Translations under genes and position numbers: made by a program
Shown: one piece after another, positions 1-64,000 of the stretch
Layout of the letters: every line of letters starts with the position of its first letter
How positions within the stretch are numbered: the first letter of the stretch is position 1
The notes under the pieces: generated by a model
Database searches by the model: none
Told to the model about the DNA's origin: nothing
Seen by the model: only the letters and a program-made list of their open reading frames with translations
Assembly: GCA_965215275.1 (NCBI GenBank)
Contig: OZ244044.1
Span: forward strand, 192,001 to 256,000
DNA: 64,000 bases
Direction of reading: 5' to 3'
Origin: Thermodesulfobacteriota bacterium
GTDB lineage: Bacteria > Desulfobacterota_D > UBA1144 > Nemesobacterales > JAJCZQ01

Positions 1-135
1 AGTTAGCTTTCATTGGAAAGCTGGTCCTGGGAAGGTTCAGGGTGTTTTTATAATTTATCTTTTTTACAGTAGACATTTTATGGCCGTGAACGGATCAGGC
101 GATCATAAATCATTTTGCGGAACTGTAAACCTTCC

Positions 136-477
136 TCAATTTTTTTCATTGTCAAAGAAAGTTTCAAGTCCTTCGTACAGTTCTCTGGAGAACGTCACCC
201 ATTCCTCCCATTCTTTCATATAGTTCTTTTCACTGTCAACCCGCTTTTTCAGCTTAAAGCCGATCTCGGTATATTCTATGGCAAAATTCCCGTTCTTATT
301 CAGTTTCTTCAACAGAATATCTCCATATTTTTTAAGCATACTGATAGTTTCACTGTCCGAATCCCTGATCTCAGCCACAAAATAGCCGTTTACCTGTGTT
401 GCAGGCATATCCATCTGGAGATTGCGGAATTTCGTCCTGTTCATATCGTCCGCTTTCATAGAGATCAGTATTTCCAT
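136..477 (-). CDS. Hypothetical protein (113 aa), last gene of the PDH operon
   Basis: ORF 26 nt downstream of lpdA on the same strand; no recognisable motif. Confidence 0.6.
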   Translation of the reverse strand: MEILISMKADDMNRTKFRNLQMDMPATQVNGYFVAEIRDSDSETISMLKKYGDILLKKLNKNGNFAIEYTEIGFKLKKRVDSEKNYMKEWEEWVTFSRELYEGLETFFDNEKN

Positions 478-503
478 AGAAGGTCGTCCTGTAATAAATC
501 CTG

Positions 504-1910
504 CTACTTCATAAAATGTGTACTGTTGCCGTAGAACATTTCGGCAGCTTCCATAAAGGTTTCCGTAAGCGTTGGGTGCGGATGTACGGACAGTGATATA
601 TCGGACGCTAATGTTGCCATCTCTACTCCCAGAACACCTTCAGAGATAAGTTCTCCCGCCCCTGTTCCTGCTATCCCGGCGCCAAGCAGTCGCTCGGTTT
701 TAGCATCGAAGATCATTTTTGTCAGTCCATCTGTTTTATTGAGGGTCATGGCCCTGCCTGAAGCTCCCCATGGGAACCTGGTTATTTTTACATCTATATT
801 ATTCCGTCTGGCTTCTTTCTCCGTTAACCCGCACCATGCGATCTCAGGGTCGGTAAAGACCACTGCGGGTACGGCTGCTACGTCGTATATGACGTTTTGA
901 CCGGCAATGACCTCTGCGGCCACCCTGCCCTCATGAGTGGCCTTATGGGCGAGCATGGGTTCACCTGCCACGTCCCCTACGGCGTAAATGTTCGGTTCAT
1001 ACGTTCTTTTCTGTCTGTCCGTTTCAATAAATCCCATGCTGTTCACCTTTACCTTCGTGTTCTCAAGTCCGATACCTTCGGAGTTAGGTTGCCGTCCGGT
1101 TGATATCAGCACTTTGCTGAACTGACGTTCAAACTTACCGTCATCTTTGTTCTCGAACGTAACCTTTATCCCTTTATTCGTTTTTCTGACCCCGGTCACC
1201 TTTGTACCGAGCAGGATCAAGCTAAACTCCTTTTTCAGTTTTTTATAAAGAACGCTGGACAGGTCATTATCCGCCGCTTCGATTATAGAGTCGAGCATTT
1301 CCACGACCGTTACGTTCGAACCCAGGGACGCATATACCGTACCCATCTCGAGTCCTATGTATCCCCCACCGATAACCAGGAGTTCTTCTGGCACGCTTTC
1401 AAGCGCTAAGGCACCTTCTGAGTTCATTATTTTTTTATTATCCACTTTTATTCCGGGTATGTCTGCCGGTCTGGACCCCGTGGCAATGATACAGTTCTCA
1501 AAACTGACCGTCTCTTCAGAACCGTTCTCTTTCGTAACCTTCATTGTTTTTGAACTTGTAAGGGTCGCGGTTCCACTTATATAATTGATCTTTCTTTTTT
1601 TTACCAGAAAACCGGCCCCGCTCGTCAGCCTGTTTATTATCTGCTCCTTCCACTGCACCATTTTTTTCAGATCTATGCTGGGGTCGTCGTAAGTTATGCC
1701 GATCTTTTCTGCATCTTTTGATCCGCTTAGAACGCTCGCGGCGTGAAGTAACGCCTTTGACGGGATGCATCCACGGTAAAGGCACTCACCACCTGGGTTT
1801 TTTTCACGGTCTATCAGGGTAACCCTGAGTCCCAGGTCCGCGGCCCTGAAAGCTGCTGGATATCCCCCTGGACCGGCACCTATTATGGCTAACTGTGTGT
1901 TTATGCTCAT
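504..1910 (-). CDS. lpdA: Dihydrolipoyl dehydrogenase (E3)
   Basis: GAGPGG FAD motif, redox CLYRGCIPSK, GGGYIG NAD motif, C-terminal HPHPTLTE. Confidence 0.97.
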   Translation of the reverse strand: MSINTQLAIIGAGPGGYPAAFRAADLGLRVTLIDREKNPGGECLYRGCIPSKALLHAASVLSGSKDAEKIGITYDDPSIDLKKMVQWKEQIINRLTSGAGFLVKKRKINYISGTATLTSSKTMKVTKENGSEETVSFENCIIATGSRPADIPGIKVDNKKIMNSEGALALESVPEELLVIGGGYIGLEMGTVYASLGSNVTVVEMLDSIIEAADNDLSSVLYKKLKKEFSLILLGTKVTGVRKTNKGIKVTFENKDDGKFERQFSKVLISTGRQPNSEGIGLENTKVKVNSMGFIETDRQKRTYEPNIYAVGDVAGEPMLAHKATHEGRVAAEVIAGQNVIYDVAAVPAVVFTDPEIAWCGLTEKEARRNNIDVKITRFPWGASGRAMTLNKTDGLTKMIFDAKTERLLGAGIAGTGAGELISEGVLGVEMATLASDISLSVHPHPTLTETFMEAAEMFYGNSTHFMK

Positions 1911-3295
1911 TAATGTCCTTCAAACAGTATCTTGAACGGCTCTTCAAGAGCTCTTACTATCCATCTCAGGAACTCTGCGGCTGCCACCCCATCGATTATC
2001 CTGTGGTCATAAGATAAGGACAGAGGTATCAGGAGCCTCGGTTCGAATTTTCCATCTATATGGACCGGTTCGATCTTTGACTGGGAAACCCCGAGTATCG
2101 CAACGTCCGGATAGTAAATTATCGGTGAAAAGTACGTTCCACCCACGCCTCCAAGGTTACTGACGGTAAAAGTGCTTCCCTTCAGTTCGTCCGGGGTGAT
2201 CTTTTTATTCCTTACCCGGTCCGATATCTCTGACAGTTCTGACGCGATCTCTATGATGTTCTTACGGTTAGCGTTCCTTATGTTCGGAACGAACAGCCCG
2301 CGATCAGTGTCAACGGCAAAGCCTATATTAACGAACTTCTTATAGATTATCTCATTGCGTTCCATATCTATGCTCGCGTTGAAATCCTGAAAGACCATAA
2401 GTGCCGAAGCCACGACCTTTATCAGAATAGGAGTGATGGTCAGGTTCCCACCGGCTTCCTTGGCCTTTTGTTTGTTCTTTTTCCTGAGCGCGTCCAGTTC
2501 CGTAATATCGGCCTTATCATGCTGAGTTACGTGCGGGATGGTCCAGGCCATTGCAAGGTTTTCAGCCGTAAGTCTTCTTACGGTCGTCATCTTGACCTTC
2601 TCTATTTCCCCCCATTTGGTAAAATCGGGAAGTTCTGGAAGTCTGGCCTCGTATTTTCCTCTGTGCGTGGAGGTATGTGCATCATAGGCGATTATTATGC
2701 CTTTGGCGTGGTTTATGACGTCCTCAGCCGAGATCCTGCCACCTGGACCGGTACCAGACACTTTATCTATATCAACTCCAAGCTGCCGGGCCAGCTTTCT
2801 GGTGGAAGGAGCTGCAGGGATATGGACCTTTTTGTCTGCATTGACGATCGAGAGCATATTGTCCGCCTCATTACCCGTCCCGAGGTCCTTGTCCGACTTT
2901 TTATCTGAGGGGTCTGCCTCTGCTTTCTTTGATGAAGGCTGTTTGATCTCATCTGTAATTTTTTTATTTTCTTCATCTGCTCGTTTTACCGTATCTTCCT
3001 TTGGTCTTTCCTTTTTCGTCTTTTTTTCAACAGGTGCTTTTTTACTGACCTCTGCACCTTCTCCTTCTGTGACCTTTGCTATCAGCTGTCCTATATCTAT
3101 GGTGTCCCCTACGTTTACAAGCACTTCCTGGACCGTTCCGTCATAAGGGGATGGAAGCTCAATAGCGGCCTTGTCGGTTTCTATCTCGATGACCGGTTGT
3201 TCTTTCTTTATCGTGTCTCCACGTGACACGAAGACGTTTATGACCAGGGCTTTGTCTATACCTTCACCGATCTCAGGGAGCGATATGCTGTTCAT
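1910..3295 (-). CDS. aceF: Pyruvate dehydrogenase E2, single lipoyl domain
   Basis: Lipoyl ETDKA, E3-binding GTGPGGRI, catalytic DHRIIDG; lies between aceE and lpdA. Confidence 0.95.
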   Translation of the reverse strand: MNSISLPEIGEGIDKALVINVFVSRGDTIKKEQPVIEIETDKAAIELPSPYDGTVQEVLVNVGDTIDIGQLIAKVTEGEGAEVSKKAPVEKKTKKERPKEDTVKRADEENKKITDEIKQPSSKKAEADPSDKKSDKDLGTGNEADNMLSIVNADKKVHIPAAPSTRKLARQLGVDIDKVSGTGPGGRISAEDVINHAKGIIIAYDAHTSTHRGKYEARLPELPDFTKWGEIEKVKMTTVRRLTAENLAMAWTIPHVTQHDKADITELDALRKKNKQKAKEAGGNLTITPILIKVVASALMVFQDFNASIDMERNEIIYKKFVNIGFAVDTDRGLFVPNIRNANRKNIIEIASELSEISDRVRNKKITPDELKGSTFTVSNLGGVGGTYFSPIIYYPDVAILGVSQSKIEPVHIDGKFEPRLLIPLSLSYDHRIIDGVAAAEFLRWIVRALEEPFKILFEGH

Positions 3296-3304
3296 TAAAG
3301 TTCC

Positions 3305-5992
3305 TCATACGAACAATGGATTTGATTTATTAACATCTATTTTAAACTGCTTCTTGGCTTTATTCAGTAATTTCTTATCGATAATTCCCTTTTTATAGAG
3401 CTCTGCCAGGCTCGAGTACGCTATATGTTCCGCATTTACCTCAAAATGGTACCTGAGCATTTCTCTGTTGTCGCTTCTGCCAAAACCGTCCGTGCCAAGC
3501 GTTACGAGCGGCTTGGGAAACCACTTTGAGACGGTATAGGGCACTGCTTTTATATAATCACACACTGCAACGTATATACCGCTGTCGTTATTATCGAAAC
3601 ATCTTTCGATGTAGTTCTTTTTACGCTTTTTCCCCGCGTTCAGGATGTTCCATCTGTCCGTGTCCTGCGCATCTTTATAGAGTTCCTTGTAGCTCGTGAC
3701 GCTCCAGACGTCCGTGGTGATCCCGTATTGCGTCTCCAGTATTTTAGAAGCCCTTATCACTTCATTTAAAACGCCGCCACTTCCCAGAAGGTTTACGTGC
3801 CTTTCAGGGTCTCTTTCCGGACTTTCTTTAAAGCGGTACATACCTTTGATGATCCCTTCCTCTACGCCTTCCGGCATTGCCGGCTGTTCATATATTTCAT
3901 TCAGCAGCGTTACGTAATAGAAAACGTCTTCATACTCCATGTACATACGCCTGATACCGTCCTTGATGATAACCGCAAGTTCGTAAGCGTAAGCAGGATC
4001 ATACGCTATTATCGTAGGATAGGAAAAAGCGTAATGATGGCTGTTGCCATCCTGATGCTGCAGTCCCTCGCCGGCAAACGAACTCCTGCCGGAAGTGCAT
4101 CCGATAAAGAACCCTTTACATTTCATATCCGACCCCGCCCAGATAAGGTCCCCTACCCTCTGAAAGCCGAACATCGAATAGAACGTGAAAAAAGGGATGG
4201 TATTTACACCATGGGTCGCATAGGCGGTGCCGGCAGCTATGAACGATGAGAATGCCCCTGCTTCGGTTATTCCTTCTTCCAGTATCTGTCCATCCGTTGC
4301 TTCTTTGTAATAAAGGAAAGTATCAGAATCCACTGGCTCGTAAACCTGTCCCACATGGGAATATATACCTGCCTGTCTGAAAAGGGATTCCATACCGAAC
4401 GACCTTGCTTCATCAGGGATGATAGGTACTATCAGCTTTCCGATCTCCTTGTCCCTCAGGAGTTTTGAAAGCAGTCTTACATAAGCCATGGTGGTTGCTG
4501 CACCTCTGCCACCGGAACCTTTGTAGAATTCGTCAAATACCGTCTCATCATATCCTTTTATGGGCTGTCCCAGCACTTTTCTTGCAGGCAGATAGCCTCC
4601 GAGTTTTTCCCTTTGCTGTTTTAGATATTCGACTTCAGGACTGTCATCGTCCGGTTTGTAGAACGGTGCTCTGGCAACGTCTTCATCTGATATTGGTATA
4701 CTGAAACGCGTTCTGAACTCCTTAAGTTCCTCTTCGTTCAGTTTTTTCTGATTATGAGTAACGTTCCTGCCTTCTCCAGCCTCTCCCAGTCCATATCCCT
4801 TTATCGTTTTTGCAAGTATGACCGTTGGCTCTCCTTTATGTCCGGTGGCCTCTTTATATGCCGCATACACCTTTTCACTGTCATGTCCGCCTCTTCTCAG
4901 CTTTTCAAGTTCGTAGTCCGAATACGTTCTCACGAGGTCTTTCAGCTTCGGATGGGTCCCGAAAAAATGTTCCCTTATGTATGCACCGTCTTCAACTATG
5001 TACTTCTGATAGTCACCGTCCACGGCACTTTCCATCCTTTGAACGAGCAGTCCATCTTCATCTTTTTCCAAAAGAGGGTCCCAGTCGTCACCCCATATCA
5101 GCTTGATGACGTTCCACCCTGCGCCTCTGAATATCCTTTCGAGCTCCTGTATTATCTTTCCATTTCCTCTGACGGGACCGTCCAGTCTTTGCAGATTGCA
5201 GTTCACTACGAATATCAGATTGTCAAGACTTTCTCTTGACGCAAGGGTTATTGCCCCAAGGGATTCAGGTTCATCGGTCTCACCATCTCCCATGAAAACC
5301 CAGACCTTGCTGTCTATATTCTTTTTTAATCCCCTGTCTTCAAGATATCTGTTGAACCTTGCCTGATAGATCGCCATGATCGGAGAAAGTCCCATGGAGA
5401 CGGTGGGGATCTCCCAGAAATCCGGCATAAGCCATGGATGTGGATATGAGGACAGCCCGGCACCATGGGTCAGTTCTTTTCTGTAGTTCCTGATCTGCTT
5501 GACCGTGATCCTTCCCTCAAGGAAAGCACGGGCGTATATACCCGGAGCGGCATGCCCTTGAAAATAAACTATATCTCCATCCTGATTTTCGTTACTGGCT
5601 TTCAGGAAGTGATGGAACGCCACTTCGAACAAAGTAGCACAGGAAGCGTAAGTGGAGATATGACCTCCTATACCTTCATCGTTCCTGTTGGCCCTCACGA
5701 CCATTGCCATCGCGTTCCACCTTATGATGTTCCTGATCCTTCGCTCTATATCTGTATTCCCTGGATACTTGGGCTGTTTACTGAAGGGAATTGTATTTAT
5801 ATAAGGCGTGTTGGCGGTATAAGGTACTGCTATGCCCGCTTTTTGCGAGTATATCTGAAGATTTCTCAGTAACTTTTGGACCCTGGCGTGTCCAGAGGTC
5901 TTGAGAACGGCCTCCAGGGATTCTATCCACTCCCTGTCTTCTGTTTCTTCTTGATGTTCCACACTTTCGTCTTTTTGGTATGACATGGACAT
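3305..5992 (-). CDS. aceE: Pyruvate dehydrogenase E1, homodimeric type
   Basis: GGHISTYAS, LSSYPHPWLMP, GDGETDEPES TPP motif, GEGLQHQDG. Confidence 0.97.
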   Translation of the reverse strand: MSMSYQKDESVEHQEETEDREWIESLEAVLKTSGHARVQKLLRNLQIYSQKAGIAVPYTANTPYINTIPFSKQPKYPGNTDIERRIRNIIRWNAMAMVVRANRNDEGIGGHISTYASCATLFEVAFHHFLKASNENQDGDIVYFQGHAAPGIYARAFLEGRITVKQIRNYRKELTHGAGLSSYPHPWLMPDFWEIPTVSMGLSPIMAIYQARFNRYLEDRGLKKNIDSKVWVFMGDGETDEPESLGAITLASRESLDNLIFVVNCNLQRLDGPVRGNGKIIQELERIFRGAGWNVIKLIWGDDWDPLLEKDEDGLLVQRMESAVDGDYQKYIVEDGAYIREHFFGTHPKLKDLVRTYSDYELEKLRRGGHDSEKVYAAYKEATGHKGEPTVILAKTIKGYGLGEAGEGRNVTHNQKKLNEEELKEFRTRFSIPISDEDVARAPFYKPDDDSPEVEYLKQQREKLGGYLPARKVLGQPIKGYDETVFDEFYKGSGGRGAATTMAYVRLLSKLLRDKEIGKLIVPIIPDEARSFGMESLFRQAGIYSHVGQVYEPVDSDTFLYYKEATDGQILEEGITEAGAFSSFIAAGTAYATHGVNTIPFFTFYSMFGFQRVGDLIWAGSDMKCKGFFIGCTSGRSSFAGEGLQHQDGNSHHYAFSYPTIIAYDPAYAYELAVIIKDGIRRMYMEYEDVFYYVTLLNEIYEQPAMPEGVEEGIIKGMYRFKESPERDPERHVNLLGSGGVLNEVIRASKILETQYGITTDVWSVTSYKELYKDAQDTDRWNILNAGKKRKKNYIERCFDNNDSGIYVAVCDYIKAVPYTVSKWFPKPLVTLGTDGFGRSDNREMLRYHFEVNAEHIAYSSLAELYKKGIIDKKLLNKAKKQFKIDVNKSNPLFV

Positions 5993-6097
5993 TTCTCTTC
6001 AGCAATTTTAATCAATAGTGAAAAAAGTAAAAGGTTTATAATGAACGTAATATAGTTATATAAGGGAATTATAGTGAATAGTTGACAGGAAGAAAAA

Positions 6098-6126
6098 TTG
6101 AAAACGGGTCAGAAAATGGGTAATAT
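6098..6126 (+). promoter_or_regulatory. Putative sigma70 promoter of tnpB1 (leaderless)
   Basis: TTGAAA-17nt-TAATAT, 6 nt before ATG 6133; no SD. Confidence 0.5.
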
Positions 6127-6132
6127 TATAGC

Positions 6133-7347
6133 ATGGTTAGAACGATCACAAGAACTGTAAAGGCAGATAGTGTTTTTCATAAAAGGCTGGATGAATTCTT
6201 ACAACAGCTTACCGACCTGTATAACGGAGCTTTATATCACAGATTAAGATCTTATGACTGGTATGAAAAAACTATCTCTAAATACGAACAGTTTAACGAA
6301 CTAACTGAGGTCCGAGAGCAAGACAAGGAATTTGAAAAGTTTAATGTTGTAGCTCAAAGAAGCGTTCTGGAAAGACTGGATAATGCATATAGTCCTTATT
6401 TGAACTATTTAAAGAATAAAAAAGCAGGAAAGAAGGTGGGCAGACCAAAATACAAAGGTCCAAACAGACCTGTCAGAAGTTTTGAAACAAACAATTATAA
6501 AAACATTGAAAAGATCGGCAGAAGAACGTATTTAACGATAAAGGGACTTGGCAGATTATCTTTCAAAGGTTCTATGCCTGATGGAGTTGTTTTAAAACAA
6601 CCTAAAACAACAATAAGGATAGTTAAAACTGCTATAAGGATAAAGATCCAGTTTCTATGTGAGTTTACCAGCGAAAAGAAAAGACCTATGGACAGGTCCA
6701 TAGGGATCGATCTTGGAATTATAAACAGAATGGCTTTTTCAGATGGAACTAAAATACCAGGAGTTCGGTTGAACAGAAAGGAACTGAAAAGAAAGCAGAG
6801 AATTGTTTCAAGAGCGGTAAAAGGTTCTGACAGCAGAAAGAAGAAAGTTTTATCGTTAGCAAAGGAATGGGAACGAACTACCGATCGTGAAAATAACGCT
6901 ATACACAGAATGACTACCGAAATAGTAAAAAAGAACAATCATATAAAGTTGGAGGATTTAAAGATCCAAAATATGGTAAAAAATCCTTATTTAGCAAGAA
7001 GTGTAACGGAACAGCAATGGGGGAAGATTAAAACCCAACTTGACTACAAAGCCGAGATAGCTGGAGGCAAGTTAGTTTTAGTTAATTCCCATTATACAAC
7101 AATGACCTGTTCTGAATGCGGAAAGGTAAATCCAAAACTGCCTTTGTCTGAAAGAGTATTTAACTGTATATATTGCGGTTATTCAGAAGACAGGGATATA
7201 AATGCAGGTAAAAATATCAATACTCTTAATGAAGGAGACTTCATATCGGGTGGGAATAAGGTAGAAATACTCCCGATGAGTGCTAAGAGTATCAGATCAA
7301 AAGAGAACAGGGATAGAGGAACTCTGCACTCAGAACAGTACGAGTAG
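6133..7347 (+). CDS. tnpB: RNA-guided endonuclease TnpB
   Basis: GRPKYK, RuvC-I GIDLG, RuvC-II LEDL, zinc finger CSEC...CIYC, RuvC-III DRDINA; D-E-D triad intact. Confidence 0.95.
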   Translation: MVRTITRTVKADSVFHKRLDEFLQQLTDLYNGALYHRLRSYDWYEKTISKYEQFNELTEVREQDKEFEKFNVVAQRSVLERLDNAYSPYLNYLKNKKAGKKVGRPKYKGPNRPVRSFETNNYKNIEKIGRRTYLTIKGLGRLSFKGSMPDGVVLKQPKTTIRIVKTAIRIKIQFLCEFTSEKKRPMDRSIGIDLGIINRMAFSDGTKIPGVRLNRKELKRKQRIVSRAVKGSDSRKKKVLSLAKEWERTTDRENNAIHRMTTEIVKKNNHIKLEDLKIQNMVKNPYLARSVTEQQWGKIKTQLDYKAEIAGGKLVLVNSHYTTMTCSECGKVNPKLPLSERVFNCIYCGYSEDRDINAGKNINTLNEGDFISGGNKVEILPMSAKSIRSKENRDRGTLHSEQYE

Positions 7348-7396
7348 TTGTTTGTCAACTATTCACTATAATTCCCTTACATAAGTAATGCCAATG
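7241..7396 (+). ncRNA. Predicted omega-RNA of tnpB1 (scaffold to 7376, guide about 7377-7396)
   Basis: Stems ATCGGG/CCCGAT, GAGTGC/GCACTC with AGAGT/ACTCT, and GAGTAGTTG/CAACTATTC; loop GGGAAT complementary to terminal ATTCCC; boundaries inferred. Confidence 0.6.
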
Positions 7397-7466
7397 GCAG
7401 AAAAACCATGTAATATATACCTGATTCATTATTGACCAGAATAATGATACATATGATATTAATCCT

Positions 7467-8897
7467 ATGAAAAAATTCGACCTGACTATTATCGGTTCCG
7501 GACCGGGTGGGTATATAGCAGGAATTCGTGCTGCACAGCTTGGTATGAACGTTGCGGTAATTGAACGTGACAAACCTGGTGGGGTCTGTCTGAACTGGGG
7601 CTGTATACCTTCTAAAGCGATACTTAAATGTGCAGAAGTTTACAACTATATTATCAGTTCGGAAAATTACGGTATTAAAGCGGACGGGGTTTCGTACGAC
7701 TACTCAAAAGTAGTAGATAAAAGCCAAAATGCATCATCGACCTTGAACAAAGGTGTTGAGTTCCTGCTTAAAAAGAACAACGTCACCCTGTTCAAAGGGG
7801 TCGGAAAGATCGTAAAGGAAGATCAGATAGCCGTTCTTAACAAGGAAAGCACTGAGATCCATTCGGATAAGGTCCTTATAGCTACCGGCTCGGTACCAAG
7901 AACGATCCCCGGTCTGGAAATAGACGGCAAAATAGTTATGACCAGTGATGAAGCGATCAGACACCGCGAAGTTCCCAGATCCGTTGTAATTATAGGCGGT
8001 GGTTATATAGGAGTGGAATTTGCCTACGTTTATAACTCTTTCGGCAGTAAAGTTACGATCGTTGAAATGGAAAAGAACATTATTCCAGGGGCTGATGAGG
8101 AAGTCGCACAGGAACTGCGGAAGATCTTTAAAAAACAAGGGATAGAGGTACTTACTGAAACTAAATACAGGTCTGTCAAAAAGCAGAAGACATCCGCTAC
8201 CGTAACGGTCGAGAACGTACGCTCAGGTGAGGAAAAAAATATAAAAGCTTCGTTGGTGTTGGTTGCAATTGGGCGGAGAGCAGTTGCAAATGCTTCCCCG
8301 TCTTCTTTCAGTTATTACGGAAAGAAGGAAAGTCTTGGGCTTGAAGAGATCGGCGTTGAGCTCAGTGATGACGGTTTTATCAAGGTCGATAAGGATTATA
8401 TGACGACTAAAAACAATATCTATGCCATTGGCGACGTCATAGGTCCCCCTCTGCTGGCACATAAAGCCTCCGAAGAAGGTGTTGCGGCGGTAGAGATCAT
8501 GAACGGGATCAAAAGCAAGGTTCACTATAACAAGATACCGGGCTGCGTTTATTGTCAGCCCGAAGTAAGTACCCTCGGTCTTACCGAAAAACAGGTAAAG
8601 GAACAGGGTTTTGACTACACGGTCGGGAAATTTCCGTTCAAGGCCGCAGGAAAAGCCGTTGCCGTAGGTGATACAGATGGATTTGTAAAGATCCTGTCTG
8701 ACAAAAGGACCGGCGAGATACTCGGAGCTCATATCATAGGACATGGAGCCACGGAACTGATAGCAGAACTTGGCCTGGCGTCTTCCCTTGAAGCCACGCC
8801 CCTTGAGATCTCATACACCTCTCATGCTCACCCTACTCTTTCTGAAGCGATCATGGAAGCTGCACTGGGAGCGTTAGGAAGAACGCGCAATTTCTGA
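7467..8897 (+). CDS. lpdA: Dihydrolipoyl dehydrogenase (second paralog)
   Basis: GSGPGG, CLNWGCIPSK, HAHPTLSE. Confidence 0.96.
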   Translation: MKKFDLTIIGSGPGGYIAGIRAAQLGMNVAVIERDKPGGVCLNWGCIPSKAILKCAEVYNYIISSENYGIKADGVSYDYSKVVDKSQNASSTLNKGVEFLLKKNNVTLFKGVGKIVKEDQIAVLNKESTEIHSDKVLIATGSVPRTIPGLEIDGKIVMTSDEAIRHREVPRSVVIIGGGYIGVEFAYVYNSFGSKVTIVEMEKNIIPGADEEVAQELRKIFKKQGIEVLTETKYRSVKKQKTSATVTVENVRSGEEKNIKASLVLVAIGRRAVANASPSSFSYYGKKESLGLEEIGVELSDDGFIKVDKDYMTTKNNIYAIGDVIGPPLLAHKASEEGVAAVEIMNGIKSKVHYNKIPGCVYCQPEVSTLGLTEKQVKEQGFDYTVGKFPFKAAGKAVAVGDTDGFVKILSDKRTGEILGAHIIGHGATELIAELGLASSLEATPLEISYTSHAHPTLSEAIMEAALGALGRTRNF

Positions 8898-8926
8898 ACA
8901 TCCTGCCGTTCAAGTCGTTTACTGCC

Positions 8927-9601
8927 ATGAGCACGCTTGATATATACCACCTTGGAACGATCAGTTACAAGGATGCCATGGATATACAGTTCAAGCTGCT
9001 CGAAAAGAGGATCAATAAAGAGATAAACGACTCTCTTTTACTGCTTGAGCATCCATCAACGATCACAATTGGCAGAAGCGGTAAAAGATCCAATCTTCTT
9101 ATTTCCGACAGTTATTTAAAAAGCAGAAATATAGAATTTTTTGAAACGAACAGAGGTGGGGACATAACGTTCCATGGTCCGGGACAGATCGTATGCTACC
9201 CGATCATAGACCTGGATGATCGCACAAAGGACGTTCATAAGTATATAAGGGATTTGGAAGAAATAATTATAGAGACCCTTAAGGAATTTGACGTTGAAGG
9301 GCAGAGGATCGATGGACTGACCGGAGTATGGACGAAGGGGTGCAAGGTCGCGTCTATTGGAGTGGGTATAAGAAGATGGACCACCTATCATGGGTTTGCC
9401 ATTAATGTAAATACTGACCTTGATCTTTTTGATCTTATAATCCCATGTGGAATTGCTGACGTTGAAATGACCTCTATAAAACGCTGTAATGACCTTGAAG
9501 ACAAAATAGAGATGGATTCCGTCTGTAAGATCATTATTGAAAAGTTCATTAACGAGTTTAAGTATCTTGAAACAGAGGAAAAAACGTTAGTTACTGACTG
9601 A
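8927..9601 (+). CDS. lipB: Lipoyl(octanoyl) transferase
   Basis: LEHP, RGGDITFHGPGQ, KVASIG, HGFAIN, IIPCG. Confidence 0.96.
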   Translation: MSTLDIYHLGTISYKDAMDIQFKLLEKRINKEINDSLLLLEHPSTITIGRSGKRSNLLISDSYLKSRNIEFFETNRGGDITFHGPGQIVCYPIIDLDDRTKDVHKYIRDLEEIIIETLKEFDVEGQRIDGLTGVWTKGCKVASIGVGIRRWTTYHGFAINVNTDLDLFDLIIPCGIADVEMTSIKRCNDLEDKIEMDSVCKIIIEKFINEFKYLETEEKTLVTD

Positions 9602-9697
9602 AACGACCCTGTCTAAGGCAAATTTCTCTTCCCTGTGCTCTCTATACTTCCTGCACAAATAATCTAACCTATACATACTAATGAAAGCACATTGTTG

Positions 9698-10360
9698 TCA
9701 CGGTATTTGTGAACCTAACTGTCCTGTGTCAGCGTCGACCGCTATGCAAGGGTTGCTCGTAGGACTGAAGAAGGACCAAACGCCGGTGCAATCAGCCATA
9801 TTCAAAGCATTTAGCTGTGTTCCATCATCATCCAGTACCGGTATAGGAAGGTTTGCAGAGTCAGATGCTTCTTGTACAAGAACATAAGGACACTTAATAA
9901 TGTCCGCCATTTCCGGGGCATTGGGACGACCTGACCAAAAACCACGCCATTCTTTTTCATTCATATTGTTTTGTACAAGGTTGTATATTCCGGGATTGAT
10001 AAATTCACCAGGGCGGGATTCAACGCTGGTCTGGTAAAACAGCACCATGGAATTTCTTCCAGGATTTCCTTTACTATCTTGCTGATTGGAACCGATGTAT
10101 CCTACTTGTCTAAAATGGTGTCGCCTGCCATTATCGTCAATGAATGTGCTTGTAGCCAGTATGTTGTTTTCGTTAAGCGTTACCTCTTCCATAACTTCAA
10201 AAGCACATATTGGCGTATTATTTGCCCCTAATGTTGTATAATATCCAACCCACTCCACTGGGGCTGGAGAACTGTCCTTACTATCACATGCGAATATAGT
10301 TGCTCCAGCAAGTAGAATTCCTGCAAATACTGAACTAATCTTTTTGTAATGTCGTAAAAT
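9698..10360 (-). CDS. Hypothetical lipoprotein, extended upstream of the ORF-track start to an ATT codon
   Basis: In-frame extension ILRHYKKISSVFAGILLAGATIFA-CDSK is a type II signal peptide; AGGAG SD 7 nt before ATT at 10360. Confidence 0.65.
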   Translation of the reverse strand: MLRHYKKISSVFAGILLAGATIFACDSKDSSPAPVEWVGYYTTLGANNTPICAFEVMEEVTLNENNILATSTFIDDNGRRHHFRQVGYIGSNQQDSKGNPGRNSMVLFYQTSVESRPGEFINPGIYNLVQNNMNEKEWRGFWSGRPNAPEMADIIKCPYVLVQEASDSANLPIPVLDDDGTQLNALNMADCTGVWSFFSPTSNPCIAVDADTGQLGSQIP

Positions 10361-10387
10361 AATATTTCTCCTGATAGATTTTCTCCA

Positions 10388-10416
10388 AATTTATTACAGA
10401 GGATCATATTTGTCAA
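10388..10416 (-). promoter_or_regulatory. Putative sigma70 promoter of the lipoprotein gene; -35 box lies in the TSD of element 2
   Basis: TTGACA (10416-10411)-17nt-TAAATT. Confidence 0.5.
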
Positions 10417-10540
10417 TGGGAACTATATACTTAAGTATCCAGTGGATACTAAAAGTTCTCTTTGACGAGTCATAGACCAGTTCCTGTCCCCAACCCCTCT
10501 GCAGTCTCCCCGTCCAATCACCCCTTTCCCTGAGGCTATA
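10398..10540 (-). ncRNA. Predicted omega-RNA of tnpB2 (scaffold to 10418, guide about 10417-10398)
   Basis: Sense-strand stems GCCTC/GGGGT with loop AGGGAAA, GACGGG/CTCGTC with AGACT/GGTCT, and AGTATCC/GGATACT; terminal TTCCC complementary to loop GGGAA. Confidence 0.6.
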
Positions 10541-11640
10541 ATTTGTTTTATTCCAGTTTCCAACTGGTTAAATGCAGCATTTAAGTCAGCATTAACTTCA
10601 TAACCGCAAGATGTACACTTAAATCTGGATTGCGATCTTCTGTTATCAGGAGATCTGTGTCCGCATTCAGAACAGGTTTGACTGGTATATGCAGCTGGAA
10701 CTTCTTCAGTAGCATTACACTTGTAATCCAGCATCCTTTTCATATCAAACCAGCCAGTAGCACGAATGTTCCTGTTCATCTTGCGAAAGTTCTTCCATTT
10801 CTTTCTGGCTGTCATCCCTTGTGTATTAAGTCTCTCAAGTACAGGAACATCATAAAGATCGGAGATCTTTCTTGTAACCTGATGTCTCCAGTCCTTCTGT
10901 CTGTTTGCCAGCTTCCTATGAAGTTTCTGTAACCTTTCCTTAGTAATTCTCCACCTGTTACTTCTCTCTTCCTGACGTGCAAGTTTCTTTTGGTATCTGC
11001 GTATCTTTGCTTCTGTAAGTTCATCATCAGATAACTTAAAAACCTGTCCGTCAGACAGCGTAACCTGTCTTGAATTCCTGTCCATTGCTACAACTCTTAC
11101 TTCTTTCTTTTCCTTTTTAGTTTCATCTATCTCATAGGTAAGGTACGCATACCACTTACCGCATTCCTTCCTTATCCTGCCAGAAAGGAACTTTCCATCA
11201 GGATATGGATTCTTACCTGCCAACCTGAACCATCCAACCTTTAAAATACGGAGCCACTTATTATCTGACAGTTTAGCTGACTGATAATTTACCGGGAATG
11301 AAGGAGTGGTTTTTAATTTACTCTTGAATTTAGGTTGTCCCGATTTTCCATCCCTGTATCTCTTACAGGCATTTGTAAGGTCCAGTAAATAATGCTGAAG
11401 TATGTAAGCAGATGCTTCTTTCAGAAAGTAGTTCTTTTCTTCTTTCTTCAATTCTCTCAAATCGTTACCTAAACTCTCATGACCATAACCATCATTAAAA
11501 TCATTATCCTTTAAATTTCCCACGAATTGATTCCAGATAAACCTGCAACAGCCAGCAGTAGAGGAAAGTTTATGAAACTTCTCCCTGTTGTTTGATCTCA
11601 ACCTCTGCCTTACCGTTCTTATTGTCTTACCTTCTTTCAT
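10423..11640 (-). CDS. tnpB: RNA-guided endonuclease TnpB (divergent from tnpB1)
   Basis: CRFIWN, GQPKFK, RuvC-I AMDRN, RuvC-II LERL, YTSQTCSEC...CTSC, RuvC-III NADLNAA; stop codon lies inside the TIR. Confidence 0.95.
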   Translation of the reverse strand: MKEGKTIRTVRQRLRSNNREKFHKLSSTAGCCRFIWNQFVGNLKDNDFNDGYGHESLGNDLRELKKEEKNYFLKEASAYILQHYLLDLTNACKRYRDGKSGQPKFKSKLKTTPSFPVNYQSAKLSDNKWLRILKVGWFRLAGKNPYPDGKFLSGRIRKECGKWYAYLTYEIDETKKEKKEVRVVAMDRNSRQVTLSDGQVFKLSDDELTEAKIRRYQKKLARQEERSNRWRITKERLQKLHRKLANRQKDWRHQVTRKISDLYDVPVLERLNTQGMTARKKWKNFRKMNRNIRATGWFDMKRMLDYKCNATEEVPAAYTSQTCSECGHRSPDNRRSQSRFKCTSCGYEVNADLNAAFNQLETGIKQIIASGKGVIGRGDCRGVGDRNWSMTRQRELLVSTGYLSI

Positions 11641-11647
11641 ATTTGTA

Positions 11648-11676
11648 ATTTTACCTTATTCCCTTGCTTTTTTTAA
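11648..11676 (-). promoter_or_regulatory. Putative promoter of tnpB2 (leaderless)
   Basis: TTAAAA-17nt-TAAAAT, 7 nt before ATG 11640. Confidence 0.45.
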
Positions 11677-11918
11677 GTAGTTTGGATAGTTAAGTATATA
11701 GTCCCCTTGTCAATTAAGGGATCTGCCGTATGTTCAATATTCAATCGCAGATGTTTTAATATGAATAACTTGATAAGTTAAGTAATTGTTTTCAGGAGAA
11801 AGAGTTTTTCCGAACACGAGCCTCAAGGACATTACACGGTAACGCACCCGTTCTCCTCAACGAACTTATAAAAGAAAACCAGGTTGTAATTCTATCTTGT
11901 GTTTTGCTGTCAATATTA

Positions 11919-14436
11919 TCAGGTCTTTATCCGAGACCTAATCTTCCTTCTTATCACAACAGATACAGGTATAAGCATCAGCGATGCCACTGCTGTGAGC
12001 ATATCAGGAACGGCTTCGCTCTGACCGGAGACCGCACATCCTCCTCCGCCTGTATCACTACCTGATGACGTTGGTCTTTGTGTCGGTGGTCTTGTTGTTG
12101 GTGGGTCTGTCGGTCCTGGCGGCGTAGTTGTTACCCTGATCGTAAATCTCAGCTCATCCGTATCTCCATCTTCGTCCGTTACCTTATATGTATAACTGCC
12201 AGAAGATACAGCAGTCGGTGTTCCGCTGATAACTCTGTCAGTTTCACTGAAAGCAAGTCCAGCAGGTAAACCAGTAGCAGGTAAAAGAGGGGACAGGCTG
12301 TAGGTCAGTTCTCCATTCCCTGCTGTTGCCTCAGGCAGTGTTTCTTTTATTGCAGTTCCCGGCACGTAATTCTTATCTGGTATGGTCCAGTTGTTAAACG
12401 TCGGCGTGTCCCCAGACATATGACCATAGACCTTTATGTTCCATGAGTGTAAGGTCCCCGTACCTGCAATTGAATTGTTAGTTATCTTCAAGGTCCACTC
12501 TCCAGCAGGGTCCGTTCCTAAGTGATTGGCTAAACCAAAACGATGTTCCCTGCCTGTGTACTTAAAGTCGTCTACAGTAAGAGATCCGTCAGATAAATGT
12601 GATAACGCTTCTGATGCATATTCCTCAGTGAGTTTTGACACGGTAGTATCGTCAGGAGAAGTTATTTCTATATCTAAAAAAGGAAAGAAAGGATGGGTAA
12701 AATTGATACCTATCTCTATAAATTCCGTAAATACCTCAGTGTCTGGTATATCTATATCAGGTACTGTCAGTGTGAAAACAACTGAAACGTCTTCTGCGTT
12801 TTCCCCCGTTGTGAAGTCTGGTATAACCGTATTGATATTACCCGAGGAAACCGTCACGGGTTTCATTTGCGGTGGAACGTTGGTCCAGCTTTCTGCAAGT
12901 TCCACTGCAGCTGCAGCGTCTACTGTGCCAAAAGTATCTACTGTGCCAAAACCGAACTTTGGATTGTAAAAATAATACTCTGAATCAGAACCGTATTGAA
13001 GTGCTACTCTCTTCCATTCTTGGGTATCACCGGAACGGGAGCCCTGGCTGGCTGAACCTGCCAAGATCAGTTTCAGGTCTCGCCAGCTAAGATCACTGTT
13101 TACCTCTCTCATCAGTGCTGCAATTCCTGAAACGACCGCTGCTGAATTTGACGTTCCAGGGAACTCAAAAGTATAACCGTCGTTATTGTCGGTAGTTACA
13201 ATACCGGAACCCGGTGCACATACCCATAGATTGTATCCCTCTTCTGAAAAGGAACTCTTAGTAACAGCGAGCGCATCCCTATCGATCTCTGATGAACATA
13301 CGGTAGTTACTGCGTAGTAGTTGGAATACTCATCAAAATTAGCCTGGTCTGATCCTTCATGTCCGTCCCCTGCCGCCCATACGTAAAACACCCCTTTACC
13401 ACCAAATCCTTCTCTTATACCCGTTCTCACCCCTTCTTCCCACTCTGATGAAGCCTCTGTAAGAACGGGAAGGTCCTTCGGTCCCCAGTTGTTGACCGAT
13501 ACAGCAGTTATATCCTTATTACGGACCATGGCGTCCTTTGCATTAGCATCACTGAAGTTACCAGCTAAATTATAACTGTAGATGTTTGCCTCAGGTGCTA
13601 CACCTCTTACTCCAAGGCTGTTATCACCCACTGCTGCTATAATGCCAGCTACACGTGTTCCACGACCACTGAAAGGACTGTACAGATCACCATTCCCAGA
13701 GTAATCATGAGAAAGTGTGGTATCTACATTGTCAGCAAGGTCCTCATGGTCTGTGTCCATACCATGATCTACCACCGCTACGTTAATCCCAGCACCAAAT
13801 ACGGCATCATCCCAGACATCTTCTATGTTTATGTCTATATCTTGTCTGGCGGAGGTTTGGAATACCTTATCGCCACCTAATATTACATCAACCGCTGGAG
13901 ATTCCAGATACCACTGACAGCCGTATAAGGGATCATTTGGAAAATTGGTAGTAATAATTGAACAGGTTTCAAAGAGTTGATTAGAATCAGCTAATTGAAC
14001 TTGAACTCGATAGGATGTAGCACCACTGCTTCCTACAACGATATAGTACGTTCCCCGTCTGAGGTGAGTTTGTATAGATATATTTCCTAGTAGCCTTTCA
14101 TCACTTGGGTCCACTACTTCAGTAGTACTTGCTATCAGATCATCATTACTGTCACATACCTGTAGGCTGTATTCCTGATCATTGGAGAAGGGGAAGGTTA
14201 CCAATATATCTGCAATAAAATCTCCATTTATGTTTATCTGAAAGTAATGCGGATCAGCACCGGCAGCTAAACTTCCATTGTGTGTTGGTCCTTGCACTCT
14301 CAACGTAGCTTCGGTCGTTGCACTGGAGTCACAGTTGTTAATGCTGGTCTTACCATATGCACTAATGGACACAAAGCACAGAAGAAAGAAAAAAGGAATT
14401 AATAACTTATGGGGGGGGGGGGAGAAACTTCAACAT
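11919..14436 (-). CDS. Surface-anchored S8 (kexin-like) subtilase homolog with P-domain, Ig-like domain and GGGGC-TM-basic tail; frameshifted in a C12 tract
   Basis: VAVVDHG, xGTRVAGIIAA, GTSNSA, GEWTLKI P-domain, ISGTPT Ig-like repeat, PT linker; ATG 14436 joins the 817-aa ORF if the C12 run loses one base. Confidence 0.85.
12919..12951. repeat. 18-bp-period in-frame tandem duplication (FGTVDT/FGTVDA)
   Basis: tctactgtgccaaaa at 12919-12933 and 12937-12951. Confidence 0.85.
14411..14422. repeat. G12 homopolymer in the signal-peptide coding region
   Basis: 12 consecutive G. Confidence 0.95.
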
Positions 14437-14445
14437 TATTATATT

Positions 14446-14474
14446 ATTGTACTTATGTCCAGCTGAAAGGTCAA
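14446..14474 (-). promoter_or_regulatory. Proximal sigma70 promoter of the subtilase gene
   Basis: TTGACC-17nt-TACAAT, 9 nt before ATG 14436. Confidence 0.65.
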
Positions 14475-14485
14475 GTATATATGGA

Positions 14486-14495
14486 GGGGGGGGGG
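14486..14495. repeat. G10 homopolymer between tandem promoters
   Basis: 10 consecutive G. Confidence 0.95.
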
Positions 14496-14532
14496 TAACA
14501 GAGATACGCGTTTTTAAACTCATAATAGTGAT

Positions 14533-14561
14533 ATTCTACTTCTGTTCTGCTGTAATGTCAA
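14533..14561 (-). promoter_or_regulatory. Distal sigma70 promoter of the subtilase gene
   Basis: TTGACA-17nt-TAGAAT. Confidence 0.65.
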
Positions 14562-14726
14562 GTATAACGTCTTTCTCTTTCCCTTTTTTACAGTGATAAA
14601 GATCTTCAGGATATACGGATCATTCCTAAAATAACAATGAATAATTAAGACAATGCGACAGAGTTTGATAAAATAGATCAAAGTATTATCTGAAACTAAA
14701 ACCTGTACTTTATCTGACTATATATT

Positions 14727-15338
14727 ATGAAACTAATAGAAGAGATAATAATAGCAACAGAAAACAAGGGAAAGGCAGCTGAATTTTCGTATTTGCTAGG
14801 TAGTTACTTCAGCCGAGTTAGATGTTTGCTGGATTTTGATCAAATACCCGAAATAGTGGAAGATGGGAGTTCATTTGAAGAAAATGCCGTGAAAAAAGCT
14901 CAGATCACCTCTGAATTTTTCAATAAAATGGTAATTGCTGACGACTCAGGTCTGGCAGTGACTTCTTTAAATGGCGAACCGGGTATCTATTCTGCAAGAT
15001 ATGCAGGAGAGAACAGCACAGACGATCAGAACGTCAATAAACTCCTGGAGAAGATCAGATCAGTAAAGAACAGGGAAGCAAGATTTATATGCGCAGTAGT
15101 TCTTGCCTGTCCTGATGGTATGACCAGGCTGTTTAAAGGAACATGCAACGGCGTGATAATAGATGAAAAAAGAGGGAATAACGGATTTGGTTATGACCCG
15201 GTCTTTTACCTGCCAGAAATGAAAATGACCATGGCAGAACTCGACCCTGCCGATAAGAATAAAATAAGCCATAGAGCAAAAGCCGTTAAAAAGCTGGTAG
15301 ATTATTTGAATAGCTTTCTCGGTGTTGAAAGAACTTGA
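14727..15338 (+). CDS. rdgB: dITP/XTP pyrophosphatase (RdgB/HAM1)
   Basis: ATENKGK, ADDSGL, PGIYSARYAG, GFGYDPVF, SHR. Confidence 0.96.
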   Translation: MKLIEEIIIATENKGKAAEFSYLLGSYFSRVRCLLDFDQIPEIVEDGSSFEENAVKKAQITSEFFNKMVIADDSGLAVTSLNGEPGIYSARYAGENSTDDQNVNKLLEKIRSVKNREARFICAVVLACPDGMTRLFKGTCNGVIIDEKRGNNGFGYDPVFYLPEMKMTMAELDPADKNKISHRAKAVKKLVDYLNSFLGVERT

Positions 15339-15491
15339 TCATTTAAATATACTTTACAAAAGCATATGATATAAGCAGGGAATGATAATGATCTGCTTTG
15401 TAAAGATCAACGTTCTTTAAAGGTGTGGAGGGTCTTTTCAAAGTAAATAAGGACTTGAAACTTAATGTTTTTGTTTAAAAATTTGATTTAA

Positions 15492-17105
<1,614 letters not shown>

Positions 17106-17118
17106 TTAGAACCAACTA

Positions 17119-19122
17119 ATGAACTTATCCTACTCTCCCAATGAGTTAATAGTATTCGCTAAAAGAAATAAGCCCGTGCTCGGTTCGGTATGCTCAGTTA
17201 ACGATGACCTTCTGACGGTTTTATCAGAGGATGGAAAGCAGATTGACATCTGCTCTGATCAGATTGAACTGAAGACCTCAATAATAATAGATCCTGACGG
17301 AAAACTGATCCTAAGGGGCTATAGAAAACAGCTGAACGAAAGTATCAAGGAAATAGATCTGGAATTCTTATGGAAACAGGTAGCCGGGTCGGCTGAAAAA
17401 ATGTCCTTTGATGACCTGATCGAGATCTACTGCGACGGCAGAGCGTTTGACCGGGATGAAGTGTTAAAGGTCTACTGGGCCGTTAACAAGGACACTGTCT
17501 ATTTTAAAAAATTTGACGGGCAGTACTTTCCGTCATCCGAGTCGGAAGTGAACAGCAGGCTGTGGGAGATTGAAAAAGAGGAAAAAAGGAACCGGGAAAC
17601 CTCGGCTGCGTTAGAGTATTTTAAAAGTTTTATAAACGAAGACGTCCACTTCTGCGGAAAACCAGCGTTCGATATTGATTACTTCACCGACCTTATCAAG
17701 CATTACGTCGTTGCCGAAAGCAATAAGGAAAAATATAAGGAGGCCAGGTTCTTTGTCCATCAGCTTGGGATAAGCACTGCTGAAGATGCAGCTGAATTTT
17801 TGATAAAAACAGGTGCGTGGGAAAATGGTGCAAGCCCGGACCTGAAAAAACTTGAAGAATATGGAAAGTTTTCAAAAAGCTCTTTGAGAGAAGTTGAGAG
17901 TAAAATATCTTCGACTTTAGAAAAAGATGGTCTTGTTGATCTGACTTCCAGGGAAGTATTTACGATCGATGACGAAAATACCGAAGACATTGACGATGCG
18001 GTATCTGTTGAGTTAAAGAGCGACGTGGTCGAACTGGGGGTCCATATCTGCAACGTTGCCCATTACATAAAAAAGGGTTCCAGTCTGGACATTGAAGCAC
18101 GTGCCAATGGTCAGACCATCTATATACCCGATAAGCAGATCGGTATATTCCCTCAGAGCCTTATAAAAGAGAAGTTCAGCCTTTTTAAGGCAGATCTCAA
18201 GCCGGCGATATCCCTTCTGTTGCAACTTGATAAAAAAACCTATGAAATAAAGGATTACAGATTTATGAGATCAGTGATCTCGGTCTCAAACAACCTTTCC
18301 TATGAACAGGCGGCAAAAGGATTTCTTAAAGAAGAAAAAGGTAAGGAACTGGCAAATATAGCAATTGCCCTCAGAAGAAAAAGGATCAGTAAGGGTGCTT
18401 TTATTCTGCATTTACCTGAACTTAAGATCAGCGTTAATGAAGACGGTCGTGCAGCCACTTATAAGAACTACATGAACTCCATTCCGCACATTATTATTGC
18501 TGAACTCATGATCCTTACCAACAACTTAGCGGCTAAGTTCATAAAAAGCTATAAGATACCCTCAATATTCAGAGTACAGGATGAAGAGGTGCCACAAGAA
18601 GGAAGGGAATTAGATACGAACGACCCTCTGTATTCCATAAAGGTGGTTAAATATCTGAGACCGTCCATAACGCGTACCAGCCCTGGTCCCCATAGGTCGC
18701 TCGGACTTGACCCGTACGTGCAGATAACTTCCCCGATAAGGAGATATTTTGACTTGGTTGCCCAGAGACAGATCATCGGTATATTAGAAGGTAATGAATG
18801 GACCTATGATGATAAAGAGCTTTCTGATATCATCTCCACTGTAACAAACGGATTTGGCAAAAGAAGGCTTCTTCAAAAAGAAAGGAAAAAATACTGGTTA
18901 TACAGGTACTTACAAGACAATATTGAACAGGATATTAAAGGAATTGTCAGCTTTGTAAACGAGACGAACTTATCTGTTTACCTGACTGATCTCCTTATTG
19001 AGGTCCCGATCAGAAATAACCCTGTAAAAGATCTGAAGGAATATGACGAGGTCGTATTGAAAGTTGAACAGGTAGACCCTCTTAGAAAAAGGCTCAAATT
19101 AAAAGTAATTGATGTGAATTGA
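17119..19122 (+). CDS. RNB-domain exoribonuclease (RNase II/R family)
   Basis: TIDDENTEDIDDA catalytic loop, ELMILTN, TSPIRRYFDL, C-terminal S1-like region. Confidence 0.9.
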   Translation: MNLSYSPNELIVFAKRNKPVLGSVCSVNDDLLTVLSEDGKQIDICSDQIELKTSIIIDPDGKLILRGYRKQLNESIKEIDLEFLWKQVAGSAEKMSFDDLIEIYCDGRAFDRDEVLKVYWAVNKDTVYFKKFDGQYFPSSESEVNSRLWEIEKEEKRNRETSAALEYFKSFINEDVHFCGKPAFDIDYFTDLIKHYVVAESNKEKYKEARFFVHQLGISTAEDAAEFLIKTGAWENGASPDLKKLEEYGKFSKSSLREVESKISSTLEKDGLVDLTSREVFTIDDENTEDIDDAVSVELKSDVVELGVHICNVAHYIKKGSSLDIEARANGQTIYIPDKQIGIFPQSLIKEKFSLFKADLKPAISLLLQLDKKTYEIKDYRFMRSVISVSNNLSYEQAAKGFLKEEKGKELANIAIALRRKRISKGAFILHLPELKISVNEDGRAATYKNYMNSIPHIIIAELMILTNNLAAKFIKSYKIPSIFRVQDEEVPQEGRELDTNDPLYSIKVVKYLRPSITRTSPGPHRSLGLDPYVQITSPIRRYFDLVAQRQIIGILEGNEWTYDDKELSDIISTVTNGFGKRRLLQKERKKYWLYRYLQDNIEQDIKGIVSFVNETNLSVYLTDLLIEVPIRNNPVKDLKEYDEVVLKVEQVDPLRKRLKLKVIDVN

Positions 19123-19234
19123 CTTTTAAAAAGAAACCATCTGAGTATATACTAAAAGAGTATCATAGGTTGTTTGATCGAATTCTGATATATAGTTGTT
19201 GTAAAAAACTTAAAAAAATAAACCGGAGGTAATT

Positions 19235-20122
19235 ATGAGTAACAAAATGAACAGTCTCTTTACGGGTTTCAGTTTTAAATACCCGATGATAATAATCATA
19301 CTGTTTTTTATTATTTCCAATGTCTTTGTGGTCGTTGACAGTGGCCATGTAGGCATTGTCAGAACCCTGGGTGCCGTACAGCTTGACGCACTGCCGGAGG
19401 GTTTCCATTTTAGAAAACCGATCATTGATAAGGTTGAGCAGATGGACGTCAGACTTACAAAAGCGAATGCAAAGGCCCAGGCTGCCTCAAAGGACCTGCA
19501 GACCGTCAGAACTCAGGTCACGGTGCAGTACTCACTGGTGGGAGAAGTCGCTCCGTTAACCTTTCAGAAAATAGGAAATAGAGATATAGTCTCTGCCACA
19601 CTTATTGAACCTGCGATCCAGGAATCCGTTAAGGCCATTACTGCACAGTATACCGCGGAGCAACTCGTAACCAAAAGAGCAGAGGTAAAACTTCAGATAC
19701 AGGAAGCAATTAACAACTTTATTTATATAACTCTTAAGGAAAAAGGTGTTGATAATTCCCTGCGGATCGCAAACGTTGCCATTACGGACTTTGATTTCTC
19801 CGACGAATTCAACAGGGCAATTGAGCTGAAGGTAAAGGCAGAACAGGAAGCCCTCCAGGCAAAAAACGAAAAAACCAGAAGGGTTACGCAGGCTGAAGCC
19901 GCAGCGGCTGAAAGAGAACTGGCTGCAGATGCGGAGGCTTATGAGATCACGGTTGCCTCAAAGGCCCGGGCAGAGGCGATCAGAAGGGAAGCTAAGGCGC
20001 TTAAGAACAATCCAGAACTTATTCAGCTCAGAGTGGCAGAGAAATGGGATGGTAAACTTCCAAAGTTTTCCGGAAGTGAAGCAGTGCCTCTTATAAATTT
20101 AGATGCAGTGCTTGGAAGATAG
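19235..20122 (+). CDS. Prohibitin/SPFH (band 7) membrane protein
   Basis: N-terminal TM, ASKDLQ, FNRAIELKVKAEQ, KWDGKLP; GGAGG SD. Confidence 0.92.
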   Translation: MSNKMNSLFTGFSFKYPMIIIILFFIISNVFVVVDSGHVGIVRTLGAVQLDALPEGFHFRKPIIDKVEQMDVRLTKANAKAQAASKDLQTVRTQVTVQYSLVGEVAPLTFQKIGNRDIVSATLIEPAIQESVKAITAQYTAEQLVTKRAEVKLQIQEAINNFIYITLKEKGVDNSLRIANVAITDFDFSDEFNRAIELKVKAEQEALQAKNEKTRRVTQAEAAAAERELAADAEAYEITVASKARAEAIRREAKALKNNPELIQLRVAEKWDGKLPKFSGSEAVPLINLDAVLGR

Positions 20123-20181
20123 TATTTTTACTGAACCGCTGTCCAGAAAGTACCTATAAGCCAGATAAGCTGAACCTCCAT

Positions 20182-20490
20182 TCAGTATATCTTAAGAAGT
20201 TCCTTTCTGATCACTGCTCCGAGCAGATCAGGAAAGACATAGTTATGATCGGAGGTTGCACGTCCACCACCGCCAGGACCAGCATCTTATGTTAATATCT
20301 AAAGCTGGTCCTGGTGTTGGATTCACTGCCCCTACCCTGATCATGAAGTTCAGTTCATCCGTATTTCCATCTTCGTCTTCTGCCGTAGAGGTGTAAGTAC
20401 TGAAAGAGTGCTCCACTTCCTCCCGCTGCCTCAGGTAGAATTGCTGTAATTGAACTCTCTACTACGCACTGCCGATTGGAGATGGCTACT
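20182..20490 (-). pseudogene. Decayed 3' end of a surface protein paralogous to the subtilase C-terminus
   Basis: Translates as LPEAAGGSGAL...DEDGNTDELNFMIRV...GGGGRATS..PDLLGAV-IRK against LPEATAGNGEL...DEDGDTDELRFTIRV...GGGGCAVS..PDMLTAV..IRRK, with deletions and frameshifts. Confidence 0.8.
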
Positions 20491-20791
20491 CCCCCACTCC
20501 CTTAAATGAAATTCTGTTATCCAGGTTAGAAGTATAAGTGTTTTCTACGACGGGATAGAGAGAGGTAAAACCTTGAATTAATGCGGTATTGATACTTTTT
20601 ATCCTGACCGAAAGGTTATTTTCATGTCCAGGTTATAGTATGTAATTCCCGGAGTTAAATAGCATTGCTTTTCAGATTTTGCTCAGAACCCATGCAATTC
20701 AGCTTTAACTGGTTTTCTTAAAAAGAACTTTACAACGAACACCTAAAAGTTCTATAATCAATGGTATATCTTTTCTAAAGAGAGGTTTTAA

Positions 20792-22882
20792 ATGTCGTTG
20801 GAAATAGACTCGGAGAGAGTACGCAACATAGCTGTAATAGGTTCCCATGGAGTTGGAAAGACCAGTTTGTCAGAAGGATTACTTTTCATTAGCGGTGCCA
20901 CAAGTACGCTGGGAAAAGTGGATGATAACAGTTCGGTCCTTGATCACACAAAAGAAGAAAAGCAGAGAAAAATGTCCTTGACTTCTCACGTTGCCTATTT
21001 TGAGCATGAAGGACATCTTATAAACATTATCGACACCCCTGGGTTCTCGAATTTCCTGTTCGATGCAGATAGTGCGATCAAAGTAGCCGATGCGGTTATC
21101 TTTGTGGTAAATGGAGTTGAAAATTCAGGAGAACAGCTTGACAGATACTGGAGCATGGCGGCTGAAAACGACGTTCCGAGGATCTTGTTTATGAACAATA
21201 TGGACAAAGAACATGCTAATTTCGAGAAATCCTTGGAATATGTAGAGAAGAGCCTCAATATCAAAACAGTTCCGATCACAATACCTATGGGACAGGGAAA
21301 TGACTTTGGAGGAGTGATAAACCTTTTTGAGATGAAAGCCTTTGTATATAAAGGTGAGAACAAGTTCGACGTTCTTGAAATCCCGGAAAATATGGTTCAG
21401 ATGGCAAACGACTGCTATGATAAGGTCCTTGAGACCATAGCCGAACAGGATGACGAGACCCTGGTCAAATATCTTGAAGGTGAGGAGATCGGCCACGATA
21501 CCGTTATCGATATGTACAAGAAAGGCGTAAAGGAATCAACGATCTATCCTATGCTGATAGGCTCTTCAAAAAAGCTTCTGGGCCTATACTCTCTTTTGCA
21601 GGATATCAAGAGCCTGCTGCCGTCCCCGACCGAGGGAGAAGATATGGTCTGCAAAAATCCCGATGGGGATGACGTTACAAGGTCACCAGACAGTACAGGT
21701 CCTTCCTCTTTATATATATTTAAAACGGTATCTGACCCTTTTGCAGGCAAAATAAGTATCGGAAAGGTCCTGTCAGGTACTGTCAAAGCTGACTCAACGC
21801 TCTACAATTCCCACACCAGTTCTAAGATAAAGATCTCTAATCTGTCTCGATTGATCGGAAAGAACGAACATAAGATAAACGAGGCAAAAGCAGGGGATAT
21901 AGTCGGATTGAGCAAGCTCAAGGACGTGAATACGGGTACGACCTTGAGCGACGTTGACCATCCGTGCGTGATCGCTCCAGTGGAATTACCGCAGGCCGTC
22001 CTTTCTTTTGCCATAGAACCTAAAACAAGGGCCGATGAGGATAAACTTACGGTTTCTCTCTCAAGGATAATGGAGGAGGACCCCACGATAAAATTTCATA
22101 AGGAACCGGAAACGAACGAATTCCTTATTTCAGGTACAGGGCAGACACACGTTGAAGTAACGGTTGAAAAACTGCGGAACTCTTATGGAGTGAACGTTAA
22201 TCTGAAAACCCCCAAGGTACCGTACAGAGAGACCATTAAGGGCAGATCTGAAGCAGAAGGTAAGTACGTCAAGCAGACCGGGGGCAGAGGCCAGTACGGT
22301 GTTGCCAGACTGCGTATAGAACCTCTTCAGAACGGAGAAAGTTACGAATTTGTAAATGAAATAGTTGGCGGGGTTATACCGAAAAATTTTATTCCCTCAG
22401 TTGAAAAAGGGGTACAGGACGCAATGAAGAAAGGTGTTCTTGCAGGATTTCCGGTGACGGACGTTAAAATTTCCCTGTTCGATGGTAAATATCATCCCGT
22501 GGACTCTTCCGACGTTGCTTTCCAGATAGCGGGTTCAATGGGATTTAAAAAGGCAATGGAGAACGCCAGCCCGGTACTCCTGGAACCGATCATGAAAATG
22601 AACATACACGTCCCGGAGGACAATATGGGGGATGTGATCGGCGATATAAACGCCAGAAGGGGCAAGGTGGCAGGGGTGGACTCTTCTGTGACCGGTCATC
22701 ACCTTATCGACGCTCTGGTGCCAATGTCGGAAGTTATGACCTACGCACCTGAACTGAGGTCCATTACGAGCGGCAGAGGAAGTTTTACAATGGAATTTTC
22801 CCGCTATGAAGAAGTGCCGTCACAGGTATCCGCCGAAATAGTGGAACAGTTCAGGACCGCACAGGAACAAACTGATACCTGA
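20792..22882 (+). CDS. Elongation factor G-like protein (EF-G2)
   Basis: Full EF-G domain order with KQTGGRGQYG and YHPVDSS, but G-motifs GSHGVGKT, RKMSL, DTPGF, NNMD are divergent as in EF-G II. Confidence 0.92.
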   Translation: MSLEIDSERVRNIAVIGSHGVGKTSLSEGLLFISGATSTLGKVDDNSSVLDHTKEEKQRKMSLTSHVAYFEHEGHLINIIDTPGFSNFLFDADSAIKVADAVIFVVNGVENSGEQLDRYWSMAAENDVPRILFMNNMDKEHANFEKSLEYVEKSLNIKTVPITIPMGQGNDFGGVINLFEMKAFVYKGENKFDVLEIPENMVQMANDCYDKVLETIAEQDDETLVKYLEGEEIGHDTVIDMYKKGVKESTIYPMLIGSSKKLLGLYSLLQDIKSLLPSPTEGEDMVCKNPDGDDVTRSPDSTGPSSLYIFKTVSDPFAGKISIGKVLSGTVKADSTLYNSHTSSKIKISNLSRLIGKNEHKINEAKAGDIVGLSKLKDVNTGTTLSDVDHPCVIAPVELPQAVLSFAIEPKTRADEDKLTVSLSRIMEEDPTIKFHKEPETNEFLISGTGQTHVEVTVEKLRNSYGVNVNLKTPKVPYRETIKGRSEAEGKYVKQTGGRGQYGVARLRIEPLQNGESYEFVNEIVGGVIPKNFIPSVEKGVQDAMKKGVLAGFPVTDVKISLFDGKYHPVDSSDVAFQIAGSMGFKKAMENASPVLLEPIMKMNIHVPEDNMGDVIGDINARRGKVAGVDSSVTGHHLIDALVPMSEVMTYAPELRSITSGRGSFTMEFSRYEEVPSQVSAEIVEQFRTAQEQTDT

Positions 22883-22899
22883 CAGGTCCTGTCTTTTTT
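22881..22899 (+). terminator. Possible short intrinsic terminator
   Basis: GACAG-GTC-CTGTC followed by T6. Confidence 0.45.
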
Positions 22900-22921
22900 G
22901 CTCAATACACTTCGTTCTGAG

Positions 22922-23551
22922 CTACGGTGCTATCCTCTCAATGACCCATTTATGGTCTTCTAACCTGTATCTGAACCTGTCGTGAAGTCTGTTCTTTCTG
23001 CCTTGCCAGAACTCAAATCCTTCCGCTGTTAACATGTAGCCCTTCCAGTGTTCCGGTCTTGGGACTTCGGTCCCTGTGAACTTTTTATCGTAATGCCGGT
23101 AAAGCCTGTCAAGTTCTTCCCTGCTTTCTAATACATTACTCTGGTCTGATGCCCAGGCACCCAGCTGACTTCCCCGTGGTCGGGTTTTAAAGTAAAGGTC
23201 GCTTTCCTCGTCCTTTAGATTTTCCACGACCCCTTCGATCCTGACCTGTCTTTCCACTTCGTTCCACCAGAAGCACATCGAGGCCCTGTTGTTCTTTTCC
23301 AGCTCTTTTCCCTTTTTGCTGTTCATGTTCGTGTAAAACTTAAATCCGTTCCCGGTCCTGCCCTTATACAGAAGGACCCTGGAAGACGGTGCCTTATCGT
23401 CCGCCACGGTGGAAAGTACGAAAGCGTCCGCATATTTTATTCTGGAAGTTACGGCTTCTTTATACCAGATATCGAACTGCTCGAGCGGGTCAGAGGACAG
23501 ATGTTCCCTTCGCAGCTGCATAAGTTCATATTGGGTATCTTTTGATGACAT
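22922..23551 (-). CDS. pdxH: Pyridoxamine 5'-phosphate oxidase
   Basis: SRVLLYK, FYTN, RQVRIEG, EFWQGRKNRLHDR. Confidence 0.96.
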   Translation of the reverse strand: MSSKDTQYELMQLRREHLSSDPLEQFDIWYKEAVTSRIKYADAFVLSTVADDKAPSSRVLLYKGRTGNGFKFYTNMNSKKGKELEKNNRASMCFWWNEVERQVRIEGVVENLKDEESDLYFKTRPRGSQLGAWASDQSNVLESREELDRLYRHYDKKFTGTEVPRPEHWKGYMLTAEGFEFWQGRKNRLHDRFRYRLEDHKWVIERIAP

Positions 23552-23552
23552 T

Positions 23553-24470
23553 TTATTTCACCAGCTTGATCAGGGTTCTTTTTATATCCGTGTCGATAAA
23601 CCTGTAACCGTTTTCCAGCAGTTTCCCTGGTCTTACGTTTACGCCGGAAAGTATGACCTCCTCTGCCATTTCTCCAAAGATCGATCTTATAATAAATCCA
23701 GGCAGATGAAAAAAAGCAGGTCTGTTAAGGACCTCTGCCAGTATCTTTGTAAAATGGGCATTGGTGCACGGGTTAGGAGATACAAGGTTTACCGGTCCTT
23801 CTATCTTATCATTTTTCAGAACGAACTTTATCGAGGAAACTATATCGTCAATGGATATCCAGCTCCATATCTGCTCGCCGCTGCCTATATGGCCCCCCAG
23901 TCCCAGACTGAAAGGCAGTAGCATCTTTGATAACGCTCCACCTCTTTTATCCAGCACCAGACCGATCCTCAGGTTAACCACCCTGGCACCAAGCTCCCTT
24001 GCACGACCTGCTGCTGCTTCCCAGTCCCTGGCAAGTCCTGCAAGAAAGCCCGAACCCGATAATTCGGAACGTTCATCTGCCATGACGGACCCGGCGGGAC
24101 TGTATATCCCTATTGCCGAGGCACATAGGAAATGTCCGGGAGGATCTGATACCTTTTTAAATATATCTGCAAGTAACCTTGTGGTGTCTACCCTGCTTTT
24201 AACGATCCTTCTTTTCTTTCTTTCGGTCCATCTGCTGACGATGTTCTCACCAGCTAAATGTATTACCGAATCAAACCCTTCAAAATCAGACAGTTCATAG
24301 TTTTCGTTCTCATAATCTATAAATACCGTGTCTCTGGAAGACCTTGAAGCGGACCTTGCCAGTTTTATCACCTCATGACCTTCATCCGTAAGAGCGGTTA
24401 CCAGACTTCTTCCTATCAGTCCACTGGAACCTGAAATAAGTATTCTCATTGAAAGCTGATCCTGTCCCAT
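23553..24470 (-). CDS. TIGR01777/YfcH-family NAD-dependent epimerase
   Basis: SGSSGLIG, HLAGENI, SRVDTT, LGLGG, GPVN; true start possibly 24449. Confidence 0.9.
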   Translation of the reverse strand: MGQDQLSMRILISGSSGLIGRSLVTALTDEGHEVIKLARSASRSSRDTVFIDYENENYELSDFEGFDSVIHLAGENIVSRWTERKKRRIVKSRVDTTRLLADIFKKVSDPPGHFLCASAIGIYSPAGSVMADERSELSGSGFLAGLARDWEAAAGRARELGARVVNLRIGLVLDKRGGALSKMLLPFSLGLGGHIGSGEQIWSWISIDDIVSSIKFVLKNDKIEGPVNLVSPNPCTNAHFTKILAEVLNRPAFFHLPGFIIRSIFGEMAEEVILSGVNVRPGKLLENGYRFIDTDIKRTLIKLVK

Positions 24471-24488
24471 TGATACCCTCGTTAAAAC

Positions 24489-25505
24489 TTAATTTCCAAA
24501 AACACGAAGCAGTTCATATTGATATTTTTTAACGTCCTCGTAATCAATAAAATAATGCGGGACGCTCAGTATCGGCAGATCTATTATCTTTCTGTAACCG
24601 TCTATTTTTTCTCTGCATTGGTCCTCGTTGCCGATCACTGCAAAGTTCTCGACCATATCGTCTGAAACGTTTTCGATCATCCCTTTGATGTCCTTATTGA
24701 AGTACGCGTCCCTTATTCTTCTCGTCTGGTCGGAAAATCCTGCCATCTCAAAAGGCCGTCTGTAAGTCTTAACCACTGCATAAAACCCTATGGTCGCCTT
24801 TGCCGCTTTTTTAGCTTTTTCGGCTTCTCTGGGTTTATTCGCAACGGCACAGGTAATGATAGAAGATACCGTAAAATCACTTCTTTGTTTATCTGCTTCT
24901 TCAAGTCCCTCATTGATCGCCGGTATTATACTGTCTTTCAAATAGCTTTTATGACAGACGACGTGACCTAAATAACCATCTGCGATCTTAGCCGACGATC
25001 TTGCCATGTTATTCCCTATACCGGCCATATACAGGGGTATTTTATCCCTGACGGGTTTAAAGGCCCTTTTAAATCCCCTGGTGTTTATATCGTAATATTC
25101 ACCACTGTACCTGTGCTCTGTATCCATGTGTGAGGATGATATATAGTGCCTGATTATCTCCACGCATTCCTCTATCCTTTTAACTGGTTTTCCGTACTTG
25201 ATCCCATGGTACCTTTCGTTGGTGTTCTTTGCCCCTGTCCCAAGTCCCAGTATGAACCTTCCATCGGACATTTCATCCAGATCAAGTGCCGTCAGTGAGG
25301 TGATCAAAGGACTTCTTGTAAAAGCCAGTGCAACGGCACTTCCCAGTTTTATTCTGTTTGTCACGGAGGAGACGGCGGCCAGTTGCTGAAAAGAGGTCCT
25401 GTACAGTTCGGTCGACCAGACTGAATGGAAGTTCGAACCTTCAGCCCTTATGGCCAGTTCCTTAATATCCTCAATTGATGCAGAATCAAGTATTAATCCC
25501 GTCAT
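24489..25505 (-). CDS. Luciferase-like (LLM) flavin/F420-dependent oxidoreductase
   Basis: AVALAFTRSP, SDGRFILGLGTG, ADGYLGH. Confidence 0.88.
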   Translation of the reverse strand: MTGLILDSASIEDIKELAIRAEGSNFHSVWSTELYRTSFQQLAAVSSVTNRIKLGSAVALAFTRSPLITSLTALDLDEMSDGRFILGLGTGAKNTNERYHGIKYGKPVKRIEECVEIIRHYISSSHMDTEHRYSGEYYDINTRGFKRAFKPVRDKIPLYMAGIGNNMARSSAKIADGYLGHVVCHKSYLKDSIIPAINEGLEEADKQRSDFTVSSIITCAVANKPREAEKAKKAAKATIGFYAVVKTYRRPFEMAGFSDQTRRIRDAYFNKDIKGMIENVSDDMVENFAVIGNEDQCREKIDGYRKIIDLPILSVPHYFIDYEDVKKYQYELLRVFGN

Positions 25506-25664
25506 TAAAGCCTTATACCAGTATCACAAAGGTCAGATCCTGGTTTTTACCTTTTTGTATCAGTTCTCTTGCAAGAAATTAAATAATTTTTACTGTTAGA
25601 GTATATTATAACGAGAGATAGGACTTTTTAGAAAAACACAAAGAGGTATCATACAGGATAAAAG

Positions 25665-26345
25665 ATGGATAAACGTACTGATCATACAGGTATCTTCAAG
25701 TTCATAATATCTTCCGTCCGGGTCCACAAGATGTTCAATTTTATGTGTTCGCTGGTGATATTACTGGTCCTGTCGGCTGCGATGGAAGATTATAAATATG
25801 GAGATCTGGTACTTGGCTGTCTAAGCGTTCTTGTGATCGCTGCAGGCGTGTACGTTGCGTCTGCGAATAAAAGGTCAGTGGTGATATTGCTTATACTGGC
25901 TCTCCCGTGGTTCCTTTCCGAATGGTTTTTTACGATCGACAAGGCCGTTTTTGTTGGGTTTTTTTTCTTTCTTTACGTGATCTGGATCTTGTTCGATATG
26001 ATCCTCAAGTCAAAGGACATAACGGAAAACACTTTGTATAGTGCGGTCTGTATCTATCTTCTGATCGGACTTCTCTGGGCATCGCTTTACGGCCTGATAG
26101 ATGAAATAGTACCGGGGGTGATCTTTTCGGACCAGCATGAAAAAAGTTACTTAACTCACAATGAACTCATCTATTTCAGTTACACAACACTGACGACGCT
26201 GGGATACGGGGATATAACGTCCATAACTCCCGTTGGAAGGATAATGTCTGTTATAGAGGCGATTACCGGACAGCTCTTTATCGTTTTCATGGTCGGAAGA
26301 CTGCTGAGTATATACTCTTTCAAGTCCAGAAGGGACGATAGATAA
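25665..26345 (+). CDS. Potassium-channel-like membrane protein (Ion_trans_2)
   Basis: Several TM helices and selectivity filter TLTTLGYGD. Confidence 0.88.
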   Translation: MDKRTDHTGIFKFIISSVRVHKMFNFMCSLVILLVLSAAMEDYKYGDLVLGCLSVLVIAAGVYVASANKRSVVILLILALPWFLSEWFFTIDKAVFVGFFFFLYVIWILFDMILKSKDITENTLYSAVCIYLLIGLLWASLYGLIDEIVPGVIFSDQHEKSYLTHNELIYFSYTTLTTLGYGDITSITPVGRIMSVIEAITGQLFIVFMVGRLLSIYSFKSRRDDR

Positions 26346-26371
26346 GCTGCTAGTCTAGGGCTTTATTACCT

Positions 26372-27208
26372 TTAACGGCCGTTATCTCTGAGCTGCTTCA
26401 GAAGCTTTATATCAGCGGCAACTTTATCAGGAGGATTTTCAACTATAACGTCCATAGGAGCTAGCCTCTTGTCACCTATTATCGTTTTAAATCCTTCTAC
26501 ACCTATATTACCTTTCCCTATGAGTTCATGTCGGTCTTTTCTTTCACCCAGACCGACACCTGTATCATTACCGTGTATCAGCTTAATACGGTCCATCCCG
26601 AACGTTCTATCAGCCTGCTCAAGCGAGAGGTTGAGCGCTTTACTGCTTCTGATATCATAACCTGCGCCGAACATATGGGCCGTATCAAGACAGACCCCCA
26701 GATCGCTTTTGTTAACGCGGTCCAGTATGAAGGCAAGTTCCTCGAACCTATGACCGATCGTATCACCCTGTCCTGCCGAGTTCTCAAGCAGCAGGGCAGC
26801 TTGTCCTTCGTACCCTTCCAGGACCTTAATGATCGAAGCAGCGACCCTGTCCAGTGCCACCTTACGGTCCATACCTTTTGAACTTCCGAGATGGGTCATT
26901 ACGTACGTTACTTCAAGAAGTGATGCTCTTTCCAGGTCCTCTCTGATGATCCTTATTGAATTATCCCTGACGTCCTCGTTCACAGAGGCTAAGTTCAGAA
27001 AGTAAGGCGTGTGAACGTGGTAGCCGCTGAAGCCGTATTTTCTGCAGTCTGATAAGAACTTATCAACTACTTTATCGTCCAGCGGAGACGGCTTTCCTCC
27101 CCTTGGGGACCTTGTAAACAGCTGAAAGCATTCACACCCCAGTTCAAAGGCCCTGCCGGGTGCGTTGTCGATCCCTCCGGCGATCGATACATGAGTTCCA
27201 AAATGCAT
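26372..27208 (-). CDS. nfo: Endonuclease IV
   Basis: GTHVSIAGG, HTPYFLNL, LENSAG, CLDTAH, DRHE. Confidence 0.95.
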   Translation of the reverse strand: MHFGTHVSIAGGIDNAPGRAFELGCECFQLFTRSPRGGKPSPLDDKVVDKFLSDCRKYGFSGYHVHTPYFLNLASVNEDVRDNSIRIIREDLERASLLEVTYVMTHLGSSKGMDRKVALDRVAASIIKVLEGYEGQAALLLENSAGQGDTIGHRFEELAFILDRVNKSDLGVCLDTAHMFGAGYDIRSSKALNLSLEQADRTFGMDRIKLIHGNDTGVGLGERKDRHELIGKGNIGVEGFKTIIGDKRLAPMDVIVENPPDKVAADIKLLKQLRDNGR

Positions 27209-27301
27209 TAGATATATCTCCTGATCAATGTTTTAAATAAAACAGTTACAGTGCATACTTAAAGCAGTTTCTACATAAACGTACATAGTTCCCACAGATT
27301 T

Positions 27302-28963
27302 TTAAGATGTTTCGGACAGCATCTCTTTTGCCACCTCGAGCGTTTTTGCAGTAACGTTCTTTCCTGCAAGCATCCTGCTCATCTCCTCAACTCTTTCTTT
27401 GTTACTTAACTTATCTATCTGCACGCTTGTACTGGAACCTTCAATGAACTTGGACACTCTTATATGGGACTGGGCGAACTTTGCCACCTGAGGCAGATGA
27501 GTTATACAGATGACCTGATTATTTTCAGAGAGTCCCCTGATCTTTTTTCCTATTATTTCCGCGGTAATACCCCCAATGCCCGAATCTGCCTCATCGAATA
27601 TCAATATTGCTCCCGTCTCTTTATTTGAGAGCATGTTCTTTAAAAGTAACATTATCCTTGATAATTCTCCTCCCGACGCCACTTTGCTCAAAGGCTTTGG
27701 CTTCTCACCCGGATTTGCCGTGAATAAGAACGAAACGTTATCTATACCATCGATAGAAACGGGCTTGCTCTCTATTTTTATATCGAGCATAGAGCCTTTA
27801 AGTCCCACGTCCTTAGCTTCCTTAGTGAAGGACCTCATCAGCTTTCTGGATGATTCCTTTCTTTTAAGGGAAAGTCTTTCGGCAGAGGAGCTTAGTTCAT
27901 CAAGCGACCGCTTGCCGTCCTGCTTCAGTTTATCGACCGTATCGTCCAGCTTTGTCAGTTCAGAAAGTTCCTGCGATATTGTTTCATGCTTTGTCAGTAT
28001 TTCTGTAACCGTACTACCGTACTTTCTTTTTAGACCGTTTATCTCTGATATCCTGTAATTGATCTCCTCCAGTCTTTCAGGGTCTGACTGTACCTTGGAC
28101 AGATAATCCATTAAACTGAAAGAAATATCTTCGATCTCGACCGTGACCGATGCCACTGCCTCACCAAGACCCGTCAAGTCAGGGTCTATTTCCTGTATTT
28201 TTTCGACCTCTTTTGAAAGGTTTTTAATAGTGTTGTACGAGGAAGACCCGGATTCATAGATATCAGCGTATACCCTGTTCAGCGTATCGACGATCTTCTC
28301 GGCATTTGACAGTATCTTTTCCTCCTGTCTGAGGTTTTCTTCCTCATCTGCCCGCAGACCTGCATCATCTAACTCTTTGAGCTGATATTTCAGAAATTCT
28401 TCTCTTTCGGTCCGGTCTTTAGCAGCTATAAGGGCCTGTTCGAGCTTTTTGCTGATACACAGGTACCTGGAATATGAATTTTTATGCTCTTCAAGCAGGG
28501 AAAGGTTATTCGAGTAAGAATCCAGGAACCTTATATGGCCGCCGGGCTTGATCAGCGACTGATGTTCATGCTGTCCGAATATATCGATCAAACCGGTCGT
28601 TATATCAGAAAGCGTACTCAGCGTAGCGATGCTTCCATTGATAAATATCTTACCCTTTCCCGTAAGCGGTATTATCCTTTTGATAACCAGCTGTTCATCA
28701 CTTGTGCTATATCCCCTGTCTTCCAGCTTATCCGACAGTTCTTTATTATTGGTAATATCGAACAGTGCTTCCACTGTGGTCTGATTGGTTCCCGTCTTTA
28801 CGATATCGGAAGATACCTTATCACCTAAAAGTATGTTGATAGCGTCTATGATTATGGATTTTCCAGTTCCGGTCTCACCTGTGATTATATTAAGACCATC
28901 TGAGAACTCCACGGTCAGACTGTCTATTATTGCGTAATTCTTTAGAGAGATTTGAACGATCAT
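27302..28963 (-). CDS. recN: DNA repair protein RecN
   Basis: GETGTGKS, GQHEHQ, ASGGELSR, FDEADSGIGG, ITHLPQVA. Confidence 0.97.
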   Translation of the reverse strand: MIVQISLKNYAIIDSLTVEFSDGLNIITGETGTGKSIIIDAINILLGDKVSSDIVKTGTNQTTVEALFDITNNKELSDKLEDRGYSTSDEQLVIKRIIPLTGKGKIFINGSIATLSTLSDITTGLIDIFGQHEHQSLIKPGGHIRFLDSYSNNLSLLEEHKNSYSRYLCISKKLEQALIAAKDRTEREEFLKYQLKELDDAGLRADEEENLRQEEKILSNAEKIVDTLNRVYADIYESGSSSYNTIKNLSKEVEKIQEIDPDLTGLGEAVASVTVEIEDISFSLMDYLSKVQSDPERLEEINYRISEINGLKRKYGSTVTEILTKHETISQELSELTKLDDTVDKLKQDGKRSLDELSSSAERLSLKRKESSRKLMRSFTKEAKDVGLKGSMLDIKIESKPVSIDGIDNVSFLFTANPGEKPKPLSKVASGGELSRIMLLLKNMLSNKETGAILIFDEADSGIGGITAEIIGKKIRGLSENNQVICITHLPQVAKFAQSHIRVSKFIEGSSTSVQIDKLSNKERVEEMSRMLAGKNVTAKTLEVAKEMLSETS

Positions 28964-29040
28964 GGCAGCTGTTTAAAACGTTTATCAGGATATAATACAT
29001 TTTCTTTCTGCACAACAAAGGTTACTGGGGTCTTTCCACC

Positions 29041-30342
29041 CTATTCTTTTATCTGTCCTTTGCCCCAGACAACGAATTTCTTGGAAGTCAGTTCTTCAAG
29101 TCCCATGGGTCCAAAGGCGTGGAGCTTGGAGGTACTGATACCTATTTCAGCACCCAGTCCCAACTCAAATCCATCGTTAAATCTGGTAGAAGCATTTACG
29201 ATCACGGCGGAAGAGTTAACACGGCTTAAAAAATATTGAGCATTATTATGACTTTCGGTAATGATAGCATCGGTATGCATAGAACCGTACTTATGTATAT
29301 GCGTGATCGCACCTTCTATATCCTCGACTACTTTTATGTTAAGTATAAGATCAAGGTACTCTTGATGATAATCCTGTTCGTCAGCCAGTTTAATACCTTT
29401 TATTATATCGTTCGTCCGTGCACATCCCCTGATCTCCACCCCGTTTTTTATTAACTCTTCTGAAACCAGCGGCAGGAACTCCTCTGAAACGTCCTTGTGT
29501 ACAAGGAGCGTCTCCATTGAGTTACAGACGCCAGGTCTTTGGACTTTGGAATTTACTGCGACTTTTACCGCACGTTCAAGGTCGGCACTCTCGTCCACAA
29601 AGACGTGACATACGCCTTTGTAGTGCTTTAAGACCGGGATCCTTGAGTTCTCAGATACAAATCTGATAAGTGCTTCACCACCTCTGGGTATTATCAGATC
29701 GATCTGGTCTTCAAGTTTTAACATATTAAGGACCACGTCCCTGCTGGTTACAGGAACGACCTGTACGCAGTTTTCGGGTATTCCCACTTCGTTCAGGGCT
29801 TCTTTTATTACCTTTGCAATGGCGAGATTGGAATTGATCGCCTCTGATCCGCCGCGAAGTATAACGGAATTGCCAGCTTTTAAGCACAGGGAGGCGGCAT
29901 CAAGCGTAACGTTAGGCCTGGATTCGTAGATTATTCCGATCACGCCAAGCGGTATCCTCATCTGTCCGACCACCAGTCCGTTGGGACGTTCCCATTTTTT
30001 TACGACCTCGCCAACGGGGTCTTTGAGAGAAGCGATCTGCTTGAGGCTTTCGACCATGGAACTTATCCTTTGTTCGTTCAACACAAGTCTGTCCACGAGT
30101 GCACTGGATAAGCCTTTTTTTTCCGCACGTTCCACGTCCAGTTTGTTCTGAGACCGTATAAGGTCTTTACTGCCTGTAATTTTATCAGCGATCGTTAAAA
30201 GAGCCTGGTCTTTCAGTTTGGTATCTACCGTTGAAAGGACCAGAGAGGACCGCTTGGCATCAAGTGCAATATCTTTGATCAGCTTAGCGGTATCTGAACC
30301 GACACTGCCTTCTTGTTCTCTTTTTTGCATAGAGCTGGACAT
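29041..30342 (-). CDS. proA: Gamma-glutamyl phosphate reductase
   Basis: PLGVIGIIYESRPNVT, RPGVCNSME, NASTRFNDG. Confidence 0.97.
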   Translation of the reverse strand: MSSSMQKREQEGSVGSDTAKLIKDIALDAKRSSLVLSTVDTKLKDQALLTIADKITGSKDLIRSQNKLDVERAEKKGLSSALVDRLVLNEQRISSMVESLKQIASLKDPVGEVVKKWERPNGLVVGQMRIPLGVIGIIYESRPNVTLDAASLCLKAGNSVILRGGSEAINSNLAIAKVIKEALNEVGIPENCVQVVPVTSRDVVLNMLKLEDQIDLIIPRGGEALIRFVSENSRIPVLKHYKGVCHVFVDESADLERAVKVAVNSKVQRPGVCNSMETLLVHKDVSEEFLPLVSEELIKNGVEIRGCARTNDIIKGIKLADEQDYHQEYLDLILNIKVVEDIEGAITHIHKYGSMHTDAIITESHNNAQYFLSRVNSSAVIVNASTRFNDGFELGLGAEIGISTSKLHAFGPMGLEELTSKKFVVWGKGQIKE

Positions 30343-30356
30343 GGACGGTCACTTCG

Positions 30357-30953
30357 TTAACGGATAATACCTTTTTCTTTAAGATATTTAACTATAAGCT
30401 CTGTACCCTCGTCGATCCCTGATTGGTCCGTCTTTATGGTTATCTCTGGAGCAAGTGGTTCTTCGTACGGGTCATCGATACCGGTAAAACCCTTTATGAT
30501 CCCCTCACGAGCTTTTTTGTATAAGCCTTTAACGTCCCTTTTTTCACATTCTTCAACGGGACAGTCCACGAATACTTCTATAAATTCTCCGCTTTCGACT
30601 ATTTCCCTTATCTTGTCCCTGTCCGCTCTGTATGGCGAAACGAATGCAGAAAGAACAATGATCCCCGCGTCCACGAAAAGCTTTGAAACTTCACCGATCC
30701 GCCTTATGTTTTCCTCTCTGTCGTCAGCTGAAAAGCCAAGGTCTTTACAAAGTCCCATCCTTACGTTGTCTCCATCCAGAATATAGGTCCGTGCCTGTTG
30801 CTCGATCAGTATTTTTTCGACTTCATTGGCTATAGTGGATTTTCCTGAGCAGGGAAGCCCGGTAAACCAGATAATTGCCGAACCATGCTTGTTCAATCTT
30901 CTTCTGTCGTCTTTGCCGATCTCATGATCATGCGGGATTACAAATCTTTCCAT
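30357..30953 (-). CDS. cysC: Adenylyl-sulfate kinase
   Basis: TGLPCSGKST, LDGDNVR, RDVKGLY, FTGIDDPYE. Confidence 0.96.
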   Translation of the reverse strand: MERFVIPHDHEIGKDDRRRLNKHGSAIIWFTGLPCSGKSTIANEVEKILIEQQARTYILDGDNVRMGLCKDLGFSADDREENIRRIGEVSKLFVDAGIIVLSAFVSPYRADRDKIREIVESGEFIEVFVDCPVEECEKRDVKGLYKKAREGIIKGFTGIDDPYEEPLAPEITIKTDQSGIDEGTELIVKYLKEKGIIR

Positions 30954-31121
30954 TATTAACCTCCATACTGCTGTAAAAATTAAAAATTTATCATATCATA
31001 ACTACGGAGTTATTAAATCTATGATTTTATATTAAGGTAACAGCTGTTTTTCCATCAGTAATATTGACTTATTTTTTTTAAGTTGAAAAATTACACCCTA
31101 AATCAAGACGGAGGAAAGTAA

Positions 31122-31535
31122 TTGGAAAGAACTTTATCTATTATAAAGCCGGACGGTACGGCTAAAAACGTCATAGGGGAAGTCATTACACGCTACGAAA
31201 AAAAAGGTCTCACGGTCGCTGCACTTAAAATGATAAAAATGTCCAAAGGCCAGGCGGAAGGTTTTTACCACGTACATAGAGAAAGACCGTTCTTTGAAAG
31301 CCTGACCAGGTTCATGTCATCCGGGACTGCAGTTGTCATGGTTATAGAAGGGGAAGATGCAATATCAAAAGTGAGAGAGATTATGGGTGCGACCAACCCT
31401 GAAGACGCAGCAGAAGGAACTATCAGAAAAGATTTTGCCTCCGACATTGAGCAAAACACGGTACATGGTTCGGATTCACCTGAGTCGGCCGAATATGAAA
31501 TAAGCTACTTTTTTAACTCTCTTGAAATGTTTTAA
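31122..31535 (+). CDS. ndk: Nucleoside diphosphate kinase
   Basis: [23 protein letters not shown] start after GGAGG. Confidence 0.97.
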
Positions 31536-31712
31536 GTACCGAAGTTTGTCAAACCAGCTTAGACGGTAATATGACTCTGCGTTCAGTGAAACACTTTAGA
31601 TAACATTTAACTGTCATTGAAGATATCAGGGCAGGAGTTAAAAGTGCGGTTGAGTGATCAAGGGAGACCAGAGTTAATTCAGGGATTGTAAGCAGCTGTT
31701 TTGTAAAATATA

Positions 31713-32996
31713 TTAACTTCCAACCACCTGCTCACCTGTTATACCCATGACCTTGATATTGATCTCCTTACCCGTATCATATTTACCGTAAGGAAGTTTA
31801 ACGTTAATATAGTTGTCGGTTGTTCCCCTTGATCTGCTTTCCACTAAGGTTTTTAACTCTTTTCCAATAAAACTTCTGTAAAATCCGATCTTCTTCCTTA
31901 AGCCCAGGTCCCTCAGGACCTTGCTCCTTGCTTTTTTTATCTCCGGCTCTATCTGCCCTTGCATTGAAGCGGCAGCGGTCTTTTTTCTGATCGAATATGG
32001 GAACACGTGAAAATAGGTCAGTTCTGACCCGCTGACCAAATTATAAGTGCTTTGGAAGCATTGTTCGCTTTCTCCAGGAAAGCCGACCATCACGTCAGTA
32101 CCGATGGAGGCATCGGGGATCTTATCCCGTATGTAGTCCGTGCAGTTGATAAAATCCTGTGGCTTGTAGCGCCTTTTCATTTTTTTTAAAATACTTTCAT
32201 CTCCACTCTGAAGTGATATATGAAAACTTGGACAGATTATCCTGGATTCCGCACAGAGGTCTATCACATCTTCGTTCATATCCGCAGGATCAAGTGAACT
32301 CAGTCTTATTCTCTCAATGATGGCTTCCCTGCTCAATTCGTCCAGGAGCCTTAAAAGACTGGTTCCGATGTCCCTGCCGTAACTGGCAAGGTGAATACCC
32401 GTCAGCACGACCTCTTTATATCCGTTGGATCTCAGGTTTCTGATCCTGTCCTTTATATCTTCTATGCTCAGGCTCCGGGACCTGCCCCTTGCTCTTGGAA
32501 TGATACAGAAGGTGCAGGCATAGTTACATCCGTCCTGAACTTTTAAGAACGCTCTGGTCCTGTTGGGGAAATAATCTATATCCGGCGTGTCGAACTTTCT
32601 ATTCTTCTCCTTGAATATGTCCGATACATATATTTTTGGGGTGCTTTGCGGAACCGCGTCTTTTATGATCTTTAAAAGAGACGATGCCTTGTGGGAGTTC
32701 CCAATTATATAATCAACACCATCCACTTTATTGAGTTCTTCATGGGAAACCTGTGCATAACATCCGGTAACGACCACAACGGCGTCAGGGTTGGACCTTT
32801 TTGCTCTGTATATATAGTTTCTTGCCTCTGAATCGGCTTTATGGGTTACCGTACAGGTATCTATTAAATAAATATCAGCAGGGTCGTTAAAATCACCATT
32901 TCTCTGATACTTGCTTTTTGGAAGTTCATTTAAAAGAACGGCAGTATCGTACTGGTTTACCTTACATCCGAGAGTAACAACGGAAATTCTCTTCAT
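31713..32996 (-). CDS. mtaB: tRNA t6A37 methylthiotransferase
   Basis: TLGCKVNQYD, radical SAM CNYACTFC, FPYS. Confidence 0.93.
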   Translation of the reverse strand: MKRISVVTLGCKVNQYDTAVLLNELPKSKYQRNGDFNDPADIYLIDTCTVTHKADSEARNYIYRAKRSNPDAVVVVTGCYAQVSHEELNKVDGVDYIIGNSHKASSLLKIIKDAVPQSTPKIYVSDIFKEKNRKFDTPDIDYFPNRTRAFLKVQDGCNYACTFCIIPRARGRSRSLSIEDIKDRIRNLRSNGYKEVVLTGIHLASYGRDIGTSLLRLLDELSREAIIERIRLSSLDPADMNEDVIDLCAESRIICPSFHISLQSGDESILKKMKRRYKPQDFINCTDYIRDKIPDASIGTDVMVGFPGESEQCFQSTYNLVSGSELTYFHVFPYSIRKKTAAASMQGQIEPEIKKARSKVLRDLGLRKKIGFYRSFIGKELKTLVESRSRGTTDNYINVKLPYGKYDTGKEINIKVMGITGEQVVGS

Positions 32997-32999
32997 ATC

Positions 33000-34070
33000 T
33001 TACAATGCCTCTTTGATCCAGCCACCGCCCAGTACTTTATTTTCCTGATAAAAGACCACCGCCTGACCTGGCGTTACCGCTTTCTGAGGGTTTTGAAACT
33101 TCACTGATGCTTTTCCTTTACGTACAGAGATCACTGCAGGTTCTTCATCATGTCTGTACCTTATCTTGGCTTTTACTTCGGTCTCTCCTTTTGGGGGTTT
33201 TGCAACCCACGACAGATCATCGGCGGTCAGAGAACTGCTGTACAGGTCGGATTCTTCACCTACGATAACCCTGTTGTTCTCCGCGTCGATCTTAACGATA
33301 TACATAGGCTTTCCATTTGCAAAGCCTAACCCTCTTCTTTGACCGACCGTATAAGAATAGATCCCGTTATGCTCCCCTACCGTTTTGCCTGCCGTATCGA
33401 CCATTTCGCCCTTCTCTTTTCCTCTTTTAAGATAAGGTTCCAGGAACTCTCTGTAACTTCCGCCGGTTATAAAACACACGCCCATACTTTCCGGCTTTTC
33501 AGCAACTTTCAGTCCCATTTTTCTTGCCAGCTTCCTGACCTCCGGCTTTGTTTTGTTTCCAAGGGGAAATCTGATCCTGCCAAGCTCTTTTTGTGTCAGA
33601 GTAAATAAAAAATACGACTGGTCCTTAAGTTTATCGGCACCTTTTTTCAGCTCGTATTCGCCACTTCTTTCATTCTGTTCAACAACTGCATAGTGACCCG
33701 TTGCCAGGAAATCCGCACCGAATTCCAGAGATCTTCTCAGTAAAAAATCAAACTTCATGAACTGATTGCATAAAATGCAGGGTATAGGAGTAAGCCCTTC
33801 TTCGTATTTATTTATAAAATCGCTTACAACGTGTTCTTTAAACGGTTCCATGTAGTTTGCAACGTAATGGGGAACGCCTGCTTCATATGCAACCCTTCTT
33901 GCATCACAGACCTCGTCAGCTGAGCAGCATCCACCTTCTGCCTCGCCGTAGTCCCAGAGCTGCATGGTCAATCCCACAACGTCATGACCCTGGTCTTTGA
34001 GCAAAGCCGCAACGGTCCCGCTGTCAACTCCCCCGCTCATTGCCACTACTATTCTCTCTTTTTTACCCAT
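33000..34070 (-). CDS. mnmA: tRNA 2-thiouridylase
   Basis: AMSGGVDS, ATGHYA, KDQSYFL, TVGQRRG, PGQ. Confidence 0.97.
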   Translation of the reverse strand: MGKKERIVVAMSGGVDSGTVAALLKDQGHDVVGLTMQLWDYGEAEGGCCSADEVCDARRVAYEAGVPHYVANYMEPFKEHVVSDFINKYEEGLTPIPCILCNQFMKFDFLLRRSLEFGADFLATGHYAVVEQNERSGEYELKKGADKLKDQSYFLFTLTQKELGRIRFPLGNKTKPEVRKLARKMGLKVAEKPESMGVCFITGGSYREFLEPYLKRGKEKGEMVDTAGKTVGEHNGIYSYTVGQRRGLGFANGKPMYIVKIDAENNRVIVGEESDLYSSSLTADDLSWVAKPPKGETEVKAKIRYRHDEEPAVISVRKGKASVKFQNPQKAVTPGQAVVFYQENKVLGGGWIKEAL

Positions 34071-34185
34071 TTTTCTACCTGATAATACTGCCTATAAACT
34101 TAATTGATCTTTCTGATAAATAAAGAGTTTTAAACAGTTATAAATGGACTGCAAAGATAACTCTTCACAGTTATAATATCACCCT

Positions 34186-36405
34186 ATGGAAAAAAACTCC
34201 CATTTGAAATTCGCACTGGACCACGGATTGTCCGAGCAGGAGTATGGGATCATAGTGAGCACACTGGGTCGCCGACCCAACCATACTGAGATCGGGATAC
34301 TGGGTGCGATGTGGTCGGAGCACTGCTCGTATAAAAGCTCTAAAGTCCATCTGAGAAAACTTCCCACAACGGGAGATCAGGTAATACAGGGACCGGGAGA
34401 AAATGCCGGGGTCGTTGATCTTGGAGACGGACTGTGTGCAGTATTTAAAATGGAAAGCCATAACCATCCGTCCTATCTTGAACCATATCAGGGAGCTGCA
34501 ACTGGAGTAGGAGGGATAATCCGTGATATCTTTACAATGGGTGCAAGACCCGTGGCATTACTGGATTCATTGAGATTTGGCGACCTTGACCTGTATAAGA
34601 CGAAATACCTTGTCAATGGAGTGGTTTCCGGAATATCGGACTACGGGAACTGTATAGGTATACCAACAGTGGGAGGAGAGATATATTTTGACAGCTGCTA
34701 CAACGGCAATCCACTGGTCAATGTGTTCTGTCTGGGAATAGCAGAAAAGAACAGGATATTCAAGGGCTGTGCATCTGGTACTGGTAACCCGGTCATTTAC
34801 ATAGGATCAAAGACCGGAAGGGACGGGATACAAGGTGCGATCATGGCGTCTGATAACTTCTCCGACGGATCAGAACAAAAACGCCCAGCCGTTCAGGTTG
34901 GAGACCCTTTTACTGAAAAGCTCCTGCTTGAAGCGTGCCTGGAACTGTTTAAGACCGACTGTGTCGTTGGCATTCAGGATATGGGTGCCGCAGGGTTGAC
35001 CTCATCATCGGCCGAAATGGCAAGCAGAGGTAAAACGGGGATCGACATATGGATGGATAAAGTACCAAGACGCGAGGAGAACATGACGCCTTACGAGTTG
35101 ATGCTTTCTGAATCTCAGGAAAGGATGCTCGTGGTACTGAAGAAAAACAAGGAGCATATTGCAAAGTCCATATTTAAAAAATGGGAGCTGGATTTCTCCG
35201 TTATAGGCGTGGTCACGAATACAGAACGTTTAAGGTTATACGATGAAGATAAGCTCGTTGCCGACCTGCCTGTGGACTTAATTACGGACTCTGCCCCTGA
35301 ATACAACAGGGACATTAAAGCACCTGAGGGTAATAATGAGACCGCAGACCTGAAAAATATTGAAATTCCGGATATAAAGACGGCGTTTTTAAAGGTTCTG
35401 GGTCTTCCTACCGTTGCGAACAAAAGGTATGTATATGAACAGTATGACTATATGGTCGGAACTGACACCCTGTATGAACCTGTAAACGATTCAGCCGTGA
35501 TAAGGATCAAAGGTTCGGACAAAGCCGTCGCAATGACCCTGAACTGTAATTCCATATACTGCTATCTTTCTCCTGCTGAGGGTGCAAAGATCGCCGTTGC
35601 GGAATCGGCAAGGAACATTGCCTGCTCGGGAGCCAGACCCCTTGCGGTCACGGACTGCCTGAACTTCGGAAATCCTGAAAAACCTGAGATCATGTGGCAG
35701 TTCAGTGAGGCAGTAGAAGGGATCAGGGAGGCCTGTACAGAGCTGAACACCCCGGTCGTAAGCGGCAACGTGAGCTTCTACAATCAGACGGAGGATGAAC
35801 CCGTGTATCCGACCCCTACCATAGGCATGATAGGGGTTATAGATGATTACAGGAAAACGGTTACTCAGTGGTTCAGGAACGAAGGGGACGTGATCGTTCT
35901 GATGGGAGATACCTACCACGAGATGGAAGGTTCACAATATCAGAAGATCGTATATGGTAAAGTGTTTGGAAAACCACCAAAGATAGATCTGGTACGGGAA
36001 AAAAACCTGATCTCGGCCGTGACCGGGTCCATAGATGCAGGTATAATCAGTTCTGCACACGACGTGTCTGAAGGTGGACTGGCAGTTTCACTGGCAGAGT
36101 GCTGTTTTTCCCCGGAGGGACAGACCGGCTGCAAGGTCGACCTGCAGGACACGAACGGTCTAAGGTTGACGGATGAGTGTCTGCTTTTTTCCGAATCTCA
36201 GTCCAGGTGTATAGTATCGCTGAATAAAGTGAATATCGAAAAATTAATGGACATTGCCTCAAGGAACGATATTCCTGCCAGGCTGATAGGTATCGTTGGT
36301 GGTGACAATATAATTATTGAGGGTATTTTAACTCTGAACGTTCAACAGGTTCATAAAATATGGGATAATTCATTAGAGGCTAATATAAACGATGTCAATA
36401 CTTAA
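34186..36405 (+). CDS. purL: FGAM synthase subunit PurL (small type)
   Basis: [32 protein letters not shown]. Confidence 0.97.
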
Positions 36406-37819
36406 AGAAGAATGCGGGATATTTGGCATTTTCGGCAACCCTGAAGCGGCAAATCTTACCTATCTGGGACTGTATTCATTACAGCACAGAGGCCAGGAAA
36501 GTGCGGGGATCGTAACTGCCGATGGATATAAACTGCACGTTCACAGAGCTATGGGACTTGTAACGGACGTATTTTCTGAAGGTGTTATAAACAAAAAGCT
36601 CAGCGGGAAAAGTGCAATTGGTCACGTCAGGTACTCTACTTCCGGATCAAGTGACAATAAAAATACCCAGCCGATAACCGTGGTCTATGAAAAAGGAGAA
36701 CTTGCGATATCTCACAACGGCAATCTCACTAACGCAAGAATGCTCAGGCAGGACCTTGAAAAGCAAGGGTCGATCTTTCAGTCCACTACGGATACGGAGG
36801 TTATAACGCATCTTATTGCCAAGTCCGAAGAGGAAGAGGTGGTCAATCGTATAATCTGTGCCTTAAATCAATGCAAAGGTGCGTATTCACTGCTGTTCCT
36901 TACCCATGATAAACTGCTTGCCGCAAGGGACCCGAGGGGGTTCAGACCCCTTGTACTCGGGAAGCTGAACAAAAACTACGTTATTTCATCAGAAACGTGT
37001 GCATTTGAGCTGATCGGGGCTGAGTACGTAAGGGAGGTGGAACCCGGTGAAATAATAGAGATCGATGAAAGCGGACTTACTTCCCACAAACCCTTTCCTA
37101 AAGTGGAACCTGCTCCATGTGTTTTTGAACTGATATACTTTGCACGACCCGACAGCTTTTTTAACGATAAGAACGTATACATGGTAAGAAAGGAACTTGG
37201 CAGGCAGCTGGCAATTGAGCATCCTGCCGATGCAGATATAGTCATTGCCGTCCCGGATTCAGGTATGCCTGCTGCGATCGGATTTGCCGAAAAACTCAAT
37301 ATTCCGATAGATATGGGATTTCTGAGAAGTCACTATGTCGGACGAACCTTTATTGAACCTCAGCAGTCAATAAGGGATTTTGGGGTAAAACTGAAACTTA
37401 ATGCAATAAAGGAAGTGATAAAGGACAAAAGGGTCGTAGTGGTCGATGATTCGATCGTACGAGGGACCACCAGCAGAAAGATCGTAAAGATGATAAAGGA
37501 CGCAGGTGCCACGGAGGTACATATGAGAATAAGTTCCCCTCCTATGAAGCATCCGTGTTATTATGGTATTGATACGCCTTTAAAGGACGACCTGATCGCA
37601 AATTCACTTACCATTGAAGAGACAAATCATTATATAACCTCTGATTCGCTTGGCTATCTGAGTATCGATGGAGTACAGAAAGCGGTTGACAACTATAACA
37701 GAAGCCAGAAAAAGGGATCTTACTGTAAAGCCTGCTTTACGGGTGAATACTTAGCGGAACTGACCGATATTAAAATGAACCTGGACCAGCTCGACCTGTT
37801 TTCCAAGCGGGTCGGTTAA
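36392..37819 (+). CDS. purF: Amidophosphoribosyltransferase
   Basis: EECGIFG propeptide/Cys1, [21 protein letters not shown]. Confidence 0.97.
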
Positions 37820-40497
37820 TTGATCTTTTCAAGGTTTTCCAGGGCACTTTCGATCTTATAGATCTGAAAAGCATATTCATCTACCTTGTTCTTTTCCTTT
37901 TCTATAACGTCTTCAGGAGCTTTTTTTAAAAACTCCCCGTTCTTCAGTTTTTTAGATGCCTTGTCAATGCTGACGTTCAGCTTTTCCAAGCTCTTTCTAA
38001 GCCTCTTTATCTCTTCCTCTACGTCTATTGAACCATCAACGGAGAGATATATCTCCGTGCCAGGTATAACTGCCCTGATCATTCTTTTTACTTCTTCATC
38101 AGCTTTTATGAACTTATGATCGCTCACTTTGGCCTGACTGCAGATAACCTCGGCGTTGAGGCTTATTATCTCTTTTATACTATCGTTACCGGGATGGAAC
38201 TTTATCGTTACCTGACTGGAGGGATGCAGACCTGTATTAGCTCTCATGTTCCTTATACACACGACTATGTCCTTTACGTACTCGATCTCTTCATGCTCCT
38301 TTTCAAAGACGTACTTATCCGAGTATTCAGGGTAGCTGTCAAGCAGAACGCTGTCTTTGCCGGTTGGGGTTATATTATAGCTTTTTAATATCTGATACAG
38401 CTCTTCTGTAACAAATGGAGAGATCGGATGAAGCAGCTTGATGGAATCGTACAGGACCTTTAACAGTACCGCCTGGGTATTTTCCTTTTTTTCCGGATCA
38501 TCACCATAGAGATACTGTTTGGAGAACTCAATATACCAGTCACAGTAGTCGTTCCATATAAAATGATAGATCGTATGAGCGACCTTGTCGTACTCATGAC
38601 CTGAATAATACGATCGAACTTCTTTCACGGCACCGTTAAGTCTGGACAAGATCCATTTATCTGTGGTCTTAAGTAAGGCCGGGTCTACGTTGATATCGTA
38701 TGACCGCTTAACATCAAGGTTCAGCGTTACAAATCTGAAGGCGTTCCATATCTTGTTCATAAAGTTCCTGTACCCTTCTATAACTGGAAGCGCGAGATTT
38801 ATATCGTTACCCTGTGAAGCCAGGGCAGTAAGGCTGAACCTGATGGAATCCGCACCGTACTTGTCTATCACCTGCAGGGGATCTATTGCGTTGCCTTTGG
38901 TCTTGCTCATCTTTTGTCCGGTCTCATCTCTAATCAGTCCATGGATGTACACGTCCCTGAAGGGGACCTTCTTCGTGAACTTCAGACCCATCATTATCAT
39001 TCTTGCCACCCAGAAGAATATGATGTCGAATCCCGTTACCAGACATGAAGTCGGGTAGTATTTTTTAAGGTCGTCCGTGCTTTCCGGCCATCCCAGCGTT
39101 GAGAACGGCCATAATCCGGAAGAAAACCACGTGTCCAGAACGTCTTCGTCCCTTTCCAGTTCAACTTTTTTACCGTAGTGAACTCTGGCTGATGCCACCG
39201 CCTCCTCTTCAGTACGTTCCACGAATATCTTTCCATCAGGTCCATACCACGCGGGTATCCTGTGTCCCCACCATAACTGTCTTGATATGCACCATGGTTC
39301 GATATTTCTCATCCATTCAAAGTAGGTATTCTCCCAGTATTTGGGATAGAACCTTATCTCGTTGTTCTCAACTGCTTTAATGGCACGTGAGGCCATTTCC
39401 TTGGTATCCACGTACCACTGATCGGTAAGCCAGGGTTCTATCGCAACTTCTGACCTGTCTCCGTACGGAACTGTATGAACTGTATTTTCAACTTTAGCTA
39501 TTAATTGTAACTTATTTAAATCCTTTACTATTTCTTCTCTGGCTTTATATCTGCTCAATCCGATGTATTTAGCAGGAACGTTACTGTTCAATCTTGCTTC
39601 GTGATCAAGGATATTTATCATCTCCAGATCGTGCCTTTTACCCACTTCAAAGTCGTTAAAGTCATGAGCCGGAGTGATCTTAACGGCCCCACTGCCCTTT
39701 TTCGGGTCACTGTACTCGTCTGCAATTATCGGGATCTTTCTGTTGACGATGGGCAGTATCGCCTGTTTTCCTACCAGGTCCTTGTATCTTTCGTCATCTG
39801 GATGCACGGCTACAGCGGTGTCTCCGAGCATGGTCTCAGGTCTTGTGGTGGCTACAGTCAAATAACGGTCTTTCTCACCTTCCAGAGGGTATTTTATGTA
39901 CCAGTAACTCCCCTTCTCTTCCAGTTGCTGAACTTCCAGGTCGGATATTGCCGTGCATAACTTCGGGTCCCAGTTTACAAGCCTTTTATCCTTGTAGATA
40001 AGTCCTTCATTATACAGGTCGACGAAAGCTTTTATCACTGAACCGGACAGTCCTGCGTCAAGGGTAAACCTTTCCCTGTTCCAATCGGGTAATGCACCGA
40101 GTTTTTTCAGCTGATTTATTATCTGTCCGCCGGAATTTTCCTTCCATTGCCATACTTTTTCTACAAATCGCTCACGACCTAAAGACCTTCTGTCTGTTTT
40201 TTCCTTACCTAACTCCCTTTCCACCACCATTTGCGTGGCAATTCCCGCGTGGTCCATGCCCGGAACCCAGAGAACGTCAAATCCAGACATTCTCTTGTAT
40301 CTGACGATCATATCCTGAAGAGTATTGTTAAGTGCGTGTCCTATATGAAGTGAACCGGTTATGTTCGGGGGAGGGATTACTATGGAAAAAGGCTCTTTAT
40401 CGCCCTGGGGATCGGATCTGTAATACCCATTGTCCATCCACAGGCTATAGTTCTTATCCTCTATTGCTGCAGGATCATAGCTTTTTTCCATTTCCAT
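37816..40497 (-). CDS. valS: Valine--tRNA ligase
   Basis: PPPNITGSLHIGH, WCISRQLWWGH, KMSKT, C-terminal coiled coil. Confidence 0.98.
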   Translation of the reverse strand: MEMEKSYDPAAIEDKNYSLWMDNGYYRSDPQGDKEPFSIVIPPPNITGSLHIGHALNNTLQDMIVRYKRMSGFDVLWVPGMDHAGIATQMVVERELGKEKTDRRSLGRERFVEKVWQWKENSGGQIINQLKKLGALPDWNRERFTLDAGLSGSVIKAFVDLYNEGLIYKDKRLVNWDPKLCTAISDLEVQQLEEKGSYWYIKYPLEGEKDRYLTVATTRPETMLGDTAVAVHPDDERYKDLVGKQAILPIVNRKIPIIADEYSDPKKGSGAVKITPAHDFNDFEVGKRHDLEMINILDHEARLNSNVPAKYIGLSRYKAREEIVKDLNKLQLIAKVENTVHTVPYGDRSEVAIEPWLTDQWYVDTKEMASRAIKAVENNEIRFYPKYWENTYFEWMRNIEPWCISRQLWWGHRIPAWYGPDGKIFVERTEEEAVASARVHYGKKVELERDEDVLDTWFSSGLWPFSTLGWPESTDDLKKYYPTSCLVTGFDIIFFWVARMIMMGLKFTKKVPFRDVYIHGLIRDETGQKMSKTKGNAIDPLQVIDKYGADSIRFSLTALASQGNDINLALPVIEGYRNFMNKIWNAFRFVTLNLDVKRSYDINVDPALLKTTDKWILSRLNGAVKEVRSYYSGHEYDKVAHTIYHFIWNDYCDWYIEFSKQYLYGDDPEKKENTQAVLLKVLYDSIKLLHPISPFVTEELYQILKSYNITPTGKDSVLLDSYPEYSDKYVFEKEHEEIEYVKDIVVCIRNMRANTGLHPSSQVTIKFHPGNDSIKEIISLNAEVICSQAKVSDHKFIKADEEVKRMIRAVIPGTEIYLSVDGSIDVEEEIKRLRKSLEKLNVSIDKASKKLKNGEFLKKAPEDVIEKEKNKVDEYAFQIYKIESALENLEKIN

Positions 40498-40554
40498 TTC
40501 TGGATATCGCTATCCCGTTATATCCACATATCTGCTGATACGGGAATATAACGA

Positions 40555-43500
40555 TCAGTCAGGTCGTTCCGTTAGTTCCTCAGTCTCTTCAACGGTTGAG
40601 GTCGGTACCATTATTGCATCAAGATTGGTCTGGACCGAAATGTTCCTGTACATCGGTAAGCCGGTTCCAGCAGGAATAAGTCTGCCCATTATAACGTTTT
40701 CCTTGAGTCCTCTAAGCTTATCTTCCTTACCTTCACAGGCGGCTTCAGTAAGGACCCTGGTGGTTTCCTGAAAGGATGAAGCAGAAAGCCAGCTGTCCGT
40801 GCTTAAAGATGCTCTTGTTATACCAAGCAGCAGAGGTTCCGCGGATGCCGGAGTACCGTTATCAGCTATTACTCTCTCGTTCTCTTCAAAGAAAACATGC
40901 TTCTCGACCGCTTCGCCCACCAGCAAAGTTGTATCGCCCGGGTTTCTGACCCTTACGCGTCTGAGCATCTGTTTAACTATGACCTCCACGTGTTTATCGT
41001 TCAGTTTTACACCTTGAAGCCTGTATACGTCCTGGATCTCGTCCACGAGGTATCTTGCCAGTTCTTTCTCACCCTTGATGGTTAAAATATCGTGTGGGTT
41101 AATGGACCCGTCTACGAGCTGGTCCCCTGCTTTAACGGTCTCACCTTCCCTCATGAGTATGTGTTTATGTCTGGGAACCGCATACACTTTAGGTTCGCCA
41201 AGGTCAGGGGTTATAATAACGCGTCTTTTTCCTTTAACGTCCTCATAGGAAACCACTCCGTCTATTTCACTGACAACTGCAGGACCCTTTGGGATCCTTG
41301 CCTCGAACAGTTCCGCCACACGAGGTAATCCACCAGTTATATCTTTTGTTTTTGAAGTTGCCCCAAGTATTTTTGCTATAACGTCACCGGCCTTGATGCG
41401 GACACCTTCTTTTTTCATTTTATCATCTTTCATCACTACTTTCTCATCAATAATCGCTCCCACGGGAAGTGAGTATTGAACGCCCTGTGAGTATTGATCT
41501 TTCTTTTGAGAGCTTTTTTTAGTGGAAGTATCGTCAGGATAAACTATTAAAGTGGGATGGAGGGCCGTGTTCTTTGATTCACCAACTACCTTGTTGACTA
41601 TACCGGTAGCTTCATCGACCTGATCCACAAGGGTTCCTAAGTCCTCATGCAGATCCTTATATTCAACTTTTCCTGATACTTCTGCAATGAAAGGAGTTGT
41701 ATAGGGGTCCCATTCCGCAAGTAACGTTTTTTCCTTGACCTTACTGCCGTCTTCAACGTTAAGCTTTGCACCAAGGGAAAGTGGATACCTTTCACGTTCA
41801 TAGCCTTTCTTGTCAAAGACCGTTAAAGACCCTGTGCGATTGATCACGACCAGGTGATCATCTCTGTTCCTTACCGTTTTAACATTGTCGAATTTAATGG
41901 TCCCGGCGTGCTGGTTCTCTATTTTGCTTTCTGCAGTTCTCGCGCTTGCAGCACCTCCGATATGGAAAGTCCTCATTGTGAGCTGAGTACCCGGTTCACC
42001 AATTGACTGTGCTGCCACTATACCAACTGCTTCACCGATATTGACCAGTTTGCCCGTGGACAGGTTCCTGCCGTAGCATAGCCTGCATACGCCGATCTTT
42101 GTTTCACACGTCAGTACTGACCTTACCTTGATCTCTATTATGCTTCCTATTTCATCGATCTTATTTGCTGCTTCTTCATCTATTTCTTCGTTTTCCCTTA
42201 CTATGATCTCACCATCTATCGGGTTTCTGATCTCTTCGAGCACGACCCTCCCCAGAACTCTCTGCCCTACCCTTTCAATGACCTTACCACTGTCGACCAG
42301 ATCATGTACGTGTATACCCTCTGATGTCCCGCAGTCGTATTCATTTATCATAACGTCCTGTGCAACGTCTATTAATCTGCGGGTCAGGTAACCTGCATTG
42401 GCGGTTTTAAGAGCGGTATCCGCAAGCCCTTTTCTTGCACCGTGAGTGGATATGAAGTACTGCAGTACCGTTAACCCTTCTCTGAAATTGGACGTAATGG
42501 GGGTTTCGATTATCTCTCCCGATGGTTTTGCCATAAGCCCTCTCATACCGGCAAGCTGTCTGACCTGGGTCTGACTGCCACGTGCACCGGAATCGATCAT
42601 CATATATATGGGGTTGGAGCTTGAGCCCTTATTGATATTTCCCTTATCGTCCTTAACTTCCTCGTATGAGATCTTGTCCATCATCTTGTTTGCAATATCG
42701 TTGCTGGTCCTTGTCCATATATCTATTACTTTATTGTACCGTTCTCCGTCCGTGATTAATCCATCATAGTAATGTTCCTGTACTTTCTCTACTTCTTTGT
42801 GTGCATCTGAAAGCATTTCTTCTTTGAGTTCCGGGATCTCTATATCATGAATGGATATGGAAATGCCGGCTTTTGTCGAATACTTGAATCCGAGGGTCCT
42901 GAGCCTGTCGGTAAGGAGCACCGTTTCTTTTCCACCGGTCATCCTGAAGCAGGTATCAACGAGTTCTTCTGTGGCATGTTTTGTCATTACACGATTAACG
43001 AGCTCAAAAGGTATATTGTCCGGCGTTACCTCGTATAGGAGCACTCTGCCGACCGTTGTATCGTACAGTTTATCCTTGATCCTGATCTTGATCTTTGCGT
43101 GAATTCCGACCTCTCCCAGTTCATAGGCTATGGAAAGCTCTTCGATACTGGAAAAGACCTTGCCATGACCTTTATCATAGGCGGCGTCCCGTGTCATATA
43201 ATATATCCCGAGCACGATATCCTGCGTGGGTAAAACTATTGGTTTACCTGAAGCGGATGAAAGGATGTTGTTGCTTGACATTATAAGCGATCTGCACTCC
43301 GTCTGTGCTTCAACCGAAAGAGGTACATGCACTGCCATCTGGTCACCGTCAAAATCAGCGTTATACGCCGGACATACCAGTGGATGGACCTGGATCGCCT
43401 TATCTTCTATAAGTATCGGTTCAAATGCCTGTATGCTCAGCCGGTGAAGGGTTGGAGCACGGTTCAGCAGCACGGGATGTTCTTTAATGACCTCATCCAG

Positions 43501-44718
43501 TGCGTCCCAGACTTTCGGGTCTTCCTGCTCAACGAGTTTCTTTGCTATTTTAATGGTTAACGCGTAGCCCCATTCCTCGAGTTTCTGATAGATAAATGGC
43601 TTGAACAGTTCAAGTGCCATCTGCTTCGGCAATCCGCACTGATGGAGTTTCAGTTCCGGACCGACCGTGATCACGGACCTTCCAGAGTAATCCACCCTCT
43701 TACCTAATAGGTTCTGTCTGAACCTTCCCTGTTTTCCTTTTATTATATCGCTAAGGCTTTTTAAAGGTCTGCGGTTGTGTCCAAGTACGGGTCTGCCTCG
43801 TCTGCCGTTCTCAAGGAGTGCATCCACTGATTCCTGAAGCATTCTCTTTTCATTTCTTACGATAATGTCAGGTGCTCCTAGTTCCGTCAGTTTTTTCAGT
43901 CTGTTGTTCCTGTTTATGACCCTTCTGTACAGGTCGTTCAGGTCGGAGGTTGCAAACCTGCCTCCGTCCAGTGGTACCAGTGGTCTGAGGTCCGGCGGCA
44001 GAACGGGGATCATTGTTAAGATCATCCACTCCGGCTTGTTCTTTGACTTTCTGAACGCGTCACATACCCTCAGCCTTTTTGCTATCCTTGCTCTTTTGAT
44101 CAGATCTTTCGTTCTCTTGATCTCGTCTTTCAGATCCTCGGACAGGGCGAGCATATCCCTGTTCTTAAGCATTTCCCTGATGGTTTCAGCACCCATGCCG
44201 ACTTTGAAAGTCTGACCGAATTCGTCAAGCAGCTGTCTGTATTCTTCTTCGTTTATGACCTCGCCGTACTTTAATTTCGTAGGACCGGGGTCGTAAACGA
44301 CGTAAGCCTCAAAATACAAGGTCTTCTCAAGGTCTTTCAGGGTCATGCCCAGAAGCATGCGGATGATCTTCAAAAACCATATATGAACGGTCGGTGATAC
44401 GAGTTTAATATGGGCCATTCTTTCGCGTCTGACCTTTGAGGATATGACTTCAACCCCGCATTTTTCACACGTTATACCTCTGTGCTTTAACCTCTTGTAC
44501 TTTCCGCAGGTGCATTCGTAGTCTTTGACCGGCCCGAATATCTTGGCACAGAACAAACCGTTCCTCTCTGGTTTGAAAGTTCTGTAATTGATGGTTTCCG
44601 GTTTGGCTATCTCACCCCAAGACCACTCTTTTATCTTTTCTGGTGAAGCAATGGATATCTTTACCGTCGAATAATCGGATGGGTTCTTCGGTTTTTCAAA
44701 AAGGGTATCTATTTCCAC
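40555..44718 (-). CDS. rpoC: RNA polymerase beta' subunit
   Basis: NADFDGD, zinc fingers, TQLTMRTFH followed by an SI3-type insertion. Confidence 0.99.
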
Positions 44719-47700
44719 TTATTATCTAAACCTCCATTATTATTTTCTGTTTGCTCTTCGATCAGATCAACGTTCAGCACCAGGGATTGAAGCTCCTTCT
44801 GAAGCACTTTAAATGATTCAGGAAGCCCAGGTTCGAAGTTCAGGTCACCTTTCACTATTGAATCAAATATCCTGGTACGTCCCACTACGTCATCGGATTT
44901 AAAAGTAAGGAATTCCTGCAGGGTATAGGAGGCACCATAAGCTTCAAGTGCCCAGACTTCCATTTCTCCAAGTCTCTGTCCGCCAAAATGTGCCTTACCG
45001 CCCAGCGGCTGCTGGGTCACGAGCGAGTAAGGTCCGATCGCCCTTGCATGTATCTTTTCTTCCACGAGATGGTGGAGTTTCAGCATATACATTATCCCGA
45101 CCGTCACTTTCTGGTCAAAGGGTTCTCCTGTATGACCGTTGAACAGTATTGTCTTACCGTCCATCGGGAGGTCAGCTTCCTTGTACAGTTCTTTGATCTC
45201 GCTTTCCTTTGCTCCGTCAAATACGGGTACTTTGATCGGAATACCGTCTTTAAGGTCCTTGGCAAGTTCAACCACTTCACTATCGCTCAGGGAATCCAGG
45301 AACTTTAAAAACTCCGCAGAACCTGAATAATAGGTTTTAAACTTCTTTCTGAGCGAATCAGCACTGAACTCTGCTTCAATGTATTCGTTCAGCTGTCTTC
45401 CCAGTTCCTTGGCCACCCATCCCAGATGGGCTTCAAGTACCTGCCCCACGTTCATTCTGGACGGTACCCCAAGTGGATTCAGGACCATGTCGACCGATCT
45501 TCCATCAGGCAGGTAGGGCATATCCTCTTCCGCCAGTATTTTTGACACGACCCCTTTATTGCCATGTCTGCCGGCCATCTTATCCCCGACCTGGAGTTTC
45601 CTTTTAGCGGCTAAATAAACCTTGACTATTTTCAGGACCCCTGGCTGCAGTTCATCCGGTTTTTGCAGATTTGATATTTTCCGCTCGTATGCTTTTTTAA
45701 CTATATTTATATGCTCCGATGTACTGTCAACGATCGCCTTCACCTCGTTCTCGACCTTTGATGATCCTGCAACGTTTATATCCGGCAGTTTTTCGAACGG
45801 CACCTCGTTTAAGATATCTTCGGTTATGACCTCATCCTTTTTTAATATGGTCTTTCTGGCCAGTTTAAAACTGGATGCGGATCTTTTACCAGCTATCAGC
45901 TTGTTTACTTTACTTCTGGCGTCTTTTTCCAATCTGAGAACGTCTTCTTCCCTTTCCTGTTTTAATTTTGCGATATCAGAGGTATCTATCGCTTTGGAAA
46001 TACTGTCCTTATCAACTGCCCGGGATACTAACACCTTGACGTCAATGACCGTTGCATAGGTCCCGGGGGACGCTTTTAAAGAAGTATCTTTAACGTCACC
46101 GGCCTTATCACCGAATATGGCCTTCAGAAGTTTTTCCTCGGGAGAGAGCTGGGTTTCACCTTTCGGGGATATTTTTCCTACAAGTATATCTCCCGGCTTG
46201 ACCGTGGCCCCTATTCTTATAATTCCGTGTTCATCCAGGTTCCTCAGGGATTCTTCCCCTGCGTTCGGAATATCCCTTGTGATCTCCTCCTTGCCCAGCT
46301 TGGTTTCACGCGCCACGCATTCCTCTTCTTCTATGTGGATCGATGTAAAAGAATCATTTTTTAAAAGTCTTTCACTGACAAGTATGGCGTCTTCGAAGTT
46401 ATATCCTCCCCATGGCATAAAGGCCACGGTTATGTTCTTACCCAGGGCCAGTTCGCCTTCATCCGTGGACGGTCCATCAGCCACCACCTGTCCTTTTTTT
46501 ACCATCTGCCCGCTCGACACTATAGGCTTCTGGTTCCAGCAGGTGCTTTGGTTCGATTTCTGGAACTTGATCAGATTGAATATATCGACACTTCCATTTG
46601 TCCCTTCGGTGCCACTTGACCTTACCACGATCTTGTTTGCATCAACGTAATCCACTATACCGTCATTCTTTGCAATGGCGGTAACACCTGAATCCTTGGC
46701 AACTGTGCTTTCCATACCCGTACCTACGATCGGAGAACTCGTTTTTATAAGCGGGACCGCCTGACGCTGCATGTTCGATCCCATTAATGCCCTGTTAGCG
46801 TCGTCGTGCTCTAAGAACGGTATCAGCGAAGCAGATACGGAGACCAGCTGGTTAGGTGATACGTCCATCAGCTCGACCCTTTCACTTTTTTCCCTTTTGA
46901 ACTCACCTTCATGACGCGCGGAGATGAACTCGGCCTTGAACACGCCTTTATCATCAACGGGAGCATTTACCTGAGCTATAACGAATTTTTCTTCTTCATG
47001 TGCGCTTAAATGCACGATCTCATCAGTTACTAACCTGTCCTTTACAACTCTGTAAGGCGTCTGAATAAACCCATATTGATTTACCGTTGCGTAGGTGCTC
47101 AGGCTGGATATTAACCCGATATTCGGGCCTTCAGGCGTTTCAATGGGACATATCTTTCCATAATGTGATACATGGACGTCACGCACTTCAAATCCTGCTC
47201 TTTCACGTGTTAAACCACCAGGACCCAAGGCACTGAGCCTTCTCTTATGGGTGATCTCGGACAGGGGATTGGTCTGGTCCATGAACTGTGAAAGTTGTCC
47301 GGTGTTGAAAAATTCCTTCACGACCGAAGTGACGGTCTTCGGCATTAATATCTCACTTGGCATCATATCTTCTACCGGCTGGTAGCTCATCTTTTCCTTT
47401 ACTGATTTGGCAAGTCTTTTAACGCCGTGGTAGAACCTGTCCTCTATAAGTTCTCCTATTGTCTTTACTCTTCTGTTGCCAAGATGATCTATATCGTCCG
47501 TACTGCCCTTGCCTCCCTGAAGGTCGAGCAGATATTTGATCGTACGGCATATATCCTCTTTGCTTAAGTGAAGATGATCGTCAGGAAGGTCCATTCCCAG
47601 CTTATAGTTGATCTTTATCCTGCCGACCTTTGAAAGCCTGTAGGTCTCGGGATTAAAGAACATGTTCTCAAAAAAATCCCTGGCCACCTTTAACGTAGGC

Positions 47701-49169
47701 GGGTCTGTAGGTCTGAACCTTTTGTAGATCTCCTTTATTGCATCTTCGGCCGTCTTGGTCTTATCCTTATCATCAAGGAGCGTGTTCCTGAGAGAAGCAG
47801 AAACAGTATCATCGTCTATGTAAAAGACCTTGAACTTTTCTACGCTGTTTTTCTTCAGACCATCTATTACTTCGTCTGTGATTGGTTCATTGAAATCAAC
47901 AAGTATTTCACCCGTGTCCGGGTCCATTATATCCTCAGCACAAAAATATTTTTCCTTATCTGTGGTCAGACCCGTGATCTCGTTCTTATCTATCGGAAAG
48001 ACGTCAACTCCGGCTTTTTCAAGCTTTCTTAACGTTCCTTGCCCGAACCTCATATCTTTGCGGACAAGCGTGTCACCTGATTTTTTATCAACTATATCCA
48101 CACTGGCCTTCTGGTATTTTATAGTTTCTTGATTGATCTCTTTTTCAAATCCTTCCTCCGTTATATGAATGACCTCAACGGGATAATAGTAGTTCATTAT
48201 CTCACGTGGACCATAACCCATGGCCTTGAGAAGTATAGTGACGTGGAATTTTTTCTTTCTGTCTATCCTTACGTGCATCAGGTCCTTTGAGTCAAACTCA
48301 AAATCCAGCCATTTACTGCCTTCCTGGGGAATTATCCTTGCAAAGAAGGAACCTTTACCAAGCGAACTGTCCTTGCTCTTACCGAAGAACACCCCCGGCG
48401 AGCGATGTAGCTGGTTTACTATTACTCTTTCGGTTCCGTTTATAATGAAGGAACCATTACCGGTCATAATGGGAAGTTCGCCAAAGTAAACTTCCTGTTC
48501 CTTTATCTCCCGGATGTTCTTCTTATGTGATATTTCTACGGTTGCACCGGCTGCCTCTAATTTCTTCCTGACATCCTTAGCTTCTTCCTCTTCGGAGTAA
48601 TGCTCCACCTGCACGCCGTCTTCAGGGTCCTTAGAGACCAGTGCGATCAGGTCCTTGGCCCCTTTAACTCCCAGACCGGCAACTTCCTTTACGGTTTCGA
48701 TGACCTTATTTTTATCTTCACCGATCTGCTTCAGAGCAACCGTGTATGAAACGTCCCATACTATAAGTCTGAAAGTCACGTGCAGAGGAGAAACGTAGGT
48801 GTATCCTTTTAACCTGCATTCCCCTTCTTCATACTTGGGGTCGTCCAGTTTGTACCTTACATACTCCAGGCTGGATCTCTTGTTACTGTCCTCAACGGGA
48901 AAGACCGTCTTAAAAGCTGCATGCAGCCCTTTTGGCTCCCTGTCTTCGTGTTTTATTTCAGCCTGTAGGAAATCTCTGTAGGACTTGGTCTGAACTTCCA
49001 GCAGATGTGGGATATTTAAAACGTTCGGTATTTTAGAAAAAACCTTTCTATACAGGTGTCTCTCGTGTTTCTGCGCTCTCAGGTCAGATACGCTGTCTTT
49101 GCCAGCAGCTGTGAGCTGTGCCGTTATATGTCTTTCGTTTTTTTGTGCTCTCAAATTAGATACCCTCAA
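44709..49169 (-). CDS. rpoB: RNA polymerase beta subunit with an inserted bL12-CTD-like domain
   Basis: [43 protein letters not shown]; residues ~141-214 resemble the bL12 CTD; TTG start uncertain. Confidence 0.99.
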
Positions 49170-49205
49170 AAAATGTAATTAATAAAGATGTAATAAATGA
49201 AAAAG

Positions 49206-49595
49206 CTATGATATCTCTACGGTTGCACCGGCTGATTCCAGTTTATTCTTAATTTCCTCAGCTTCTTCTTTGTTTATATCATCTTTAACGTTTTTTGGGG
49301 CACTTTCTACGAGTTCTTTGGCTTCTTTGAGCCCTAACGAGGTAACCTCTCTCACGGCTTTGATGACCTGGATCTTATTTTCTCCAAAGTCCTTTAAAAT
49401 AACGCTTACTTCGGTTTTTTCTTCGCCACCTGGACTTTCCTGATCCGCAGCGGCACCTGGCACAGCTGCAACTGCCATCTGCGGTGCTGCCTGAATATCG
49501 AATTTTTCCTCTATCTCCTTGATCAGCTCTGATACCTCGAGCATGGTGGCTTTTTCCAGGTACGTAATTACATCGGATTTACTTATATCAGCCAT
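49206..49595 (-). CDS. rplL: 50S ribosomal protein bL12 (L7/L12)
   Basis: [25 protein letters not shown]. Confidence 0.98.
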
Positions 49596-49623
49596 TATTG
49601 AATACCTCCTAATTGCTTTTGTT

Positions 49624-50139
49624 TTATTTTTTCTCTTTTAATGCTTGCAGTAAATATAAGAACTTCGTTTGCATGTTCTTTAATGAATATGCGAACCTGG
49701 ACATCGGGGAATTCAACAGACTTGCGAACTGAGCGATCAGTTCGGTTTTTGTGGGAAGTTTGGATATTCGTTCGATCTCGCCTGCATCCACCTTCTTTCC
49801 TTCTACCACGCCGCCTCTGATAGTGAACTGTTCGTAGGTCTTTGCGGAATCCACGAATATCTTTGCCGATGCAGAAGAATCACCTTTTGAAAACCCAATG
49901 GCCGTTGAACCGGTAAACAGGTCCGTCAGCTGATCGGCGACCGTATCGCTTGAAGCCCTTCTCAGCAGGGTGTTCTTGACTATCCTGATCTCACTGTCGA
50001 CCACCTTCAGGTTCTTTCTTATTTTTTCCAGCTCTTTTACGGTAAGTCCTGAATAATCAATAACGAACATAGATAAACCGGACGTGAACTTGCCGTTCAG
50101 TTCTTCGATTATTTTTCCTTTTGCTTCTCTTGTTAACAT
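49624..50139 (-). CDS. rplJ: 50S ribosomal protein uL10
   Basis: DYSGLTV, VKNTL, LPTKTEL; synteny. Confidence 0.96.
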
Positions 50140-50183
50140 TAAAAACTCCCGATCGGCAATGACAGAGCTGTTGTCATCAGCAC

Positions 50184-50894
50184 TTACAGACCTTTCAAAG
50201 CCTCCCTTATATCCGTCAGATCTAAATTAATGCCAGGCCCCATGGTATTCGACACCGATACTTTTCTGAGAAAAATGCCTTTTGATGAAGGAGGCTTCTG
50301 CTTGTTTATCTCGCCAATGATGGCAAGCAGGTTCTCCTTTATTTTTTGCCTGCCAAAAGAAACCCTGCCTATCGGTGCATGTATAACGCCGCTTTTATCG
50401 TTCCTGATCTCTATTCTGCCCGCTTTTGACTGTTTTACCGTCTCTGCAACGTTGTTCGTTACCGTCCCGACCTTGGGATTTGGCATAAGCCCCCTGGGAC
50501 CCAGTACCTTCCCTAACCCTCCGACCTTGCTCATAACGTCCGGGGTCGCTATGGCTATATCAAAATCAAGCCAGTTCTCTTTCTTTATCTTTTCTATATA
50601 TTCGTCTAATCCGGCATGGTCAGCACCGGCATCTTTTGCCTCACTTACCTTATCATCCTTTGCAAATACCATTACCTTTACGCTTTTACCGGTGCCGTGA
50701 GGAAGGTTAACTGCCATCCTTATCTGCTGGTCGGCCTGCCTGGGGTCTATTCCAAGCTTGATCGCGATATCGACCGATTCATCGAATTTCGCTCTTTTGG
50801 TCCTCTCAACCAGTTCCACCGACTCGTTCACGGAGTAAGACGTTGCCGGATCGACCATATTTTTAACTTTCACAAAACTTTTTCCTACTGTCAT
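50184..50894 (-). CDS. rplA: 50S ribosomal protein uL1
   Basis: KFDESV, LPHGTGK, LGPRGLMPNPK, TMGPG. Confidence 0.98.
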   Translation of the reverse strand: MTVGKSFVKVKNMVDPATSYSVNESVELVERTKRAKFDESVDIAIKLGIDPRQADQQIRMAVNLPHGTGKSVKVMVFAKDDKVSEAKDAGADHAGLDEYIEKIKKENWLDFDIAIATPDVMSKVGGLGKVLGPRGLMPNPKVGTVTNNVAETVKQSKAGRIEIRNDKSGVIHAPIGRVSFGRQKIKENLLAIIGEINKQKPPSSKGIFLRKVSVSNTMGPGINLDLTDIREALKGL

Positions 50895-50916
50895 AAGATT
50901 TACCTTCAGTGGACAG

Positions 50917-51333
50917 CTATCCTATATTGATACCCATGCTCCTTGCAGTACCTTCTACGATCTTACAGGCTGCTTCCGGATCGCTGGTGTTCAGATCTTT
51001 CAATTTGATCTTTGCTATCTCCATTATCTGCTCTTTACTTACCGAACCGACCTTTACTCGCGGCACATGGCTTGAACCTTTTTCTATCTTTGCGGCTTTT
51101 TTCAGCAAATAAGAAACTGGTGGTGTTCTTATCTCAAAGGTGAACGACCTGTCGGCATATACCGTGACCACCACGGGCATTAATCCCTGACCGTTGGAGG
51201 TCTGAGCGTTGAACGCTTTACAGAACTCCATTATGTTCACGCCCTTCTGACCCAGTGCAGGTCCGACCGGAGGTGATGGCGTTGCCTTACCCGCTTCGAT
51301 CAGCAGCTTTAAATATCCTTCTATTTTTTTCAT
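50917..51333 (-). CDS. rplK: 50S ribosomal protein uL11
   Basis: [20 protein letters not shown]. Confidence 0.98.
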
Positions 51334-51890
51334 TAAACTTTTTCTACCTGGCTGAAATCCAGTTCTATTGGGGTTGTTCTTCCAAAAATAGTAACGGAGA
51401 CCTGAACTTTTCCCTTATCGGGGTTTATCTCCTCAATGGTCCCGGAGAAACTTGCAAACGGACCCTCTGTTACTTTTACCGTTTCACCTCTTTCAAATGC
51501 GATCTTCGGCTTTGGTTTTAACGTCCCTTCTCTTATATGTGTCTTTATTGCTGCTATCTCAGCTTCATCTATATCGGGAACGGACCCGGAGTTGATCGTT
51601 CCATCCACCACGTCACCGCCTACGAACCCAATGACCTTTGGTATGCTCCTGATAAAGTGCCATGTTTCCTCGTCCAGCTCCGTCTTTACCAGTATATAGC
51701 CTGGAAAGAACTTCCTGGTCGACGTCTTTTTTTTGCCGCTTGCCTTTGTCTCTATTATGTTTTCCGTTGGGAGCAGGACCTCTTCAATACCGATATCGAT
51801 CTTTCCAAGCGCAACAGCATCTTCAAGCTGTTTTTTTACCCTGTCTTCAAAACCCGTGTTGACATGCACTGCGTACCATTTTGTGCTCAT
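51333..51890 (-). CDS. nusG: Transcription termination/antitermination factor NusG
   Basis: [31 protein letters not shown]. Confidence 0.97.
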
Positions 51891-51896
51891 TTTATT

Positions 51897-52100
51897 CTAG
51901 CTCAATATCGAACCGACTATCACTGAAAATATATAATCTACCAAAGCTAAAAAGACCGCAAATATACTTGAAATTATTAATACTGCAAGTGATGATTTAA
52001 TCGTTTCACTTCTCGAGGGCCAGGTGATCTTTTTTATTTCAAGTCCGATATCCCTGGCAAAGTGAGTTATGGATTCTTTATATTCGCTTACGCCTTTCAT
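51897..52100 (-). CDS. secE: Preprotein translocase subunit SecE
   Basis: EIKKITWPS plus one TM; start moved to ATG 52100 because the longer ORF overlaps tRNA-Trp. Confidence 0.93.
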   Translation of the reverse strand: MKGVSEYKESITHFARDIGLEIKKITWPSRSETIKSSLAVLIISSIFAVFLALVDYIFSVIVGSILS

Positions 52101-52109
52101 ATCTGTTCT

Positions 52110-52183
52110 CAGGGCAGGAGGGAATCGAACCCCCAACCGCTGGTTTTGGAGACCAGTGCTCTACCAAATTAAGCTACTGCCCT
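52110..52183 (-). tRNA. tRNA-Trp(CCA)
   Basis: Cloverleaf, anticodon arm CTGGT-CTCCAAA-ACCAG, GTTCGA T-loop. Confidence 0.95.
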
Positions 52184-52199
52184 TTTAAACCTAAAAAAG

Positions 52200-53384
52200 C
52201 TACTCTGTAATGGAAGTAACCACTCCGGCACCGACGGTCCTGCCACCTTCCCTTATCGCAAATCTCAACTGCTCGTCCATCGCAACGGGGCTTATAAGTT
52301 CCACTTCCATGTTTATATTATCCCCCGGCATCACCATCTCCACTCCTTCCGGCAGCTTTATGCTCCCCGTTACGTCCGTCGTTCTAAAGTAAAACTGCGG
52401 CCTGTATCCAGGAAAGAACGGCGTGTGCCTTCCTCCTTCCTCCTTCTTAAGCACGTATACCTCTGCATTGAAACGTTTGTGCGGCGTTATAGCACCAGGC
52501 GCTGCAAGCACCTGCCCTCTCTCCACTTCTTCCTTCCCTATCCCCCTGAGCAGCACTCCCACGTTATCTCCCGCCTGGGCATCGTCCAGTATCTTCCTGA
52601 ACATCTCAAGGCTCGTTGCCACCGTCTTGCGCGTATCTTTAAATCCCACTATCTCTATCTCGTCCCCTGCCACTATCTTTCCTCTCTCTACCCTTCCCGT
52701 TACCACTGTCCCCCTCCCTGATATCGTGAACACGTCCTCTATCGCCATCAGGAACGGCCTGTCAAGGTCCCTCTCAGGCTCAGGTATGTATCTGTCTACC
52801 TCCCCCATAAGTTCCTTTATCTGTCCTTCACAACCCTCGTCCCCTTCCAGTGCCTTTAACGCACTTACCTTTACCACCGGTACATCGTCCCCGGGGAACT
52901 CGTACTGGCTCAGCAGTTCCCTTACCTCAAGCTCAACAAGGTCCTGTAGCTCCTCATCGTCCAGCATGTCCACCTTGTTCAGTGCCACCACTATATACGG
53001 CACTCCTACCTGCTTTGCAAGCAGTATATGCTCCCTTGTCTGCGGCATCGGTCCATCAGGTGCACTTACCACAAGTATAGCTCCGTCCATCTGGGCCGCT
53101 CCCGTTATCATGTTCTTCACGTAGTCCGCATGTCCTGGACAGTCCACATGCGCGTAATGCCTGCCGTCTGTCTCGTACTCCACGTGCGCTATGCTTATCG
53201 TTATCCCTCTCTCCCTTTCCTCCGGCGCCTTGTCTATGTCCCCGAACTCCACGTACTCCGCCTGACCCTGCTTGCTCAATACCTTTGTTATTGCCGCCGT
53301 TAACGTCGTCTTCCCATGATCCACGTGCCCTATCGTACCAACGTTCAAATGAGGCTTTCCTCGCTCAAATTTCTCCTTTGACAT
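52200..53384 (-). CDS. tuf: Elongation factor Tu
   Basis: [23 protein letters not shown]. Confidence 0.99.
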
Positions 53385-53493
53385 TAATTACTCCCTCCTC
53401 TTACTTATCTTACCTTATCTTTGATCTGAAATATAAACTGTTTATTTTTATCACTTATTTTGTATTTGTCAAAATTTAAAACAGATCTGTTTA

Positions 53494-53566
<73 letters not shown>

Positions 53567-53581
53567 GCTGTTAGATCAAAA

Positions 53582-53655
53582 AGCGGGAGACGGGGGTCGA
53601 ACCCGCGACCTTCAGCTTGGAAGGCTGACGCTCTAGCCAACTGAGCTACTCCCGC
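53582..53655 (-). tRNA. tRNA-Gly(TCC)
   Basis: Anticodon arm TCAGC-CTTCCAA-GCTGA. Confidence 0.95.
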
Positions 53656-53666
53656 GGCATTTAATA

Positions 53667-53749
53667 TGGGGAGGGCAGGATTCGAACCTACGTAGGCGTA
53701 CGCCGGCAGATTTACAGTCTGCTGCTTTTGACCACTCAGCCACCTCCCC
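53667..53749 (-). tRNA. tRNA-Tyr(GTA)
   Basis: Anticodon arm GCAGA-CTGTAAA-TCTGC, long variable arm. Confidence 0.95.
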
Positions 53750-53786
53750 GTTATAAAAGCAAATAATGTCATATTTTCAGAACGTA

Positions 53787-53858
53787 AGCTGGCGAAGGGA
53801 TTCGAACCCCCGACCGGCTGATTACAAATCAGCTGCTCTCCCACTGAGCTACGCCAGC
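53787..53858 (-). tRNA. tRNA-Thr(TGT)
   Basis: Anticodon arm GCTGA-TTTGTAA-TCAGC. Confidence 0.95.
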
Positions 53859-53882
53859 ATTTTCAACTATTTTATTCACTGA

Positions 53883-53910
53883 ATTATATATTTATTATTT
53901 TAAATGTCAG
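53883..53910 (-). promoter_or_regulatory. Putative promoter of the tRNA-tuf operon
   Basis: CTGACA-16nt-TATAAT. Confidence 0.55.
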
Positions 53911-53989
53911 GTAGAACCACCCTGAAGTCGAAGTTCAGTATTCAACACTAATATAGTAATTTGTCAAATAGTAACTTATGTAAACAGGT

Positions 53990-54439
53990 TTAAACCAGGG
54001 AAGCAGAGATCTCGGCTTCTGCCACCTTTTGTCCATCCACAAATGCGGTCCCTTTGAAGAACAGAAGTCTTCTTCTTTTTTTTACAAGTTCCACTTCCAA
54101 AGTCAACTCCTGATCCGGTAAAACGGGACGTCTGAACTTGCAGTTGTTAAGGGATACTAAAAAAGCGTTGGAGTAACCTTCTTCTTCGATCTCGCTTTTA
54201 TGGGAATAATTCACGAGTATTCCTCCGCTCTGGGCAAGAGATTCCGTGATTATCACCCCGGGCACGACCGGCTGATCGGGAAAATGTCCCGCAAAGAAAT
54301 CCTGTTTACTTGTAAAGGTCTTTTTTGCAACTATCCTTTTATGTTCGACTATCTCAACTACTTCATCCACGAACAGGAATGGGTCCCGATGAGGAATATG
54401 GTCTTTTATCTGTTCTTTATTTAAAAGCATATCGATCAT
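53990..54439 (-). CDS. fabZ: 3-hydroxyacyl-ACP dehydratase
   Basis: IPHRDPFLFVD, FFAGHFP, PGVIITESLAQ, KFRRPV. Confidence 0.95.
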   Translation of the reverse strand: MIDMLLNKEQIKDHIPHRDPFLFVDEVVEIVEHKRIVAKKTFTSKQDFFAGHFPDQPVVPGVIITESLAQSGGILVNYSHKSEIEEEGYSNAFLVSLNNCKFRRPVLPDQELTLEVELVKKRRRLLFFKGTAFVDGQKVAEAEISASLV

Positions 54440-54987
54440 TGTTTGCTGTCATAAGACTGGTCGTAAGACCGTATGACCTTTTCCGTAATATCCACCTGCG
54501 GACTGGCAAAGACGAGCCCGGATCGAGTTTGCTCCAGGATAATATCGTAACCTTCGGACTGAACAATCTCTATGAGATTCTTTTCCATTTCTCTTAATAT
54601 TTTTCGCTCTAGTTCAATAGATTCTTTCTGAAATTCTTCTCTGAAGTCTTCCCTGGTCCTGTTAAGGTCTTTTTCCTGCTTCTTTATCCGGTCGGCTTTC
54701 TGCTTTTTGACGGATTCCTTCATCACGGTCGAATTCTTTATGAAATCCTGTTTCATCTTCTCAAGAGCACTTGCTTTTTGTTCGATGATGTCACTTTTTG
54801 CCTTGAACTTGACTTTAAGAGCATTTGTAGCCGATTTACCCGCCTTTGAATTAAAGATAATCCTCTGCAGGTCCACGTAACCTATTTTCAGCACGTCTTT
54901 CTTGACCTCCTGCGACCGGGCGGAAGGAACGGCAGTAAATACAACGAGCACTACTAAAAATAAAGCGTAACTTACAAAACTCCTCAT
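54436..54987 (-). CDS. skp: Periplasmic chaperone Skp/OmpH
   Basis: Signal peptide, KIGYVDLQ, coiled coil, DITEKVI; follows bamA. Confidence 0.92.
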   Translation of the reverse strand: MRSFVSYALFLVVLVVFTAVPSARSQEVKKDVLKIGYVDLQRIIFNSKAGKSATNALKVKFKAKSDIIEQKASALEKMKQDFIKNSTVMKESVKKQKADRIKKQEKDLNRTREDFREEFQKESIELERKILREMEKNLIEIVQSEGYDIILEQTRSGLVFASPQVDITEKVIRSYDQSYDSKQ

Positions 54988-55012
54988 GATATAAAAACCT
55001 CCTGTTTAAAGA

Positions 55013-57343
55013 TCAGAAAACACTTCCGATAGTAAATTGTACCTCATAGGATTCTTCATCCGGTAACCTGTCCCCGATGGGAATGCCTATCTCCAGTTTC
55101 ATAGGACCAAGCGGCGATAACCATCTGAGCCCAAAACCATAATCCTTTCGCAGATCTGATGGATCAAAGGACAGCTTTTCCCCATCGTTGAAAACGTTTC
55201 CCATTTCGTAGAAGAGCACCCCTCTCAGACCAGCTGCCCTCAATATTGGAAATAAATAATCAGCAGACAACACCATTTGCTGCACGCCTCCGATTATTAT
55301 ATAATCCCCATCTTCCGTGGTCACCCTCGTTCCCACTCTTCTGAAGCCAAATCCTCTCAATATGTTCGGTCCTCCGAGAAAGAACCTCTCACTTACCACC
55401 AGGTCGTTCCCCGTGTTCTTAAGGTCCAGCAATCCATATATTCCCCGAAAAGACACATAAGTTCCATACCAGAGCGGAACCCATTGTCTGACCAGTAAAG
55501 TATATTTAATAAAATCCGTATTTCCACCGAACGGTCCTGCGTACTCGATCGTGGTGGAGGTCAGATTTCCTTTTGTCGGGTCCAGGAAATTGTTCCTGCT
55601 GTCCCATACCAGACTGAAAGAGAAACTGCTTATCGTTCTGTCGCTTTCAGTGATAATCAGTCTTGCGTCCCTGTCAACGTCCGATATTTTTACGTTCTCA
55701 AATCTGTAGGATACCCTGGGTATGAGATTTCTATAAAGAAGTTTACCGACCCCAGTGGAAACTCCCCAGGATTTTCTGTCGAAATCCCTGAATTCCCTGT
55801 CGTTATAGAACAGCGTGGAATCAAAAGTGTATTCACTGCCCCAGAAGTTCGGATCGGAGTATCGAAGGGACAGAAGCTTTGTCACGCCGCCTATTTGTGA
55901 GTTGAGGAACAGGGTCTTTCCATAACCGAATAAGTTGTTTTCCCTGACCTGACCCGAGAATATGAAGTTCTCCACTGAACTGAAACCACCTGAAACACTG
56001 AAAAAACCCGTTGGCTTCTCATTTACCTTAACGACGATATCCAGAAGATCGTCCTCCCCGGCGACCCTGTTCTGTTCCACCTGAACGTCGTTTTCAAAAA
56101 ATCCCAGGCGAGCTACCCTTGCCCTTATGAAATCAATACTGTTAGCCCTGTATAATGACTGTTCCTGCTGTATAACCTCTCTTCTTATGACCTGATCCCT
56201 TGTATGGACGTTCCCGATTATATCAATGTACCTTACGTAAACCTTGTTACCCTTTTCGACCTGGTATTTGATAGTTACCAGCAGATCTTCCCTGTCAACG
56301 GCAAACTGAGGAGCAACGTTTGCAAAGGCGAACCCCTGGTTGCCAAAATATCTTGTCAGCCTGGTTATGTCATTGGTGATCTCGGAACTGCTGAATATCT
56401 CACCGGGCTTTGATCTTGTTACCCGTTCGAGTATTTTGGGAGATTCCGAGAAATCCCCTTCGAATAAGACCTTGTCTATCCTGTACTGCGGACCTTCCTG
56501 AATGCTGAACTTTACCAGGTAGCCTTCTTCATCTTCCAGGTAGGTTATCTCGGGACTGCCTACGCTGACGTCCAGATAACCTATGTCAAGATAGGTAGCT
56601 TTTAATCTGTCCCTGTCCCTTGATATCTCATCTATATTGTACAGTCCCTTCTTCGTTAAGAACGACATAAAACCCTTGGACCGGGAGTATATCCTTTTTT
56701 CAAATACCTTATCCTCTATGTTGTCGTTCCCGACAAAAACAACTCTTTTTATATAGGCTTTCTTACCTTCCGATATATTGTATGCAAGGGTTATCTTACC
56801 ATCACCTTCGGGTTCTATATCATAGTCGATGTTCGTTCCGACAAAACCTCTTTGCTTGTAAAGGTCTTTTATGGCGTTCAGACCCAGGTCCACTTTTCTG
56901 AAATCAATGATCTCCCCTTCCGTGATCTGTATCACCTCTTCAATGGCACCATCGTTTACCTTATCGTTCCCGCTGAACCTCAGGTCAACTATCACGGGTT
57001 TCTCGTTAACTACGTAAAACACCTCTATGTTCTGTTCTTTTTTCTCTGTCTCAAGATAGACGTTCTCAAAATATCCCAGCCGGTAGACCCTCTTTATGTC
57101 CTCCCTGGCCCTTTCAAGTGAGTACAGGTCTCCAGGCTTGGTATTTATGTTAAGCTCGATCAGCTCCCTTTCGACCCTTCTGTTCCCCAAGACCGTAACG
57201 GCAGAGACGACCTGTCCCTGCATCTCACTGTGGTCTGGAGAGATCTGCTCGGCAGGAACGGAAAAGGTGTGGACCGTTAAAGATAAAAATATAAGGATCA
57301 GTAAAAGACCCGGTCTGTTCAGGTTCACAGGATTATTTAACAT
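55013..57343 (-). CDS. bamA: Outer membrane protein assembly factor BamA
   Basis: POTRA repeats, LRGF loop, SPLGP, C-terminal F. Confidence 0.96.
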   Translation of the reverse strand: MLNNPVNLNRPGLLLILIFLSLTVHTFSVPAEQISPDHSEMQGQVVSAVTVLGNRRVERELIELNINTKPGDLYSLERAREDIKRVYRLGYFENVYLETEKKEQNIEVFYVVNEKPVIVDLRFSGNDKVNDGAIEEVIQITEGEIIDFRKVDLGLNAIKDLYKQRGFVGTNIDYDIEPEGDGKITLAYNISEGKKAYIKRVVFVGNDNIEDKVFEKRIYSRSKGFMSFLTKKGLYNIDEISRDRDRLKATYLDIGYLDVSVGSPEITYLEDEEGYLVKFSIQEGPQYRIDKVLFEGDFSESPKILERVTRSKPGEIFSSSEITNDITRLTRYFGNQGFAFANVAPQFAVDREDLLVTIKYQVEKGNKVYVRYIDIIGNVHTRDQVIRREVIQQEQSLYRANSIDFIRARVARLGFFENDVQVEQNRVAGEDDLLDIVVKVNEKPTGFFSVSGGFSSVENFIFSGQVRENNLFGYGKTLFLNSQIGGVTKLLSLRYSDPNFWGSEYTFDSTLFYNDREFRDFDRKSWGVSTGVGKLLYRNLIPRVSYRFENVKISDVDRDARLIITESDRTISSFSFSLVWDSRNNFLDPTKGNLTSTTIEYAGPFGGNTDFIKYTLLVRQWVPLWYGTYVSFRGIYGLLDLKNTGNDLVVSERFFLGGPNILRGFGFRRVGTRVTTEDGDYIIIGGVQQMVLSADYLFPILRAAGLRGVLFYEMGNVFNDGEKLSFDPSDLRKDYGFGLRWLSPLGPMKLEIGIPIGDRLPDEESYEVQFTIGSVF

Positions 57344-58016
57344 CGACTATTTTCCCATCTGACAGCATTGCCCTTCTGCTCAGCCTGTCAGCTATCTCGG
57401 AGTTGTGGGTAATTATCACGAACGTAATGCCTTTTTCCTCGTTCAATCCTAAAAAGAGGTCGACTATGTTCATCCCTGTTTTCAGGTCCAGGTTACCCGC
57501 CGGTTCATCTGCAAGCACTGCCTTCGGACCCAGAACGACGGACCTTGCAATTGCAACTCTCTGCTGCTCACCACCGGACAGTTCACCTGGCTTATGGTCC
57601 AGTCTGTCCGCCAGACCGACCCTTTCCAGTGCGGCGGAGGCCATCTCCTCTGCCGCTTTGTTCTTCATTCCGTTCAGCAGACATGGTATCATGACATTCT
57701 CTAAAGCATTGAAGTCCGAAAGCAGATAGTGGAACTGAAATACGAACCCTATCTTCTCGTTCCTGATACGTGACAGGTCCTTGTCATCATACTTAAAGAC
57801 GTCTACCCCGTCGAACAGGACCCTGCCCTCCGTTGGCTTCTCTAAAGTTCCCAGTATATGCAGCAAGGTGCTTTTGCCGGACCCTGATACTCCCTGTATA
57901 CCGAACGTTTCGCCATCGCGTATATCAAGGGTTATTCCCTTTAAAGCTTCGACCTTATTTTTCTTATTTGAAAAGGTCTTGTAAATACCATCGACCTCAA
58001 ATACGTTTTTTATCAT
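57333..58016 (-). CDS. lolD: Lipoprotein-releasing ABC ATPase
   Basis: GVSGSGKS, GFVFQFHYLL, LSGGEQQR. Confidence 0.9.
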   Translation of the reverse strand: MIKNVFEVDGIYKTFSNKKNKVEALKGITLDIRDGETFGIQGVSGSGKSTLLHILGTLEKPTEGRVLFDGVDVFKYDDKDLSRIRNEKIGFVFQFHYLLSDFNALENVMIPCLLNGMKNKAAEEMASAALERVGLADRLDHKPGELSGGEQQRVAIARSVVLGPKAVLADEPAGNLDLKTGMNIVDLFLGLNEEKGITFVIITHNSEIADRLSRRAMLSDGKIVDVK

Positions 58017-59311
58017 TCATACCTCAGGACTTCAACTGGATCTTTATCGGACGCTTTATAAGAGGGATACAACGTCGCAATCAGACATATTAAAAAGCTA
58101 CATGCTGCCACCAGGATAAAATAAAAAAGACTTATTTTAACAGGAAATTCTGAAATTGGGTATATCTGATTATCAAATGGGATTAAATTCCTTATAACCT
58201 CATTTGTCTTGAGCAGATAGCAGAACAAGAAACCGAGCAGTGTACCTATGAGAGTACCGAACGCCCCTATTATCGTTCCATCGATGATAAATATCCTTCT
58301 TATCTGTTCCTTCGTCGTTCCCATGGCACGCAGGACCGCAATGTCCCTGCCTTTTTCCATTACGAGCATTATGAGGGTGCTGACTATGTTCAGTGCTGCC
58401 ACAAGTATTATCAATCCAAGGATTATAGCCAGTGCGAACCTTTCCAGTTTCAATGCCTTGAAGAGATTCCTGTTTGCGTCCTCCCAGCTCCTTGTATAAA
58501 AGGGAAAGCCCAGCGTTTCTGAAATGGACGTTGATACGTCCTTTGCCTTGAACGCATCGGTGAGCTTGACCTCGACCGTGTTCGCAGATCCCTCAAGTTC
58601 AAAGAAATCCGCTGCGTCCTTGATGTTTATATAACAGACCGAAGAATCGTACTCGATCATTCCAAAATCGAATAAACCGACCACTTCAAAGCCCTTCACC
58701 CTGGGCATAGCTCCAAAAGGCCCGATGCTGCCAACAGGTAAGAGCATGTTGACCAGGTCCCCTGAACCCACGCCCAGCACAGCAGCAAGTTCTTTGCCCA
58801 GTATAATCGGAGGTTTTTCAGAGATGGTCCCTTCACCCAGGGACAGCAGTACCTTCCTGCCAGATGACCTCAGCTCGTTCCTGCTTTCATGCTCACCGTC
58901 CCGGACCAGTGCTTTTCCGACCGCCTCTTCAATGCTTGTTACAGTGCCGGCAAGGGAAGGTTTTATCCCTTTGATCACTGCTCCTGACATGTTACCTTCG
59001 GCGGCAAGCATGGCCTGACCATATATTAACGGACTTGCACCTGTAACCTCCGGTACCTTTTTAACCTTCTTGATCACTTCGTGGTAGTCCCTGATCGCCC
59101 CATCATAGCTCATCACGGCTATATGAGAGTTCACTCCGAGTATCTTGCTTCTCAGCTCCTCTTCAAAACCGCTCATGACCGCCAGCACGACGTTCAGGGC
59201 CATTACGCCTATTATCACTCCGATTATAGAGATAACTGCGGTAACGGAGACAAATTTCTGACGTTTTCTGGAAGCAAGGAAACGCAGGGAGATAAAGAAT
59301 TCGTACAGCAT
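58013..59311 (-). CDS. lolE: Lipoprotein-releasing ABC permease LolC/E
   Basis: AVMSGFE, VMEKGRDIAVLRAMG, DPVEVLRYE. Confidence 0.92.
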   Translation of the reverse strand: MLYEFFISLRFLASRKRQKFVSVTAVISIIGVIIGVMALNVVLAVMSGFEEELRSKILGVNSHIAVMSYDGAIRDYHEVIKKVKKVPEVTGASPLIYGQAMLAAEGNMSGAVIKGIKPSLAGTVTSIEEAVGKALVRDGEHESRNELRSSGRKVLLSLGEGTISEKPPIILGKELAAVLGVGSGDLVNMLLPVGSIGPFGAMPRVKGFEVVGLFDFGMIEYDSSVCYINIKDAADFFELEGSANTVEVKLTDAFKAKDVSTSISETLGFPFYTRSWEDANRNLFKALKLERFALAIILGLIILVAALNIVSTLIMLVMEKGRDIAVLRAMGTTKEQIRRIFIIDGTIIGAFGTLIGTLLGFLFCYLLKTNEVIRNLIPFDNQIYPISEFPVKISLFYFILVAACSFLICLIATLYPSYKASDKDPVEVLRYE

Positions 59312-60780
59312 CAGGAGGGTTTTAAATGCGGAAAGAAGATCACTTCCCTTATTGAACTTGAGTTCGTCAGCAGCATGACCAGACGGTCGATCCCAATGCC
59401 GGCACCGGCAGTTGGAGGCATGCCGTGTTCAAGTGCCTCAAGAAAGTCCTCGTCAGCAGCATGGAACTCATCGTCATCAACGCCTTTATCAAGCTGGTCT
59501 TCAAATCTTTTCCTTTGATCTATCGGGTCGTTCAGTTCTGAAAAAGCGTTGGCTATCTCCCAGCCGTTCATATACAGCTCGAACCTGTCGGTTACCTCGG
59601 GATCATGGTCGTTTTTCCTTGCAAGTGGAGATACTTCCACGGGAAAAGAGTAAACAAAGGTCGGCTGGATCAGGTCTTTTCCGATCTCCTGCTCGAATAT
59701 TTCCATAATCGCCTTACCTTTAACGTTGTTGTGCTCAATGCCCAGAGCCGTTGCCTTTTTAAATATCTCATCTTCATTGTTCAGGAATTCCTGTCCGTAC
59801 TTCTCAGCTAACGACTCATACACGTTGATCCTGGTCCACGGCACACTGAGATCTATTTCCTTATCCTGATACTTTATCTTTTCCTCACCTAAGACCTTCC
59901 TGCACACGTCGTTTATCATATTTTCAATAAGTTCCATCATGCCTTCATAATCCGTGTACGCCTGATAGAGTTCTATCATTGTAAACTCCGGATTATGCCT
60001 TGTGGACACACCTTCGTTCCTGAACGTCCTGCCGATCTCATAGACCCTTTCCAGTCCCCCTATTACAAGTCTTTTCAGATACAGTTCCGGAGCGACCCTC
60101 AGGTACAGGTCCATGTTCATCGCGTTATGATGGGTAATAAAAGGCTTTGCCGTTGCACCTCCGGCGATCGTGTGAAGGATGGGCGTTTCCACTTCCATAA
60201 AACCCCTTTCGTCCAGATAGTTCCTTATCAAGCGTATTATTTTACTTCTTTTGACGAATATCTCCTTAACGTGATCGTTGGATATCAGGTCTATGTACCG
60301 CTGCCGGTAACGCAGTTCAACGTCCTGAAGCCCATGCCACTTTTCCGGTAATGGTCGTAAAGATTTCGTCAAGAACTTGAATTTACTTACGTTCAGGGTT
60401 AATTCCTTGGTCCGGGTCCGGAAAAGAACGCCATGAACACCTATAAAATCCCCAACGTCTATTTGTTTTTTAAAAAATTCCAGGTCGTCCGGACCGGCAT
60501 TACTCTCCTTAATGAATCCCTGTATCTTTCCCGTCCCGTCCTTCAGGTCGAAGAAGACGCTTTTGCCAAAATCCCGTTTTGAAACTATCCTGCCGGCAAC
60601 GACGAACTGCTCGTTTATCTGGTCCAGCTGCTCCTGGGAACTACTGCCGTAGGTTACCAGGATGTCCTTTATTGAACTTTTCGGATGAAAATCGTTCGAA
60701 AAAGGATGAACTTCCTGCTCGATCAGTCGCTGTAACTTCTCGACCCTGATCCGTTTCTGCTCACTTGATCTTTCTTTCAT
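59311..60780 (-). CDS. lysS: Lysine--tRNA ligase (class II)
   Basis: [25 protein letters not shown]. Confidence 0.98.
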
Positions 60781-61008
60781 AGACGCTCAGACGTTAAATT
60801 TTGAAACTAATAATACACACGGAGGTCTATTTAGCAACCAGTTTGGAACTCTTCCCGTGAAGATAATGCTTGCTACTTGCCTAACACCACATATTACGAA
60901 TCTTACTTGGTATTTCAGCCAGATGAATCAACTAGAATTATTTAATACCTTAATTGTGTATTGTGTTAATATATTATCAAAATAAATAAAAGGGCGGCGT
61001 TATGTATT

Positions 61009-61566
61009 ATGAAAAATGTAAATGTAGTCATTTTATTGTTTGTATCTTTAATTTTGGCGTCTTGCGTTATTCCTCCTAATGTTACTACTAATTTCATCAG
61101 AGACCGTAACATTAGTTCTATGTTTGATAGAGATAAAGCCATGAAACTTTTAGAAGACGGTAGCAATACTGTTAAAGGTAGTTCATTACTCAGACAAAGA
61201 GGTGGAGGGGTAGTTACTTGTGCCGGTAATTCTGTACTTCTTATTCCAGAGACTCCGTATGCTAGGGAAAGAATGGTAGCTCTTTATCGTAATACCGTTA
61301 AAGGTTATACGGGCTATAATTCTGACTACGGAAGGGTTGTAAGAAGAATTAGATTTAAACCAGATCTTCCAGAGTATTATAGGTTAATGAAAGAAACAAC
61401 TTGTGATGCACAGGGTTATTTTAAGTTTAACAATGTAGCAGATGGAAATTTTTTTGTAACAACATCTATTCTTTGGGAGGTAAGCGGTATTACTCAAGGA
61501 GGTATTTTAATGTATTATGTCAGAGTTTCAGGAGGGGAAACAAAAGAGATCGTCCTTGCTCATTAA
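61009..61566 (+). CDS. Hypothetical lipoprotein in an AT-rich segment
   Basis: Lipobox LAS-C; CDAQGYFKFNNVADGNFFV resembles a carboxypeptidase-regulatory/transthyretin-like beta sandwich. Confidence 0.8.
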   Translation: MKNVNVVILLFVSLILASCVIPPNVTTNFIRDRNISSMFDRDKAMKLLEDGSNTVKGSSLLRQRGGGVVTCAGNSVLLIPETPYARERMVALYRNTVKGYTGYNSDYGRVVRRIRFKPDLPEYYRLMKETTCDAQGYFKFNNVADGNFFVTTSILWEVSGITQGGILMYYVRVSGGETKEIVLAH

Positions 61567-62076
61567 GTGAGAATTTTAGGATTTATATATGTTAGTTATA
61601 AAAGTGTTATTTAAGAGAATTATATGAATAATTATTCATATCTATGTACCAAATTACTCTGTTAAAGTCCTCTTTTCCTTTTGATCTTTAATATTTTTAG
61701 TATCCATCGGAATATCATCACTACAAGATATTCCACCCGATACAAATATAATCTTGTTAAAAACATCGTCTTTATTCATTTAGCATAGTTACTCCCCAAA
61801 AAGAACCTTTGGACTCACAGTAGTAGCTAAACTAGGAGTTTCCAACTTGTATATCAATTAACTTGTGTCTGCTGGAGGAATTTGTATAGAGATTCTAGTA
61901 GGAAAATACACTATAGCAAATACCAAACAAAAGCATTAAGGAAGACCCATACTTATAAAAATACTAAATACTACAATATGTTAAGGTCAAACTTTCTTAA
62001 ACGTTAATTAGCTCTTTTTAAGAAATTAATTTATGATTGTAGGTTTATTAGAGGAAATACACAGGTAACAAATAAC

Positions 62077-62096
62077 GGGAAAAAGATCTTTTTCCC
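62077..62096. repeat. Perfect 20-bp palindrome upstream of the ABC exporter
   Basis: GGGAAAAAGATCTTTTTCCC. Confidence 0.85.
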
Positions 62097-62108
62097 AAGG
62101 TCGATCCT

Positions 62109-63836
62109 TTGTTCAATAAAGTAAGTATCATATCGCTGCTGCTGAAATACAGATACTCCTTCTTTGCAGGCATTGTATCACTATCGGTCGTGAACCTGGC
62201 TCAACTTGCAGTCCCGAAGGTCATACAGTGGATCATTGACACGCTGACAGAACCAGCAGCACCTGACCCCGATCTGATCACCAGGTACGTACTGTATATC
62301 CTTGGTCTGGGGCTTGTCATGGGACTGTTCAGGCTCGGATGGAGATACTTTATAATGGGGTCTGCAAGAAAAATAGAGAATTCCCTGAGGGATGACTTCT
62401 TTAAACACATACAGAGCCTTAATTTTAATTTCTTTTCCTCCAGAAAGGTAGGTGACCTGATGGCTCACACCGTTAACGACATTGAAACGTTAAAGTTCTC
62501 GTGCGGACTTGGCGTACTGATAGCTTACGACGGGATATTCCTTTTCTTTCTGATCTTTGCAGCTATGTTCCTCGTTTCCCCGACCCTTACCCTCTATGCA
62601 TTCATCCCTTTTATCTTTCTGGGCTTTGTTATGTACAAGTTCGGCAATCAGATCGAAAAAAGGTTTCAAAGGACGCAGGATTCGTTCTCCCTTCTCACGG
62701 AAAGTGCAAGACAGTCGGTATCAGGGATAAAAGTGGTAAAGGCCTTCAACAGAAAGAACGCCGAACTGAAGGATTTTGAAAAAGTAAGTAAGGATTACCT
62801 GGACAGAAATATACACCTTGTAAGGATCTGGGGCGTTTATCAGCCCCTTATAACCTTCATGGCGGGCAGTGCGATGGCAATATTCCTTCTGGTCGGAGGG
62901 ATCAGTACCATCAACATGGACCTTTCCCTAGGAAAGTTCACGGCAATGCTTTTCTACCTCGCGATGCTCACCTGGCCCATGATGGCAATAGGATGGTCGG
63001 TGGATATAATCAAAAAAGGGAACGCCTCCATAAACAGATTGAACGCAATACTTGAGGTCAAACCACAGAAGGAAGAGATAAAGGACCCTTACGACCGTCC
63101 GATCGGTGGAAATATAACGTTCAGGGACCTGAGCTTTTCCTACGGTCCGGATCAGCGACCCGTACTTGACAAGGTAAATCTGGATATTCCGAAAGGATGC
63201 TCTTTTGCGATCACGGGAAGGACAGGTTCAGGAAAGACCACCCTGATGAACCTGCTGATGAAGATCCACGGAACGGAGAAAGGCAGTATATTCATCGATC
63301 AGGTGGATATAACGAGAATACCGAAGAAAACCATACGGAAAGCACTCGTATATGTTCCTCAGAACACCACCGTCTTCAGCGGTTCCATAAGGAACAACAT
63401 TACTTTCATGGACCCGAGCCGGACGGAACGGGAGATCATAGAGGCAGCCAGGATGGCGGCGATCTATGATGAGATCACTGAATTCCCGCAAGGACTTGAC
63501 ACTGTCGTAGGGGAAAGGGGTCTCAGCCTGTCCGGTGGTCAGCGTCAGAGGATAGCGATCGCCCGTGCGATACTTCTGAAACCAAAAGTGCTTATACTCG
63601 ACGACGTGCTTTCGTCCCTTGATCTGTATACGGAAAGCGTGGTCTTACGGAACGTCAGAGAGGTAATGAAGAACAATACGCTTATTGTTATCTCAAGCAG
63701 GATATCTTCGGGTATAAGGGGATTTGACAGGATCGCGGTCCTTGAAAGCGGCAGTATTGCCAAGACGGGAACTCACGACCAGCTGATTGGATCGGGTGGC
63801 ATATACGCAAACATTTATAAAATACAAAACATATAA
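62109..63836 (+). CDS. Heterodimeric ABC exporter subunit (MdlA/YheI-like, degenerate ATPase site)
   Basis: TMD plus NBD; GRTGSGKT, LSGGQRQR, Walker B ILDD (E->D), H-switch replaced (ISSR). Confidence 0.92.
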   Translation: MFNKVSIISLLLKYRYSFFAGIVSLSVVNLAQLAVPKVIQWIIDTLTEPAAPDPDLITRYVLYILGLGLVMGLFRLGWRYFIMGSARKIENSLRDDFFKHIQSLNFNFFSSRKVGDLMAHTVNDIETLKFSCGLGVLIAYDGIFLFFLIFAAMFLVSPTLTLYAFIPFIFLGFVMYKFGNQIEKRFQRTQDSFSLLTESARQSVSGIKVVKAFNRKNAELKDFEKVSKDYLDRNIHLVRIWGVYQPLITFMAGSAMAIFLLVGGISTINMDLSLGKFTAMLFYLAMLTWPMMAIGWSVDIIKKGNASINRLNAILEVKPQKEEIKDPYDRPIGGNITFRDLSFSYGPDQRPVLDKVNLDIPKGCSFAITGRTGSGKTTLMNLLMKIHGTEKGSIFIDQVDITRIPKKTIRKALVYVPQNTTVFSGSIRNNITFMDPSRTEREIIEAARMAAIYDEITEFPQGLDTVVGERGLSLSGGQRQRIAIARAILLKPKVLILDDVLSSLDLYTESVVLRNVREVMKNNTLIVISSRISSGIRGFDRIAVLESGSIAKTGTHDQLIGSGGIYANIYKIQNI

Positions 63837-63851
63837 GGCAGAGTAAAAAGC

Positions 63852-64000
63852 TTGAGCATATTTCAATCTGAAGAAAAAAAGCGGACAAAGACTTACGATA
63901 TCAAGATCTTAAAATGGCTTCTGCGTTACGTAAAGCCAAAAGGTTCTCTCTTTGTCCTTTCTTTGCTCTTTATGATCTTGACTGCCTCTTTGGAGATAGC
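63852..64000 (+). CDS. Probable partner ABC exporter subunit (partial, runs off window)
   Basis: TTG-start frame MSIFQSEEKKRTKTYDIKILKWLLRYVKP.. then a TM helix, typical of MdlB-like N-termini. Confidence 0.7.
   Translation, partial: MSIFQSEEKKRTKTYDIKILKWLLRYVKPKGSLFVLSLLFMILTASLEI

Follow-up and report, generated by a model that had tools for sequence, protein, structure and literature searches.

TnpB cassettes bounded by IS1595-type ends, probably mobilised in trans, with a flank bias compatible with a TAM

DDE-associated TnpBs and solo TnpBs with inverted ends were reported by Altae-Tran et al. in 2023 (PMC10691335). The accessible part of that paper distinguishes branches DDE-1 to DDE-6, proposes that solo copies move in trans, and names only IS630 (DDE-6) as a DDE partner; IS1595 is mentioned there solely in the supplement's HMM list. 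In DDE-5 systems, according to the supplement, the predicted end has a TA motif 8 bp upstream. A 2026 review names ISL2, IS630 and IS1031 as DDE partners of TnpB, and our literature search found no paper that names IS1595 in this role. The arrangement studied here was described in outline in 2023, so it is not categorically new, and the novelty implied by an earlier note on this DNA was too high, given that both DDE-associated TnpBs and solo copies with matching ends already appear in the 2023 paper.

The IS1595 family makes 8-bp target-site duplications (TSDs), and a GG terminus is stated for Merlin (PMC8101967). IS200/IS605 (IS1341) and IS607 elements have neither terminal inverted repeats (TIRs) nor TSDs; the former have hairpin ends and a Y1 transposase, the latter a serine recombinase. 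In Fanzors, the 5′ TSD belongs to the TAM and the 3′ TSD to the scaffold. The TIRs of IS1595 elements begin with GG.

We analyzed a window of 64,000 nucleotides, numbered from its first letter, which contains two elements whose only gene is an intact tnpB. Element 1 (1313 bp, + strand) has 24-bp TIRs at 6064-6087 (left, IS1595-type) and 7353-7376 (right), which match at 24/24 positions and part ways at position 25. They are flanked by 8-bp TSDs at 6056-6063 (TTATATAA) and 7377-7384 (TTACATAA), which differ by one change. Its tnpB (6133-7347, 404 aa) belongs to a lineage that we call T1 and is preceded by a sigma-70-like promoter match (TTGAAA-17-TAATAT, 6098-6126), a consensus match only, of a kind found at 9 sites vs 5.3 expected in shuffles. 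Element 2 (1289 bp) is on the − strand. In the orientation of its tnpB (10423-11640, 405 aa, lineage T2), it runs from an IS1595-type left TIR (11683-11706) to a right TIR (10418-10441) that contains the stop codon and one hairpin arm, between identical TSDs (TTGTCAAT) at 11707-11714 (left) and 10410-10417 (right). The earlier note's description of elements of these lengths with 24-bp TIRs and 8-bp TSDs is thus confirmed, with the two TIRs of element 2 matching at 22/24 positions; as it also claimed, the two TIR types are alike at 14/24. The fit is tight: 45 and 42 bases separate the left TIR from the start codon in elements 1 and 2, and five bases or none separate the stop codon from the right TIR. 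Genome-wide, our criteria yielded 52 TIR pairings, some of them nested or overlapping, vs 0 in each of three locally shuffled genomes.

The TSD of element 1 is real, because a 5775-base contig of run X6 omits exactly 6056-7376, i.e., 1321 bases corresponding to element 1 plus one 8-mer. The copy retained in this empty allele is the right TSD. Empty alleles with a single 8-mer had been anticipated for both elements; none was seen for element 2 in eight runs. Near element 2, synteny with a genome of the same genus is lost at about 10352. A tnpB between aceE and lpdA is absent in all three matching relatives of the four searched. More generally, the cassettes are inserted at many unrelated sites.

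Both proteins score above the NCBIfam cut-off for guided_TnpB and below those for IS200/IS605 TnpB and IS607 TnpB. They are clearly different, as had been noted, with 27% identity between them. The RuvC residues (D193/E274/D355 in element 1, D187/E269/D352 in element 2) and the C4 zinc finger are intact in each. The catalytic D/E/D is unchanged in 66/66 and 69/69 full open reading frames, and dN/dS was 0.10-0.31 in 12/12 tnpB pairs. The catalytic residues are under purifying selection, and TnpB is predicted, and likely, to function as an RNA-guided nuclease.

The layout recurs beyond this window. In G000, the genome carrying both elements, both ends are present on each of the 19 near-full tnpB copies (clearly in 17, with a weak left end in two), and the TSDs of 12 of these have at most one mismatch. 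The expectation that close tnpB homologs keep TIRs and TSDs was borne out, and relatives at 35-42% identity retain the cassette layout. In trees made with FastTree (102 rows) and IQ-TREE (35 of these), an AU test rejected a single clade for the two TnpBs (p-AU 0.0025), and the outgroups include a Y1-associated TnpB (L046). These phylogenies indicate that IS1595 ends were captured at least twice, in separate events, by T1/T3 (T3 being a third TnpB lineage) and by T2. More distant searches returned little: 50 metagenomic loci, with best segments 27-59% identical and many incomplete, included none with cassette ends; among 80 loci of a GTDB scan, in which ends were inspected in L248 and L249, L248 was the sole close relative and the rest were distant and mostly haloarchaeal; and the best plasmid matches had about 32% identity.

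The earlier note stated that the window contains no transposase; in a scan with PF12762, none of the genome's 28 matches falls inside it. Elsewhere, as that note had also proposed, the genome does encode DDE transposases of the IS1595 family whose elements have ends of this class, and 6/6 of the matches tested pass NF033547. Since the transposase is absent inside and present elsewhere, we regard the cassettes as non-autonomous IS1595 derivatives rather than members of the family. An IS1595 element (G000:C1:1516018-1519071) that encodes a full-length transposase of 326 aa has a left end identical at 23/24 positions to the left TIR of element 2. For element 1, the closest transposase element has ends matching at 19/24 positions (5/24 differ) and a gene split by a frameshift, and no intact transposase with matching ends was found in the genome. 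In genome G120, three tnpB cassettes have right ends that are 1/24 off the end of the sole IS1595 element. In genus g10, bounded IS1595 ends are 3-7/24 off 79 cassette ends; 23/25 transposase loci there were unbounded at first, and wider flanks gave GG ends and a TSD in 6/19 regions. IS1595 transposases co-occur with cassettes in G000, in 5/5 g10 genomes searched and in G120. Searches with IS1595 queries only found no transposase in cis, including the 1 kb around tnpB, in 104 tnpB loci, and no tnpB was matched in 17 transposase loci. Judged from the ends, the TSDs and this co-occurrence, it is likely that IS1595 DDE transposases made from other loci of the genome mobilize the cassettes in trans. 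Methylases and HNH nucleases are among the cargo of other IS1595 elements here.

We observed a one-sided motif beside the left TSD, which the earlier note had missed. The base immediately 5′ of this TSD is G in 33/34 element-1-type insertions and a purine in 74/75 insertions overall, vs a purine in 31/75 on the mirror side. The candidate TAM of element 1 (6054-6055, + strand) has this G directly 5′ of the TSD, and is mostly TG in the element-1-type family; that of element 2 (11715-11716, − strand) is TA, as in 3/3 copies of its family in G000. Among T1 copies of G000, G occurs at position −1 in 6/6 with at most one TSD mismatch and in 7/8 of all copies, and another genus has G at 27/28 vs 7/28 on the mirror side (p 3e-8). 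Other IS1595-type ends of G000 differ: 19/148 have G vs 7/8 for T1 (p 1e-5), and 65/148 have A vs 11/11 for T2/T3 (p 2e-4). Base 1 of the TSD is likewise biased (A in 25/25 T2 sites of g10, T in 6/6 T1 sites of G000), so the boundary between TAM and guide is unsure. This lineage-specific, one-sided bias, which is unlike the IS1595 controls described below, is compatible with a TAM, and it makes it likely that TnpB helps to hold the cassettes in place.

The other feature that had been missed is a predicted guide RNA in which the right TIR is paired. The predicted omegaRNA scaffold of element 1 spans 7245-7376 (+ strand), with stems P1 (7245-7250/7272-7277) and P2 (7277-7283/7326-7332) and a hairpin that runs into the right TIR (7342-7350/7356-7364). 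The predicted scaffold of element 2 spans 10418-10540 (− strand; the 5′ limit is approximate), and in both elements the right TSD would provide guide nucleotides 1-8. All seven positions of P2 are paired in 52-54 of 54 rows, with two-sided changes at positions 3-5. When TIRs were swapped, the native TIR out-paired foreign ones in 42/44 right ends, vs only 22/45 and 17/45 at left ends; the test was weaker for T2 (22/33). The hairpin's co-variation is thus confined to the right end, and since the right TIR co-varies with its upstream partner, it is likely part of the scaffold. A possible pseudoknot in element 1 joins GGGA (7252-7255, + strand) to the terminal TCCC. Its columns are almost invariant, with one two-sided change in 54 rows (in three related rows, at a fifth pair that is unpaired in 13/54), and therefore say little. 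Its extension into the TSD was rejected, as it is paired in only 20/54 rows. Single-strand folds were not significant (z −1.47 for element 1, −0.46 for element 2), and the scaffold had no Rfam match.

We consider it probable that these are tnpB-only cassettes with IS1595 ends that move in trans, and that TnpB keeps them at their sites by cutting empty alleles. An IS1595 transposase would bind the TIRs and make an 8-bp staggered cut. At its 3′ end, the tnpB transcript would fold into an omegaRNA with a scaffold reaching as far as the terminal CCC in the right TIR, so that the guide would be the right TSD plus flank. An empty allele, consisting of TAM, TSD and flank, would then be cut by TnpB, whereas the filled allele would offer no more than an 8-nt match after the TAM. 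Whether through repair from a filled allele or through the death of cells whose allele is empty, copies inserted beside a TAM would be retained, which would produce the flank bias. Counting against this reading, it has been argued that excision by cut-and-paste does not necessarily leave a clean empty site behind (PMC13565253). No avoidance of self-matching flanks was seen, as self-junction matches were not depleted (1.45 vs 0.88 of 6).

Alternatively, a TnpB ribonucleoprotein could bind the TAM and a trans-supplied IS1595 transposase insert beside it, so that targeting would occur at insertion. This would explain the near-absence of motif-less insertions (1/34 for T1, 1/75 for purine). The motif also holds among copies with perfect TSDs and in the polymorphic element 1, and the same genomes keep IS1595 elements that have neither TnpB nor any motif. 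However, outside the TSD, the insertion sites of a given lineage show no resemblance to one another: identity at guide positions 9-20 is no higher than on the mirror side in four of five groups, and is 0.267 vs 0.250 in the fifth. This speaks against RNA-guided choice of the insertion site. In addition, the TnpB nuclease is intact and an adaptor gene is absent. We therefore judge targeting at insertion unlikely.

It is more doubtful still that TnpB is selected cargo without a role at the flank, and that the motif reflects an orientation-dependent target preference of particular helper transposases. The IS1595 controls are limited in size (12 and 6 elements, one in common) and mix several transposases; G was found at 0/24 ends in the first and at 4/12 in the second, so helpers do not all exclude G. 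Moreover, IS1595 elements here do transport other cargo. On the other hand, the motif tracks the TnpB lineage through seven TIR types and two host families, T1 retains G over 7/8 TIR types, and lineages within one genome differ. The hairpin co-variation at the right end only is also at odds with a passive cargo. Finally, although both TnpBs descend from IS605-type TnpBs and have the Y1-associated one among their outgroups, an ordinary IS1341/IS605-type tnpB element inside an IS1595 MITE, moved by a Y1 or serine transposase, is largely refuted and very improbable given the tight fit, the uniform layout of the 19 copies, an empty allele lacking the whole TIR-bounded unit plus one 8-mer, and a genome with no resolvase match and a single weak Y1 match distant from every tnpB.

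The question at stake is what DDE transposons, which leave TSDs and excise non-scarlessly, gain from an RNA-guided nuclease. The cassettes are a compact test case: they span about 1.3 kb, an empty allele exists in nature, the same genome encodes a named candidate helper, and both the TAMs and the guide boundary are predicted. Should the motifs prove to be TAMs, the TnpBs would recognize as few as 1-2 bases, a property useful in editing. Repeated adaptation of the RNA scaffold to new TIRs would show how TnpB switches transposon families, a step that Fanzors made in eukaryotes. Targeting at insertion, if true, would instead make the cassettes a minimal coupling of nuclease and transposase with at least two origins.

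The cassettes share inverted terminal repeats, and a tnpB 3′ end within 250 bp of the element's end, with the DDE-associated TnpB branches, as described in the 2023 paper. Unlike in these, a transposase in cis is missing from every cassette examined here. DDE-5 offers the closest comparison. The TA motif given for it is present in 3/3 T2 copies of G000, but absent in T1 (G/TG) and in T2 of g10 and G120 (purine). Like the IS1595 family, the cassettes have 8-bp TSDs and GG-starting TIRs, with ends common to NF033547/PF12762 transposase elements, but they lack a transposase gene, have tnpB as sole cargo, show the one-sided flank motif, and have a right TIR that co-varies with an internal partner.

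As in TnpB elements of IS200/IS605 (IS1341) and IS607, RuvC is intact and the predicted omegaRNA overlaps the 3′ end of the gene and the right end of the element; a left-junction motif, a right-flank guide and retention by cutting empty alleles are predicted as well. By contrast with those elements, TIRs and TSDs are present, and the motif is set off from the element by an 8-bp duplication. TAMs of IS605 TnpBs are 4-5 bases long, whereas the candidate TAM here has only 1-2. Like Fanzors in eukaryotic TIR transposons, the cassettes place a TnpB-family nuclease within DDE transposon ends and TSDs. Unlike Fanzors, they are prokaryotic and have the canonical RuvC-II position, and most of the 8-bp TSD would serve as guide.

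Both tnpB-filled elements described in the earlier note, with TIRs and 8-bp duplications, proved to be present. Element 1 (6064-7376, 1313 bp) has TIRs matching at 24/24 positions and flanks TTATATAA and TTACATAA. Element 2 (10418-11706, minus strand, 1289 bp) has TIRs matching at 22/24 positions and TTGTCAAT on both sides. In a profile search, the one ORF of each element scores above the NCBIfam guided_TnpB cut-off, and the two proteins are 27% identical. Element 1 lies between two divergently transcribed genes, one encoding pyruvate dehydrogenase E1 and the other a pyridine nucleotide-disulphide oxidoreductase, which we take to be aceE and lpdA. Its site is the divergent promoter region of a pyruvate dehydrogenase cluster (504-9601) that also contains a lipoyl transferase-like gene and, one on each strand, two dihydrolipoamide-dehydrogenase-like genes, and TATAAT reads outwards from both of its TIRs.

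The earlier note had proposed looking for an empty allele with a single 8-mer, and one was found for element 1: a contig from the public sequencing run X6 omits exactly 6056-7376, i.e., the element and one 8-mer. The flanks of element 1 were also matched, without the insert, in 3 of 4 related genomes. For element 2, the 8 runs searched gave no empty allele.

The source genome (G000; C1 is its contig 1) contains 28 tnpB regions by tblastn. The 19 near-full-length copies form three families: T1 (8 copies, including element 1), T2 (3, including element 2) and T3 (8). GGG..TATA ends bound every one of these 19 copies, clearly in 17 and with a weak left end in the other 2; in 12, the TSD contains no more than one mismatch. 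A scan for TIR pairs gave 52 pairings in this genome versus 0 in each of three shuffles. At G000:C1:1616480-1619605, two T3 cassettes are arranged back to back with 16 bases between them. A deletion derivative of ~345 bp (G000:C1:1742862-1743207) consists of the left end, the last 84 codons, the predicted omegaRNA and the right end, with the TSD TTACATTA on both sides and TG 5′ of the left TSD; it may be a guide-only element.

The genome also has 28 matches to PF12762, and all six of those tested are IS1595 transposases. Several of these transposases are bounded by 24-bp ends of the cassette class with 8-bp TSDs, so the IS1595-family transposase anticipated by the earlier note is present. The ends of element 2 differ at 1/24 positions from those of an element at 1516018-1519071 with a transposase ORF of 326 aa. 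The transposase-bearing end nearest to that of element 1 differs at 5/24 positions, and the transposase gene there is split. No resolvase was found in the genome, and the one weak Y1 match is ~48 kb from the nearest tnpB. The cassettes are very probably moved in trans by an IS1595 transposase.

Several IS1595 elements carry passengers (DNA methylase, methylase-HNH or HicA-like), namely G000:C1:675417-678070, 1002026-1005187, 1304051-1307389 and 1812584-1815955. IS1595-type MITEs of 415-446 bp occur at G000:C1:17470-17889, 21513-21955, 1898058-1898472 and 1900512-1900957; the first two enclose TPR-protein genes and have an outer 8-bp TSD, forming a composite unit. IS1595-type ends and a TSD also surround a 1183-aa subtilase/Ig-repeat gene without a transposase (G000:C1:1028600-1033127), and the window gene at 11919-14372 has similar domains.

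T2 matches (E ≤ 1e-40) occur in 25 of the 120 genomes of a phylum search, 23 of them in another genus, g10, and T1 matches at the same threshold in 22 of 36 g10 genomes. Ends were examined at 142 loci (19 of the source genome and 123 of relatives, with a few retrieved twice). Both ends are present at 96 of them; the left end is weak at 21 and missing at 15, and the right end is missing at 10. Older copies have lost the left end and kept the right. Outside the 120 genomes, Candidatus Oxydemutator sp. (G120, locus L248) has 14 T2-like copies, all with cassette-type ends (13 with at most 5 mismatches). Its single IS1595 element has an end that is 1/24 off the right end in three of these copies. 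PF12762 matches occur in 5/5 g10 genomes searched, where bounded IS1595 ends differ from cassette ends at 3-7/24 positions. Cassette-type ends were not found at any of 50 distant metagenome loci. T1/T3 and T2 occupy separate places in the trees, where their neighbours are TnpBs that lack TIRs or whose context is unknown, and a single clade was rejected (AU test, p 0.0025, on 35 of 102 rows with long branches present); therefore, IS1595 ends were acquired at least twice.

RuvC D/E/D is invariant in 66/66 T1/T3 and 69/69 T2 ORFs of at least 375 aa, drawn from the 72 and 74 loci, respectively, that retain a right end, and dN/dS is 0.10-0.31 in 12 chosen pairs. By these sequence measures, the TnpB nuclease is maintained. 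Downstream of one T2-lineage tnpB that lacks TIR ends are three 39-nt repeats separated by 27-nt spacers (L118:369-539, in the relative's contig G019:C4). The repeat has a hairpin and terminates in TATTCCCAAG, resembling a TIR end; this is possibly a nascent CRISPR-TnpB system. At four g10 loci (L096, L098, L103, L108), old cassettes lie within the first codons of housekeeping-like genes, judged by eye to be presumably leuS, mtnA, smpB and gloA. Since an ATG in the right end shares the reading frame of the downstream gene, the cassette may provide a new start.

In an alignment of 54 T1/T3 3′ ends, pairing of the predicted stems P1 and P2 holds in almost every row, and three positions of P2 differ between clades by two-sided changes. 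The loop sequence GGGA could pair with the terminal TCCC, each base pair being possible in 52-54 of 54 rows, but these columns scarcely vary. Single-sequence folds were not significant, and an Rfam search gave no match. In raw counts uncorrected for relatedness, the bases immediately inward of the right TIR pair better with their own element's TIR than with foreign TIRs (T1/T3 42/44, T2 22/33), a preference absent at left ends (T1/T3 22/45 and 17/45, T2 18/33 and 19/33). The right TIR therefore likely doubles as RNA scaffold and transposase site.

A one-sided motif beside the left TSD was first noticed in the source genome and afterwards tested in g10 and G120, using the 73 of 142 loci whose TSD has at most one mismatch (65 once orthologous sites were removed). 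Directly 5′ of the left TSD, G occurs at 6/6 T1 sites of the source genome and at 27/28 of g10, versus 7/28 on the mirror side, and is consistent across 7/8 T1 TIR types. The 12 control elements (10 with transposase and 2 other TIR-bounded units, one end atypical) have G at 0/24 ends; a second control, six transposase elements, has G at 4/12 and a purine at 7/12. When all copies in the source genome are counted, G occurs at 7/8 T1 left ends versus 19/148 other IS1595-type ends, and A at 11/11 T2/T3 left ends versus 65/148. T2 sites of g10 have a purine at this position and A as first TSD base (both 25/25), and G120 sites have a purine in 10/10 cases (14/14 with all copies). Pooled sites have a purine in 74/75 cases versus 31/75 on the mirror side. 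No likeness between insertion sites was found beyond the TSD.

If the guide begins after the right TIR, this position would be where a TAM is expected. An IS1595 transposase supplied in trans would mobilise the cassette, and the TnpB guide would consist of the right TSD and flank. TnpB could then cut empty alleles at TAM, TSD and flank, so that TAM-flanked copies would be kept; the filled left junction would offer the guide only 8 matching bases. TnpB might instead bias insertion itself rather than retention afterwards. We regard this as unlikely, and it keeps a small share of probability because insertions without the motif are very rare. Trans-mobilisation combined with retention by cutting of empty alleles is, as a whole, the most likely account and a probable one.

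We found no paper naming a pairing of TnpB with IS1595 or its subgroups, in a search that covered subscription literature only thinly. IS1595 family features are described in PMC8101967, in the parts available to us. The accessible parts of PMC13565253 give ISL2, IS630 and IS1031 as TnpB partners. Those of PMC10691335 describe six DDE-associated TnpB branches with inverted ends, solo TnpBs sharing these ends and, for DDE-5, a TA motif 8 bp upstream of the end; its Fig. 4 and additional files 10-11 may name IS1595 or include the T1 and T2 lineages. The cassettes are real and well supported, and their kind is already known in outline. To this, the locus adds the name of the partner family (IS1595), a naturally occurring empty allele, neighbouring cassettes that stem from independent captures, evidence with controls that TAM-like motifs are specific to lineages, and a TIR that co-varies with the scaffold.

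Follow-up and report, generated by a model that had tools for sequence, protein, structure and literature searches.

The window analysed here, a 64,000-nucleotide stretch of a 1.99 Mb genome assembled as a single contig, carries a 1,313-bp mobile element (element 1, positions 6064-7376) in which tnpB is the sole gene and a transposase gene is absent. The element is bounded by a perfect pair of 24-bp terminal inverted repeats (TIRs), presumably ISNwi1-like to judge by their appearance, and is flanked by an 8-bp target duplication whose two copies are identical at seven of eight positions. The gene is preceded by a sigma-70-like promoter match, of a kind found nine times against 5.0 expected, and its 3' end runs into the predicted scaffold of an omega-RNA. 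The coordinates of these features, and of a second element in the same window, are collected in Table 1.

Table 1. Features of element 1 and its flanks, and element 2 (positions within the window).
Feature	Positions	Strand	Basis or remark
Predicted TAM position, adjoining the left duplication on its 5' side	6054..6055	+	function inferred from flank base counts
Left duplication copy	6056..6063	+	mismatch to right copy at 4th base; empty allele has the right-hand version
Left TIR, IS1595 type, 24 bp	6064..6087	+	sequence comparison
Sigma-70-like promoter match, immediately upstream of tnpB	6098..6126	+	9/12; consensus match only
tnpB, 404 aa, 3' end overlapping the RNA scaffold	6133..7347	+	profile and structure match
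P1 (7245-50/7272-77) with internal loop and GNRA-capped hairpin (7260-71)	7245..7277	+	pairing kept in 74 RNAs
Predicted pseudoknot, 5' strand; conserved core GGGA (7252-55)	7252..7257	+	comparison
P2 (7278-83/7326-31) around an A-rich strand and an inner stem (likely 7302-05/7322-25)	7278..7331	+	covariation
P4, terminal hairpin with the TIR as 3' arm (7338-40/7367-69 and 7342-50/7356-64)	7338..7369	+	covariation, folding
Right TIR, whose last six bases (7371-76) form the predicted pseudoknot's 3' strand	7353..7376	+	end fixed by the empty-site joint
Predicted guide, about 16 nt, start 7377 or 7378; right duplication (7377-84) as would-be seed	7377..7392	+	inferred
Element 2: tnpB (27% identity to TnpB1), same TIR type, perfect 8-bp duplication	10418..11706	-	sequence comparison

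In profile searches, TnpB1 scored 206 bits against NF040570 (cut-off 100) and exceeded the cut-offs of PF07282 and PF01385, and its top natural structure match is the TnpB of ISDra2 (E 5e-31). The catalytic RuvC residues D193, E274 and D355, which align with the ISDra2 motifs, are intact, as is the C4 zinc finger. Both sites are conserved among 72 relatives: the first D, the E and the second D are kept in 72, 71 and 72 of them, respectively, and the four cysteines in all.

The genome contains 24 matches to TnpB profiles, 19 of them above the cut-off, and every one of these 19 genes is associated with IS1595-type ends: 18 lie between paired TIRs that start with GGG, and the 19th has a clear right and a degenerate left TIR. 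They form five families, namely A (element 1), B (element 2) and the longer C, D and E. Family A comprises eight full copies at different sites, the other seven being 85-97% identical to element 1, and the duplication matches at 8/8 positions in four of the eight. Element 2 occurs in three copies and has its own hairpin loop GGGAA opposite a tip TTCCC. The same genome yields 28 matches to the IS1595 transposase (DDE) and 20 to the IS1595 zinc ribbon; many of the transposase matches sit within GGG-start TIRs having 8-bp duplications. The TIR of element 1 is identical to the best-matching TIRs of such transposase-coding elements at 17-19 of 24 positions, and to that of one cargo element in the genome at 20 of 24. 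As the accessible text of PMC8101967 describes it, the IS1595 family typically has TIRs and 8-bp duplications, and passenger-carrying and non-autonomous forms exist.

Other affiliations were considered and rejected. Membership of IS200/IS605 is contradicted by the 24-bp TIRs, the 8-bp duplication, the lack of a Y1 transposase in the element and a score of 187 against the cut-off of 425 for the IS200_TnpB model; genome-wide, the one Y1 match is weak (E 1.3e-5) and lies 1.7 Mb away. For IS607, the IS607_TnpB model reached 110 against a cut-off of 350, and the genome holds no serine recombinase, the search for resolvases (PF00239) giving zero matches. An IS630-type TA duplication, with the TIR one base longer, was set aside, the 8-bp duplication fitting both the other copies and the empty site described below. 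A two-gene element combining tnpB with a transposase was not found in this genome. Judged from its sequence, element 1 is thus a non-autonomous, transposase-less IS1595 derivative, and because of the shared ends, the many copies and the empty allele, it is likely moved in trans by IS1595 transposases from other loci of the genome.

Public sequencing data provide a natural counterpart without the insertion. Four public DNA runs were compared over positions 5600-7900, and a second comparison covered runs X6 to X9. Among 21 runs listed, none of those with the region was an RNA run, a result without bearing on expression. One 5,775-base contig from run X6 links position 6055 directly to 7377, with 1,321 bases absent, so that the joint lacks the element together with one 8-bp copy and retains the right-hand version of the duplication. 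Read-through of the empty site occurs in X6 and X7, two samples of one study, with a short piece only in X9 and nothing in X8 in the second comparison; the filled left junction is present in runs X1, X4 and X5. Both ends of element 1 are hence confirmed by a natural empty site. The empty allele in X6 and X7 differs from the guide at guide position 14 and has two further, unplaced differences within 5960-6064, a span that includes the predicted TAM position. Loose ends in the same two runs point to one more insertion, with TG ahead of a perfect duplication, whose two presumed ends lie on separate contigs.

The motifs from which the original prediction built an omega-RNA are all in place: ATCGGG (7245-50) faces CCCGAT (7272-77), GGGAAT (7252-57) is matched by ATTCCC (7371-76), GAGTGC (at 7278) pairs with GCACTC (at 7326) and AGAGT (at 7286) could pair with ACTCT (at 7321), while the terminal stem GAGTAGTTG (at 7342)/CAACTATTC (at 7356) has nine base pairs, one of them G-U, and is followed by 12 nt up to 7376. 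Their arrangement needs two amendments. GGGAAT, described as lying in the loop of P1, does lie there, but this is an internal loop, beyond which P1 ends in a GGTA-GAAA-TACT hairpin (7260-71). Of the two nested stems, GAGTGC/GCACTC (P2) stands, but AGAGT/ACTCT retains only two to three of its five pairs in the eight copies of families C, D and E; the better-supported inner stem is AGAG (7302-05)/CTCT (7322-25), with a compensatory AGGT/ACCT in family D. The unconstrained minimum-energy fold (-34.4 kcal/mol) breaks P1, and the fold with the pseudoknot strands held free reaches -33.5 kcal/mol. Against shuffled sequences the fold of element 1 gives z = -2.44 and P1 alone z = -0.77; GGGAAT has a background frequency of 0.34 per kb per strand, and Rfam returned no match up to E 1 within 5900-12000. 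Taken by itself, the element 1 copy is only modestly above chance, and it is the comparative data that make the fold real.

These data come from 90 loci picked by protein similarity, of which 79 could be anchored and 11 were missed; L243 and L246 were mis-anchored and left out, and the 77 loci used gave 74 distinct RNAs. All 444 cells of P1 are paired, with double changes at two positions; of the 444 cells of P2, 439 are paired, and each of its six positions has double changes. At the base of P4 the pairs are kept in 74, 73, 73, 69 and 56 of the 74 RNAs, and the 5' arm of this hairpin changes along with the TIR variants. Pairs 1 to 6 of the predicted pseudoknot are kept in 74, 74, 72, 72, 54 and 35 of the 74 RNAs, loop conservation being partly built in here, since the anchor pattern contains the loop motif. 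Pairs 1 and 2 are invariant and thus uninformative on pairing; double changes occur at pair 3 (L183, L271) and at pair 5 (three of four family-E copies), and many changes at pair 5 are uncompensated. The six-pair GGGAAT/ATTCCC pseudoknot of the original prediction has accordingly to be shortened: what is conserved across the clade is a predicted 4-bp core, GGGA/TCCC (7252-55/7373-76), with a loose extension, pairs 5 and 6 failing in 20 and 39 of the 74 RNAs.

Covariation was also assessed for the pseudoknot and the P4 base jointly. In an alignment of 56 rows (56 of the 77 loci), 37 double-change cells were counted against 9.9 in shuffled alignments, with none of 500 shuffles reaching the observed value, a contrast that kinship inflates and of which most comes from P4 and not from the pseudoknot; every slid register scored below the true one. 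The mean terminal hairpin amounts to -7.1 kcal/mol at 77 right ends, while 59 left ends average -2.8 and the 48 control ends, from tnpB-free elements, -3.4 kcal/mol; GGGA stands at the matching distance in five of these 48. In family E the loop motif is kept though it is read in another frame; coding therefore does not explain its conservation. Among the eight family-A copies, identity is 96.8% in the scaffold and 89.5% in the gene body. That the right TIR doubles as part of a predicted RNA scaffold, as originally proposed, is supported by the 5' arm tracking TIR variants, by the right ends folding best and by GGGA facing TCCC.

We next consider the sites of insertion. Counting only those with a duplication of at least 6/8, we obtained 46 distinct sites, eight in this genome and 38 in relatives, a few of them shared between two genomes; the controls are 24 elements that have these TIRs but no tnpB, each read in both directions (48 ends). 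Immediately before the left duplication, 45 of the 46 insertions have G but only 6 of the 48 control ends do (p 5e-19), while the mirror-image C at the right side is found in 8 of 46. Controls that can be oriented by their own transposase have G in 4 of 20 on one side and in 1 of 20 on the other; the four with G all belong to the relative genus (4 of 12), with 0 of 8 in this genome, as against eight of eight tnpB copies here. Next to this G on its 5' side, seven of eight family-A copies have T (element 1 has AG), and the relatives have T, G, C and A in 19, 13, 3 and 3 cases. Families C, D and E have A at the G position (4/4), as in the background, and family B has TA (3/3). A one-sided fixed base upstream of a predicted protospacer is what a TAM would leave, and we predict a TAM at this position. 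The guide of element 1 has a single perfect genomic match, its own flank, which follows CC; with up to two mismatches allowed, the genome has no match that follows a G.

The boundary between scaffold and guide lies most probably at one of two adjacent positions. The original prediction set it at 7376/7377, and in keeping with this the fixed G directly adjoins base 1 of the duplication; the boundary may nevertheless be 7377/7378. We regard a guide start at 7377 as somewhat favoured and a start at 7378 as a serious contender. If the overall explanation given below is right, this shifted boundary, with T7377 in the scaffold and a TAM read as TG-T, would still be less probable than its alternative though by no means remote. 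It draws on the ISDra2 pseudoknot, which ends at -2 and leaves -1 out, whereas Watson-Crick pairing in element 1 reaches the last base, and on the IS607 TnpB scaffold, which includes a right-flanking base in the accessible text of PMC10711439. Base 1 of the duplication is moreover T in 17 of 17 right ends of families A, C, D and E against 8 of 20 control ends here (p 7e-5), and in 14 of 17 members of one relative subclade against 0 of 32 in another, the subclades having been chosen after the tree was seen; it tracks TnpB lineage more than TIR type. However, this base varies across the clade (A 23, T 12 and C 3 of 38) while the preceding G is nearly fixed, its bias is partly due to an AT-rich target choice, and in L193, from a group at 28-34% identity, the loop pairs to -7..-2 and the last TIR base is free, as in ISDra2. 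As to guide length, the 20-nt stretch 7377-96 reads as originally given, yet the guide in the ISDra2 structure is 16 nt long, against the 20 nt first proposed.

Were all eight duplicated bases to be scaffold, with a guide from 7385 onward and a TAM inside the left copy, the layout would resemble that of Fanzor1 and Fanzor2* on DDE elements, for which the accessible texts of PMC10711439 and PMC13565253 give the TSD as predicted or reported scaffold. We hold it to be extremely improbable for element 1, where the duplication is merely AT-rich and has no fixed 3' motif, and the fixed base is 5' of it, nine bases from a protospacer starting at 7385; with the TSD variable and the fixed base outside, the Fanzor-type arrangement was rejected.

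With these data in mind, we consider it probable that element 1 is a trans-mobilised, IS1595-ended tnpB element whose omega-RNA is built from the TIR and which homes by cutting empty alleles. Its insertion duplicated 8 bp, and the empty site occurs in nature. The transcript would, as covariation indicates, fold into P1, P2, P4 and a pseudoknot of 4-6 bp reaching up to the TIR tip, a layout equal to that of ISDra2 with the TnpA hairpin swapped for one built from the TIR. The guide would begin at 7377 or one base later, such that the duplication becomes the seed and the guide corresponds to the empty allele. TnpB would then recognise a short, G-ending TAM 5' of the duplication (TG in family A, perhaps TG-T), and the empty alleles cut would be those of sister chromosomes, of precisely excised sites and of DNA from strains lacking the insertion; repair off the filled copy would restore or spread the element. 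Homing by TnpB has been described for IS605 and IS607 (PMC13565253, in its accessible text). In the filled allele the full guide match follows CC, and on the side of the TAM no more than 8-9 bases match, so that self-cutting would be avoided. The functional integration of TnpB put forward originally is in this respect supported by the G at the TAM position, the intact catalytic residues and the empty allele, with the transposase now refined to what is probably an IS1595 enzyme acting in trans.

The explanation by homing would account for the G skew because insertions without G gain no protection and would be lost. Such loss is not obviously fast enough for selection alone to produce the skew, and tnpB-free IS1595 elements persist without G. 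This leaves room for a reading, unlikely in our estimate, in which the RNP or TAM-bound TnpB biases the site and orientation of IS1595 insertion, the G being chosen at insertion. The near-absolute and one-sided character of the skew (45/46, mirror 8/46) speaks for it, as does the persistence of tnpB-free elements that show no skew; however, a new target cannot match the old guide, and homing accounts for the sign of the skew with biology already known (accessible text of PMC13565253). Very unlikely, in turn, is that tnpB is a passive passenger, the G reflecting an asymmetric preference of the cognate transposase and the match of loop and tip a by-product of TIR and coding constraints. Some controls with cognate TIRs do carry G (L169, L301), among the 12 singly oriented controls from the relative genus it stands on the 5' side of the transposase in four, and TIR tips are fixed by the transposase anyway. 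But in this genome none of eight oriented controls has G, compared with all eight tnpB copies, the P4 5' arm tracks TIR changes at the right end only, the loop is conserved independent of frame, and the catalytic sites are intact.

A more far-reaching reading, which we think has only a small chance of being correct, is that TnpBs with IS1595 ends make up an OMEGA class of their own, one that arose repeatedly and in which the DDE step itself is under the control of TnpB, through blocked excision and steered insertion. The left junction would combine the TAM with an 8-base seed match, where the RNP could occupy the left TIR without cutting and thus block excision, and the RNP could steer insertion by the IS1595 transposase so that it falls at TAM-bearing sites and in a single orientation. 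If true, an RNA-guided nuclease would here be coupled to DDE transposition in minimal form, outside Tn7.

That TnpB occurs on DDE/TIR elements is known. Altae-Tran 2023 (PMC10691335), in its accessible text, describes six DDE-linked TnpB branches, DDE-1 to DDE-6, with TIRs, and solo TnpB copies with the same ends moved in trans. Element 1 resembles these branches in having tnpB within TIRs, its 3' end near the element end, and solo copies probably moved in trans. IS630 is the sole family named in the main text of that study, and IS1595 appears only in its profile list (PMC10691335), though an IS1595 case may be among those of Fig. 4 and Additional files 10-11; a 2026 review (PMC13565253, accessible text) names ISL2, IS630 and IS1031 as TnpB-linked. 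In DDE-5 a TA motif lies 8 bp upstream of the element end (PMC10691335, same text); the motifs seen here have the same geometry and read G/TG in family A and TA in family B. DDE-5 is, however, among the branches given there with rearranged catalytic sites (PMC10691335), and the element 1 clade has the canonical triad, which argues against DDE-5. The accessible part of the DDE account (PMC10691335) gives no RNA structure, pseudoknot or guide boundary. Our literature search, which drew largely on papers outside subscription and judged them from abstracts, found no published IS1595-borne TnpB, so the IS1595 case is without a precedent found in print.

The predicted RNA is most readily compared with that of ISDra2, where, in the accessible text of PMC10097598 and in PDB 8H1J and 8BF8, the scaffold likewise overlaps the tnpB 3' end and four stems and a pseudoknot extend to the element end; a 16-nt guide is taken from the flank (PMC10097598), as is predicted for element 1. 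ISDra2, however, has hairpin ends with neither TIR nor duplication (PMC13565253, accessible text), whereas element 1 has TIRs and a duplicated target, and the five-base TAM of ISDra2 is the TnpA target, while the motif predicted here has about two bases and the pseudoknot reaches base -1. As in the IS607 TnpB of ISXfa1 and in Fanzor1 and Fanzor2* (PMC10711439, accessible text), the RNA boundary would have adapted to a new transposase, with TIRs in the scaffold, and the pseudoknot is retained in IS607 and Fanzor2 (Yoon et al. 2023, PMC10711439, same text). In those systems a fixed flank base or the TSD joins the scaffold; in element 1 a variable 8-bp duplication would be mostly guide and the TAM would lie outside. 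With IS1595 insertion sequences element 1 shares 8-bp duplications, TIRs and partner elements that have the zinc-ribbon and DDE transposase, but it has no transposase of its own, its cargo is an RNA-guided nuclease and its predicted RNA co-evolved with the TIR.

Reviews raise the question of why the TnpB of prokaryotes has remained with transposons that excise without a scar, and of what use it could be to a DDE element (PMC10711439 and PMC13565253, in their accessible text). The family described here makes this question testable, as it offers dozens of natural insertions, a TAM predicted from the flanks, a filled and empty pair and cognate transposases in one genome. It also suggests a further way in which guide and transposase may fit each other, a variable 8-bp duplication serving as seed with the TAM outside. 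If the TAM holds, a two-base G-ending TAM on a nuclease of 400 residues could be useful for editing.

Relatives of TnpB1 are numerous at 35-41% identity, two of them labelled Ca. Dadabacteria by their source. They are present in 22 of 36 genomes of one genus from the same order as the source genome and in 0 of 4 other genomes of its family; IS1595 transposases occur in all ten genomes checked of the relative genus. A scan of genome contigs added distant relatives only (best-segment identity 26-47%), ten of which entered the first tree set. The relative genus also holds family F, a second family of TIR-bound TnpBs. A quick tree built from 44 proteins separates the A clade (support 100) from a B+F clade (99), and joining A with B+F is modestly rejected (p-AU 0.033, on 22 rows with long branches); therefore such ends have probably captured tnpB at least twice. 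For the distant GGTAGTG-type loci, no IS1595 transposase match was found nearby. More distant TnpBs have a different TIR with a matching loop, and L193 combines a perfect TIR with an 8-bp duplication.

Loci related to element 1 are listed in the Table below. In the distant L193 element, a GTAGTG loop is complementary to the tip and the duplication matches at 8/8 positions; a transposase was sought near this locus and the five others with such ends, and none was found. Element 2 possesses its own loop, GGGAA, opposite the tip TTCCC, and in all three copies of its family TA lies directly 5' of the duplication, the same motif as described for the DDE-5 TnpB branch (PMC10691335). Family F, a second TIR-bound TnpB family of the relative genus, has a different scaffold but carries a GGGAAT loop in 8 of 12 loci. 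Here, the base before the duplication is a purine at 10/10 sites and the first duplicated base is A (11/11). Families C, D and E, whose TnpB proteins contain a ~70-residue insert close to the N terminus, are without the G signature before the duplication, which is replaced by A in 4/4 cases, perhaps reflecting a changed TAM.

TnpB and cargo elements related to element 1 (G000:C1, genome contig; L, loci picked by protein similarity)
Feature	Location	Strand	Remarks
Distant TnpBs, GGTAGTG-type ends	L193:2890-4092; L212, L205, L198, L201, L210		26-34% identity
Element 2, family B, tnpB element	window 10418-11706	-	3 copies
Family F, TIR-bound TnpB, relative genus	L124, L125, L126, L129, L130, L133, L135, L139, L140, L142, L143, L146		
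Families C/D/E	G000:C1 735945-737502, 1616480-1618027, 772121-773673		kin L162-L165, L229-L232
Cargo element, TIRs closest to element 1	G000:C1 17470-21955		no transposase match
Cargo element, TIRs closest to element 1	G000:C1 1028600-1033127		no transposase match
Cargo element, TIRs closest to element 1	G000:C1 1898058-1900957		

Each insertion would leave the predicted TAM, along with eight bases that match the seed, at the left junction of the inserted element. At this junction of element 1 (window 6056-6064), base 4 of the left duplication is altered, which would weaken any such binding. The predicted guide of copy 1441464 (G000:C1 1442783-1442798) also matches within tnpB of 8/8 copies of family A, the family of element 1, with 2-3 mismatches, at a site (window ~6520-6535, minus strand) preceded by G. 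In the copy whose 8-base seed matches perfectly, a frameshift lies close by. This guide has 92 sites at ≤3 mismatches, and the tnpB match is probably due to chance in AT-rich DNA.

Contigs of two public DNA runs, X1 and X4, omit 394 bases within tnpB of element 1 (window 6849-7244; short side 35 bases), possibly representing an internally deleted copy that retains the RNA region.

Element 1 is placed between divergent pyruvate dehydrogenase-type genes (window 504-8897), where PF21948 provides the only profile-based naming. By the look of their sequences, we take the minus-strand neighbors to encode E1, E2 and E3, and the plus strand to carry another E3-like gene together with one for a lipoyl transferase.

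The TIRs of the cargo elements are up to 20/24 identical to that of element 1. Several transposase elements contain genes that, from their ORF starts and motif, are presumably methyltransferase-like. Furthermore, G000:C1 holds ~150 unpaired TIR-like ends, of which some will be chance occurrences and the others relics of heavy IS1595 activity.

Follow-up and report, generated by a model that had tools for sequence, protein, structure and literature searches.

A C-terminal domain of ribosomal protein bL12 inserted into the β1 hairpin of RNA polymerase in one genus of Thermodesulfobacteriota

The RNA polymerase β subunit (RpoB) encoded in the 64,000-nucleotide stretch of Thermodesulfobacteriota DNA analyzed here (hereafter, the window; source genome G000) contains a homologue of the C-terminal domain of ribosomal protein bL12. 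The identity of this segment, RpoB residues 141-214, is confirmed. In our judgment the insert is probably a young, structural surface add-on in the β1 hairpin that was donated by rplL and no longer binds translational GTPases. Selection would retain the fold since the insert, if unfolded, would interfere with the adjacent strand that binds Mfd and CarD; both of these factors would still dock. The features of the locus, in window positions, are as follows.

44709..49169, minus strand: rpoB open frame of 1486 codons; the likelier start is TTG at 49154 (1481 amino acids), which is used by record P0006
48528..48749, minus strand: bL12 C-terminal-domain insert in RpoB, residues 141-214 (74 amino acids), PF00542 match with a predicted beta-alpha-alpha-beta-alpha-beta order
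48750..48794, minus strand: strand 3 of β1 (protrusion), residues 126-140, continuous in the predicted fold with the insert's first strand
48486..48527, minus strand: strand 4 of β1, residues 215-228, continuous in the predicted fold with the insert's last strand
48498-48506, minus strand: IKE motif in strand 4, residues 222-224, which docks Mfd and CarD according to PMC3001067
49206..49595, minus strand: rplL, intact bL12 gene directly upstream of rpoB (PF00542 at 103.9 bits, plus PF16320)
49209-49412, minus strand: C-terminal domain of rplL, likely donor of the insert, with a DNA match to it

Numbered from the start at 49154, the insert comprises RpoB residues 136-209. Pfam assigns residues 142-213 to Ribosomal_L12 (PF00542) with 45.3 bits (cut-off, 25.9 bits; E 1.1e-11), a match that covers profile positions 1-66 of 67; the insert of a second genome of the genus, G018, reaches 47.5 bits. 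The remaining Pfam matches in RpoB are the six usual β families, and nothing but PF00542 falls within the insert. BLASTP aligns the insert with the bL12 of its own genome at 33 of 72 identical residues (E 1e-16), and profile-profile comparison with L12 yields a probability of 99.3%. Of 68 codons aligned with rplL, 33 agree in amino acid (49%) with one 6-residue gap, and AGATVEIS ends both the insert and the rplL product. PF16320, the N-terminal dimerisation domain, was not found in RpoB by Pfam, and the flexible hinge is also absent. Judged against three genomes of the same family without the insert, about 5-6 loop residues were displaced. Only two PF00542 matches exist in the source genome, rplL and the RpoB insert. 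The initial annotation had proposed this domain at exactly these coordinates; its hand alignment to rplL, with the same identity, gap, and shared end, was reproduced, and both the replacement of a short loop and the L12 assignment were borne out.

The 5' end of rpoB has peculiarities of its own. The distance from the stop codon of rplL to the likely start of rpoB is only about 50 nt (window 49170-49205), which leaves scant space for an attenuator. The RpoBs of the source genome and record P0003 have a 24-residue N-terminal addition (49057-49163, minus strand) that is missing from the clade of G018. This addition consists of two copies of a 35-nt unit, 72 nt apart and identical at 28 of 35 positions. 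The 38-nt stretch that they enclose is 89% identical (E 8e-8) to the 5' portion of a gene for tRNA pseudouridine synthase, located 445 kb away at G000:C1:685972-686009 (L076), and is read in a different frame. The addition represents a second capture of foreign sequence in the source rpoB.

There is virtually no chance, in our estimate, that misassembly of the adjacent rplL and rpoB produced the insert as a chimera. Chimeras of these two genes are frequent, with L12 joined to RpoB in 19 of 41 matches in one search and in 7 of 152 proteins checked in another. However, every one of these joins lies at a protein end and involves an L12 that is nearly identical to the ordinary one, whereas the insert sits inside RpoB, matches rplL at only half of its residues, and has diverged between species. 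The insert is present, at the same site and with the same 74-residue length, in five distinct full-length RpoBs that are 82-96% identical: the source RpoB, P0003 (overall identity, 96%), and P0004 (genome G018), P0007, and P0008 (82-83%). The junctions were compared in eight of 21 listed runs (X2, X5, X6, X7, X8, X9, X11, and X12), as assembled contigs throughout. A single contig crosses both junctions in three of the eight (X2, X5, and X9), which come from three studies. X2 may be the run from which the source genome derives. The X5 contig, from a different study than X2, has 0 differences; the X9 contig, from the third study, has 62 differences in 1501 nt with no gap, and its residue changes match P0003. 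In X12 each junction is spanned by a separate contig, in X8 one junction is spanned, and in X6, X7, and X11 neither is; a joint that bypasses the insert was found in none of the eight runs. Misassembly is therefore rejected on the basis of the five distinct carriers, the junction-spanning contigs from several studies, and the divergence between species. Records P0157 and P0289 place an L12 domain behind a truncated RpoB, the shape expected from tandem duplication; both are single records and may be artefacts.

The insert is restricted to one genus of uncultured bacteria, whose same-order kin carry the names Candidatus Dadabacteria or Thermodesulfobacteriota in sequence records. PF00542 matched 117 of 120 genomes of the phylum and matched a second time in four; the second match exceeded the cut-off in two of the 120, in both cases within RpoB of the source genus (G000 and G018). 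A query made of the hairpin region matched 118 of the 120 genomes, and among 150 of 355 matches listed, one continuous match occurred only in G000 and G018. A search for the junction pattern returned one locus in genome_contigs (the G018 contig, L046) and 0 loci in metagenome_contigs. A scan of metagenome proteins returned four loci, each of them an ordinary rplL, and the ESM Atlas returned RpoB clusters and L12 clusters only, all under 0.9. Further RpoBs with an internal L12 domain were absent among 2 matches, the 120 listed of 587 matches (as judged from Pfam labels), 41 matches, and the best 150 representatives; for protein collections such negatives are weak, since in clusters formed at 50% an ordinary RpoB can mask the carriers, and word searches overlook worn copies such as those of genus g16 described below. 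The carriers form two clades, between which 41-46 of the 74 insert residues are identical and within which 66-68 are. The insert is likely young, having arisen at the level of the genus in its ancestor.

Selection on the insert is purifying but relaxed. Comparison of G000 with G018, a single pair with dS near 1.2, yielded a dN/dS of 0.27 for the insert, with 41 of 74 residues identical (pN/pS 0.43; bootstrap 0.28-0.66). The corresponding value for the rplL domain is 0.074, with 60 of 68 residues identical (88%), so the insert is evolving about 4 times faster. Values for the remainder of RpoB (0.095) and for rplJ, rplA, and rplK (0.06-0.09) are similarly low, and RpoB residues 41-140 are elevated as well (0.25). 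At 55%, conservation is lower in the insert than in any other 74-codon stretch of RpoB measured, compared with 66-97% in 33 downstream windows. Against the close relative in X9, 6 of 11 changed codons are nonsynonymous, and most of these changes are conservative. Together with the dN/dS pattern, these changes indicate that the insert, which has a fixed length of 74 residues in all five carriers, is constrained, though loosely; as the initial annotation anticipated for a genuine domain, it is neither unique to one strain nor free of constraint.

The donor of the insert is likely the adjacent rplL, copied in the ancestor of the genus. The 3' end of rplL is the sole other place in the genome to which the insert has a significant DNA match (60 nt, 82%, E 7e-10), and this candidate lies 460 nt from the insertion site. 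Both inserts end in the codons ATA TCA, as do the two rplL genes of the genus and 0 of 27 other rplL genes listed; this feature was spotted post hoc, once the data had been seen. In a tree of 69 rows the insert falls between the bL12 rows of the source family with weak support, and a tree of 29 rows leaves its position open, with none of three placements rejected (p-AU 0.17, 0.51, and 0.29). Free L12-like domains do exist as repeats in unrelated bacterial proteins (six copies in P0009, four in P0010, and three beside EF-Tu domains 2-3 in P0014), so a different donor is conceivable, and the trees do not separate it from rplL. Against it, no third L12 domain was found in five genomes of the source family, the end codons are common to the insert and the rplL of the genus, the rplL candidate is close by, and joins of rplL and rpoB are frequent in sequence records. 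We regard a free repeat as quite an unlikely source. The repeat proteins have features of their own: the six L12 C-terminal domains of P0009 lie in a protein of 1481 residues, proteins of Myxococcales contain four, and in P0014, a single record, a lipoprotein-like leader precedes the three L12 copies joined to EF-Tu domains 2-3. The copying from rplL may have involved a local duplication spanning the 3' half of rplL and the 5' end of rpoB, followed by an in-frame deletion that would have left the L12 domain alone. Such an origin fits the architecture of the domain because the ends of the first and last strands of L12 are adjacent, so that these strands can extend those of a hairpin.

Twenty-two further RpoBs of the phylum were examined for inserts, including those of five of the six known genomes of genus g16 (family f5, a sister family). 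In all five, a module of 62-68 residues is present in β2, at a site different from that of the β1 insert; 16 of the 22 further RpoBs lack an insert at the g16 site. The modules, each likely a worn L12 domain, are located as follows.

L053:3629-3832, minus strand: β2 module of g16
L056:3528-3713, minus strand: β2 module of g16
L057:3574-3759, minus strand: β2 module of g16
L058:3616-3816, minus strand: β2 module of g16
L059:3680-3868, minus strand: β2 module of g16

Comparison of a profile of the module with L12 gave a probability of 41% and a score of 23.7; none of 200 shuffles of the columns scored above 19.7. Pfam detected PF00542 in one of the five (E 0.053). When the module was used to scan 9384 frames of G000, the RpoB insert ranked second and rplL third, ranks that are not significant. 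A model built without L12 rows shows a strand, a helix, two strands, a helix, and a strand; the second helix of L12 is missing. These results are suggestive but not significant; the g16 module is likely, though not proven to be, a second and older L12-derived insert. RpoB of g16 also has an additional insert of 18-22 residues near residue 88. An unrelated-looking insert of about 50 residues occupies the g16 site in G118 (L054), and G057 (L051) and G051 (L052) have 123 and 141 residues, respectively, inserted past position 610 of RpoB. The latter contain repeated DxxTGE-like motifs that recall BEAN domains, a likeness judged from the available text of PMC11515920.

We next consider residues by which bL12 contacts translation factors. 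E. coli numbering was set by an ungapped match to chain 3j7z_6; numbers above 99 are approximate and counted from the C-terminus. Aspartate at position 66 of bL12 cripples factor activation; our literature search returned no paper on this effect. In 116 distinct ordinary bL12 domains, conservation reaches 95% or more at 24 positions. All five carriers keep 12 of these (56, 58, 62, 65, 68, 74, 78, 79, 81, 103, 114, and 115), chiefly glycines and core residues; eight are kept in part of the carriers, and four (66, 80, 91, and 100) in none. Positions 91 and 100 flank the 6-residue addition of the insert. The exposed hydrophobic positions 66 and 80, conserved in 96% and 100% of the ordinary domains, are N or D and V or A, respectively, in all five carriers, residues that occur there in 0 of the 116. 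The EF-G contacts on bL12 described in PMC5887453 are V66-V68, K70, L80, and E82; positions 70 and 82 are lost in two of the five carriers, including the source genome. The initial annotation had correctly listed 66N, 70E, and 73K as changes and 65, 69, and 84 as kept; it had missed L80V and E82G. We read the pattern as loss of the hydrophobic hot spot with retention of the L12 fold.

Could the insert still bind translational GTPases and tether them, or the ribosome via them, to RNA polymerase? The initial annotation had suggested such a link to translation factors. The L12 homology extends over the whole length of the insert, and the GTPase-binding site of bL12 is positively charged (PMC6753160). 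K65 and K81 are present in all five carriers, as is a lysine or arginine at 73 and 84; K70 is found in three and replaced by glutamate in two, the clade of G018 retains K70, R73, and E82, and by hand count the charge of helices 4-5 is near that of the genome's own bL12. The basic residues thus largely persist, and the insert may retain some surface function. However, the loss of positions 66 and 80 in all five carriers, by replacements not seen among the ordinary domains, makes GTPase recruitment unlikely. The source genome has also lost K70 and E82, and the insert is conserved at 55%, below every downstream window, while the rplL domain of the same genomes is 88% identical. On this balance the tethering idea is highly improbable, and the proposed link to translation is not supported.

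How does the insert affect the hairpin in which it resides? We modeled RpoB residues 40-640 with AlphaFold2 from 35 alignment rows, 24 of them ordinary L12, a composition that leans the model to the L12 fold. The insert has a pLDDT of 76-89 per block and forms three strands and three helices in the L12 order; the whole model (601 residues) has a pLDDT of 70 and a pTM of 0.46. Strand 3 and the first strand of the insert run unbroken through model residues 87-110, as do the last strand of the insert and strand 4 through residues 170-194. The matches listed in a fold search with the 601-residue model are all RNA polymerase β chains. The insert is thus predicted to fold as an L12 domain that forms a rigid extension of the β1 hairpin.

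Mfd and CarD dock on the β1 lobe (PMC7864632, PMC4593161). Strand 4 bears the IKE residues and pairs edge-on with the interaction domain of Mfd; Mfd binding shifts the register of strand 4, and a flexible loop between strands 3 and 4 takes up the shift (PMC3001067). The IKE motif is kept in all five carriers, each of which also has the same five-residue spacing from insert to strand. A full-length Mfd frame is present in the source genome, as is a CarD whose context is conserved, so loss of either factor was rejected for this genome; CarD was not found in G018, but this genome is only 80% complete and the absence is uninformative. Prediction of a complex between CarD and the insert-bearing β fragment gave a score of 0.56, compared with 0.00 for the best control, and passes weakly; among solved complexes 116 of 157 attain the mark and among mismatches 2 of 215, but only 18 of the 157, along with both mismatches, do so with a score of 0.60 or less. 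At least 97% of contacts agree between runs, with a partner pLDDT of at least 77 and no interface given. The CarD-β pair is a textbook one that resembles solved complexes, a likeness that the pass may reflect. Record P0003 has four changes directly past the IKE strand, in a stretch otherwise conserved across the family, and the X9 contig has a matching cluster of differences at 48477-48487, beside strand 4.

The initial annotation had also raised the possibility of altered access of Mfd and CarD. Retention of IKE, Mfd, and CarD does not support a block by the insert. What survives of this proposal is subtler: the insert may be kept because it tunes binding, either through a stiffer loop that favors one register of the IKE strand or through a contact added beside the docking site. 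The loop that absorbs the register shift in PMC3001067 is the one replaced by the insert, the modeled strands are unbroken on both sides, and the insert-strand spacing is constant; but no compensating change in the interaction domains of Mfd or CarD was evident by eye between carriers and three non-carriers, and the likely L12-derived insert of the sister family occupies a different site, which suggests supply from the neighboring gene rather than selection for the hairpin site. We consider tuning, the main alternative to our reading, somewhat unlikely. It is tempting to speculate further that the tip of bL12 is a module of RNA polymerase recruited recurrently, independently, and recently from the upstream rplL, and that in the β1 hairpin it would serve as an internal switch that locks the docking strand for Mfd and CarD in one register and thereby alters transcription-coupled repair and promoter opening; we view this as rather unlikely. 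A young structural add-on donated by rplL is the reading that we prefer.

Compared with the C-terminal domain of bL12 (PF00542; PDB 1dd3, 1ctf, and 1rqu), the insert is alike in its full-length match over the cut-off, in the predicted order of strands and helices, and in its kept glycines and core residues. It differs in that the dimerisation domain and hinge are lacking and both ends are fused into RpoB, in six extra residues past the second helix, in the replacement of positions 66 and 80, and in its roughly fourfold faster evolution. Known lineage-specific inserts of β include BEAN (BBM2) and HABAS (SBHM) domains, such as β-i4 and β-i9 of E. coli (PMC11515920, PMC2939025). Like these, the insert is a folded, lineage-limited domain that interrupts a surface loop in frame and is less conserved than the core; with more than 50 residues, shared flanks, and purifying selection, it belongs to the general class of lineage-specific β inserts. 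It differs from them in fold, site, genus-level age, and the recognizable donor gene adjoining it. BEAN or HABAS identity was rejected, as the insert contains only PF00542 and lies outside the five insertion sites in β given in the available text of a 2024 survey (PMC11515920), none of which is in the N-terminal part of β-uD1. The term "L12" does not occur in that text, although the supplements of the survey may list rarer inserts, and a literature search whose coverage mostly excludes subscription journals returned no report of an L12 domain in RpoB. Relative to the inserts covered there, the L12 insert is a real addition in fold, site, and type of donor, and the initial annotation's contrast between a bL12-type insert at the Mfd/CarD hairpin and the listed inserts is supported. 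The same survey infers that insertions into RNA polymerase tapered off early and ceased in late lineages; it calls the mechanism of insertion unclear and suggests gene neighborhood as a possible factor. The present insert is of genus-level age and its likely donor is next door and still 49% identical, so the neighborhood idea becomes testable. In comparison with the complexes of the interaction domains of Mfd and CarD with β1 (PMC3001067, PMC4593161, PMC7864632), the IKE strand, both factors, and their interaction domains are present here, while the loop that accommodates the register shift is replaced by a domain in the source genus. The L12 insert is thus a natural experiment on the hairpin that docks Mfd and CarD, one in which this loop has been exchanged and both factors have been kept.
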